A stretch of 63,577 nt of DNA, the filler included, from Neolecta irregularis DAH-3 (taxonomy: Eukaryota): assembly GCA_001929475.1 (NCBI GenBank). It is 8 parts of 8 records of this genome, joined end to end, with 100 filler letters (N's around TTAATTAATTAA, not from the genome) between each part and the next. Parts side by side here need not be neighbours in the genome. Positions count along the whole stretch, not along the records: positions 54,740 to 61,121 come from LXFE01002692.1; 7 more parts are not named here. One strand, 5' to 3'. The notes below the pieces were generated by a model. That model did not search any database. It saw only the letters and a list, made by a program, of their open reading frames with translations, and was not told the origin of the DNA. The position numbers were made by a program, and so were the translations under genes. Below are positions 1 through 63,577 of the stretch, in pieces (positions within the stretch are counted from its first letter, which is position 1; the number at the start of each line of letters is the position of its first letter).

Positions 1-30
1 ACCCTTTTTTATTGGTACTAACGAAATCAG

Positions 31-748
31 GAGCGACTCTTCTCCTTCTTCTCACGATTCTGGGCGGGACTCGTTACCATCGTCCCCTTAATGAGATATA
101 TTTGGTCAAAGCCGATACCAGCAATATCCCCGGTGCTCCCTCCAGTGAAACTGCATTTTCGCATTTTACACTATGGAATATATGCGGCGAATCTTCCAAT
201 AACGCGCACAATATTCACTGCACCCCTAATAAGGCTGCATTTCCTTTTCGTGCTAGTAACCTCTTTGGCGCCCGGAATGTCGATTCAGCGCCGGAATGGT
301 TGGTCGATCATCCTCATCGATATTATTATTTATCAAGATTTACCTTCGCATTCTATATCATTGGAGTCTCGTTTACCGGCTTTGCCTTGATAACGAGTCT
401 TCTTGCGTTATGCTCTCGACTGGGTGCTGGAATAGCCAGTTTTTTCACTGCGGTAAATATATCTCTACTGAATCAATATTAAAAAAGTAGTTGGGTCTCG
501 TTTTTGATCTCGCGGCAGCTGTTCTCATGACTGCGTATACTGTTGTCGTTCGAAACCACTTCAATAACGATAATCGCGCTTCACACCTCGGAGTCAAAGC
601 CTCCGCTTTTACCTGGACTTCCGTGGTTCTTATGTTTCTCGCCATGTTCATGCTTGGTGGAGTCTGTTGTGGTGCTGGAACAACAGAAAGGCATACCGGT
701 CGCCAATGGGGACGACGCAGGCTAAGCAATGGCGGAGTTATAGTATAA
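31..748 (+). CDS. SUR7/PalI-family tetraspan membrane protein (5' exon lies upstream of the window)
   Basis: Exons 31-452 and 491-748; intron GTAAAT..TAG. Motif FTLWNIC-x10-C in the first loop, YYYLSRFTFAFY, three further TM helices. Confidence 0.85.
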
Positions 749-1222
749 CCATTGTGATGTGATAATATCCCGATAGACAATTTTTTTTAAAATTCCGGGA
801 CTCTACCCGTCACCGCTATCCACCCCAAATCCCCAATTCATCTCTATACTTAAAATTGAAAATATGAATGATGAAGTCCACAAAATGCTGATTAAAAATT
901 TGGTACTGATAGCAAACATTATTGGCTGCTTCAGGAATTTTCCCTGCTCTTGCCTCTTCAAGCAAGGTCCCCAACAATGGTTGCTCCTGAGTTTTGTTCC
1001 CTTTTGATAGAGTCATTTGGGTTGGTTGAATGGCGGCTGTACTAAAATTCGGCAAGGGCCAGCTTGGACCAAATAGTGGAATTCTTAAAGAAATTTCAAA
1101 TTTCAGGCTTTTTAATTTCAGGGTGCTGCAAAACTTGCCCTAACCAGAACCCCCACTCCCCAGCACTTGTTGGGAATCTTAAATAATTAAATAGTATCAT
1201 TTGAAACCCCTTGAAGTCAGAA

Positions 1223-1305
1223 GCCGTTGTAGTGTAGTGGTTATCATAAATCGTTGTGGTTGCCGCAGATCCGATTTGACCCCTGTTCGATTCAGGGCAA
1301 CGGCA
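1223..1305 (+). tRNA. tRNA-His(GUG) with 11-nt intron (1260-1270)
   Basis: Acceptor GCCGTTG/CAACGGC; D-loop AGTGGTTA; anticodon stem AATCG/CGATT with GTG at 1256-1258; T-arm CCCTG-TTCGATT-CAGGG; T-run downstream. Confidence 0.93.
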
Positions 1306-1653
1306 AAATTGGTTTCTTTTTCTTAGTGGGCTAGTCGTCGGGATTCGAAGCATCTTACGAGGCAGTATATTATATCTCCTCAACTTATCGCTAATTATAT
1401 CTCGCCTACAGCATTTTTATACTGACACCTACGATACCATTCCTACTGTGACTTGTGGATTCCTCTAAGAGCCCAAAAATCTGCGCGATTCATTTTATGA
1501 TCGATATTTTCACTTTCTGGCTATTCAAGACCAGCTAGGGCCATCCGAATGGGCCTACTGTAATGCCCGAAGGTCATTCATTGATAACGAAATATAGATG
1601 CTATAACCAGATATAAACAAACGGACTTTTACGGATCTAAACTTACAAATGAT

Positions 1654-3346
1654 TTATTCCTTATTCGCAATCTCAACTTCCCCTCGTACAACTTCAGTCC
1701 CGCCGATTTCTCTCGCAGTAACCACGGCCTTTCCTTCTGCCGTGCACTGAACACAAACTTCAACTTCCGTTTTACTCGTCTTTAGAATCATATCTGCAAT
1801 CTTTCTATCCGGTATATGAACTCTAATTCGTTTTTCTTCTTGTTCTTCGTCGGATTCCACATTTTCAGGGAGTTCTTTTGAAATAACTAGCTCCTTTCGT
1901 GCTTCCCAGATGGATATATATGACACGCCAGATGGATTCGCAGCAAGGACCAGCTTTCCTCGATAGGGAATCGCCGAGAATTCTGGAACGATTGTTTCAA
2001 AGTTTCCGTCTATATTTAATCCAATTGCGGAAGAAACGTGAGGAACATTTGTGATAGTAGCTTGAGTAGCCTCTTCGACTTCCTCTTGATCGAAATCCTC
2101 TATCAATGACCCTTGAATGGCACATCCAAGTGCAATTGCTTCGCTGGTATTTTCGGGGATTATAACATTTGAGAATTTACTGGACATTAGGGATTGTAGA
2201 GCTGTAACCGAAGAACTTCCACCAATCATCAAGACCTAGATTAAGCATTCTTTTCAACATGAAGGAAGATACGTGATTGATGTCAACATCTAGTAGCTCG
2301 CATTTCGTTAATACTGTTTCTACCAGCTTCTCAACTTCATTTATCACAGACCGTCCAATCATGTCAAATCGAATTCGATTAACGCTACTATGAAAATCGA
2401 TACCCTGGTATACACTCTCTACGGATGTCGTGGCCGAACTCTTCGCGCTAAGAGCTTTCTTGGTTTCTTCACTCGCAAGCCGTAGTTTAGTCATTGCACG
2501 AGAGTCAACTGTAAGGTTGATTCCGCCATTTTTCTTCGAGAACTCAGCAGCAAAGAAATGAGCGAGAGCTTCATCGAGTTGATTCCCACCAAGCCCAAGG
2601 GCATGAGAAGTCCCGAGAATCGTAAACAGCCCGCCTTGTTTCGAAATAACAGCAACGTCGGTACGATATCCACCGACGTCCAGAATAAGGTATCTTCCAT
2701 CTAGAGAACTCGAACTTAGCATTGCGGCGGCCGGTTCACTCAATAGCTGAAGTATATTCAATCCAGCATCTTGGGCTGCTTCAATGAGGATATTTCTTTG
2801 ACGGTGCGAAAAGTCGGTCGGATAAGAAAGAATGACTCCGCTTACTTCTCTGCCAAGATAGTCTTCGCTGGATTCTTTTAATCTTCGGAAATGGCGTTTG
2901 AGAAGTTCAGGTATTAATATTTTTTCGCCATTCGTTAGGGTGTAGACTGGGCCTTCTGAAGATTGAGAAGGTTGGGCAGAATAAGGATTTAATGCGAGAT
3001 CAATAGCGGAGAAACTAAGTAGATTAATATCATCCGAACAGAATCCAAAATTATCTGACGAAATTTTGCTTTCCTACCTTTTACCAATCACCTCGCGAAA
3101 TCCGCAAATCACATTGTCCTTGTTCCGAACAAGCTGTTGTTTTGCCTGATTCCCATGATATTCCTCGCCTTCCAGATACCCGAGAATACTGGGGATCTGG
3201 CGATCACCGTCCTGATTTGCGAGCACTTCGGTTTTCCCTTCCTATATAGCTCAGAACTATTTTGAAAAGAAAGATACAGGATTTGTGTATGCAATACAAG
3301 ATGACGAATTCCCGAACGAAATGCCAATAACGGTAGAAGACGACAT
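1654..3346 (-). CDS. SSZ1: Ribosome-associated atypical Hsp70 (Ssz1), 4 exons
   Basis: N-terminal VIGISFGNSSSCIA, VLANQDGDRQIPS, LSEPAAA, DVGGYRTD, IDFHSSVNRIRF; truncated substrate-binding domain; three GT-AG introns restore the frame. Confidence 0.92.
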
Positions 3347-3552
3347 CTTTGAAGTTGCGCTGAAAGAAAATTTTTGGAGTCTCTTTGGGTTTACTCGGTC
3401 GCGAACTGGTATCCGGGGTACACCGGCTATGTTCTGTTCTACAACGATCAAATATGTGTTAAAAATGATATTTGTGAAATATAGAAAAATAAATCCGTAT
3501 GTAATGAAAATTATAAATTGTGACAGAGAAAGTTTACGTCAAGAAAAAGCAA

Positions 3553-3625
3553 TTGCGACAACTGGTTTCGATCCAGCGACCTTCGGGTTATGAGCCCGAC
3601 GACTTAACCACTTGTCCATGTCGCA
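3553..3625 (-). tRNA. Initiator tRNA-Met(CAU)
   Basis: TGCGACA/TGTCGCA acceptor; TCGGG-CTCATAA-CCCGA anticodon arm with three G:C pairs; T-loop ATCGAAA (A54/A60), diagnostic of eukaryotic initiators. Confidence 0.9.
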
Positions 3626-3906
3626 GAATGAATGGTTAAGGAAAGATTTAGTCCTACATTAATTGTTTCCCACCTTGTCCTTGCAACTGTCAAATAAGCT
3701 CTAATAATGCACAAAGGCCGTCATTTATTCAAATACATCCAACCGCCTCATAAAATTTTCGTTCAACTCAGTATATCTTTGTTACAAGTTTAGCTGATTA
3801 CAAGTTGAAGCATTTGAACCTAGTTGTTTCCTCAGTTCCCCGGAGTACTTGGCAATAAAAGTTTATGAAAGCTTCGGCAAACGTCTTTGGTCTTATCACC
3901 CTTTAC

Positions 3907-5974
3907 CTAAATAACATCAACATTAATAATATCGACTGGGTCCTCTGGCCGGTCCAGTTTGTCCGTTTTCAATCTCTCGATCCTGGAGATAACATCCAAT
4001 CCACCAGTCGCTCTTCCAAAGATTGTATGCTTCCCATCCAACCAATTCTATCGAATCAGTTCTAATCTTACTAGAAAACGAAATACCGTCTCTGCTGTAG
4101 TAATGAAGAATTGACTTCCATTTGTGCTTGGACCTGCATTGGCCATAGAGACTGTGAATGGGCGATCATGTTTCAGATCAGAGAATTCATCTTTAAACCC
4201 TCTTCCCCATATCGATTCTCCCCCTGTTCCATCACCCAGTGGGTCACCGCCCTATTCGATCAACATTTATAACAGAGTGTAGGGTACCTGAATCATAAAT
4301 TTCCGAATTACACGATGAAAAATCGTTCGATCGTAATATCCCCGCCTTGCAAGAGTAACAAAATTTTCGACGGCTAGAGGTGCTTTATCAGGATACAATC
4401 GAATTTTGATATCTCCAAAAGTTGTATGAATTATTGCCTCGGTGCCCATCTCCTTTTGAATTTCTTTCTTATTCTCGATATTTAAAATGGTTGGTTTTTC
4501 GTTAAACACATCTCGATCAGAAAGCTTGATATCACTATTTTTCAGATCTCATTTATAAGAGAGATATACTGTTTCGTAAACAAATAGAAACGATTCTTTT
4601 TCCAACCTGTAGCGAAAATGACGGGATCTCGATCTGCCTCAGCTTCAAGAAGAGGATTGTCACTAGCGGCCATTTGCATAGAGACATTTTTCTTGCCTGT
4701 TGGGGCACCTTGGTAAACTGCGATTCGATCGAATCGTATGGAGTCGTCTTTTCCCAAAAGTAGGCGGCATCGATCGGTAAACGTATTGATGACTATTTAT
4801 TACCAAGATCAGAAGACGATCGAATACCTTTGATTCCATATAATGTAGAATAAATGAGGAAATACCCCGATTCATCAAAATAAATGTCACCAGTACATCC
4901 CGATTTCTGCATCTCTCGTTCAACAGCCAGTCGTTTTCCAAATTCAATGTCGTCTAGATGGTAAATTTTGGCCCCATCCGAATGCAAAGTTTCCAGCTGC
5001 GAAAGAGATTCCAGATAGGTCTTTTTGATTTTACCAGTTGAAAAGTCCCATATTTGTAGAACCCGATCAGGAAGGGAGAATGTAGCGAATATGTCATTCT
5101 TGGGAGATATTCGAAGAACTGTAGGTATTGACTTTGACTTTCTGAATTGATATAGATCGGTCGAGGATTTTAGATCCCATAGTCCCTGGGGCTTTGGGCC
5201 TTCGGGAGTCCAGTATTCGATCATCCCGTCGATGTCGACTGATATCGTTGTATTGTATTTAGGATTGTATGACATTAAGTGAACTGGCTTTCGATGAATA
5301 CTGACTGTACTAATAACATGACCACCCGCCATTGCATCGTAGATGTTGATATTACAATCTTGCTCTGACGATCTAAGGTATCAACAATCAGTCTTCCGGG
5401 GTCCGTACACTGCGATTAACTTGCCTTGGGTGTCCTGATTATACACCCAACATGCAGCTTTTGGACGCAAGCCCAATTCGAAAAGGTTGATCATGTCAAT
5501 TCGTATTAGCTAGATTTTCCTTGGAGAGGTACCAAAATTCACTACATCAAATATCCGGACTCCGCCTTCTTCGCCGATACAGACGACAAATACCCCATCA
5601 TAACTAACCTTGACGTCTCGAAAGGGGCCCATGAAAACTCGAAAAACTTTGACGAAATCAATCCCCGTGGCTGTCTTTTTCCAGAATTTAAGACGTCCAT
5701 CAATTGAACACGTAATTATGAAATCTGTAGGAGTAGCAATTATATGCGAGAGGTTCTCTTTATGCATAAATGATGTTGTATAGCGGGGCGTCGAGGGGAG
5801 ATTGCCCAGATATGTCGATTCTCCGGCAAGATGTTTTCGTTTTCTCGATGGAAGAGGCAAATTTGGGCCGACATCATCTTCCGATGAACTGCTCCCATGT
5901 TCTGCTTATTGTAAGAATTACTAGCGATAAAGGAGGTTTCTACCGGCCGGTCGTTTCTTTGGCGACGCAGGCAT
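3907..5974 (-). CDS. cyp15: WD40-repeat cyclophilin (Cyp15/PPWD1)
   Basis: [27 protein letters not shown], then a cyclophilin domain ([26 protein letters not shown]). Multi-exon; one junction (5497-5532) appears to be GT-TG. Confidence 0.93.
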
Positions 5975-6057
5975 TCAGAATGGAGTAGGAAACACGCAGG
6001 AACTTTGGCACCGGCCGTAAATCCGCCATCTTTTCATTGTATACATAAATTGAACTT

Positions 6058-6286
6058 TCAAGTTCAAATATGCATGGATTTATCTATTCATACTACAAAC
6101 TATGTCTTGGTAATTTCTTTGTAGTATGTGATAAATTGGACAGGGTTGGAAATACTTTTACGCTGANNNNNNNNNNATCAAGTTCGAATATGCATGGATT
6201 TATCTATTCATACTACAAATTATGTCTTGGTAATTTCTTTGTAGTATGTGATAAATTGGACAGGGTTGGAAATACTTTTACGCTGA
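6058..6286. repeat. ~109-bp near-perfect duplication either side of a 10-N gap (unmerged contig overlap)
   Basis: 6058-6166 repeats at 6178-6286 across the Ns. Confidence 0.85.
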
Positions 6287-6289
6287 TCT

Positions 6290-7782
6290 ATGATAGCCCG
6301 TCTACGACCAAAAGTTCTCCAGTTTCTGGGTGTTCGACGCTTAACAGATGCGGCTGCTCCGGAACAGCCCATGAACGCCCCGCTGTTTCGTCTTTTAACG
6401 GATATTGAGCAATCTTTGGAGTCTTCACCTTCGACGCTACTCGACGAGGACGGCCAAGAATATCCCAGCGAAAAGCTCCATCAAAACACGATCCTTGGAA
6501 GAAAGTATATTGGAGAAATTGTGATGACAGAGAACACTACGAGACAAATTCAGGAGATTACTCAAGGTTACTCTCAGGGTTTTATGAAATTTATAGATTT
6601 AGAAATGCATCGGCCAACGCTACGTATGTTGACGGTTAAACATAAAGAGAAACTCGCGCTTGCGCAAAATAAACCGACAATGTACCCCTCCAGTCAAGAT
6701 TTTACAGATCTGGAAGCATCTGCTTTTCTAACGTCGTTCACGCCTCAAATTTACGCTACGACAACAAACGTGCTTCAAGAAATCCGCGCCAGGCTTCCTG
6801 AATTTCGTCCTGTGAGCGTGCTGGACGTGAGTGTAGGAATGGGAATCTGTTCTTTTGTTGCGGATGAAATCTTTGATGGAATCGTGGATATCTCAATTCT
6901 CGAGTCGAATAAATTTTTGCTTTCCCAGGTGCATAAATTCCATACGTCTGTATCGTCGTCATCGCCGTCGTCCCCATCCATTGAAAAAACACAAACGTAC
7001 CGGCAACATAGTCAACTACCGCCGAATAAAACATTCGATTTAGTATTAGGAAACCACAGTATTCTTGACCAAGCGAAATATAATGTTTCAAAGCGAGAAA
7101 TATGGGTCCGGAAGTTGTGGGAAAAGGTATCTGACCAAGGGGGTCTTTTAGTATTACTTGAACCGGGCACAAACGACGGATTTGAAGCAATAGCTGCAGC
7201 CCGGGAACAAATTCTTGGATTCCTAAAGGACGATCAAGGAGCAGCTCATAAACAAGGACGAATAATCGCGCCGGTAAAAACTGGATAAAGAAAACACTGA
7301 CCAAGCAGTGTCCACACGAAGGTAAATGTGCGTTGTTTTCAGGGAAAAAGCGTATTCCATGTACATTCTCACAACGACTGCAACGACCACATTACCTGCA
7401 ATCTCTGTACGCTTCCAAGAGTAACACGGAAGACATCAAATATTCGTACCTTGTTCTGCAAAAGGGCAAGTCAAGACCGCCCGCTGATACCGAGTCGATA
7501 TTGAGCCAAGCGTACCACTGGCCCCGGATTCTATCTCCACCTTTGAAACGAAAGGGACATGTTACAATGGATATATGTTTGCCTTGTTCCGGGTACAAGC
7601 GAATCACCGTCCCTAAAAGTTTCGGAGCAATGGAATACCGAAATGCGCGAAAGGTTTCATGGGGCGATTTATGGGGATTAGGATGGAAAACTGAGGTAGA
7701 TAAAAATACAGGCGACGATGATAACACGATCGTGGACGATATCACGATGACTAAAAAGTCTAGATTCATTGATGATTATTAA
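6290..7782 (+). CDS. RSM22: Mitochondrial small-subunit methyltransferase-like protein Rsm22 (METTL17 family)
   Basis: Arg-rich presequence; GGLLVLLEPGT.DGFEAIAAAR, IIAP|CPHEGKC, CTFSQRLQRP, WPRILSPPLKRKGHVTMDIC, YRNARKVSWGDLW. Confidence 0.92.
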
Positions 7783-7881
7783 ATATTTTACGTTTGGGAA
7801 TTTCATGTTATTAGTTCGATTCAGATACATAATACAAACGTACACTCAAAAAGTGGTACAACACTAATAAAAGATAAAAAG

Positions 7882-10831
7882 TTACAAGTCTTTGTTGTTG
7901 GTGTCGTCTTTTTCATCGTCTTTTTCATCTTGGTTATTCGTCTCTGTTTCTCCGAGTTGGGTTTGAGCAGGGGGCGGGATGTTGTTTACCCGCGCCGTTT
8001 CAATGCGCGTGGAGTATACTGTTTTTAAAGAAATCTTGTCACCTTGTTCCTGCAAGATATTATCCAATTCTTCTTTTGAAATTTGATTTCCATCGAGATC
8101 GCGATAAACTATTTCTTCTCTGACTACTGCTCCCACTGGGAGTTTCGGTTTTATGTTATCCGGTTGTATGTTATGCGGTTGGATGATATCCGGTATGATA
8201 TCCGGTATGATATCCGACTTGTCAGGACTAGTATGAAGGGTAGGCGATTTCTCGTCTTCTTCAGGCCATGTTCGATTGTAGCCGTCGTACTCAAGTCAGA
8301 ATGTACGTGTGGGGAAATACAGTTTCTGGAAAATGTGTACATCCGAAATCCCAAGATTTTCTCCAAGAGACTTTTTCGCATTGTCCGCGGGTCCAAGGAC
8401 TCGCGTAGACCAATGGCGAGAATAAATGATAGACGATGATTGTAACGATTAAAAAGAGAACGGTCAATGGAGCTACGACCGCTCGACTCGTGATCAACCG
8501 AGTCGTTATAAAATCCCAAAGGTGACAAAAGACAAGAATTGAAAAGTATAGCGCGGGGAGATAATGATGCAGAAAAAGCTGGCGAGACATGAGGAAAAAG
8601 GGAAGATAATGTAATGCCCAGCCCAGGGTGAAAATACCCATATTCCAATCGTACTTTCTCCAAACGGCTATGCGTAAGTAATTGAGGGGAACCAAATTAA
8701 ACTTGCAGTTTGAAGAATCGTCGTATCCTCGTTGCCATCGCAACACAGCAAACAATTTCGCAGTAAAATAAAGGATGATTGAGAAAGTGGCGGTCCACCA
8801 AACAAGGGGATTTCCAAAGAGATAAACTCTTGTACGTGCTCTGTCCCAGAAATTGATACCGCGATATAAAAAGGGCCAGGCAGAGGGCCGTGACTCGTAG
8901 GGATGGGAAGAAGTTAATCCGGCGTTCATGGTCCACATGACCTTTTGCAATTCCCAAAACTTTCCCCAAAAGCCAGGGAGCGAGTAACTGACCAGTTCGT
9001 GGATATTTTCATCGACTAGATGGTGTTAGTATTAGGAGTAAGGGGAGAGGGACATTGTGGATGTTGATTGGTTTCAAAGTACCATAGACTATTTGGTAGT
9101 GTTCCCGATGTGGCGCAAACCACTTCCTGCTGTTCAAACCCCCAGTCTGGTAACTTGACTCTATGACTGAACAGCGCACAACCAGATAATTGATGGACGA
9201 GTCGGAATACAGTATCTATAGTGTGAACACGATCTGAAGAGGAATTTCGAGATTTTTGCTCTACTATTTCGATACGAAAGTTGTCGTTGGCGTCGCCTGG
9301 GAATCCTGGGAATCCATAGGCGCTGACTTCTTTCTGCCAGTCTGCTTCGGTGACGGGCGGGTGGTGGTCGTGTGAATGTAGACGTTTTTCAGTGACGGCA
9401 TGCTTTAAACGGATGAAGGCGCCGTTTGAGATGTATTGCAGATCGAGCGAGTTTGGGTCTAGATCGGTGTAATTGCCGATGATCCATTCATTGTTTTCGT
9501 CTTTATGCGGGTACAAGGTAATCTGTTGTTCTAGAATGAGAAGGGCAAGATATTGAAAGAGTACGTCCAGAGCCCGTTGGGTAATTGTGGGCATGGGAAT
9601 GGAGGTACCCACCCTGGGTATTCAGATGGCGAAGAGTGACTTTGGAGCCAATGGCGACATCTAGGGGTTGGTATTGAAAAGAAAAGACATGCGGGCAAAA
9701 GTGGGAGGCTGGGCTTTGTTTGCAAGCGTTTGCTGGAATTCCGACGACATGAAACCGTCGCCATCGCCGGGATTGGGGAGGAATTCAAAGTGAAGGTAGA
9801 AGATTGAGGCGTAAAAGATGACTGGAAGGAGAATCAGACAAAGAACTCTGGCGGCGAGGTGTCGTGAAAACAAGGTCTAGAGGTTATTTGAATAACGGGA
9901 AGCAGTACGATGGTGATATTGAGATCTGCGAGCAGGGTCCATAATTGGTGGATGGTGAGTAATCCGACCCATGCGATGACGAACAGGCCAACCCATTTGA
10001 CGCTTACTTTTAGTGTGGAGCGAGGGTGCAGGTACCTGCACGTGGCGCCAAGAGCAAGGCCGGTCAAGGTGAGCGACAGCCACCATTCGTAGGAGAAGGG
10101 ACTGTGGTTAGATTATTGGGGGGGGAGAGGTACGAGTGTTGGAACTCTTGGAATGTTGTCCAAAACAAGACTGTTAGGGCGGTGAATGCGATCAAGGGCG
10201 AGTCGAGGAGAATGAAGCGGCTCTGGGTGATGAAGCTGTTTTCTAGGATTAAAAGAAGAAGCGACGGGGAGTACCAAAAGTGACGATGGCGGCGCCGAGG
10301 AAGGCAGTTGTGGTTGCACAATTGGAGGCTTTGAGGATGAGGAAGGTGGTGGGGACGACGAGGATGCCGAAAGAGGCTAGCAGGAATCTCATCATGACAT
10401 AGGGGACACGTGGGGCGAGGTAGTCTCTGCGGGTGAGTAGGCGACGAGGAAGGGCCGTGCTTTCCGATATCCTTAAAGTCGAAGCCGCCGTCGTAGCCAA
10501 AGACCCAGGCGACGAGGGTGATGAGGAGTTTTGCGAGGGGGGGGTGTACGTCGACGAAGAAGGTGCCATTGATGTATTTTCTGGCAAAGCCGCCAAAGTG
10601 GACCTCGTCGAAGACGACGCTGGAGGGGATGCTGAGACGGAAGGTGCGGACAAAGAGGGCGATGAGGGTGAGGGAGAGCAGGAGACGGCGGTCTTTTGCC
10701 GAGAGGTTAGGGAAGGGGGAGAGCGATGGGGAGAGCGATGGGGAGAGCGATGGGGGAGGGGGTGTGGGTGAATGGGGTGAATGGGGCGAATGGGAGGGCA
10801 GCGAGTAGGAGGCCTTGAGACGGAGGGCCAT
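7882..10831 (-). CDS. PMT1: Dolichyl-phosphate-mannose:protein O-mannosyltransferase, PMT1 subfamily
   Basis: VVFDEVHFGGFARKYI..FVDVHPPLAK, SRFILLDS, MIR domains, RQLFLHHYLPALYF; about 10 short introns, up to three with GC donors; PDII/QPDNI repeats in the C-tail. Confidence 0.93.
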
Positions 10832-10912
10832 TGGAGGATCGCTGGGAAGCGCGGAACAAGAGGTTAGCAGAACGCTACAAACAGCAGCGGTGCCAAGAGG
10901 CGCACACTCCAC

Positions 10913-10991
10913 CATGGGCGACGACGCTAGCGCCCCCCGCCCGCAGCTGGAGCCGCTGGAGCCGCCGATGCAGCCGCTGCAGCAGCCACAG
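10913..10991 (+). CDS. Possible start of a divergent gene cut by the gap (MGDDASAPRPQLEPLEPPMQ...)
   Basis: ATG in an ACCATGG context, GC-rich, open up to the linker. Confidence 0.35.
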
Positions 10992-11091
10992 NNNNNNNNN
11001 NNNNNNNNNNNNNNNNNNNNNNNNNNNNNNNNNNNTTAATTAATTAANNNNNNNNNNNNNNNNNNNNNNNNNNNNNNNNNNNNNNNNNNNN
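10992..11091. other. Artificial 100-nt scaffold linker with TTAATTAATTAA core; same linker at 21983-22082, 35106-35205, 42379-42478, 54640-54739, 61122-61221, 62361-62460
   Basis: Identical N-run/six-frame-stop cassette occurs seven times. Confidence 0.97.
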
Positions 11092-11571
11092 AAATAGAAA
11101 CAAGGGGTGTTGAATACAAGACCAATTCGGAGAGCAAACACGGCCCACGGGGGTCCAGATTCAGGGTCATATGATCTCCCCTAAACCAGCTGTTTGATTT
11201 TCCTAAATACGATTTCTTTTAAGTTCTGGTTATTGCGATTGACATGTACGCCCTTCAAAGTTTTAACTTGTTGGCTCATTATAATTAGCAAGATATTACT
11301 TGATATTCGAAAGAGAATAATACACAATTTAGTTGATTATATAGTTTATCTAAGTAGACGATATTTGTCTGATGAACCCCGATTGAACAAAATAATTGCC
11401 TCTAGCGATATTTGCGTTGATCACAAACATAATCGTAGACCCCCTTTTTGAAAAGAAAAAGGGATGTTTTATCTCTGTAGTATGACAGAAAATGTAAATC
11501 ACTCGGAATGATGATTTCTCCGCTGTTGAGGCGTTGTAGGCTTGTTATTTAATGTGTTGAAAAGTCGGCGA

Positions 11572-12719
11572 TCAGCGCTGTTCTGCGATAACCGGCTCCA
11601 AAAACAATTCGTAAAACAGAGCCAAGAGGAGCTAAATAAGGTATGTAACACTATACCATGTGATTGAGTTAGCGTAGAGGACCATAGTATCATTAATGTA
11701 GTATAACCCCAGTTTCGATGGTATTCGTCATGGTGTAGTTCCATATCAACGGCATTGACGTGATGCTGTGAACTGGAATTGTCTGGTTGCTAAAGTTTCG
11801 GTGAGCATTGACAAAACTATTCACTGAAGGAGACGTCCAGTTGAAATGAATAACCCAACCAGCGATCCCAACGATTTGACTTACATTAGTGCTTCCTAGG
11901 AATGTAATACCTAGTAATCTTGACTGGGTCAACCAAAATCGTCTGCAAGCACTGAAACCCATCATCAGCTTGTGCGAAGCCTCGAGTATCTTGGCCAATG
12001 GTGAAAGCACCGCTGCAATCATCGATAATATCAAAGGGACCAGAAGCAGGTTTAGAAGAATTATCTGATTGGACGAGTGAAGTCGCTTCAAGTCCTCTTG
12101 ATCGTACTTCTTGAACGATTGTGTTGAAATATTGAGTGATGCTGATAATTTGGTAATGTCGAAAGGAAATTGAACACCAGACTTTTGAATCGTATTTCCC
12201 AAGAGAGGACCGACAACACTTGAGATCAGATTATTTGATGGGTTCGGAGACGAAGGCGGTGTGGCGCTTGGTTGAATAGTAGATGGGTTTGTTGTGGCCT
12301 AATTTTCTTCGTTTTCAACAGAACCTAGATTGGACAAATCTGTGGTTTGAGGCAAGATATTAATGACTTGGTTGTGAACGACGTCACTGACAATATCTGT
12401 TTCGGTTGAGTAATAGGCCGAATTGGCTCCAAAAACGTCGATAATAGACAATTCTCCATTCGAATTGTGCTGAGCCTGTGTTGGAGCAGGTGAGGACGTT
12501 TTCTTGAAATCAGTCAGTACAATTCACTCTTCCTCGATTGCTACCTCTTGTTGAGAAAGCTCCCGTTCCCGTCGCCATGCATCTATTAGCTTCAGTCGTA
12601 GTGACTATAACCGTAACGACGCAATTTCTTGAACAAACTATTGCTTGAGATTCTTCGTTTGCATCGATTGGTACTGAGACCGCCAGGGTCAACAATGTAG
12701 CGAAAGAAATGAGAAACAT
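11572..12719 (-). pseudogene. Decayed lineage-specific secreted/membrane protein gene (signal peptide, S/T/P-rich stalk, several TM segments)
   Basis: MFLISFATLLTLAVSVP signal; in-frame TAG at 12299-12301; apparent +1 frameshift near 11707-11710; second TAG at 11632-11634. Confidence 0.55.
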
Positions 12720-24664: not shown

Positions 24665-24887
24665 CGCCCAAAGTACGAATAAGATATATTCTAGCCTAAA
24701 TAGGTAGGCGGAACCCAGAGAATGCAGAGCATCTCTTAGATGTAGCTGTAGCGGTACATGAGGAGAGAGATTGTAACTGAAAAATAACAAGACCGATGGA
24801 CTGAGTGTTAAACTGTTGATCCACCAGGCAAAATTCCAGTTTACTTGAATACAAATCAATCGGCTTGTTAAACCTAATATGTCACAC

Positions 24888-25720
24888 CTACAAAGTTGTT
24901 TTATGCCACAATTTGTTGACTTCGATACAACCGACGATCGTACCTAATACTGCAACCATACTCTCGCTTAAACCAATGCCGCCGACATTGCTCCAATGCA
25001 AAGCCATAGGCAAGTACGCGACGTTGGAAATTAAGCCATCCCACCAGGCCTTATCCACAACACCATTGGAAAGCTGTCGAATTCGAAACATCTTTACGGC
25101 TTCAAAGATAATATGCACCACGAAGATCCGACAACATAAAAGATGCAATTTCGCTTGAGTAAGAGGTTTTGCGCCCAGGATTTTGTGCGATGACAGATAA
25201 GCGGTCGCTTCCAATGGACAATAAATCGTATCGATGACCTAGGTGCTATTAAAAAGGTATCTAATCATCAAAAGCATACCCACTGAACTTTGGAAATCAT
25301 TCGAACGATCGGATCTCTGGGAGGATCTTGGCTCAACCGAACGCCATGCTTGTACATTCCCAGTAAACCCCAGAGTCTCAGAAACACACGGATATCACCC
25401 ATTTTTGCACTGAGATTATCGAGTTTGACATGGATAGCAGACTCTTTAACAGATATTATGAACTTTTGAAGAAAAAGTGAGGTGTCGTGGGTCAACACTG
25501 CTGTTGAAGTAGATAAAGTTTGAGGTTTAAAAACAGTCGCATTCATAAGTTTGCTTCCATATTGAATTAATATGAGAATTTTGTCCAAGGATGATGTGTT
25601 GGACAAAATTCTTCATGTTAGTAAACAGAAAGTTGTGGGTGCATACGCATGCAATCGATCTACGTCTCCATTTTGTTGGATATATGGGAACGCAGGGAGC
25701 AAGTGTTTACTTGTAGACAT
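24888..25720 (-). CDS. Pex11-family peroxisomal membrane protein, 3 exons
   Basis: LDKILILIQYGSK, DIRVFLRLWGLL, LEATAYLSSH, AYLPMALHWS..GLSESMVAVLG. Confidence 0.82.
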
Positions 25721-25937
25721 ATGGTATTGGTCTTGTGCAGGTGAGGCTGAATCAGCAGGACAGATCCGTGCCACCCAAACGCATGACCACGGGGCGCTAT
25801 CTAGCATCCTTGCCTAGGTAAATCGCACTTTATATTATATGATATCCTACTATAAATACTGTATACTTGATAAACTGGGGGGAAAATAGGTAAGTCGTGG
25901 GAATATAAGTGCTAAAGTCTAGCCTCATAATGGTCAA

Positions 25938-26019
25938 GGTCGAGTAGCGCAATGGTAGCGTATTGCTTTCCGGTTTCGGAATGTGGCAAAGGTTGCGGGT
26001 TCAAGTCCCGTCTTGATCG
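25938..26019 (+). tRNA. tRNA-Arg(CCG) with 10-nt intron (25974-25983)
   Basis: GGTCGAG/CTTGATC acceptor; TTGCT-TT-CCG anticodon arm; intron CGGAA pairs with the anticodon loop; GGTTCAAGTCC B-box; T-runs downstream. Confidence 0.92.
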
Positions 26020-26186
26020 AACCTTTTTGCTTTTTTGTAGTCTTTTCCTAAAAACAAGCAAGCTATCTCTTTGAAGACCTGGAACCTCTCTTATAAAACT
26101 AACTTCTAAGATCAAATAGAAAATGATTTACGCCTCGCCAAGAGCGGGGTTAGTATCCCAGACTCGTAAAGTTTTGGTGGCATGTT

Positions 26187-26856
26187 TCACAGGGTGGTCC
26201 TGAGCGCGACGGTAACAGCAGATCCCTGATTTGTTTCACAGGGTGTTCCTGAGCGTGTTGTTTCTGTAGTAGCGGTAGGTATACCATTGGATATTGCCGT
26301 GGGAGATGGTGTATTCTTGACATTTGCAGCTGAATTATTAGCTAGAATGAGTGTAAATGTGTATACAAGCCACGATTCCACCCCAAAATTCTTTACAATC
26401 GCATGATTCTTTTGTAAGTATGACTTTGGGATGTGAAATTGTACGTATAGATTCAGGACGCCCGACTGGAAGAGTTCGACTTGATGAAATTTGTGGCAAG
26501 GGAGGTATTTGTTGTATATCCCGAGCTGAGATAAGTCTACTGACGTAAAATCGAGTTAGTTACATCCAGTGATTCCTCCCCAGTACCGGCTACACGCGCA
26601 GGTATCCGTACCAACTTTTGTAAGAAAGAGATTTTCCAGTAGATATATACCTGAAAGGGGTTGTGCACGAGTATTTGAATCGGGTGATTCTGTGATTTTA
26701 CGAGCTGTAAGTAAGAACGAGTCTGTGTGAATCCATACATCCGACGGTTCCTCCCAAAGAACTATCATCTAATGATTAATATAAAATTCAGATGATAGAT
26801 AAACTACCTGCAACCGCCACACTGAACATAACAGTGAAGAAATAAAAAAACAGCAT
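26187..26856 (-). CDS. Small secreted protein built from symmetric phase-1 micro-exons with repeated CxC-x3-WGG motif
   Basis: Exons 26808-26856, 26739-26768, 26651-26704, 26564-26614, 26445-26525, 26367-26408, 26285-26329, 26187-26248; all introns GT-AG, 34-39 nt; signal MLFFYFFTVMFSVAVA. Confidence 0.7.
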
Positions 26857-26939
26857 TTCAAGACCTGCTAGAAGTGATGATGAGAACAAGGACAGTAGAG
26901 ATGTTTTAAGACAAGAAATTGAATGTGTATACACGACAG

Positions 26940-27130
26940 ACAAAGCGATATCGAACAATGGCATTGATACGTGGTGTTTACAAAGCGTATTGAACAGTGG
27001 CATTGATGCGTGGTGTCAACAAAGCGTATGGAACAATGACATTGATTCCCAGCAGTACTTGCAACATTTATCCCGGCAGCATATATCCCGGCAGCACCAG
27101 CAACACTTATCCCAGCAGCACCAGCATTGG
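26940..27130. repeat. ~39-bp tandem repeat (~2.7 copies) followed by a TATCCCRGCAGCA-type minisatellite
   Basis: CAAAGCGTATxGAACAxTGGCATTGAT units, then CCCGGCAGCA repeats. Confidence 0.75.
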
Positions 27131-27163
27131 CGCGAGAGGCACTGCCAACCACCACCACCACCC

Positions 27164-27493
27164 ATGCACCCGCCTCCGCTCCACCCAGCCCATGCTCATC
27201 CGGACTGCTTGTCAGGCAAAGACCGCGTAGCCCTCACTGCCGCCCTCATCGCCCACCGCACTTCCTCTGTCTCCAGGAAAAATAAAGTAAAACTACGCTC
27301 CCACAAACAGCGTGCTCGCCAAAACGCCGCCATGGAAAAGAGACTCGCCACTGACGACATCCTGCGGAAAAAGGTCACAGACTCTACTCGCCGCAACAAG
27401 GTTGTAAAGGACCGAGCGGTATGTTCGTTTCCATCCTCGCTTATCAAGAAATCCTGGGATGACATCAACTCCGCCTTCATTTCAGAACCCTAA
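27164..27493 (+). CDS. Alb1/Ecm1-like pre-60S factor (start uncertain)
   Basis: AHRTSSVSRK..SHKQRARQNAAMEK..LRKKV.DS..RNKVVKDRA|KSWDDIN resembles the Alb1 domain; 30-nt intron 27419-27448. Confidence 0.65.
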   Translation: MHPPPLHPAHAHPDCLSGKDRVALTAALIAHRTSSVSRKNKVKLRSHKQRARQNAAMEKRLATDDILRKKVTDSTRRNKVVKDRAVCSFPSSLIKKSWDDINSAFISEP

Positions 27494-27620
27494 ACCCGCC
27501 CATTCATCTCTGTCACCCACCACCAACCCCTGTATTCTAGCATACTCTCCGCATAGCAAGATTATTCATTCAGTTATGTACACGTGTTCTATAACTGCTT
27601 CATGCTCTGTTTCAAAAAAT

Positions 27621-29033
27621 CTACGCTTTTCTCCCTGGGGCTTGAGGCCCTCCCCCGTAATACATTTGTTGCGCTGCCGCTTGTTGCTGATATGCAGTGT
27701 ACTGCTGAGGGTATGCAGCTGCCACTCCAGAACTGTCTTCGCGTCCATACCCCCCTTGTTGATACGGATTCTGATAAAAACCTGCCCCTCCCGCTGTAGC
27801 CGGATACATTGGCTGCGCGCCATTAGGAGGCCGCTCCTGTCTCTCAGCAAACAATACTATAAAGGCTTGGCATTCATACTTTTCCCCAAGAGAGCTTGAT
27901 TGCCCGTCCGTGAATCCAAGTGCCGTTCAACGCGCATATCGCTGCTGTCGCCTGCTCGTGATTCTCGTACCTGCATGGTAAACAAAAGTCTTTTATAATA
28001 CATACTTGACAAATGCAAATCCTCGATCGGCTTGCATTCTAATCTCGGAAATATATCCAAATTGCTGAAAATGAGGAATAAGATCATTCTCTATACATCA
28101 ATATCAACCAAAAAATACTTCATACGCGTCGTAAATTGAGTGATATTCCCGACATATACAGTGCAGTTGAAAGGTGGCGCTTGGTTATAAATGAACGTGT
28201 AATTCTGCATATTTGCTTGCGGGCCAGGCATCTGCGGCATCGGTTCTCCAGTAGCGGTTGGTCCCTGGGTGTACATCAAACCTCCCATTTGGGGCATTTG
28301 CTGCTGAGCTGGCAACTTGTTCTTTTGATTCGCCCAGTTAACGCGGATTTGACGACCAGAGATATACTCGCCTTGCATAGACCCCAAAACTTGTTCTGCA
28401 TCATGTCGTTCTCTGAACGCGACAAATCCGTACCCTCGAGACCGTCCAGTCGACGTATCCCACATTACACGAGCCTCAGACAAACTTGGAAACTTTGCAA
28501 AATGGCGTCCGAGTTCCTCGTCATTCACTTCAGACGATAAATCACCAACAAAGATGTGGTAATGGTCTCACATGTCAGCAGTTGTTCCCATAATACATAC
28601 TGGTACTTGATGTATCCTCTTTTTGCTGTGAGCCACCCTGATAAGCCCAATTGACCCGAATATCCTACTCCATCAAAAGAAAATTATATCAATCACGTTA
28701 CTTGATCGAAAATTCTTCTTCCGTTAAGAGTAGTCAATGCCAAATTTGCAGCAGCCGGATCATCAAACTCTACGAATCCATAATTGACGCCTTGAAACGT
28801 CTGCTATAAAATAAATCAGATCCAAATTTTAAACTTGGGGAAGTAACATTCCGGTCATGTATGATCTTTACGTTCTTGATTGATCCGGCAGTCAAGAAAA
28901 TCTCCTTGAGCATATTCTCATCAACTCGATGGGACAAATTGCCAACGTAAAGATTGGCAAGTTGTTTCTGTTCCACACCGCCGGCCGCAACCACCGGATT
29001 ATCTTGTTCGGCTCTATTTATCGTCGATGCCAT
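27621..29033 (-). CDS. PUB1: Three-RRM poly(U)-binding protein (Pub1/TIA-1) with Q/Y/G-rich tail
   Basis: LYVGNL, NYGFVEF, SEARVMWD.STGRSRGYGFVAF, IRVNWANQK, TVYVGNI, QADRGFAFV, KLSWGK. Confidence 0.92.
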
Positions 29034-29544
29034 ATTATTAAGAGGAGATTCCAGAGAACGAAATGGAAATAACGAGGTCCGAAACGATCAATTGCAACGA
29101 TTGGTCCAAGGCAAATAACAGAAAAAGATAAAACCGCCTTGTATGACTAGGAAAGGAGGTCGGAGGTCTTACACAGCCTGTTCCCACTGCCCTTACAAAA
29201 CCCACCCGACCGCCATTGATATACATCTCTTGCGATTATCATCATTTTTTTATTCTCCGATTTACTTGCATTTAGAATTTTGCTTTTAGTGTTTTGTTTT
29301 GGCCGTAGAGTGCTTTTTGAATTATAGACGTGTCATTCAACCTGAACTTGTTTCAATAGTTTTGCACTGAATTGTTTGTCAAGACTTCCACGTCTTTTGC
29401 TTAGTATTTCGTAATTAGAATCCAAGTTTTTACTAATTTCAAGTCTCCAATTACAATAAAAATTCTTTTTCTCGGTATCGTTTACTTAAAGTGTCTTGTT
29501 TTATTCCAACAAATGAACTAAACGCCAGAAAAAAATGATAATGA

Positions 29545-31308
29545 TCAAGCAGTTGGAAAATCCAGTTGTACACGTCTGAATTCAAGGCCGTCTGCTCTAC
29601 GTTTGAGAATATCCTTTCTTATAGCAATACTTTTCTTCACACCAAATGAATCGATGAATAATTCTTGGACTTGTTCGAGTGTGAACCCAGCTGTTTCCGG
29701 GTAAAGAACAACGACAAAGATCCAGCCTAGAAGACATATACCTGCGTATAAAGCAAATGCGCCGGAAGGGGTGATGGCTTTCATTAATGTTAAGAAAGTA
29801 AAAGAGATGACTAAATTCGCCGACCAATTTGTCGCCGTAGCCATTCCCGCGCCGAGTCCACGGACTTTCATCGAAAACAGTTCAGATTGTTGCCAGGGCA
29901 CGTTTCCGATTCCTGTAGCGTAAAACGCGACAAAAAGTAATTGGCCCAAGAGTACGATTTTCGGCCATTTACCCTCTGTAGCTACGACATGTCCGTCTTT
30001 GTCAAGTGGGATATGAATGAATGCACCAGCTGCCACAGCCAATCCAAATGCCATTCCCCATATCGTCGCGATTAATATTGTTCGACGACCAACACGGTCA
30101 ATCAGAAATAGGGCTAGTAAAGTGAAGAGAAAATTGATTACGGCAATCGATGTACCCACCGCTACTGGATTTTGAAATCCAACGGCTGCGAAAAGGGTTC
30201 CCGAGTAATACATCAACGTGTTGAAACCACAGAGTCTGCAATGTTAATAGGAAAATAAGAGGGACATACTGCTGAATCGCTTGCAATCCACAAGCAATGA
30301 TCAATGCGCGACGATTAGCTCCGACCAACAACAGATCTTTTAAAATTATGAAAAATCCTCGATCTCGAACAATTTTGTCAACCTCGTAGACATGACGATG
30401 AATCAATTCAAGCTTATTATCAACCTCTTGTTCCGTTGCATTTGGATAAATTTTATGCAAGATAGGTCTAGCAGTATTGCGTTTCCCGCATTTAACTAGA
30501 AATCGCGGTGTTTCTGGAAGAAATGTCATCATCAGGAGTTGAATCATGCTAGGCACGGCGCCCAAGCCAATCATGTACCTCCATCCATGCGCAACATGGT
30601 AAAATATTGCATCGATACCGTAAGCGATAACTTGACCGCCCGTAATACACAAGACATTCGTAATAACTAACCGTCCTCTGATTCTCGACGGCGCAAGTTC
30701 AGAAATATATAAAGGAATCGCAAAAGCAGCGGCACCCACTCCAAATCCAATTACCAATCTTCCACAAACCATTAACGCAAAAGATTTAGAAATAGCTTGA
30801 AGAATTGCGCCGAATGTAAATAAGATATTTGCAATTGCTAGGGTGGTTACAAAACTTTGTAAAAGACCAAAGGATATTACCAATGATTGGTTTTCGGCCT
30901 ACTTTGTTGATAAGAGTACCAGCGATAAGGGCCCCAACGAGAGCGCCGATCGCTGTTGCAGAGGTAATAAGTTCTTTATCCCTATCTGAAAGCACCCGGC
31001 CAAGGTCTTGTTTGATAACCACAAGAGCCCCCGAAATAACACCAGTATCATAACCGAATAAGAATCCTCCAATCTGGACGTGAGTACAACACGGGAAAAG
31101 AAAGTACAGCAGCAGCAAAACTTAGGATCCAGACAAAATATCCCATTTCCGTCTCTTCGATTGCGTCCAGGGATATTTGTTCGGTTTGGGGATCATTTAG
31201 TTTCAGACTAGACGACGACTGTTTGGACATGTGCGGCTTTATAAATTGGGTTTCAGAAAGATCATAGTCTTGGGTCGCAAGCGGCTTGTAGGAAAGAGGG
31301 GACGACAT
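29545..31308 (-). CDS. ITR1: myo-inositol transporter (MFS)
   Basis: [68 protein letters not shown]. Confidence 0.9.
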
Positions 31309-31402
31309 TTACTTTGAATGAGTGACAGGTACAAAATAAGGAATTTACACGATCAGCGGGACATGACGAGAATCACGTGGAACTCAAGTAATTCGGGCAG
31401 GT

Positions 31403-31596
31403 TGTAAGCTATGCGCTTAGAAGTACGGTAAGACCAAGTGTTATAACTAGCCTAAGTAGTCGTACTTCTTACAAAGGGACATACCTAGCCTAAGTATTCG
31501 TACTTGGCTAGAAATATCTAACTTCCGCCTTTATATACTTCCCGTCAAGCCACCTTGCCGTATTGGTAAGATATACCCAAAGGGTATATCCTTACA
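31403..31596 (-). mobile_element. Solo LTR (194 bp) with 5-bp TSD CAGGT
   Basis: TGTAAG...CTTACA termini; CAGGT at 31398-31402 and 31597-31601; second copy at 33790-33971. Strand inferred from the internal TATATAAA. Confidence 0.9.
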
Positions 31597-31649
31597 CAGG
31601 TTATATGAATACAATTAAATTTTTAATCTCGTCTTGAGGCTAGGTATAT

Positions 31650-32752
31650 TTAAAACCACGGCTGCCCCGTCAACCGTTCATACGCCTTGACATACTTTGC
31701 TCTTGTCTTTTGGATAATCTCGTCGGGTAAAATCACGTTTTCTTTCCCTTCAAGGCCATTCTTGGTCAACCAATCTCTCAAAAATTGTTTATCGTAACTC
31801 TCTTGCGACATGCCCACTTTATACTCGTCTTTCTCCCAAAACCGAGAGGAGTCTGCATGATCAGCTGGAGCGATTGCGAAATAGGTACCTGGAGTGAGAA
31901 CTTCGTCGATGAGAACAATATTGTCTTGTTCGTCTACACCAAATTCGAATTTTGTGTCGGCAATGATGATGCCTCTAGTCATTGCGTAATTTCGCGCCTA
32001 TACTGTCAGTTCAATACCCTAAGTCCAACCTTTATGTATAATTCCGTTGACAACGTTTCAACTTGTCTTGCATATTTCTCTCCGATAATACTGATTACTA
32101 AAATTAACAGTCATACTACAATTTGTGACCTTGATCAGGATTAATGTTCACATCTGGACTTTAGCAGTGGGGAAAGATAGAGGGTTACCGTGTTGTCCGT
32201 GTTCCGCTTTAGTGCTGGGGGTATATATCGGTTGTTCAAGGGCTTGACATTCTTGCATATTCCCTGGCATTTTTATTCCATGCACCGTTCCCGTCTTTTG
32301 GTATTCCTTCCATGCCGATCCTAGAATTATTTTGTGGCAGATGGTATAAGTGATACCAGTAATATATCCTCGTACAATTGCTTCGATTGGAAGTACTTTA
32401 AATTGTTTTACAAGCATACTTCGTCCGGAAAGTTGGTCCGTGTATTCATTTAGCGGAGCAGGCATTTGTTCAATATTGCAAGTAATATAATGGTTTGGAC
32501 AAATGTCTTTTAAATACGATAACCAAAATTCGGAAAGACAGGAGAGTATTTTTCCCTTTTCAGGGATTCCCTGTTGATAAACGAGAGCGCAAGAGGCAAA
32601 AGGCGAATTACATTTCTCATCACGATATCATAGGCACTGATCCGATCTGTGGCGACGAGTAATAGCGTGTCGTCGTCCACTTTATAAATATCGCGTACTT
32701 TTCCGCGGGCGAGAAGCGGATATGCGGGAATCGAAGAAACGGTCAATGACAT
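31650..32752 (-). CDS. ADE1: SAICAR synthetase
   Basis: [80 protein letters not shown]. Confidence 0.97.
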
Positions 32753-33261
32753 TGGAAATTGTAAAAAACAGGTATGAGGTGTGCGGAACCTGCTTTCAAA
32801 AGACGAGTGAACTACATCCCCATCATGATTGGAGCGATTAATATTTCTGAAGGCTAGCATTTTCCTGCTACATGACCACTGAATACTGCTATTTCTTGCT
32901 TGAGGGTTTCCTATGTTAATCTGGGGAATAGTATGAATCATTTGTTTTTGTGCTTGCACCTTCCAAGATCAAGATATTGGTCTGCTTGATTGCACCCAGT
33001 AATGACAAATACATTCTCAGATTTTCTTTTTATTTCCAATTAACGACTGAAAATTTAAACTTTCTAGAGAAAGACTACTTGGTGGGGTAGCATTTTACGA
33101 TGGTATCAACCAAAATCCGGAAATATAACTGAAATTAAGCATGAGAAAGCCAGTGAGAAAGAGAGTGACCTCCGAAAACAACATAAGAGTGAAAGTAAAA
33201 CGGGTTGTTGAAGCTCAGCTTTGCTTTGCGAGTTTGGGCACTTAGACGCGCCTTAAGACTA

Positions 33262-33362
33262 CAGTCAAACCTGGTTATAGGAAACTTCCGTATAACGAAT
33301 TCCTCCTTATATCGAATCCAACTGGCTTCTAAAATTGGTTTGTATGGGGTCTAACGAATTTA
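33262..33362 (+). mobile_element. Pogo/Tigger-like (Tc1/mariner superfamily) terminal fragment
   Basis: TA|CAGTCAAACCTGGTTATA followed by repeated (TA)TAACGAA motifs; no partner end seen. Confidence 0.55.
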
Positions 33363-33789
33363 AGCCTTACTACTAAGGGTGCGTTCGCCGGCCACCATTT
33401 TGACCAATGTGAGACTTCGAGGGCAAGTATAATAAATAACCATTAGTCGTTTTAGATTCTACTCAATCTCCCTACACACAGACATCATTATGCTATTTGC
33501 ATGGTAATGCCTTCTCATCATAAGATTCTGCTTATTCTTACAGGCCGTTATGGTTTAGTGCGTTTGCTGTTTTCCAGCTTGTCGCATCACATAGGTCTGG
33601 AGAAACCTCACTCAGCACCAACGCAGATGGGTATTTAGGTAGCGCCCAGCGCGATTAGCGCGCTAGGCTTAACACTGTATAATAATACGAGCGGTTACTA
33701 CTACTAGCGACCCTCAACTACTATACGACCTTAAGACTCAGTGGAGTATAGACCATAGAGGTCAAGTACTCACAATAATCTTGACAAAC

Positions 33790-33971
33790 TGTAAGGATAT
33801 ATATACCCTTTGGGATATATCTTACCAATACGGCAAGGTGGCTTGACAGGAAGTATATAAAGGTGGAAGTTAGATATTCCTAGCCAAGTACGAATACTTA
33901 GGCTAGGTATGTCCCTTTGTAAGAAGTACGAAACACTTGGTCTTATCGTACTTCTAAGCGCATACCTTACA
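33790..33971 (+). mobile_element. Solo LTR (182 bp) with 5-bp TSD CAAAC; same family as 31403-31596, opposite orientation
   Basis: TGTAAG...CTTACA; CAAAC on both sides; internal TATATAAA. Confidence 0.9.
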
Positions 33972-34264
33972 CAAACTGTATCAACCACAGCATATGTATT
34001 ACTATCCATTAAGAACTAGAAGTGTTTCACATTTGCAAAACAGTTGTGGCTTTTCTTCTCAATTTCAGAGACAGGATGGAAACGATAAAGAAGCCAGAAG
34101 CGGCATGATCCAGGGAGCCATCTATAAAAAGGCTTGTGCCCCGAGGGAGAAAGGGTTTCCCGACTATCTTCACTATCTTAGCTTCCTTTTCTGTAAACGC
34201 TTATACCGCGCTCCGTTTACACTCACAAATCACCTTGCCATAAGCAGTCCATTTACCCTATATT

Positions 34265-35040
34265 ATGTTGTCTAAGCTCTTGTGGTCGATCGTACTTCAT
34301 ATTAATCTCGTCTGCGCTACATCATATCTCGATCATTTCAGAAGAGTGGGATTTAAATTGGATAAAAGTAAATTCTCCGATCAACAGAATCGGGACAAAG
34401 ACCCTCTGCTCATGCCCCTCTTGCGACACATAAATAAGTGTGCACAACAATGCTTCTTAGAGAAGTATTTCTGTAATTCATTCTGCGCAATATTGAAGGA
34501 CGAACAATTCACATGTGAGACGTGGGAGATACCTAGTCTGGATTTATCTCAGTATGATGGGCTACCCGGTTGTACAATGTTAGCAGTCTATAAGTACGCA
34601 CTTGTCACAGCATAGAAATTGATAATTTAGTATCAAGGAACCACGAAAATTTGACGTTGTCCAAGAGCTTTCCCACAAAATAGGATCCGAGGATGAGTGG
34701 GTAGATGAGGTTCGAAAGGGATATGCAACATCACCAAATGAAGAACTTTTTCAACAATGGGGGATAGGCTTTTGGAAACCTTTTTTGCTTGGCTGCAAGA
34801 ACTCTGCAGAGAATGGCGAACCAGCAACTGAAGTCGATTTTAAAGGGTGGCTTGAGGAAAATGATGTTTGTCAGATGCCTCTGATACAGAAGAGCCAAAG
34901 ACCAAGCGACTCAAAATCTCTCCACCTAGAACTTCGATCGCCGAAGAAATCAGTGTTGGCCTCAAATCATGGCCAGGTTATACAGGATCTTCAGAATTCT
35001 TTGACATAATTGTGCTGGCTTTTCTCGATATACTCAGCCA
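34265..35040 (+). pseudogene. Paralog of the PAN/apple-like secreted protein, frameshifted and transposon-interrupted
   Basis: Same signal/LDHF/CAxxC..CNSF..C layout and same phase-2 intron (34594-34630); homologous frame shifts near 34866; hAT-like end starts at 35041. Confidence 0.7.
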
Positions 35041-35105
35041 CAGTGTTGGGGCTGGACCAAAATCCATGGACTTTTGGCAAAGTCCAGCCCATGGACTTTT
35101 CCAAC
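35041..35105 (+). mobile_element. hAT-like non-autonomous element end (cut by the gap)
   Basis: CAGTGTTGG terminus and CCATGGACTTTT subterminal motifs shared with 42486 and 60740. Confidence 0.7.
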
Positions 35106-35492
35106 NNNNNNNNNNNNNNNNNNNNNNNNNNNNNNNNNNNNNNNNNNNNTTAATTAATTAANNNNNNNNNNNNNNNNNNNNNNNNNNNNNNNNNNNNNNN
35201 NNNNNAAGAGCTTAGAAAGCAAATACTTCCTAAGCAAAACTCAGCAACCCCTAGATGCACAATATCTTAAATTCTATGTCAAAGAAAGTTCAAACTTTCT
35301 GCAAATTGTCAATGGTATTTATGATCTGCGTAGCTGGAGAATAGAGAATCATCTATAGAGCTGCAAAAATGGGATTGTAGATTTCTCCAAATATTTCAAA
35401 ACAAATTGACATACCAGGCAGGTGTCGTGACAAATAAACATCCAGTCACGCCTGATAACCTCAGCGGAGTTTCACTATTCTCCATTTCAGTC

Positions 35493-35916
35493 ATGAACAC
35501 CGTATTCCAGCGCGAACAGGCCATAAATCCGCTCGTTATGGAGAATGTGATTCATAATACCAAGGTGTTTTCAGATATATGATGGTTACACTCTTCTCAC
35601 ATCGCTCTTAGACCGTCTCGTATGTTCGAAACCTGACTTCATCAGCATTTGGAATTGGAGCCGGCATTCTCGGCCTGAAATCGTACGAGGGATTTGTATT
35701 CTATGCCATTGGAACGCTTTTTACAAGTCTCCTGATGCTCATTTTCCTTGCGAAGCTGTCACCCTCGAAATATTTTGCATCACGATGGGATGTATGGAAG
35801 ATAGAAGCTACAGGAGGACTCTTTTCATACATTCTATTTTGGACACTATTCTATGCTTTAGTTCATGGTATCTCTTTGATCAATGTCAAGCCTGATAATG
35901 CCCAGTCTACGAATAA
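35493..35916 (+). CDS. EMC6: ER membrane protein complex subunit 6, 3 exons
   Basis: VIHNTK|TVSYVRNLTS..GIGAGILGLKSYEGF, GLFSYILFWTLFYALVH|VYE*. Confidence 0.92.
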
Positions 35917-35938
35917 TTACAATCCTGAAAACCCTTCT

Positions 35939-38864
35939 TTAACTAACAGTTGGAAAAGTCCTCTTTTTACGACCTCTTTCTTCTTCTTTCCTATGCTCAA
36001 CCTCGTCTACAAATGCTTTTGTGTGAGTAGATTCCCATTCTCTCCGAATGTACTGCAATGCAGCAATATTATACCCAATTGTATCTTTTTGAGCCTGCAG
36101 GGCAGCCCGGAGATTGGCACGAACCGAGTCTAACATTGGTCTCATCACTTTATTGGCGACAATTTGATCGTGGTGAGTCTTAAGGAGAAAGAAGAGAAGC
36201 CGACATACTAAGGAGTTATTCCACTGCTATTCAACTTAGCAATTTTCATTCAAAATGGGTACCTTTGCCGACCACAGATCAATAAAGGTCAACATCTGGA
36301 TGACTTTTTCAAACGGTAGAACAAGCAAGGCATCCTCCATAGCACTGGCCTTAATCTTCTCCACTACATTGAGAACATAACGTTCAGCACTGATGTCTTC
36401 CAAAGCCCGAAATATTGGATCTCTCGCAGGAGGGGCCATATTGGGTCGCTTCGATTTCTGTCCAAGATAGTCTGCCATCAGCTTCAGATCTACAACTCCC
36501 AGATCAATGGCCTCCATTATGCGTTCTCCGGCCATTAATGTCTCTATCGTCTGTTTCCGGGCAGGCACAGCCTCGACCCTTTCTTGGGTCATATCCTCAT
36601 CGTTCTCAAGGTTGGTAGTTAATGCTGCTTCATACAATTCTTCAAGCTCTTTCTCTCGCTCTTCTTCAAGGAAAATTTGCTCATCTGTTCTTTCCCAAAC
36701 ACGAATTGAACGATCATGACTTGCAGATACGAGCTTAGCTCCATTCCTGCTAATGGCCAAGGCCCAAATCTCGCCATGATGACCATCCATCTTCATGATA
36801 TTCTCGAACTTGTCACCATCCCAATATTTGATCATCTTGTCCTTCCCGGCGGTGAAGAAATTTCGACCGCCGTCTCGATCGAATGTCACGGCCATGATAC
36901 TGTCTTGATGAGCGAATATTGATTTATGACAATCTCCAAAGTCAAGCCCCCATAATTTGACATTTTTATCAGCGGAAACAGTCGCAAGGAGCTTTGAGTC
37001 GGGTGAAATGTCCATAGCAAGAACCGGGAGCTTATGGCCGTATAAAGAAAGGAAAAATTTCATTGTGTCGGAATAAAAGACTTTCACAGTAGAGTCGAGA
37101 AGCGAAACCGCGAGAAGATTTGCATCAGGCGAATAACGAACGTATAGCACATCATCTGTGACTTTAAGAGTTTTTCTTGCAATAGGATTGACAGGAGATT
37201 TAGCCTGCAAGTCAGACTAGATGAAGCAATATCTTACCAGTCCATCAATACTCCAGGACTTCACAGTTTTATCCGCACTTCCCGTGGCTAAAGTCCGATT
37301 ATCTGGATGCAGTTGTAGACTCCATAGAGCCCCCTCATGAGCCTCAATAGTCTCGGATAACGTTGAGGACGGAACGTCGAAAATTTCCAACAACCCCGCC
37401 TTTGTCCCGACGACCACCTGTAATTAGCCTGGATTGCAACCTTACACTTACGTATTTGTTTCCAGGCAAAAAGGTGCAACACAAAGCATAACTACAATCT
37501 AAAGTTCTGATACAACTGCCGGTCTTCAAATTCCATATCTTCAAGGATCCATTTGCTGCGGAGGCAAGCATTTCATCATCGGAGCTCAGACATATTGCAC
37601 GAATGTCAGACCGATGACCGGGAAGTTCTAAACAGTGAGGTTTCGCATAATCTGCAGGTCCGGGTTTCTTGTTCACCGAAGGAACCGTGTATATCTCCAG
37701 GCTATTGTTCGTTAATGTAGCAAGAAACTTCAAGGTTAGATTCGAAGACGGGGAAGTGCGAATTACTTGAATAAAGCCTGATTTGTCCGGGGCCCCGAAC
37801 CCCCAGGAAATCGACCGAACTTTAGCAGGCGTTCTTACGATTGCATAAGGAATGAACACATCATCGATATCGAGAGAAATGACTTCGTTAGTAGAGCCTT
37901 CCTTTTCCTTTCTGCGCTTCTTTTTTCGAGATATGGCCTTTTCCTTTTCTTTCTCATTCCGAATTTTCCAAATTTCGACAGCTTTCTCATGGCCATGGCA
38001 AGCCAAGAAATAACCAGCAGGATGGAATTTTAGTGTTGTTGCTCGATCTTTATTTCGCCTATAGATTATAGATTCGCCACTTGTCAGGCGCTTAAAATTC
38101 GGATCGTCAGACATAGCTGACCTAACATTCCAAATTTTTATTTCTCCATCGGGACCAGCAGTGGCAAGTTGTTCGTAATTTGATCTCACGTCCATGGCCC
38201 AAACTTCTCCACGATGCGCAATATGTGTTTCCGTGCAATGTCTGGTTTCCAAATCCCAGAGCTTGAGGAAGGAATCTTTGCCACAACTAACAATAATAGA
38301 CATCTGATCCATTTTCTCTCCAACCTTGATGAATGCAAGCCCAGTAATTTGATCACGGTGACCTCGTAAACGACAGACACCAGTTTCCGAAATTATATCC
38401 CATACAATCAGATCTGTATCTTTGGATCCTGAGACGAGTTGTGTACCATTCTCGTCGAAACATAGAGCGGTAACGGCTGACCTATGACCGTTGAACGTAA
38501 CTATGGGATCTGAGCCTTTTGTCTCGGTTGACCATAGTCTGATTGTGCCATCTGAGTATCCAACAGCGAATACGTTTGATTGCGCGGGATTCCGGGCGAT
38601 CTGTGTGACTTCCGCTTTACAGTCAACTTCAGAGAATCTCATAACCTAAGACTTAACATGAGATATCACGATAAACCATACTTCTTCGCCCTTTTTGACA
38701 TCCCAGACAATGATCTGCTCGAGGGCGGGAACAATAGCCCACCCCCCAACAGCCTTCTTGTTTGTTGAAGAAATACGATCAGACGCATATACGGAATTGG
38801 ACTGGGAAGATGTTATCAGGCCAAAGACGGTAGCAGACTCATATCGGAGATAGGACTTGACCAT
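35939..38864 (-). CDS. UTP12: SSU processome WD40 protein Utp12/Dip2
   Basis: MVKSYLRY, many WD repeats, FFLSLYGHKLPV, WGLDFGDCHKS.FAHQDS, FLEEEREKELEELYE, Utp12 C-terminal domain. Confidence 0.96.
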
Positions 38865-39117
38865 GTGTGCCGACGGGGAAAAATTCCCAGAATACAAAAA
38901 AGTTTACCGCCGAGTGGTGAACGTGAGAAATACATAGCTTCGCAGCGGACTGTAATCAGCTACAGGGAACAATACATTTATCTGTTAAATGCAGGCCAAA
39001 TGTATGAATACGGCACCACGATACCTTAAAGCTTGGTGGTGAATGTCTATGCGGTGTAATTATATATGTGGAGTGTGCGGCCCACACCAGCTGTTGCCTT
39101 TGTACCAGTCTACCGTC

Positions 39118-40126
39118 ATGCTGCTTATCGAGCCGCATAACGATCTTCTGCGCTCCTTACTAACAGAACGCTTCAATTCGTGTGCGCCTATGTGAGTCTG
39201 TGTGCTGACTGCAGCTCTTCGCAATCTACGCTTGACCAGATCGCTTCAGAGTTTGATCTAACAAATTTCCATATCAGCTCAATCTCAAAGACAAAGATCC
39301 TTGTCTCGATATCCACAAAATGCTGGCCCGATCTCGTAAAATACGGCGTACATGATCTAATGCAACGCGAGTACCCGGGACTTACCACATCTCCTGAACA
39401 CAGCTACGACTACTCTATCGAAATCGATTTAGAGAAGCTCCCTGAGTCGCAGGACGAAAGGGAGGATTTAATCAGAAGAGTGAGTTTGATGAAACGGAAT
39501 GCATTCGCTGCACCATTCGAACAAGCATTTAAAATACATGATACACTTTCTAAGGAATATAATCCAGAAAACCCGCCACAGTCGACTCCGGAAGTTTTAA
39601 CCATTCACTACCGCGAGGAAGAGTCTATTTTTATAACTCCTTCGCATGACAGGGTGACCGTCATTTTCAGTACCGTGTTTCGAGAAGAGACTGATCGCAT
39701 ACTTGGCAAAATATTTCTTCAAGAATTTGTCGACGCTAGAAGACGGCAGGGGATGCAACAAGCTCCACAGGTTTTGTATTCTCGCGATCCACCACTAGAG
39801 ATTCGGGACCTTCCTGGATTGCGGGTTTCAGAAGACATCGGCTATATCACTTTTGGTTGTGTCCTCCACTTACTTAACTAACAAATTCAGTCCTTTTCCC
39901 GCGTCATCTCACACCACAAAAACGAGATGACTGCACGTCGAAGATTCAGCTGTTCCGAGATTATTTCCATTACCACATCAAATGTTCCAAGGTCTATATG
40001 CATAGTCGAATGCGTGCCCGAGTAAGTCAGTTCCTGAAGGTCATCAACCGTGCACGGCCAGAAAACCACGAGAAGGGAGAACGAAGAACGGCAAGTGGAC
40101 GATACATGCAAGGCGGTCGAAAGTAG
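39118..40126 (+). CDS. ARC35: Arp2/3 complex subunit ARPC2 (p34)
   Basis: [60 protein letters not shown]. Confidence 0.96.
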
Positions 40127-40213
40127 AGAGAATTTATGTCATGAACAAACAGCGCAATATCCCCATCCCATCCGAAACGCCAAAATTCCATAGTCTAGAT
40201 TCCAAAGTCCATA

Positions 40214-42378
40214 TTATTTTTTTCTCTCTTCAACGCTACAAAGTTCAACCTGAACTCCTGCATTTAAAAGCACGTCGATCCACACCAATTGCGTCTTTTT
40301 GATTAGTCCAAAGAGCGAGTGTATAGAACCTCAGACAGCCGATCTCCAGGGCCTTTTACTTCAGAAAATAAGCATTCTTTCTTCTCCAGATTCCAGAGAC
40401 TTGGTGTGAGTTGGTTTTACTATAGTCACAAACCATAAGTCGGGCATTCCAGAAGCCCGGTGTCCATATTCCTCTGCAAAGACTTTGCAAATCTGACTCA
40501 AGGCATATGTTCCAATGCACTTCAAGATCAGCAACATCAAGTATTATAATTATACCTCTGCAATTTGCACCAGTTCTTCGACAGCATACCGCCATTGCAA
40601 CCCAACACACCAGGTCTCGCGTACTTTCTCCCGATCATAAACTTCACGAATTAACCCTTCTGCACCTCCATTTTCAATATGGACCAGCCTCGAATTGATT
40701 TCCGAGAACCGAGAAGGATAAAACGCGTCAGAAGTAAGATCCATTGGTGCTGTTTGGAACTCGGTCTCGAAAACGCCCGGCAATGGAGTAAATAATATGT
40801 CCCAAAATAAAAGTGCAAACTAAGAGTCAATTCATTTGTGTTTTTGAAATATGAAGATACCAATGATGTAATAACACCATTCTCCGAATGATATCCTCTC
40901 CATCCTTCACTCTCATAAATTGACAAGCAAAGTTTCTCAACCGAGCATTCTGCACCATCATCGCCTCTCCAAACTGATTTTCGGCCAATTTCCTTCTCTG
41001 AGATCCTAACACCAACCATCGTCCTCGCTCGTGCTCTTTTTAATTTTACGTGTTCAAAAACGTGCTGCTCTCGCTTTGGAATATTAAGGTTTCTTTCTAG
41101 ACGGCAAATTCGCTTTTGTAGAGCGTTGTGATAAATGATGTGGGTATCTGGGTCCTGAAGACCCAGCTCACATGTCAGCAATGACTTCCCTAACCAAGAT
41201 TTCTCTTTCCCCATGTGCCGCTCTTCGATTAAGGAGAGCCTAGTCCGCCATTCCCCTCTTTTCCCTCTTCGGAACAGTCGTTGTGATAGTAATGCCGTAA
41301 GAACCTCATGTTCTTTCGAGTAATCACGAAACCGAGAAAGCACGTATGAGCCCCGATGAACAAGTCCAGTAAACACCCAACCTTCAGTAAATCTACGGAG
41401 GTAGTATTTGCTTGGATCATTTTCGTCTTCAACAGTTTCTTTGACAAGTTGCTTCCAACGAGGATATATACTTTCAAATATCTCGTGTATTTGGCCGAGC
41501 GTTTGTTTTGTTGGAGTTCTGTTCTCAAATAACTCTTCCACACGGGCTTCCAATTTTATCGAGGCTTCATAATCTAGTAGTGCTTGACGAGACGAGAACA
41601 CGTTGTTTGTACGGAAAACAATGTATTCCGGAAAATTTCGCTTCGATATGCGGGATAGGATCAAAGTTGTTAAAGATTTCTCGTTATATTCTGTGGTCCG
41701 GAAGAACACGAGATGAACGCGGTGAAGTACTAAGATAGGATCTTCTCGGAGGCGAATACAAGGCCCTGAAATCAATTAGTTTCTGGTAGCTGACACTCGA
41801 CACACCAGTCCGATTGAGAATTTTCTTTACCCAATTATCATCTTGCCGTTGAATCTTGCCCATCGTATTAAACGACAACTTCAATTGCCCTCTGTTAATC
41901 AAGGCGCATTGGCTCTTTCCCGCACTGCTCAAAGAAGCCTTGATCTGTTCCTTTGTAGTTCCTCGACATTTTGCTTCCTTTGCGAGATATTTTAGTTCAT
42001 CCAGTGATAACAATGAAAGAGCCTCATCCAGAGTTGTAATGCAATCTTGATCTTGCGCGAATTCGGGGAATAGTCCAAGGATCGCGGCAGGAACATTCGA
42101 TATATCATTGTGATAGGCGAGTTTATTAATACGAAACCACTGGCCCCGTTTCCGGAGGAATAGGCGGACAAAAAGATAGCGCGATTCGTCTATTTAACTG
42201 AGCAGCGACCCGAATTGATATAACCTACAATCCATGTTCTTATACGCAGCGAAAAATTCATGTTCTTGCGGAGAAAAGAGGTGGCTCTCGTTGCTTATCA
42301 CAGTCTCCAGTACCGTCTCAAAAGCGTCAACATAGATCGAATTCTTTAGTTCCGGCTGCTGCGGTTTCTCTGCAGGAA
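40214..42378 (-). CDS. FAN1: Fanconi-associated nuclease 1 (VRR-NUC), 5' end in the gap
   Basis: SIYVDAFE, LFVRLFLRK, SVEKLCL..EGWRGYHSE, FQTAPMDL, GMPDL, EVKGPGDRLSETQLVW. Confidence 0.93.
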
Positions 42379-42485
42379 NNNNNNNNNNNNNNNNNNNNNN
42401 NNNNNNNNNNNNNNNNNNNNNNTTAATTAATTAANNNNNNNNNNNNNNNNNNNNNNNNNNNNNNNNNNNNNNNNNNNNCCTCCCA

Positions 42486-42665
42486 CAGTGTTGTGGATGG
42501 ACCATGGACTTAATCCAGTCCATTAAAAGTCCATGGACTGGACTTGGAAAAAGCCTGGCCCATCATGGGCCTAATTGGTCATATCACGTGTTATTAGATT
42601 GGAGGATTTATCGCGTTTATCAAAGTGACAGGGAAAAAGCTCTGCTTGCTTCCTCATACTCCCTC
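42486..42665 (+). mobile_element. hAT-like non-autonomous element fragment
   Basis: CAGTGTTGTGGATGGACCATGGAC...; homologous to the reverse complement of 60565-60740 and to 62940-63050. Confidence 0.75.
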
Positions 42666-42669
42666 GACT

Positions 42670-44560
42670 TCCTTTTGTGACCAACTCTGTTCGCGACTCC
42701 ATTTCCATCCACGCCCCCAGCCTTGGCATCTTCTGCTTGGGTCTTTCTTTCAGTCTGGTCAACAATCTCGGAATATTCTCACGTATTGGATATTTTATTT
42801 TAGCTTCATGGAAGGATATTCGAACATCTAGAACTTCCCTTTTGGCTTGGTGTCGTGTTGATCCCCTGTTCCAGTTTAGACTGAGAATATATGAAATTGG
42901 GTCATGTTTCATGACTATAGTGAACCATTCAACACACTTTCGAATCCATCAAGTTCTTTTTCTACATTTAAAAAAGAATTTATGGTCGCTCACGTCATAC
43001 GGACTTACCTTTCGGAAAGTTCGTATTTCCAAATGATTTGCCAAATGATTTGCGGAAACCAGAAATCTTAATGATTGCACCTCAAACAAAATGCTCTTCA
43101 ACCTTCCCAGTCAAAGAGAATCACGGCAACTTTATCTTTCAAGCGATACCCTCAATCATGAAACCACGTTGTCAAGTGCAAGTCGTCTTCCTGGAATCGA
43201 ATCACGATAGAATCCGTGTTCACGTTATACTGATGGAATAAAAATATCTACGAATGGCAGGAGAGCAAGTTTCTTTAATTAATTCATCTATCGGGTTCTT
43301 CATATCCCGCAACTTGATCCTTTGAACACAGCCCGATAAATTGACAGGGTGCGAGCTATCGTAACGGGCACACGGGATTGCGATAGTGGACCTGGGACTC
43401 TATAAAAGATGAAGCATTTCCTTAAGTTTTTACCATCCATTGGATCTCATCAATTTCATTATCATGCGATTCCTCAGTACTTTTGCGACTTTTCTTGTCT
43501 TGTTCTTCAGTGTTTTGCCAGGTATATTCGTTCAAAGACTCATCTGAGTTGTAGTACTTGCTCTGCCAGCCACTGATTCCGTTACCAATGCTAAGCGAAG
43601 CACATGGGGGACCACCGTTAATCATTGTAACAACTGCGGGTATGCTTATGAAATATACTATGGCACGGTAGTAGGCTGTCTTGATCAAATCTGCAAGTTA
43701 TCCTTAGTCTCAGTCTGACAGTCAAGCACAGTACTATGGGGATAACGACTGGGCTAATGTATCGAATCTATTTGGTCAATTGAATAAAATCGTTTTGGAA
43801 GCCAGTAGTAGTTATGCTGGATATTCCAAAGAATGGCAGACCAACATTCGTTCCGTCGTTGACGAGTGGGATAATCAATGTACAGGTACCTGTGCACTGG
43901 TTGCAAAACCCGCTATACAACAATGCTCCTATGCGTTGTAGTGATTTGAAGTTGATCGGTGGTGTGATTAAGATTGGGAAGATTTGTTGAGATTGCATGT
44001 ACAAGTCGTCTCTGAGAAATTGAATATCCTTTATTTTATCTATATGAAGTGTCCCACATGGGGTGAGCCTTGATATTCATGCCATCGCTTGAGCACTCAT
44101 TGAAATTGATTTCCTTTCTATGTGAGAGCATTCCTTTATGTCGTTTAAATTATCTTTCATTATTGTGCAACCCAAACATCTATCATATTTTCCCATTCTC
44201 TAGAAAGAAATCAAGTGTTGTGACAAATATTTTCTTCGTTCCATGAAAATTCGTTAGTCAATATCTAAAATTTGTTTCTTATTCTCCTGTTTGCCCGGGT
44301 TTTCGACCTGCAGGTTGAACATAATATCTTCGATCTCCCGCGTAACTAGTGTTTGGCTGATGTTTATTGCAATTTGTCTGGACGTGCTTTCATGTTCTGC
44401 ATTGCTCAACATTTGCCAGTCTCACTCAGGTTCATCTGCATCATGTATATTTAGGCTCACTTATGCGATGGATTTACTCTATTTTTCGCTTCTAGACCAT
44501 ATGTTGATTAATAGTATCGTTGAATTCCTACTTATGTTTTCCATATATCGAAAATGATTG
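42670..44560 (-). pseudogene. Decayed multi-exon gene of unknown family
   Basis: Coding-like frames with isolated stops; clear GTAAGT..TAG intron at about 42962-43008. Confidence 0.35.
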
Positions 44561-44610
44561 ATATCTCCCTGTCTTTGAGATTATCATAGCTTCTTCCATG
44601 CTTCCTCTAT

Positions 44611-47600
44611 CTAGATAACACTCATAAATTTATAGAAATTCACGACATTGGCACCTGGCGTTCCAAGCCCATAAGTATAAATAAACCTTGAAAGTTAGAA
44701 TCAGACCCAGCTGAGAAATTTACCTGCTAGCAACATACGCTGCAAACATACTTCGTTGATAACTCTCAGGAAGTCGCTGTATAACAGTCTCAACACCAAC
44801 TCTCTCAATCAATGTCTTTGGCAACAATTTCGTGAAGACTGAATACCGAGCCTTTTTATCGGCAAGCAGATCAGTCTTTTCTAACTCAGCACGAAGTTCT
44901 ACAATGGCAGTTGATAAATCATCGCTGAGTAACGTTCGAGATTTTTTAGTTGCAATGTGCGCTTTTTCGATTGCTGCGAATTCTGATGCTGCATTTGCGA
45001 TGATAATATTTTTGATGTCTTCAACATAAGATTCGTAATAATCTGTCGCAGCGTGGTTTTGGAAACACATCAGAGAATCGTATTCTGCATCATCTAAGGC
45101 AAGACCAGCAAGAACTTCAAGGGATGAACTTGTTACGCCACCCTTAAACATTAATACGATTCCTGGGAGATGAATATGCCTTATTTGCACTGGCGTCTTT
45201 AAAGAGGACAACCCTGTGCTTCTCAAGGAACAGTCGGGCTTCCTGAGTGATAAAAAGATTTGCTCCTTCAACGATATACTTGAAGTGAGGCTTTCCATCT
45301 GCTCCAAAAAGTTTCCGGACATTGCTCATATTAATGCTCTCAGGCCGACCACCACATGGAACAAAGATATCTGAGGTAACTCGAAGATGGAAGGCATCTC
45401 TGAATGATACGCCATCCGGAATTATTTCACCAGCTATTTATCAGTCAGAAGATAACAACAACTTTACAGGGAAGTTTGATGTCAACGTCTTCAACCATGA
45501 TCTTGTAGCCTCCTTTTCCAAGCTTCTCTTTATCGAAATGAGAAACCATGCTTCGAGCTTTTGCAAGCCGTACGAGCTCTGCTCGATCAAGTCCATTTGG
45601 ATCATACACAACACCAGATCCATCAACCACACCAATCGTCTTATCCTTGCTCAACAAGATTTCGTCTGCACATTTAGCATCCACTATTGAATTGCAAAAT
45701 CTCACTCGATCCAAGATCCCCATCCGGACCACCCGTTTGAACTTTCGTTACCTGAGTCTCATCAAGTCCGAATTGTTTATAGATTCCCAAGATATATTGA
45801 CGAATCGAAAGACTAGTCATTCCATAGACGTCATGAGGAATTCCACCTAGGGTTGATGCCGATTTCCCGGTGGTGAATGAATTCCACCAAGGCGCACCTC
45901 GATATCGTGCGTGCATGGCTGCCCAATCCATGAATTCTGCAGTGTTCTCATCTGGGCCGAGAAAAATTATTTCAGGTTTCTTGTAAAGGTCGATAATAGG
46001 CTAATCGATTAGGAAAGACAAGGTCTGTGTTGATACATCTTTAATCCCGGCAGATTCACCTCTAAGAAGAAGATCAAGCATGACGTCGCAGTATTTTTGG
46101 AAAGCAATAAAAGCTTTGTCTTGTTCTTCGGCGTCAAGTAGGATAATCCCTTTCGAACCACCCTCAGGGATGTCCTTATTTTTTCGTTGTTGAGTAGCAG
46201 CTAAACTGGTTGATTAGAACTGGTTTAGCAAAGGATTAAACGCGTAGTTTTCATCAAAACAGTTACGCAGATTGATAGAATATGCTTCACGATTGCGACT
46301 CTTAACGACCCGAACACCACCCCGTGCAACATCCTTGAGACGTAAATGGAATCCTCTAAACTCCGCTCCGACAAACATAAACATTCCAAATAGTTTCTGG
46401 GGATATTCAACCTCGGGGAGAAAGGCGGGGTCCAATCGGAATCCGAATGCGACTTTTGTGGGTTGGTAAAAATTGGTCTTGAGGATATGTTTGTTAAAGA
46501 CCAGGAAAGACTCGAGAACAAGAAATTCATCGCTATTTTTGGCAACTCGCTTCAGATGAATATGAAGTTCTTGGTCTGTAAGAGGATGCGACGTTTGGAG
46601 ACGTTGGTAGGAGAGAGTGGGTCCGAGTTCTCCGCTTCGAGGGTCTACGTAATGCGTCATAGCAAAGTTAACATAGAGAAGTTTAATCAGCTCAGGATAT
46701 CGCATGATGATTTCAAGGATGTACTCTCGGGTGAAAGTGTCCTGACGAAGACGCTTCTTGATGTTATTGAGGACTTCTTGATGACCCGGGTCATCTGAAT
46801 TTAGTATTCGAACAAGACTGGTATACTCATTTCCTAAACGATTCAAGAAATGCTGAGCGAATATCCATCCGATATGTGCGTATACAGTCTCCTGCAAACT
46901 CAGTTGCCGCTTCTGAAAAAGAGGTTGCAGTGGTGAATTGGGATGACAGAACATAAGTGATGCATCCTTCATGACCTGATAGATGCTTTCCTCGATAGGT
47001 ATAGTAGTCCGTGAAGCATGTGCGGGGCTAAGACAAATAAGGACGATCGTTACGCCATTGCTGAACTGTTCGACGTATTTTCGGCTACTCGTGAGTTCCC
47101 AGGCGTGGTAAGTATCACTGAGCTTTGAAAAGAAATTCTTTGTGGTCTTATGTCGGTATGCAACGACAAGTCGTTTCTCTCGGGAACCCTCAACGTCGAA
47201 AACATCAATGACTGGGCCTGATCGTGTCAAGACAACGTTCATCAATCTTTGATAAATATCGAGGATGTTTTGGCTTGCCTTTTTGAGAAATGTCTTGTCA
47301 GAGACAGATTTGATGTCGACTTGCTCGAGGTTCTCGGGCACATCAGACTGGACAAAATCGCACTTCTTCACAAAATAGCATCGAAGTTGATTCTCGGTAT
47401 TGTCCGAAACGGGCCCTGGTGAGCAGTAAGTTTCGAGCCTGTAGGCAAGAGACTTGGAGGAGTTGTTGAGATACTTCTCATCAATCCTTAAGCAATCAAT
47501 ACGAGCAGAGTATGTTTCTTCCATACCTCTTCTCATACTGAGGACCGCCGACGACGGAGACTCCTGGCCTTGCTGTCAATATGTAGACTGCAGACTCATC

Positions 47601-48058
47601 AATCTCGCGATTCAGTTTAATGTCGAAACTTTTGGAGTTGCGAGAAAAAGCCGAAACCTTTGCACTGTACAAAGCGAGAATATGGTTTGCAATGGTTTCG
47701 ACACTGCTTGTTTGAAAATACATGTCTTTGTGTGAGAATTTCGACATGACAGTCAGACATACCGTCAATACCAAGGTTGGAATAGAACCAAGCGACTTCT
47801 GAAATGACCAAAGACTGTGGGATAAAGCCCATGTTTAAAACGATATCGGTGACCTCTGTCATTTGCTCTGCTTTACCCTGGCTGGTGAATTGATTGTGTC
47901 GCGAGAAAACTCACCTCGTAGACATTGGTCTCGTATGGTTTTTCGGCTTTCATATGATGGTTATAGTCGGCCATTCCGGGAACATGGGCATTTGGGGTGC
48001 TTGTTCCGCTAGTACGTGTGGGAAATGCAATGGAGGAGGAGCCGTTGGGAACGGTCAT
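44611..48058 (-). CDS. GDH2: NAD-specific glutamate dehydrogenase (large type)
   Basis: SSRKYVEQFSNG, LKTNFYQPTKVA, FRGFHLR.KDVARGG, KNKDIPEGGSKG, FLGPDENTA, QTGGPDGDLGSNEI, PCGGRPESI, IVEGANLF. Confidence 0.96.
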
Positions 48059-49250
48059 TGTGAATTGAGGAAGAGGAAATGAGAGAGGAGCTTCTGGTGG
48101 GTGAGGCTTTTAAATGACCAATACTGCAAAAAAGGGCGGATGACAAGGTCACGCTACCAGCTTGCGATCATATCGGCGCGCATGGCGACATGATCCAGAT
48201 TTAGTTTCTCCTTTTCATTCTTGTTTTTGTTTGTATTTTCTGTCTATGGTCTGCGGAATTTTATACTGTGATTGATGGAGCTGTAACACCGTCCTCGGGC
48301 TTTCTATGCTGCGAAATTCCTGGCTGCCGCTGTCCAGAGATCTTCTGTGCATGTTCAAAAGAGCGCCTGTTACCTCTGTTCAACAAGCTTTAAGAAGCTA
48401 GCCTTTCTGAGGGCATTCAGCTCTTCGTTCAAGACTCGGCCGATTTCTTATGACGGGAGGATGGGTCAGCTGCGAGTCTACATCACGCTTGGCGGCGGTC
48501 ACATTGTTAGCGAAGGGATATATCCTGTCTTGCAACGTTCCACCATTTCTCTCATGAGCGTCGCGAGGAACTCTAAGCCCCGTCTTCCTTCCATGTAGGG
48601 ATGTGAGAGAATCGGGACTATTCGGGAGCCTCAATGCTGGTGAACTTGCCGCAATTCGAGTTATTGACTCCCTCGGAGAAATCTTTATAACCTCCGATTG
48701 ATGATTCTCTTAAAACGGCCACCATCCAAAGTACATACATCCACTTGCTCCACTGGTTTCACTGGTTTCACTAACTCCGATGAAAAACATTGGTCGGAGG
48801 GTTCAGCCCTACTGCCAATTCATGGGGTTCGCCATGGGATAATAAGCCTCCTTCTCCTTTTTTGTGGCAGCCAGTATATTAGGAATTCGAGGAGGATGTG
48901 TTGTTTTTTATTAGAGGTCCCCCCAAAAATATAATTTCTCACACATTAGGAGAAGGAAATCGGCGCCAGCTTAGATCATGGGAACTATTTGGTGATGAAG
49001 AAGAAGGTGAACAGTTAGGTCTTCGCTTTACTAGTGTTTTTGAGAAGAATTCTCGAATTGAGGAACCGAAACTACGTAAAATACAGGACCGGATGCTTGC
49101 AATTGATGATGGGGGATTGTTATTCACAGGTTTCATGGCGCAGATTTTATGTGTTCCAAACGCAAAGTAAATGTTCTTAGCTAGTTGTAATATATGGAAT
49201 TGAATTTCAGTTAATCAAAATATTAGTACACATCAACTTCCAAAACCGAG

Positions 49251-50898
49251 TCACTGCTGCGCTTTCTTGATGGCTTCAAGGAAATCACTGGCCATTTCAG
49301 GCGTTTTTATCCGTAGAGCCCATTGCTCGATACCTGACTCTGTGGCAACTGGTACACGAATATAAGTCTTCTCCATTCTATAAGTTAAATTTTTGTTGAT
49401 CCAGGCATTCTGCATAGTCGGCAGGGCGAAAGCAAGGAGAATACATACCATGATTATTTTCCCATTTCCTTCCACTCGACAGATTATACGACCCTTTCCA
49501 GTTTTCGAGTTTAAGTTGACTTTTGAAATCCCGACACCTTGCAATTCAAGATGACCATTTATATATTTAGTGACTTTTGTTCTGCCAGAATAAATCGTCT
49601 CTTCGTCTTCTTCGCCCTCTCCTTTTGCTAGAGCCAAGTCTTCTTTCTTTGAATCTTCGTCTTTCGACTCTTTATCATCGCTACTGTCATTTTCCTCGTC
49701 CTTTTCAGGGGAAGGTTCGGTTTTTGGCTGAGGAGTGAACGAGAATCCCACATCAGAGCTCTTGAATGTGTTGGGAACTGATTCTGAGCTTGATATTGGG
49801 TTCGCGAAGGAAAATGTGGGGGCAGATCCAAACTTGATACCACGTCCGGGTGTCCAACTGAAGTTTCCTGCAGGGTTTGAAGGCGTGCTGCTTTCGGCTT
49901 TCGGCTTTTCTGACTTATCATCTGTTGTCTTTGAGCTTTCAAATGAGAAGCTTGGTTTATTCTCAGGCGCTTTGAAGACGAATGGAGGGCCAGAAACAGA
50001 GGTGGGAGGCGGTTCAGATTTCGTTGTTGTGGAGCCAAAAGTGAATGGTGAGATTGTAGGCTTATCTGTTTTGGAAGGATTAAAGGTAAAGACAGGCGGA
50101 TTATCGCTCTTTACTGATATGCCAAACACAGAAGAGGGTTTATCTTCAGCTGATTCTCGATTCGCAGATCCGAAAGAAAAAGGAGTTTCTGGGAGAGACT
50201 CGCTAGCTGTATATCCGGACGCTCTAAATAACGAGTCAGCTGTTGGGGATTTGAATCGAAATTCAGGAATATTTTGCGGCACAGTCTCATTTTTATCTAG
50301 CAATGGTGTGGATGGGCCGCTGCTCTTTGGAGATTCAATCTCGTTGTAAAATTCCTGGTATTCCGCTGTAGCTTTTCGCAGATCCACAAAATTATCCGCT
50401 TCAACTGCTGCCCGGACACATTCTTTAAAATGATGATTTAGTCCACGGATCTTCAGTAAACGGTCATATTCCGGATTATCTTGCGGTGTTGGCAGCGGCT
50501 ATGAAATCAGAAAAATATACAGAATTCTAGTTACTGTAGATATTCCTGAGTTGGCTAATGAGGCAAATGGATTTGAAGATGTTTGTGGTTTCTGGAAAGG
50601 GTTGATTTGAGAAAAATTGTCCTGCAATCGGGATCAGTGAATATTTGACAAAGATAGCGAGCATCTCCCACCTTCCTTCGGCTTTTTGGCATGGCAATTC
50701 TGGACCGGTTAGCTACATTCCACTTCATTTGGGCTTACTTTCGTGAAGCCATTTGAGCGGCGGATGCTACTTCAGGCTTCTCTTCAGAACGATCTCGCTC
50801 ATCACCAGGCTTTTCCAGTTAGGAAAGCTTCATTCACTTGGTTGGCATACATCAAAGTCATCTTTAGTAAGTTGGTTTTTAGCTTGTCTTTTGGACAT
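49251..50898 (-). CDS. NUP2: Nup2/Nup61 (Nup50-like) nucleoporin with FxF repeats and RanBD
   Basis: MSKRQAKNQLTKDDFD, RKIAMPK, FSWTPGRGIKF, GEGEEDEETI..GVG..GKGRIICR.EG.G. Confidence 0.9.
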
Positions 50899-51970
50899 TT
50901 CGTAGTCGAGATGGTTGTAAAGAACGGAAATTAGCTTTCGTCGGCGAAACATTCTCCCCCTGTACCCAACCGCCGCAACATAGATTCAACAGCAAGGATT
51001 TCTATATACGATATGAGAACAAGCCAATTTCATTTTCATAATTCTTTGGGCCTTGTACTATTCTTTGTATCTTTCATAGAAAGATTAATTAAGTAACCGT
51101 GCGGCATGTCGAATGCCGGGGATCAGTAATATGAATGATATCGAGAAGAGTTTTGGCTTCCAAAGCAGTGTCCCTTGGTTCAAAACTGAAAGTCTTTGGG
51201 ACTACATGAGTAACTTGAAGTTTTTGACTTTGATTCCATCAGTACTAAGGTTGATATGGATCAGTTCGTTAGCCGGGAGTCTACGAAGGCTCGACATGTC
51301 AGGATTAATTTTTGCATAATTTTCCATTACTTGCAGAAACAACTATCCTATCAATCTGGTAAAAACGGGATCGATTTCTCGACAAGAGGGTCTGACACTT
51401 CGCAGAACTTTTCACAGAAGTATGAAGATGACAGATAAAACACCAAGCTGGAGCTCATTGAATTGGATACATATCGGATGGACCCTGGATCCGATTCTTA
51501 CCCATGGACACACGAATGAAACAAAAATAGTTGCCTAATATGTAACTTTTCTCCGAGCTTCTTTCGAATCACTAATGGAGAATGTTTCACTATATTGGGG
51601 GTAAAATTCCAATTCTTCCATTGTTCAACCAGAGCCCCGGTGAACTTGATGAAACAGGGAACATAGTGCAGTTCTATAAGATTGAGATGAGGGATGAACA
51701 ACTGGGAACAAATGAAGTCTATCGTGTTGTATCTTGTATAGATTATAATTCAAGTTATATTAATATTTATATTTGCAATTGGTTTGAATATCTCACTGCA
51801 TTTATTGCAAACGAGGAGATCGTTTGAGTGTTTGAAATGATTACGATAATTGCGGTAATAGCATTTGAGAGAGCGAGGTTTGAGTGAAATAACGGTATAG
51901 AGCAAGGAAAAATGAGCTAAAATCAATTTAGTATGAGATGCGACAAGTAAATTTACCGGTCATCTTATTT

Positions 51971-52710
51971 CTAAAGTAGTCCATTGAAAAGCCTATCAAG
52001 AAGTCCACCGGTAATACCATTATCTTCAAACAATCCACTTAGTCTACGAAAATTAGCAGATAATCGAGGTAAAATATGACATACAACTTCTGGAGAATAG
52101 GTCCTAATCCGCCATCGTCAGTACCAAGAGTCTTGTTCAAGATTTGGATAAGAATATTTAAACTCGAGAAGAGCCCTTGGCAAATCCTATTGAGGTCAGC
52201 GTTGGACAAATGAACGTAGACATCCTCGTAGTATAGCAAGGACGACCCAGAAGACGCAATTTCTTGGGTGGTTGATATAAGTTGAGCACCTAGTTCTTTT
52301 AAAGATTCTGTAATCTCATCCAATAAAACTTTTCTTTCCAGCTCAGAACCATCAAAATGTTCAGGAAGATTGTTTGCCGCTTTTATTGCGGCGAGAATAT
52401 TGTTACTCATGTTTAAAAGCTCCGACGTGATTACATGGAATTTGGACTGAGGATTATCGCTTTCGACACTTGCTTCTTTCAAAAAGTCAAGCGCATTTAG
52501 ATGAGGAAGCATACTAATTTTCATGCCTGAAGCGGCGGTTCCGGATTTGAGTCCGTCGACAATCTGAAGTGCCTGGTCATTGACAGAAGTCTCAAAAGGT
52601 TTAGCAGGTATGGAAGCAACTAGGTTAAGCTAATGGCGAATGAAATATGAAGAGTTACTTATGAGGAAGAAGATGACCGTGAGAGAAGAAATATTTCGGA
52701 CGAGCTGCAT
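51971..52710 (-). CDS. Hypothetical secreted all-helical protein, 3 exons
   Basis: TATA-like element upstream; signal MQLVRNISSLTVIFFLIIA; two GT-AG introns give a continuous frame ending GLLDRLFNGLL*. Confidence 0.65.
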
Positions 52711-54349
52711 TTTGAAAAGAATATGTCTAAGAGGGAATGAAGGGGACCACCTTCCTTATAAAGAACAATGAGTAGAGCGTCATTGAGACAAGGTCGTAAG
52801 CCTGCAGAAGACTGCATGTCATAGTTTGTCCGAGCAGCAAGCGCTTTGCCGACGGACTTGCGTGAAATAGCCATATTGTCTTTGGCGGTCTCGATCTCCC
52901 TGAAAATGTATGGAAAAGTTTATTAGTATTGAAAGGAGAGTAGGCATCATATTATCGCCAATTATTCTGGAGTCTTGCAAGCTGAATAAACCAATCTCCG
53001 CAGATCAATTGAAGGAGACCGGCCCAGAATACAGGCGGTTGATTGCTATGATTCAGTCAACGTCTGGTTTGGCCAGTCAAAATTCCAGGTCTTAATTGGC
53101 CTTACGATACTCAGTGTAAGACGATTGTTCTCAGTTCTAATTAGGTTGTTTGTAGAGTTCTGGGTCTATTCGATGCGTTTCTTTAGGGTGAAACAGATCA
53201 AGTGGATATTTAGTAAAGTCCATTAAGCTGTATTCCCAGTGTCAAAGATCGATATGTTGCGCAGAGATGAATGTGGTTGGTAGATCATCAAACCATATGC
53301 TGCCTTTGCACATTAAGTCATTGTTTTATCCCTCAATTAGGATATATCATTCCGCAAGAAATTGGCGATGAAGTCTGAAGGATAATTTTCCATGCGTGTA
53401 CCGAGATTTGTTGAAATGGAGAACTTGGTGGAGCATAAAACAAGTGGAATGACGTCAGACTCGCTATTGATGTTTACTTCTTACCCGAATAGGTCCACTT
53501 TACCTAAAGTCGACGTAGCACGATGGCGGAGGACCGCGGAAAAAGAGAATAAACACTAATAAAATCCAAATACGCACAGCGATCGCAGCGAATTCATTCG
53601 CCATCGTATACGAATTCATTCGCCATCGTATAATCACTTTCGTTCGCCCAATTCCTCTCGGTCAAGCTCGACGATACCCACCCACCTGGTTATGAAGTAT
53701 ATATGTTAGCACATCCGCCCCAGTCATATCTCTGCAGACAGTCTTCGACTGCAGAAAAGGTACTAGACATTCTCTTGTCCATGTAAGTACACATACTTAC
53801 CTTTATTTAGGTCTATATCAAAGTCATCCCGTTCAACAACTTATTTCCCTACAGAAATGCATATTATTCCTGTTCTCACGCATCGTCACATACTCCGCTT
53901 CCTTTATATCTGAATCATCAACCACGACTTACTAAAGACATCACACTCCCTCCAATAGACTTCACTATCTTAATCTTTCTTCTTGGCTTCATCATGCCCC
54001 CGCTATGGCTAATGCTCGCGTTTATTCCTGATGCACTGTTATGTCAACCTAGGAGGATATGGAAGATTCTCTCAATTATCATGTGTTTGGTTACGTTTGT
54101 CTTTTGTGTTTGCTGTCTGGCGTTTGGGTTATCTCTGGTTTGAACGTTATTTTCTTATGTAAATTCATAACACTGTGGAAAGGACAAGGTTGAGTGAAAA
54201 ACACACATTTATACAATACAATCTCATTTCTTTCGTGCAGGTGACTAGAATATATGCAAACATCTACAAGACCCGTCAAACGCTTCATTGCTGTTAAGCT
54301 CCAGATAGTACCCGACAGCAGATATATACAGTTGTGCTATACTCTTTCA

Positions 54350-54639
54350 TCAAGGAAACTTGCGAACTGCATGGCGTCGTGGGGGAAGTCCTTGTGCGAG
54401 TCTTATGGCCGCCAAGTCCTCTGCCGATATTTCGTTTACCTTTTCCTTTACACACTTCTCTGAGAGAAAGTCTGTGTCCGAAAGATCGCTAAGATCGGAA
54501 GACGATTCATGTTTCTGAATAAGGATATTATGATGTTTGGCGTCATAAGCAGGTGTACTAGTTACACCGATAAGGTTGGTGTGAGGCTGATGACGATTCA
54601 ATCGAGTCTTACTAGAGGGCTTTTGTGGAGGAAACGTGG
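54350..54639 (-). CDS. Possible 3' fragment of an unknown gene (5' end in the gap)
   Basis: Open frame from the gap to ..DLAAIRLAQGLPPRRHAVRKFP*. Confidence 0.3.
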
Positions 54640-54739
54640 NNNNNNNNNNNNNNNNNNNNNNNNNNNNNNNNNNNNNNNNNNNNTTAATTAATTAANNNNN
54701 NNNNNNNNNNNNNNNNNNNNNNNNNNNNNNNNNNNNNNN

Positions 54740-55019
54740 GACCTCGCATTTTTAAGTTTTTATGAGCTACTATTTCTCCAACTGTTCCATAACTCGAGAA
54801 GAGAGCTTGCAGGGATTCTTTAAGTGCTACCGTCAGTTGGTGCATATTAATAATGGTACCCAAGATCTTTACGCGTTCATTGATATTCCGAACATAAACG
54901 GTATTTGATGGAGTAGTTGGAGGTGGAGCAGAGGGGTGTTTCTGCACTTTGGGCCAAGATCCAGAATTGGGCCCTGTGTATTGCGGCTGCTGAAAACTCT
55001 GCGACAACGGTGCGTTCAT
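54740..55019 (-). CDS. U1A/U2B''-family snRNP RRM protein, 3' end in the gap
   Basis: PSNTVYVRNINERVK..LKESLQALFSSYG.V.EIVAHKNLKMRG. Confidence 0.88.
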
Positions 55020-55152
55020 GGAGTTTGTGCGTGAGGCAAGTGACCTCTATGATCTCTAGTCACGTGATGATGGAGTAGTACTACAGAGTCTTTTCGTACC
55101 AGAAAGTAGAGAATTGTGATATCTGTGGTCAAGGGAAAATCTATGAATTATT

Positions 55153-55646
55153 CAGTCTATCAGACCGTCCAGACCGACTTGACCCTTTGGTCTGGTCCGT
55201 CTGGGCCAAAATTATTACCGGTCTGGTCTGGTCTACTTAGACGGTCTATTTGGTCCAGTCGGTTAGGAACGAAGACGACGCTGCGCCAGGCTGCCACCGA
55301 AGAGTACAGCCGCGGGTTTGCAGGCAGCGGGCGGTGAGCAGCCAGCGTCCACAGCAGCAGCACGCCCAGCTCCGCACCCGCAATAGCTGCGGCCGCACAC
55401 ACCACCGCCCGCCACTGCCGGTGCGCTGCCGCTGCTCCCAACTCCGCCGCGTGCAGCAGGTGCGGCCATGCAAGCCCTGACAGCGCTTACACAAAGAACC
55501 CCAGCGGCAAGCAGTGCACATGTTAGGCCCGGCCTGGCCCATGGGCAGGTCCATGAAAAAGCCCATGGGCCAGGCCGGACCCTCAGAAAAGTCCACGGGC
55601 CAGGCTTTTTATAAAGCCCATGGGCTTCGGCTCATTGCCAACACTG
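55153..55646. mobile_element. Composite non-autonomous element: AGACC/GGTCT-rich left arm, GC-rich internal fragment, CCCATGGG-rich right arm ending CCAACACTG
   Basis: Right end is the reverse complement of the CAGTGTTGG terminus seen at 35041; no TSD found. Confidence 0.55.
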
Positions 55647-56112
55647 CATGATGATGTATTTGTACTCAATTGATACTCAATCCAATCAATACCTGGGATC
55701 TTAAGACCAGGGCTGTTTGGTCTAGCATAGAAGGTTGGAGGACGTAAAGGTGACCGCCTCTGGTCAAATTATACATCATTGTTCTATGTTGCCGTTTATC
55801 ACATTTTCGACAAGATTGACCCCCTTAGCCGTCGCTAGATAATTTTGTCCTCACTCACATTGGTATTGATGTGCCCGCAATGAGTATTCACACTTTCAAT
55901 GATTGGTGTAAAGTGACTGTTACTGCTTGCAGTTTCCCACTACAAGAAAGAGATACTTGTTTAGGTCCTTTGTACCTGCTGATCTTTAAACTTTGCCAAC
56001 TGTTTAAAAGAAATTGATGGTTATCATCAAGATGTTCAGATTCTTCAGTGGATCAAATGGTGGTGCACTTTAGATAGTACTGTTTCAATAGACATTTCTA
56101 GGGTTCTTATCT

Positions 56113-58447
56113 CTACTCCAATACAACCCTTCCACCAGCCCAAACGAAGCCATAGTTTCTTCGATACCAATTGCAAAAGCCATTTCGTCTCAATGTTGGG
56201 TGTGTTGCCCAGCTTTGCCCGACAACTATATTATGTTTCCCATCAAAAAAGTCAGAGGTATATCCTAGGTAAACATCATCATCTTGAAACAGGGCATGTT
56301 TTTCGAGGCAACTCGACGTCCAATCCCAAAGGCCAGCTTTGGGGAGCCAATAGTGAAATGAAGGAAATGGACTACATGATGGTTGGGATGGAGGTGGACA
56401 ATGGATAGCATTGCCGTTTGAATGCCCATTTATCCCACACTCTCGAATAAGTTCCCAATAAAGCCGCATTTCTCCTTCATTGGGTAATCGTCCTCCGACT
56501 TCTTTTGCAAATCCATCAAGCTCGTCAAAACTTGCTGCAACTGGCCAGTTTCCCGCAATTGAAAGATCAATTGGCCCATAAAATGTCTTCACTTGCCGGT
56601 CATTGGTCCAAGATTTTGGTAGAGGAAGGAGTGGGTGTCTAAAGAGATAGTCGGAATATTGAGAATTTGTTATTTGTGACGATAAACGGAAAGTGGAAAC
56701 AGTGAAACTTCGAGAGGGACTTTCGTTGTCCCACCCATATTTCTCTGATTCATTATCTTGACCTACTCGGAATGATCGCCCAGGAATATCCTTCCACTCA
56801 AGCCCGACAGGTGCTTCAGGACGCATAACAGGCATTGGAAACCCGGGGGGCGAAATGGTTTCATTGCTTTGAACAAGCATGTACAAAAGACTGGTAGTAA
56901 GTGAATCCTAGTTTCAAAGTGATTTACGTTTCAAGATGCATAGCAGTATGTTCAAATCCTAACCAAGTCGCTCTCTTCAGGTTTTCGCTCATGTCACCGC
57001 TGAGAACACTTTTTAGGCGATCCCGGACAACATACATATACAAGAGAATCTCCTGTTTTGATGGCCATGATTTCGGTACAGGTGGGTGTGGGTGACAGGA
57101 CAGGGTTTCTTCATCAGGATCAATTCCTCGCTCAAATATCTTGGAAAAATAAGCATTGGTCGACGGTTCTGATTGAACTCGTGATAGATGAATGTCGATA
57201 AATGCCGGGATGTGACCTTCCTGTTAATCGAGACGGGATCTCTGGATTTACCAAGATAGAAAATACATTCATGACGAGAATCAATTGGTTTCTTGTCAAG
57301 CAATGAATCGGGAATCATTCCTTGGGTGATGAGATCCCACGCATGCCACAAAATATCCCATTCTGCCATTGTAGGAATTTTTGTAGTTGGCTGGGGAAAT
57401 TCAAAAGGTGCAACATATGTGAGGTGAAGATCAATAATTAGCTCAGGAAATGGAAAGCTGATATACCATACATCTCTTGAGAATCTGCCCATCGCCCAAG
57501 AGGGTGCAGTTTGGCTTTTACCCACAAATCGTTTGTTTCTTCTTCGTTCCACTTCCAACTCTCCTCACAAAGAAACTTGGTCCCTGGGTTGACAAAGATA
57601 CCATCGACAAGGTTCATTTTTCGTTTACTAACGTACCATGCTTGATGAGCACCAAGTTCCTCGTCGTATCGTCCTTCATATTCCCAATCATCTCGGTTAA
57701 AAACAGGCTTCCCAAATACTCGATTTGCATGATCGAGACCGTTCAGTATGAATTCTCTAGTAATATGCTCAGAGTCATTATATGCCTTTTGAACTTTATC
57801 CAAGGGATTTCGACGATCAATTCCAATAAGTAGCTGATCGCCTGGATTCAATTTCTTTTGAAATTGACCGAGAAACTGGACTGCCTCATTGCGAGACAAG
57901 TTCCCAATGGATGAACCAAGCCATAATACAACTTTTGGGGTTTGAATGGGAAGCGATGCAAGAAATGCAAGACCGTCATTGTAGGTTCCGTGAAGACCTC
58001 CCGTAGTTACATGAGCATACTTTGGTAGGGCTGAGAGCGATCTTTCGAGTTCGGAGAGGGACAAATCGAGTGCGCAGTAATGAACATCTTTCTTTGCTTC
58101 GTCAAGGGCGGATAGAATGAGATTGGTCTTGCGCAATACGCTACAAGATTTAATAAAGCAAACAAGCACTGGTGGGTGTCACACCCACTGCCTAACTCAA
58201 TGATAATACTTTTATCTTTGACAAAAGTCACAATTTCCTTGGCATGATTCTTCAAAACGTCGAGCTCGGCTTCAGTCAAGTAGTATTCCTTCAAGTGGGT
58301 AATTTTCTCAAACAGTTGAAGACCCTTGTCGTTGTACAAAAGGATAGTTGGAAACTCCCCTTGGCGAAGGTATTCTAAAAGCGAATCCGGCGAATGGCCA
58401 TTGTGCAGATCCGGATGTAAGCGTATATCGACTATAGATGGCACCAT
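56113..58447 (-). CDS. EGT1: Ergothioneine biosynthesis protein 1 (histidine methyltransferase plus sulfoxide synthase)
   Basis: PTILLYNDKGLQLFEKIT..EYYLT, IELGSG, WLGSSIGN, AYNDSE.ITREFILNGL, IFYLGHIP, FEHTAMHLETLLYM, YGWDNE, DFFDGKHN; one junction appears to be GT-TG. Confidence 0.95.
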
Positions 58448-58877
58448 AGTGTTTGACTGAGATGCAATTTTACGGTGGTGGCTATATAAAGACAACTGCG
58501 GGGAGCCCCACTGCGTCACTGAGGCGTTACGTAATGAAACTCAAATAGAATACAAGGCGGACACCAAAGAATGTCTTAGTATCGGTTATCTTCATTATTT
58601 GAAGAAAGCAAAAAGCGCCGGAGACGGGTACCAAGTATTTGTTGATTGAAGTTGTCGAAGGAAATGTCGGTGGAGCGTGACTTGACTCTTAAACTCTGAT
58701 CGGATCTTTAGCCTCTGTTCAGACCTCGAATCCGATCCTCAGTCTCCCTCCATATGAAGGAATCCAGAAGTGACGATTATTTTCCATCCTGCAGTTCCGA
58801 TCCGTGACTAGATTCATTTCTTCAGTCAGACAGTTTCAAGGTTGATGAAAAAATAATGATGTTTCAGGAGCCAAGTA

Positions 58878-59077
58878 CAGTGTGGGCAACCACCCCACTA
58901 GTGACACCCGGTGGGCCACCGGATGGATAGTAATCCACCCACCCATCCATCGGAGAAATGTGGCTGACCACCCGACGGGTGCCACCTGGTCCTGGTGCTG
59001 CACCAGGTGGCTTAGTTATCCACCCACCCACCCACCAAAGTGTATGGGTGGGGTTGGTCTGGTGGTTGGCCACACTA
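58878..59077. mobile_element. 200-bp MITE, hAT-like
   Basis: 17-bp imperfect TIR CAGTGTGGGCAACCACC / GGTGGTTGGCCACACTA; degenerate 8-bp TSD GCCAAGTA / TCCGAGTA; internal CCACC repeats. Confidence 0.85.
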
Positions 59078-59367
59078 TCCGAGTAGGTCCCTTAAAACAG
59101 GGGTTTGTTTCTTTAAGAGATTGACCTCTATAAAGGGGTTCCTTGAAATTCATCCCGTTTATGCTGTTTGTAAACTAAAATCCACATAAAATTGAGTCTC
59201 CACAATAGATGTATTCACAAGTTCAAGGTGAAGAATCATTGCATTGATCGAAACGACTCCAGTCTATTGATATAGCGATCATCGATGAATCTCATTCCAC
59301 GTTAGGAATTGTTGGGGATCCCAACATCTTTTACATAAAGCAAAGCTACAGGTTTGTTTGCAGAGAT

Positions 59368-60300
59368 CTATAAAAGATGGATTGACAGAAATAATGATAC
59401 GGCATAGTCAATGATAATAGGACGCATTGTAGATGAGGAATGAGTCTCTTGCGAACATAAATTATGTAGCAGGTTAAGAATTCGTCTTTTAAGTTGGACA
59501 ATGGAACAGAGCACAAGTTCCGTTTCGACCTTTTTGATCAGTTGTTCCATCTACGAGCCCACGTCAATTCAAGTATACTTGGTAGGTTTTCCTGTGTCAA
59601 TTGTCAGAAGAGAAGAATATCAAGATGAAAAGACTCTGGTCCAAGTAATGCATTTCCAATTCCAATATCTGTCGATTTGATTGTTTTCATCTCTTGAACT
59701 AGCTTCTGAAAATATACCTATTAGATCTAGCAACTAGGATTTTCATTCGGCATGAAGTTGGAAAACAGAGAGTCTTCATGCCCATAGTTAATGCACAATA
59801 TTCCTTACGTCTGACAATTGAAAAGCTTTAGGGTGCACTCACCAGTAATATCATGATATTTGGGTCTGTCGCGCAGAATCCGTCCCAAGGGATAAAGTCA
59901 GGAAAAGAATGGAGATGGAGTGAATGTTGATTGTTGTGAATTGGAGGGTAGTAGCGGGTAGCATTGTTAAAGTTGTTCTTTTGATCTTTGATATATTCTT
60001 ATGTGAAGAAAGAGGGGCGGGGGACTGATCTATATACTTGCAGAACACAACATACTTCCTTCCAGTACACACTGTAGGTAAAAAGGAAAAGCTAAGCTAA
60101 GCCCCATTTACATACGGTGACTCGTCAACACGCCCCATACTCCCGGTACGAAGATACTCTTGAGAAGACAGAGGACCGACGTCGGAAGCAGAATCGTGCC
60201 AAAATAGGTAGGATAGTGAATTGTGAATGAGATTGGTGATAGTAAAAATCGTGGAGAAAGAGGGGAGGAAGGAGCTTGAATAAGGAGACCTGATGGCGTC
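59368..60300 (-). pseudogene. Multi-exon unknown gene or relic next to a transposon
   Basis: Several intron-like GT..AG segments separate short coding-like frames; no continuous model could be built. Confidence 0.3.
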
Positions 60301-60319
60301 GTGTTAGGCAAAAATCCTG

Positions 60320-61121
60320 ATAACGGGCGAGGAGGGCGGCTCAGGGTTAGGAGGGCGGGCAGTAACAGGTGAGAGGACAGGGGCGATAACGGACCAGGAG
60401 GGGGAGTAGTAATGGGCGAGGTGGACGGGGCGATAGCAGGCAAGGAGGGCAGGTGATAACAGGCAATAACAGGCCAGAGGGCGGGCAGTAACAAGCGAGG
60501 AGGGCAGGCGATAACGGGCGAGAATGGCGGGGCAGTAATGGGCAGGAGAGTGAGAGGAAGCAAGTATGGGAGTAAGAGGAAGCAAGCAGAGCCTTTTCCA
60601 TGTCACTTTGATAAACGCGATAAATCTTACACAATCGAATATCACGTGATACGGCCCATTAGGCCAACCAGGATTTTTTCCAAAGTCCTCCATGGACTTT
60701 TAATGGGCTGGATTAAGTCCATGGTCCATCCACAACACTGTGGAAGGATTAGTATGCCAGTCGCCTGCTGGAAAAATATGATCTGTGCACCCGCCGGAGC
60801 CTCTCTGGCGGGTGGGGCCTCTCAGGTCTGATTTTTATGCCTCCCGCCTTCACCAAGAGATCCAACCGCCCATCTGGAGAATGCTCTGGCAGGCTGTTAG
60901 GTTGTATGGGGTTTGGTAGTTTCCTGCATGTGATGTTTCTTCAAAGGTCCCCTTTTGATTTTCTTGTATTGAATTTGTTGGCAGACAATTAGTTTTGCCT
61001 TTAAATTTTGATCCCGATAGTGTTTGTTTCGTTTGAATGCGTTGGTTGGTTGTTCAACTATGAATTGATTTGCAATTTGCTCAAAGTTACACTCGCGAGA
61101 TTTGTCATGGATCACGTGATA
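60320..61121 (-). mobile_element. Composite hAT-like non-autonomous element with internal ~20-bp minisatellite
   Basis: 60900-61121 and 60320-60670 are homologous (reverse complement) to 62690-62900 and 62940-63300; internal CAGTGTTG end at 60740. Confidence 0.8.
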
Positions 61122-61221
61122 NNNNNNNNNNNNNNNNNNNNNNNNNNNNNNNNNNNNNNNNNNNNTTAATTAATTAANNNNNNNNNNNNNNNNNNNNNNN
61201 NNNNNNNNNNNNNNNNNNNNN

Positions 61222-62298
61222 CCAGATCGGCCCCCACGGCCGCCGCATCTCCCCCCCGCGCCCCCCAGCATACGCCCCCCTCGCCTTCCTCCTCTCCCAG
61301 CAACTGGTAGACGCCCTCTACAACGCTAAAGGTATCCCCCCCCGCAGACCCTTCTACAGCCAAGGCATCTCCCGCTTTTACACCCACCAGGCACAGGCCA
61401 TCAACAACATACACAACGGCCACAACGTCATCGTCGCCACGCAAACATCCAGCGGGAAATCCCTCATCTACCAGCTCCCCGTCCTCCATGCCCTTCAAAG
61501 CGATATTGAGACCCGCGCCTTTTACATCTTTCCCACAAAGGCCCTCGCCCACGACCAGAAACGCGCCTTCCAGGAATTCATCGCCTACATGCCAGATCTC
61601 AAACACATCCTCATAGACACTTTTGACGGCGATACTCCCAAGACCGACAGAACAAGAATAAGAAGCAACGCAAGTCTCATCTTTACAAATCCAGACATGC
61701 TGCACCTCAGCATCCTCCCAAACCACGCCCACTGGCACGCCTTTTTGCGACATTTGAAATTCATAGTCGTCGATGAATTGCACGTGTATAATGGCTTGTT
61801 TGGATCCCACGTCGCTTTGGTAATGAGACGGCTAACTAGACTTGCCGCTGCACTCGGGAACACAACCATTCAATTCATCTCTTGCAGCGCTACCATCGCC
61901 AATCCAACACAGGTAACTGCAATCCAACACCTGCTAAATTTAGCATATGAAATCACTGTTTGGAGTGGATAATATCTCGCTTATAGATCAAGATGGTTCT
62001 CCTTCCGGTCGCAAGGAATTCATTTGTTGGAATCCACCCCTTCTCGAATCGTCCCGTCGTAAGAGCGCAATAGGCGAAGCAGCATACCTATTCATCCAAC
62101 TAATCCTGAATAATATCCGGTCTATTGCATTTTGTCAGGTGCGAACGACCTGTGAAGCTTTGACTAGAACTGTTCGTGAGGAATTACTTGCTTTGGGTAA
62201 AAATGATTTGTTGGAACGCGTTGCGAGTTATCGTGGAGGGTATACTTGCCACGACCGCCGTAAAATTGAAAAAGAAATGTTTAATGGGCAATTGTTAG
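61222..62298 (+). CDS. HRQ1: RecQ4-like helicase Hrq1, internal fragment between two gaps
   Basis: [78 protein letters not shown]. Confidence 0.95.
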
Positions 62299-62493
62299 GT
62301 ATCATTTCAAGATGCTTAGAATGATGGATTAGGTATCATTTCAAGATGCTTAGAATGATGNNNNNNNNNNNNNNNNNNNNNNNNNNNNNNNNNNNNNNNN
62401 NNNNTTAATTAATTAANNNNNNNNNNNNNNNNNNNNNNNNNNNNNNNNNNNNNNNNNNNNCATTACGATGACTCATATCTTTAATATTGTCAT

Positions 62494-63501
62494 CAGTGCG
62501 GCCATTCCGGCGGGTGGGCGGGCGGGTCAATATTTTCCGGTCTTTTTTGGCAATTTATATAGATGTAATACAAAATTCACTAAATAACAAAAATATCTAA
62601 TATAAAATGATTTTTATCTGGCCATTTGTTTCGTTGGTGAGGTACGCTGCACATACAAAGTTCACGTCGAATCATCCTGATCACTGTGTCATGTGATCAA
62701 AGACAAATATTGCGAGCAAAACTTCGAGTAAAAGGCAATCAATCCACAGTTATACAACCAACCAACGGATTCAAACGAAATGACCACTATTGAGATCAGA
62801 ATTTAAAGTCGAAACTAAAGGTCTGACAACAAACTCAATACAAGAAAGTCAAAGGGGACCTTTCAGGAATTATCACATGGAATCAAAACACATCACAGGA
62901 AATTCAATTACCATCAGCGGATGCGCCTTGACGAGGGCTTTCTTGGGCCTAATGGGCTGTATCACGTGATATCCGATTGTAGCGATTTATCGCATATCTC
63001 AGTGACATGGAACAGGCTCTGCTTGCATCCTCTTACTCCTCTACTCGCTTCCTCTCACTCTCTTGCCCATTACTGCCCCGCCCTCCTCGCCCGCTATTGC
63101 CTGTCCTCCTCGCCTGTTACTGCTCCCCCTCCTCGCTCATTACCACCCCGCCCTCTGGCCTGTTATCGCCAGTCATCACCTGCCCTCCTTGCCTGCTATC
63201 GCCCGCCCACCTCGGCCGTTACTACTACCCTCCTGGTCCGTTATCGTCCCTGTCCTCTCACCTGTTACTGCCCGCCCTCCTCACCCGTTGTAGCCTGCCC
63301 TCCTCGCCCGTTACTGCTCCCCTTCCTCGCTCTTTACCGCCCTGCCCTCTCACCTGTTATCGCCTGTTCTTCCCGCCCGTAATTGCCTGCCCTCCTTGCC
63401 TGCTATCGCCCCGCCCACCTCACCCATTACTGCTCTGGGCGGGTGGGAGGACCTCCCACCCGCCTGCCGGTCGCCCGCCAGGCAGGCAGGTGGACATACT
63501 G
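62494..63501 (+). mobile_element. ~1-kb hAT-like non-autonomous element
   Basis: CAGTGCGG...CATACTG ends with GGCGGG subterminal motifs; CTCCTCGCCCGTTACTGC-type tandem array at 63060-63430; no transposase; no TSD found. Confidence 0.75.
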
Positions 63502-63577
63502 AATTTTTAGCGTTGATGCAGCTGGGTGTCTCATCATATTGTAAGCATTGCAGCATATAAGCTAAATATAAAAGAAA

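Follow-up and report, generated by a model that had tools for sequence, protein, structure and literature searches.

A candidate 36-nt intron ending in TG in the cyp15/PPWD1 gene of Neolecta irregularis, with a companion case in EGT1

The window analysed here, a stretch of 63,577 nucleotides of Neolecta irregularis DAH-3 DNA joined from eight parts, carries on its minus strand a gene of the PPWD1/cyp15 family and, on a different contig, the gene EGT1 (Table 1). The closest database protein to the former, P0001, is named peptidyl-prolyl isomerase cyp15 of Neolecta irregularis DAH-3 at NCBI, and its exons can all be placed on the window, separated by seven GT-AG introns of 35-39 nt. Membership in the PPWD1/cyp15 family is evident from an N-terminal WD40 propeller (WD40-propeller families), a C-terminal cyclophilin domain (PF00160) and orthology to human PPWD1; residues 17-602 of P0001 align with the best representative in a single stretch at 50% identity. 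The 131-aa exon upstream of the site considered below has human PPWD1 as its top solved-structure match (E 4.5e-29), and in these matches, which come from spliceosome structures, human KVFDVVNFD is aligned opposite RIFDVVNFG of the window.

Read on the minus strand, the exon 5' of the site ends in GGA GTC CGG ATA TTT GAT GTA GTG AAT TTT G. It is followed by the letters of 5497-5532, GT ACC TCT CCA AGG AAA ATC TAG CTA ATA CGA ATT G, and then by exonic AC ATG ATC AAC. Left unspliced, the frame passes from FDVVNF into GTSPRKI and meets an in-frame stop (ORF 5510..5905), hence some segment has to be spliced out. The original prediction had proposed removal of 5497-5532, an intron ending in TG, to give IFDVVNFDMIN; its coordinates and letters all proved correct on re-reading, and a scripted join of 5533 to 5496 indeed yields FDVVNFDMIN. 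The segment fits the genome's short U2-type introns in donor, branch site, length and frame restoration, sharing with the GT-AG introns of the same genome its length (36 nt, the bulk of them falling at 34-41 nt), the GTA type of donor, a T at -3 and a yTrAy branch site 6-10 nt from the 3' end, and it differs from them in having T instead of A as penultimate base. The 3' AG is thus missing, and a plus-strand T at 5498 would be required for it. A donor similar to that of the candidate, GTACCC, serves the canonical intron 4252-4287 of the same cyp15 gene.

Table 1. Features of the cyp15 and EGT1 loci in the window (a slash marks an exon-intron junction; percentiles are approximate)
Feature	Position	Strand	Evidence or remark
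PPWD1/cyp15 gene (WD40 propeller + cyclophilin)	3904..5974	-	CDS span per public model P0001
Candidate GT...TG intron, 36 nt, phase 1, splitting Asp codon G/AC	5497..5532	-	restores FDVVNFDMIN; signals; orthologs
5' splice site G/GTACCT	5527..5533 (GT at 5532-5531)	-	donor score 2.0 bits, at the 52nd percentile among 101 predicted introns
Branch-point heptamer AGCTAAT, branch A 5506, 9 nt to intron end	5505..5511	-	7.1 bits, 70th percentile
3' terminal TG	5497..5498	-	read from sequence; deviant base is plus-strand A at 5498
VVNF codons GTA GTG AAT TTT, intronic in public model	5534..5545	-	ortholog columns; human PPWD1 FDVVNFD
Annotated GT-AG alternative, 36 nt, LIRI replacing VVNF	5510..5545	-	used by P0001
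Third in-frame GT-AG option, 75 nt, deleting 13 conserved residues	5458..5532	-	-2.15 bits, below all 101 introns
EGT1 gene	~56,113-58,540	-	Pfam; different contig of the window from cyp15
Candidate GT...TG intron in EGT1, 35 nt, phase 1, split Asp codon	57432..57466	-	G/GTATAT...AGCTAAT TATTG/AT

Other ways of reading the segment were considered and set aside. Displacement of the boundaries by one base to GG...TT (5498-5533) would produce an identical mRNA, making the two indistinguishable even by RNA, and GT...TG is favoured because of the donor consensus. U12-type splicing, translational bypass and readthrough were rejected in view of the full set of U2-type donor, branch and length signals and the in-frame stop inside the segment. 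A non-AG terminus is a feature shared with U12-type introns, but the donor GTACCT and the branch sequence GCTAAT are off the minor-class consensus (donor RTATCCTT, branch site TCCTTRAY), from which GTACCTCT and GCTAATACG at 5497-5532 were found to depart on comparison by eye.

The comparison with orthologs favours the TG-spliced product. From a set of 152 cyp15 orthologs (Obelidium, Caenorhabditis angaria and the top 150 among 1.84 billion representatives), 132 span the eight junction columns gap-free and provide the basis of all counts given here. Against these the GT-TG model scores higher than the annotated model in 120 cases, equal in 1 and lower in 11, the median difference being +10. At the first disputed position, the GT-TG model has V and the annotated model L, and the orthologs show V in 90, I in 22 and L in 9; at the second (V compared to I), V is the commonest residue with 24 occurrences; at the third (N compared to R), S is found in 41, N in 40 and T in 21; and at the fourth (F compared to I), F in 92, L in 14 and Y in 10. 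The PPWD1 motif cited in the original prediction is borne out by human PPWD1 (FDVVNFD), Obelidium (FDVINFDMIN) and Caenorhabditis angaria (FDIANFDMIN). The 12 bases treated as intronic in the public model still spell the family consensus, which implies that they are coding now or were so until very recently. Metagenome contigs searched with P0001 gave four loci, with the cyclophilin domain only 53-55% identical and an FD..NFDM-type stretch absent on motif scanning, and transcript-derived protein fragments in the range of 72-230 aa gave two matches at 47-51% identity, none of them near-identical.

Signal quality was assessed with a self-trained intron finder that combines codon-usage scores and GT-AG introns of 28-80 nt into chains and was retrained on models of donor, branch site, spacing, acceptor context and length, with 5497-5532 excluded from the training. 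The predictor is crude and yields 101 GT-AG introns in the window, in agreement with the "roughly 100" assumed at the outset. Their bulk measures 31-47 nt, with 34 nt (13 of 101) and 36 nt (12 of 101, the second commonest) most frequent; their branch sites follow the pattern [C]T[GA]A[CT], and in 93 of the 101 the distance from the branch A to the 3' end is 6-10 nt, the 9-nt spacing of the cyp15 candidate occurring in 12. Of the annotated introns, the finder recovers five of the six in cyp15 that are undisputed and two of the four in EGT1; it makes false positive as well as false negative calls. With the terminal dinucleotide left out, 5497-5532 obtains 12.88 bits and ranks 80th from the bottom of 101, a position to be taken as approximate since the predicted set includes false joins.

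As a control for chance, GT-started segments of 28-80 nt reaching at least 12.88 bits were collected from both strands of the window: 25 end in AG, compared to 48 across the 15 other dinucleotides, and of the four among the latter that end in TG, two are the cyp15 and EGT1 cases. A pseudo-intron of this quality that also rejoins a conserved motif exactly and in frame is not expected to arise by chance. A scan for non-AG introns with the final model and a 5-bit penalty returned 104 AG and 17 non-AG calls, the latter distributed over AA (6), TT (3), TG (3) and AT, GG, TC, CG and AC (1 each) and located mostly in intergenic sequence or beside a canonical site. The tally is too noisy for an enrichment of TG to be demonstrable from it alone; support from orthologs among the non-AG calls is confined to cyp15 and EGT1. 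The third TG call (49216-49254) was dismissed, its donor overlapping the in-frame TGA that ends an ORF with a RanBP1 domain, the domain match being complete (profile 121/122). Two simpler intron finders were abandoned, one joining ORFs at thresholds of at least 40 codons, which was too noisy, and one using loose regular expressions, whose 175 and 200 matches were barely above the shuffle mean of 150. An apparent frameshift near 10,440 in the neighbouring PMT gene, considered as a possible sequencing error, proved to be due to a GC-AG intron (10427-10460).

The EGT1 gene provides an independent case that is stronger than that of cyp15. As the original prediction had indicated, its architecture is the same. 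AGCTAAT, ATTG/A, phase 1 and a split Asp codon are all present, the letters of 57432-57466 reading G/GTATAT...AGCTAATTATTG/AT. Upstream, the frame ends in LGRWADSQEMY followed by a stop, and downstream it reads DLHLTYVAPFEF; joining of the exons across the candidate intron gives ...RWADSQEMYDLHLTYVAPFEF, to be compared with ...DLYDLHLLHVPPF at the junction in Saitoella and ...GTYDLHLLHVPPFDF in Lipomyces. Of 119 EGT1 orthologs, 106 cover the junction; 101 of these have the conserved Tyr and 92 the conserved His, and the TG-spliced model outscores the public model in 118 of the 119, by a median of +70. The signals of 57432-57466 add up to 13.66 bits, which places it at rank 91 among the 101. 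A GT-AG solution that keeps the frame is absent at the EGT1 site, where the GT-AG pairs, inspected by eye, are far too short. The public model P0006 instead drops coding sequence by way of a 3.1-bit pseudo-intron at 57564-57601 to shift the frame, and then reads about 45 conserved residues out of frame.

Besides phase 1 and the split Asp codon, the two TG introns agree in their GTA donor with a G preceding it, in the AGCTAAT heptamer and in the bases around the 3' end, T at -3 and A at +1; in their 5' halves they are unrelated. The 101 predicted canonical introns include 1 with AGCTAAT, 7 with the pentamer CTAAT, 6 in which the branch pentamer is immediately preceded by AG, 35 with A at +1 and 36 with G before the donor. 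Such a common context is unlikely if ordinary introns had been struck at random by mutation or base error, with the proviso that the AGCTAAT comparison is partly post hoc. GCTAAT and ATTG/A had both been named in the original prediction beforehand. In all their remaining exons and introns, cyp15 and EGT1 are intact.

One precedent for TG as a 3' splice site is human. In the accessible part of the human survey (Szafranski et al. 2007, PMC2374985), TG sites are verified in 36 genes, solely as alternatives to a used AG within 28 nt. The Neolecta candidates resemble the human U2-type TG sites described there (PMC2374985) in their GT donor and ordinary U2-type context and also in the pyrimidine at -3 and purine at +1 that ATTG/A provides in cyp15 and EGT1 alike. 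An AG within 28 nt exists in cyp15 as well, 13 nt upstream at 5511-5510, where it forms the annotated acceptor. It lies 5' of the branch point, and in combination with the donor of the GT-TG intron it would delimit an out-of-frame intron of just 23 nt, so that the TG would be the sole productive site. The distance from branch point to 3' end differs likewise, being 9 nt in the cyp15 intron compared to 20-40 nt in humans.

With one exception, all readings considered place the real intron at 5497-5532 and imply errors in the public models of cyp15 and EGT1 at these sites; the exception is the reading in which the annotation itself is right. On that reading, GT-AG splicing removes 5510-5545 (or 5510-5542) and Neolecta cyp15 has LIRI in place of VVNF, which we regard as very improbable. 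The annotated intron is canonical, 36 nt long, in frame, open and deposited, and the genome paper, in its available part, states RNA-seq support for 99.4% of gene models, at the level of the gene only (PMC5309816). The 11 of 132 orthologs scoring higher with the annotated model are on its side, and real introns may score low on the present matrix: the annotated, homology-supported intron 58141-58184 obtains just 2.9 bits, so that a low score alone is no disproof of 5510-5545. Its score is nevertheless -0.23 bits, second from the bottom of 101, with a branch-point score that is the lowest of all, in line with the original objection that this alternative discards the conserved VVNF and has no obvious branch point. 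Acceptance of the model would turn 12 nt spelling the consensus VVNF into intron, would assign to the exon a perfect AGCTAAT branch site with a G 9 nt away, and would set aside 120 of the 132 orthologs; signals and ortholog columns together thus bear out the initial view of 5510-5545 as a poor substitute. The analogous solution in EGT1 destroys about 45 conserved residues, which makes it plain that GT-AG solutions are forced by the predictor.

The remaining readings accept the intron position and turn on the status of the T at -2. It could be that the T is real and the TG unused, cyp15 being a recent hypomorph or null in which the intron is retained with its stop or is spliced at the next AG. 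The AG of 5458-5532, an option that the original prediction had missed, is the first downstream of the branch point and keeps the frame at the cost of 13 residues; the next AG in EGT1 would produce an out-of-frame intron of 76 nt and hence a frameshift. Human natural AG>TG mutants behave in this way, with neighbouring AGs activated and TG not spliced, as far as the accessible part of the survey goes (PMC2374985). Yet both genes are otherwise intact, two splice-nulls in the roughly 30 genes of the window would imply hundreds genome-wide, and the AG of the 75-nt option is 48 nt past the branch A, compared to at most 16 nt in all 101 predicted introns, its use deleting an Asp conserved in 124 of the 132 orthologs. 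A damaged gene is therefore considered improbable, and this reading and canonical-site use are unlikely even when taken jointly. Alternatively, the organism or its other haplotype has AG, the T being an error or a minor or sheltered allele, and an ordinary GT-AG mRNA encodes FDVVNFDMIN. A single A-to-T change suffices to convert CGAATAG, the end of intron 4252-4287 in the same gene, to the observed CGAATTG; the assembly has draft status and contains N gaps; and a 109-nt duplication of 98% identity flanking the scaffold gap 6058-6286 fits two haplotypes, which suggests a polymorphic sample in which the T could be one allele. The available part of the genome paper gives field fruiting bodies as the DNA source, with DNA and RNA of fruiting bodies sequenced (PMC5309816), and in the accessible text of the human survey TG is not used as a sole site (PMC2374985). 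With the 199-fold coverage reported (PMC5309816), a consensus error at a particular base is very unlikely, and in this respect the initial argument that two cases speak against a base-call error is reasonable; it does not extend to allelic variation, in view of the duplication. Chance would hardly produce two hits on the same signal base among some 103 introns when each is to T and accompanied by the rare AGCTAAT, and the genes checked gave no other indication of consensus errors. An allele or assembly error is on balance judged unlikely.

From the sequence, the reading frame, the conservation and the quality of the intron signals, we infer that the T is a real base and the UG is used: with a probability of roughly 0.55, 5497-5532 is a U2-type intron that interrupts the Asp codon of the conserved FDVVNF-D-MIN strand and is truly spliced at TG, as assembled, in Neolecta cyp15. 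In the mechanism proposed, the 5' site G/GUACCU and the branch point AGCUAAU would be used in the ordinary manner and ligation at UG would give the FDVVNFDMIN product, the public model 5510-5545 being an artefact of a predictor that permits GT-AG alone. The tiny introns of this genome, with their branch A so close to the 3' end, suggest a narrow window for exon ligation, from which the 3' end would be picked; the cyp15 intron presents UG there, without AG. In spliceosome structures, the last G of the intron pairs with its first G. The UG retains this final G, and the strong branch site, perhaps together with the AG abutting it, may compensate for the U at -2. More tentatively, and doubtful at present, Neolecta could have a small dedicated class of introns, some 1-2% of the total, with UG as the only 3' splice site, a strong AGCUAAU 6-9 nt upstream and AUUG/A at the junction. 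The second catalytic step in this lineage of very short introns would then depend mainly on the branch-point distance and the last G, and TG as a sole 3' splice site would no longer be excluded as a rule.

Should the TG be both real and in use, two conserved genes, encoding a spliceosome-associated cyclophilin and the ergothioneine synthase, would rely on a sole non-AG 3' site, which would contradict the conclusion of the human survey, in its accessible part, that sole TG 3' sites do not occur (PMC2374985). A sole TG site in about 2% of introns would be unusual. Introns of 36 nt with a branch-to-3' distance of 6-9 nt would offer a clean test bed for site choice in the second step. There are practical consequences for annotation as well. 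Under all but the annotated reading, the deposited proteins are in error, cyp15 carrying LIRI for VVNF and EGT1 about 45 conserved residues turned into out-of-frame sequence; if the TG class is real, public Neolecta gene models are systematically wrong at such sites. Predictors restricted to GT-AG will make the same error elsewhere in this genome.

GT-TG introns are already a known rare class, to which the cyp15 case would be an addition. Papers on Neolecta splice sites were not found in a surface-level survey of the literature (Neolecta irregularis introns; non-canonical/GT-TG fungal splice sites). In fungal nuclear genes, the same GT-TG combination is known from the curated annotation of Ganoderma lingzhi, which, according to the available part of its description, has it in 22 of about 92,100 introns or 0.024% (PMC11590231). 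The Ganoderma cases are transcript-based (PMC11590231), those of Neolecta predicted from sequence; and the Neolecta cases amount to 2 of about 103 predicted introns in a single 63.6-kb window and have the AGCTAAT...ATTG/A context in common. Either Neolecta uses TG far more often, or both cases are alleles or lesions. The rate in the window is about 80 times that of Ganoderma (PMC11590231), at which, by our own arithmetic, 103 introns would be expected to include about 0.025 cases, with a probability of about 3 in 10,000 for two or more.

The public protein model of the ergothioneine synthase gene EGT1, P0006, shifts frame through a weak pseudo-intron of 38 nt (splice-signal score 3.1 bits) and then runs out of frame for ∼45 residues, thereby bypassing the candidate GT...TG intron of this gene. 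Orthologs match the unshifted frame as opposed to that of P0006. The other candidate GT...TG intron is in cyp15, located on a separate contig of the window. Of relevance for the alternative that the true or other allele has AG at the cyp15 3′ splice site, a direct duplication of 109 nt (98% identity) flanks a scaffold gap of 10 N, as would be expected if two overlapping haplotypes had been left unmerged here, which appears to be the case. The first annotated intron of cyp15 scores low (4.5 bits). The public model starts at 5974, and its 5′ portion may likewise require correction. A tRNA-Met gene (ARAGORN) lies directly downstream of cyp15.

Immediately past the stop codon that ends a RanBP1-domain gene lies a third intron-like segment with TG end (9.7 bits, TACTAAT branch site). 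The reading frame does not depend on this segment, which is probably a chance match or 3′ UTR sequence. In the protein O-mannosyltransferase gene, by-eye reading of the sequence together with two frame translations revealed a GC-AG intron of 34 nt, missed by the GT-only predictor. The PMT-domain frames are joined only when this intron is removed, giving ...FDFKDIGK followed across the junction by DYLAPRVPYVMM. A second tRNA (82 nt, Rfam, 52.7 bits) received no ARAGORN call, possibly because of an intron within the tRNA gene.

Coordinates of features in the joined contigs
Feature	Position	Strand
tRNA-Met gene	3553-3625	minus
cyp15 first annotated intron	5905-5943	minus
Duplication copies	6058-6166 and 6178-6286	
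GC-AG intron	10427-10460	minus
Second tRNA	25938-26019	plus
Third TG-ended segment	49216-49254	minus
EGT1 candidate TG intron	57432-57466	minus
EGT1 pseudo-intron	57564-57601	minus
EGT1 regions flagged in P0006	57432-57601 and 58141-58184	minus
Spacers between contigs (each 44 N + 12 bases + 44 N)	10992-11091, 21983-22082, 35106-35205, 42379-42478, 54640-54739, 61122-61221, 62361-62460

Follow-up and report, generated by a model that had tools for sequence, protein, structure and literature searches.

An AG at the 3' end of introns is a near-universal rule. Exceptions in the form of GT-TG introns were known before. In humans they were described in 2007 as introns of the major spliceosome, which keep the G at position -1, differ only at -2 and give a protein-coding spliced form; in the parts of that report drawn on here, TG is always an alternative to an AG close by and never the sole acceptor (PMC2374985). 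A transcript-based annotation of Ganoderma lingzhi lists 22 GT-TG introns (0.024%) and 89,855 GT-AG introns (PMC11590231, in part). In budding yeast, Prp18 sets a minimum distance of 10 nt between branch point and 3' splice site; in its absence, non-YAG sites as well as branch-proximal ones (down to 7 nt) come into use, UUG being among the most efficient of these so-called 'BG' sites, and short branch-to-acceptor distances make both Prp18 and Slu7 dispensable (Roy et al. 2023, PMC10711555, in part). Among the titles listed in a literature search on introns and the genome of Neolecta, none deals with splice sites in this genus. In the main text of the N. irregularis genome paper the strings 'intron', 'splic', 'RNA-seq' and 'transcriptom' do not occur (0 hits); the paper states that RNA was sequenced and gives 'RNAseq' support for 99.4% of the genes (PMC5309816).

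Here we describe an intron of the EGT1 gene of Neolecta irregularis DAH-3 which begins with GT and ends with TTG. With a probability of about 0.88, positions 57466..57432 of the DNA analysed are a genuine EGT1 intron of the major spliceosome, using UUG instead of YAG as 3' splice site. It resembles the human GT..TG introns in the type of spliceosome, in the retained G at -1 with a change only at -2, and in a TG-spliced form that encodes protein; unlike in the human cases, TG is the only productive site (PMC2374985, in part). With the yeast 'BG' sites it shares the UUG and a short gap between branch point and acceptor (a predicted 6 nt in EGT1; 7 nt at the shortest in the yeast mutant), and in both cases docking would rest on pairing between the first and the last G of the intron; the yeast sites, however, are cryptic and used at low level in a mutant, whereas the EGT1 TG is a natural site in a conserved gene of a wild fungus (PMC10711555, in part). 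Ganoderma lingzhi possesses a fungal GT-TG class, too, but belongs to a different phylum and has larger introns (PMC11590231, in part). The EGT1 acceptor is a rare natural exception, and it has been missed by the public gene model.

EGT1 gene and its introns

The window, i.e. the whole stretch of 63,577 nt analysed in this study, carries EGT1 on its minus strand, to which all coordinates given for this gene refer. The coding region (56113..58447), modelled from the window, runs from the ATG at 58447 to the stop at 56113 and encodes 727 aa, a histidine methyltransferase domain being followed by a part with a putative DinB-like and an FGE-sulfatase (EgtB-like) region. It comprises five exons and four tiny introns. 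PF10017 (Methyltransf_33), the N-terminal histidine-specific SAM methyltransferase domain, was detected with Pfam in exon 1 (E = 1.9e-17) and exon 2 (E = 4.7e-57), and PF03781, the C-terminal, EgtB-like FGE-sulfatase domain, in exon 5 (E = 3.5e-15). PF12867 (DinB_2) was not reported by Pfam on the short exon pieces, and the region between the two domains aligns with the homologues. Many Egt1 homologues contain PF12867; the public record of the N. irregularis protein lists PF10017 and PF03781 only. Furthermore, exon 2 is 100% identical over 80% to a protein (P0001) named Egt1 of Neolecta irregularis DAH-3 by one source. With both domains present and the model collinear with 47 fungal Egt1 homologues, the identification made in the initial annotation is upheld, and the predicted product is of the Egt1 type, the fungal ergothioneine biosynthesis protein 1, an enzyme that forms hercynine and hercynylcysteine sulfoxide.

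Exon 1 (58185..58447) and exon 4 (56928..57216) are defined by a transcript-like contig (X2, see below) together with the gene model, and exon 5 (56113..56890, including the stop codon 56115-56113) by the gene model. Exon 2 (57467..58140) is unbroken in the contig, covers positions 73-296 of the 304 of the Pfam profile and ends ...GAG ATG TAT G, its last base, at 57467, being the G that opens the Asp codon after a conserved Tyr. Exon 3 (57252..57431) starts with AT CTT CAC CTC (D-L-H-L), as backed by contig, model and homologues. Three of the introns skipped by the contig end in AG: intron 1 (58141..58184, 44 nt, GTGTGA...TAG), intron 3 (57217..57251, 35 nt, GTAAAT...TTAACAGGAAG) and intron 4 (56891..56927, 37 nt, GTAAAT...CAG).

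Intron 2 (57432..57466, 35 nt, phase 1) reads GTATATCAGCTTTCCATTTCCTGAGCTAATTATTG. Its donor GTATAT (57466-57461) offers a usable 5' GU as in U2-type introns. A CTAAT (57437..57441) matching YTRAY is a branch-point-like motif, and judged from this motif alone the branch A would be 57438, which leaves 6 nt to the last base of the intron. The terminal dinucleotide (57432..57433) is TG within TTG, in the window as well as in a genomic contig, where a U2-type intron is expected to end in AG. Donor, branch motif and ending are therefore as first described.

Removal of intron 2

One contig of run X2 (here contig X2; 3152 nt, word depth 62.9) joins 57467 directly to 57431 and so skips 57432-57466 exactly, with 0 mismatches. 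The same contig lacks the GT-AG introns at 58141-58184, 57217-57251 (in the 'cut +2' reading) and 56891-56927. The placement of the intron 2 skip, which on the plus strand has the ends CA..AC, is ambiguous by 2 nt and could be GT..TG, GG..TT or TG..AT; we read it as GT..TG because this is the only one of the three with a normal donor. Run X2 accounts for 0.88 of the sampled words, which by our own estimate is approximately what remains after the loss of 151 nt of introns and of the junction words. The skip is seen in one contig of one study; the run is labelled 'DNA?' and its record names no library, and we infer its cDNA nature because the contig makes four exact intron skips. A second contig (of run X1, word depth 428) is genomic; it equals the window at every base, including the TTG, and shows none of the four skips. 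X1 keeping TTG argues that the acceptor is no assembly slip, as the initial annotation had wished to see confirmed for base 57433; X1 may itself be the source of the assembly and hence is no independent check of this base.

The read-contig evidence covers 55900-58700 (EGT1), and the search of sequencing runs for this interval returned no run recorded as RNA. By their nature contigs cannot show splicing efficiency or minor isoforms. As to the junction, X2, with its RNA origin taken as probable, uses GT..TG, and the resulting protein sequence E-M-Y-D-L-H-L (EMY/D/LHL) is backed by the homologues. In none of the 47 fungal Egt1 sequences (0/47) is a residue inserted directly after the Tyr, the Tyr column is aromatic in 45/47, and the His column is His in 36/47. 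The GT..TG intron is thus borne out at exactly the position originally proposed and is no product of chance.

Alternative acceptors and the public gene model

The nearest upstream AG (CTGAG, 57442..57443) precedes the predicted branch A. Downstream, the first AG after the branch motif (CCCAG, 57391..57392) lies 41 nt past the TG, and its use would delete DLHLTYVAPFEFP. Both are out of frame with the two GT donors available (57471 and 57466): each of the four possible pairings with these AGs (G at 57442 and 57391) gives a stop or a frameshift. As neither nearby AG, at -10 and +41 nt, opens a frame with either GT donor, TG is the sole acceptor yielding an intact EGT1 enzyme. A tandem TG-AG acceptor of the human type was rejected with regard to the same two AGs. 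In-frame alternatives need GC donors; they are a 17-nt piece GCTTTC..GAG and longer stretches whose removal would cost conserved residues.

The public protein model, as deduced from comparison of P0001 with the DNA, contains a 38-nt GT-AG 'intron' at 57564..57601, which is unused in X2, the contig being continuous across it. The public model then reads frame 2 through intron 2, so that 43 residues are wrong. In this segment the public reading agrees with the majority residue of the homologues at 3/45 positions, compared to 17/45 for the GT-TG model. By missing the GT-TG intron, the public model thus mistranslates EGT1. A GC-AG intron in PMT is mishandled by the public model of that gene, too.

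Age of the intron site

Among 80 fungal EGT1 loci from metagenomes (L001-L080), a phase-1 intron occupies this site in 42 and is missing from 34, the remaining 4 being unclear. As in N. irregularis, these introns follow the conserved Tyr codon in phase 1 and start with GT. Some are as short as 32 nt, compared to 35 nt for intron 2 of N. irregularis. The scan demanded the expected phase and residue pattern and favoured AG when several candidates fitted, and is therefore fitted to this site. The 42 introns represent 35 distinct sequences, whose acceptors are CAG (21), TAG (10), AAG (3) and TCG (1). AG thus ends 34/35, whereas the N. irregularis intron ends in TTG; the exceptional TCG, in locus L062, is a candidate acceptor read from DNA sequence alone. 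Since introns at the same site elsewhere end in AG, the TTG is derived, having arisen in an old phase-1 intron by a change of the -2 base from A to U.

Introns of the window and choice of acceptor

We catalogued 24 introns in the window, four of EGT1 by means of X2 and 20 by continuity of Pfam or homologue matches, reading frames and motifs. These are 22 GT-AG introns, one GC-AG intron and the GT-TG intron 2 of EGT1; as the window was picked for the latter, 1 in 24 is biased upward and no genome rate follows from it. The introns are 32-44 nt long (median 36) and 20 of them match YTNAY. Leaving apart the GC-AG intron of PMT, whose motif was counted by eye at 7 nt, the branch motif lies 6-9 nt from the 3' end in 15/19, with intron 2 of EGT1 at 6 nt. 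AAG acceptors are present in the catalogue. In intron 3 of EGT1, a CAG 3 nt past the predicted branch A is bypassed and an AAG at 7 nt is used, as seen from the skip in X2.

Because the introns are so tiny (about 32-44 nt) and the gap between branch A and acceptor is mostly 6-9 nt, the acceptor is most likely chosen, once branching has occurred, mainly by how far it lies from the branch. The last G is retained and would pair with the initial G of the intron, and a U at -2 would be tolerated because no competing AG is within reach. An extension of this idea to the whole species, according to which 3' splice sites are selected mainly by a 6-9-nt ruler with relaxed specificity at -2, as a natural counterpart of the Prp18-less state in yeast, and non-AG acceptors (UG, perhaps CG) serve a number of genes as their normal sole sites, seems rather unlikely to us. 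Such acceptors could have gone unseen because a public annotation limited to GT-AG, as the handling of EGT1 and PMT suggests, would hide them.

An alternative to our reading, in line with the constitutive use of UG proposed in the initial annotation, is that this fungus splices at UG and other non-AG acceptors as a general habit, due to a spliceosome relaxed at -2, e.g. by loss or change of Prp18, Slu7 or the small subunit of U2AF. The very short gap between branch and acceptor, the occurrence of AAG acceptors, the mishandling of both non-GT-AG introns of the window in public models, which fits GT-AG-only annotation, and the resemblance of the EGT1 site to the phenotype of the yeast prp18 deletion (PMC10711555, in part) are consistent with such a habit; yet 23/24 of the catalogued introns end in AG, in a window chosen for its exception, and we consider the general habit improbable. 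Scans for frame-restoring tiny introns flanked by ORFs of at least 60 codons gave 475 candidates for AG and 425-961 for the other dinucleotides; with motif filters the figures were 30 for AG and 6-30 for the others, and with tighter filters 48 and 12-48. These scans did not part signal from background and are therefore uninformative on other TG introns. Scoring ORFs by codon usage was too weak a criterion for recognizing coding frames.

Splicing efficiency and other explanations

Somewhat less probable again is that the TG acceptor is real but weak, with much of the pre-mRNA keeping intron 2, either as a throttle, as considered in the initial annotation, or for a second product. Intron 2 lies where the methyltransferase domain ends (Pfam profile position 296 of 304), and a retaining transcript would encode a methyltransferase-only protein of 321 aa, with this domain whole and the predicted end ...EMYGISAFHFLS. 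As long as Prp18 is normal, yeast generally splices non-AG sites inefficiently (PMC10711555, in part), and a bottleneck role has been suggested for the human TG sites (PMC2374985, in part). Against this, the sole X2 contig on the gene, at depth 62.9, is spliced and unbroken over four junctions. An X2 contig retaining the intron was not found on the gene; contigs drop rare variants, and its absence therefore is weak evidence.

An artefact, whether by template switching of the reverse transcriptase or by misassembly of the contig, which would leave the gene a pseudogene or the public model correct, is very improbable. It could draw on the fact that a single contig shows the skip and that a 2-nt repeat (TG) flanks the skipped stretch. 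Template switching, however, needs longer repeats and gives minor products. Moreover, the skip brings back the reading frame together with a conserved motif, and its site holds an intron in 42/80 fungal loci; the contig also lacks exactly the three canonical introns, and it retains 57564-57601, the stretch left out by the public reading with its poor fit to the homologues (3/45).

The U12-type consensus comprises RTATCCTT at the 5' splice site and TCCTTRAY as branch site, the latter 10-15 nt before the intron end. That intron 2 belongs to this minor class, which tolerates varied terminal dinucleotides, can practically be dismissed. In its favour, TTCCTGAGC with its A 11 nt from the 3' end, the best branch-like match, bears a loose resemblance to TTCCTTRAY (two mismatches). 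Against it, the 5' end GTATATCAG departs from RTATCCTT beyond GTAT, the three neighbouring EGT1 introns share the tiny major-type build, and a pan-eukaryotic survey, in the part used here, calls minor introns absent from Dikarya and reports no convincing ones in Ascomycota (PMC10639083).

Conclusions

A genuine GT-TG intron of the major spliceosome thus remains our preferred reading of 57466..57432, and one intron shows no new splicing rule. For N. irregularis, the public Egt1 and Pmt1 models are wrong where the intron is not GT-AG, and comparative or structural work using them therefore inherits out-of-frame segments. According to a transcript-like contig, EGT1 is a natural case of UG as the only productive 3' splice site, found in a conserved metabolic gene. 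Its combination of 35-nt introns, a 6-nt predicted branch gap and UG makes it a test case for whether branch distance and a terminal G can define a 3' splice site.

EGT1 and the sequence of its second intron

EGT1, the ergothioneine-synthesis gene, lies on the minus strand of a contig spanning 54740-61121 (G+C content of the window 43.9%). Our model comprises five exons and 727 residues, with the ATG at 58447 and the stop codon at 56115-56113. Exons 1 and 2 match the histidine-specific methyltransferase profile PF10017 (E = 1.9e-17 and 4.7e-57, respectively) and exon 5 the FGE-sulfatase profile PF03781 (E = 3.5e-15). A search with exon 2 yielded 56 longer proteins, the best being P0001 (726 aa, 100% identity over 80% of the query), a public model named Egt1 of Neolecta irregularis DAH-3 by one source. 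The other matches are fungal Egt1-type proteins with 28-52% identity. CCACCC/GGTGGG repeats are abundant upstream of the ATG (58880-59080). The contigs of the window are separated by spacers of 44 N, TTAATTAATTAA and 44 N (10992-11091, 21983-22082, 35106-35205, 42379-42478, 54640-54739, 61122-61221 and 62361-62460), across which genomic adjacency of genes is not implied; a 10-N gap lies at 6167-6176.

Exon 2 ends with ...GAG ATG TAT G at 57467 and exon 3 starts with AT CTT CAC CTC. The 35 nt between them (intron 2, 57466-57432, minus strand) read GTATATCAGCTTTCCATTTCCTGAGCTAATTATTG, exactly as described in the initial annotation. The claim that nearby GT donors are unusable with nearby AGs holds as well: pairing the donors at 57471 and 57466 with the AGs whose G lies at 57442 or 57391 gave a stop or a frameshift in all four cases. 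The AG closest to the TG acceptor on the upstream side is 10 nt away and precedes the branch motif; on the downstream side the closest is 41 nt away. In-frame alternatives to the GT-TG intron require GC donors and are either 17 nt long or lose conserved residues. A U12-type intron is unlikely, as the 5' end departs from the U12 consensus and Ascomycota are reported to lack minor introns (PMC10639083).

Intron 2 is missing from a cDNA-like contig

Contigs of two public sequencing runs were compared with positions 55900-58700. X1, which is probably a genomic run and may be the source of the assembly, contains all sampled words of the EGT1 stretch (1.00). It gave a single unbroken contig over this region, with a word depth of 428 and no differing letters, so that the TTG at the acceptor was kept in a re-assembly of what may be the same reads. 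X2, a run of 12 million letters in total from the same study under a different organism label, contains 0.88 of the sampled words. It gave a single 3152-nt contig, again free of differing letters (depth 62.9), which skips four stretches: 58141-58184 (intron 1, 44 nt), 57432-57466 (intron 2, 35 nt), 57217-57251 (intron 3, 35 nt, in the 'cut +2' reading) and 56891-56927 (intron 4, 37 nt). These are precisely the four introns needed by the EGT1 reading frame. The skip at intron 2 has plus-strand ends CA..AC, i.e. GT..TG on the gene strand. The cut may equally be placed up to 2 nt away (GG..TT or TG..AT); GT..TG is the only version with a normal donor.

The record of X2 does not state RNA. We infer that X2 is cDNA because four introns are precisely removed in it and none in X1. 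Even an intron-free genomic copy would have to derive from mRNA spliced at the intron 2 junction. The X2 contig extends 253 nt upstream of the ATG (58448-58700) plus 421 letters past 58700, which points to either an extended 5' leader or transcript overlap.

Homologues support the junction and contradict the public model

The GT-TG model was aligned with 47 fungal homologues (650-950 aa) and the public model. The junction residues Y-D-L-H-L are situated in a conserved block, and in none of the 47 homologues is anything inserted directly after the Tyr. The Tyr column holds an aromatic residue in 45 of them and the His column a His in 36; the pattern [YF]x[LVIMF]H[LMFVI] fits 29. The closest homologues read DLYDLHLLHVPPF (P0002) and GTYDLHLLHVPPF (P0006), the GT-TG model EMYDLHLTYVAPF. 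Thus the claim that EGT1 needs a GT-TG intron at 57466-57432 is supported by both the X2 contig, which skips exactly this stretch, and the homologues.

P0001 reads ...NLVDG ELEVERRRNKRFVGKSQTAPSWAMGRFSRDVWYISFPFPELII DLHL... around the site. Set against the DNA, such a protein needs a 38-nt GT-AG intron at 57601-57564, after which frame 2 is read on without a break across intron 2. The 38-nt intron is not removed in X2, whose contig is unbroken over 57467-58140. Over model residues 268-312, moreover, the majority residue of the homologues is matched by the public reading at 3 of 45 positions and by the GT-TG model at 17. The public Egt1 model is wrong in this region.

The same intron in other fungal EGT1 genes

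Metagenome contigs searched with a profile of 14 fungal Egt1 proteins supplied 80 fungal EGT1 loci, which we checked by tblastn with P0002 (YDLHL starting at residue 320). A single alignment spans the site in 34 loci, which therefore lack the intron; the alignment is broken there in 42, and four were unclear. All 42 broken loci carry a phase-1 intron directly 3' of the Tyr codon, with x-[LVIMFY]-[HY] after it. They represent 35 distinct intron sequences of 32-359 nt with the acceptors CAG (21), TAG (10), AAG (3) and TCG (1), as obtained by a scan fitted to the site: phase and residue pattern had to be as expected, and AG was preferred among several candidates. The intron is plainly seen in raw sequences, e.g. 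GACTATG|GTAAGT...CAG|GTCTTCAT. Judged from these loci, intron 2 of EGT1 represents a widespread and presumably ancient intron, here with U instead of A at position -2.

In L062, a locus of an unrelated metagenome fungus, the same intron (55 nt, GTACGT...CTGACCATCTCTTTTCG|GTCTTCAC) seems to end in TCG; the next AG lies 19 nt further on, in another frame. This acceptor could be a sequencing error.

Introns elsewhere in the window

Pfam was run on 450 of 465 stop-to-stop ORFs of at least 55 aa; the other 15 overlap EGT1, and the exons of that gene had a Pfam scan of their own. Outside EGT1, 18 exon pairs with consecutive profile positions were found, 17 of which can be joined by at least one GT-AG intron of 24-99 nt close to the expected position. 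The remaining pair belongs to a second sugar transporter; inspection by eye revealed a 43-nt GT-AG intron there, at 30838-30880. We list 24 introns, four skipped by the X2 contig and 20 picked on the basis of continuous Pfam or homologue alignments, reading frames and motifs. They are 32-44 nt long (median 36), and all except EGT1 intron 2 end in AG, three of them in AAG (47726-47762 and 47487-47526, both predicted, and 57217-57251, supported by X2).

In the protein O-mannosyltransferase gene PMT, both GT-AG solutions conflict with the homologues, of which 63 were examined: all 50 motif matches read DIGxxY...VPY(V/I)xMR without insertion, mostly DIGKDY. A 34-nt GC-AG intron (10460-10427, minus strand, GCACGG...CTCACCCGCAG) is the sole solution giving GYDGGFDFKDIGKDYLAPRVPYV as in the homologues. 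In the public PMT model P0057 the part upstream is translated in the wrong frame, and the N-terminal PMT region is missing.

A script found a YTNAY match in 20 of the 24 introns. Leaving out the PMT intron (7 nt, counted by eye), the motif is 6-9 nt from the 3' end in 15 of 19; in the TG intron this distance is 6 nt. In EGT1 intron 3 the CAG at 57221-57223 (minus strand), only 3 nt past the TTAAC motif, is ignored in favour of the AAG at 7 nt, as seen in the X2 contig; this points to a minimum branch-to-acceptor distance.

A gene at 4051-5905 (minus strand) encodes a cyclophilin-type PPIase domain preceded by WD40 repeats, a layout known from a spliceosome-associated cyclophilin (PPWD1/Cyp9-like). 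Rfam matches at gathering score were two tRNA genes only (3553-3625, minus strand; 25938-26019, plus strand).

A possible mechanism of TG acceptor use

What is established is the absence of the stretch from a transcript-like contig, the exact junction and the conservation of the site. TG is the sole productive acceptor of intron 2. In spliceosome structures, the G at -1 pairs with the G at +1 and the A at -2 contacts the branch A. We propose that branching would occur at about 57438 and that the spliceosome would then dock whatever ends in G some 6-7 nt downstream, because no AG is within reach. This proposal agrees with findings in budding yeast (PMC10711555). There, Prp18 sets a minimum distance of 10 nt between branch and 3' splice site, and at short distances Prp18 and Slu7 are dispensable. 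In its absence, splicing uses non-YAG sites and sites as close as 7 nt to the branch; AUG, ACG, UGG and UUG work best among the 'BG' sites, whose use is linked to pairing with the first base of the intron. In Ganoderma lingzhi, a transcript-based annotation contains 22 GT-TG introns (0.024%) compared to 89,855 GT-AG introns (PMC11590231). Among the titles listed for Neolecta, none deals with splice-site usage, and the words 'intron' and 'splic' are absent from the main text of the genome paper.

The GT-TG intron of EGT1 is confirmed as an observation, and the initial annotation was right about the need for it. Its proposals of species-wide UG acceptor use or a regulatory throttle are wider and still speculative; all other introns listed in the window end in AG. 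The intron is a real, rare exception of an already known kind. What adds to its interest is that an old, conserved intron has no acceptor other than TG, that branch-to-acceptor distances in this genome are extremely short, and that the case exposes errors in public gene models.
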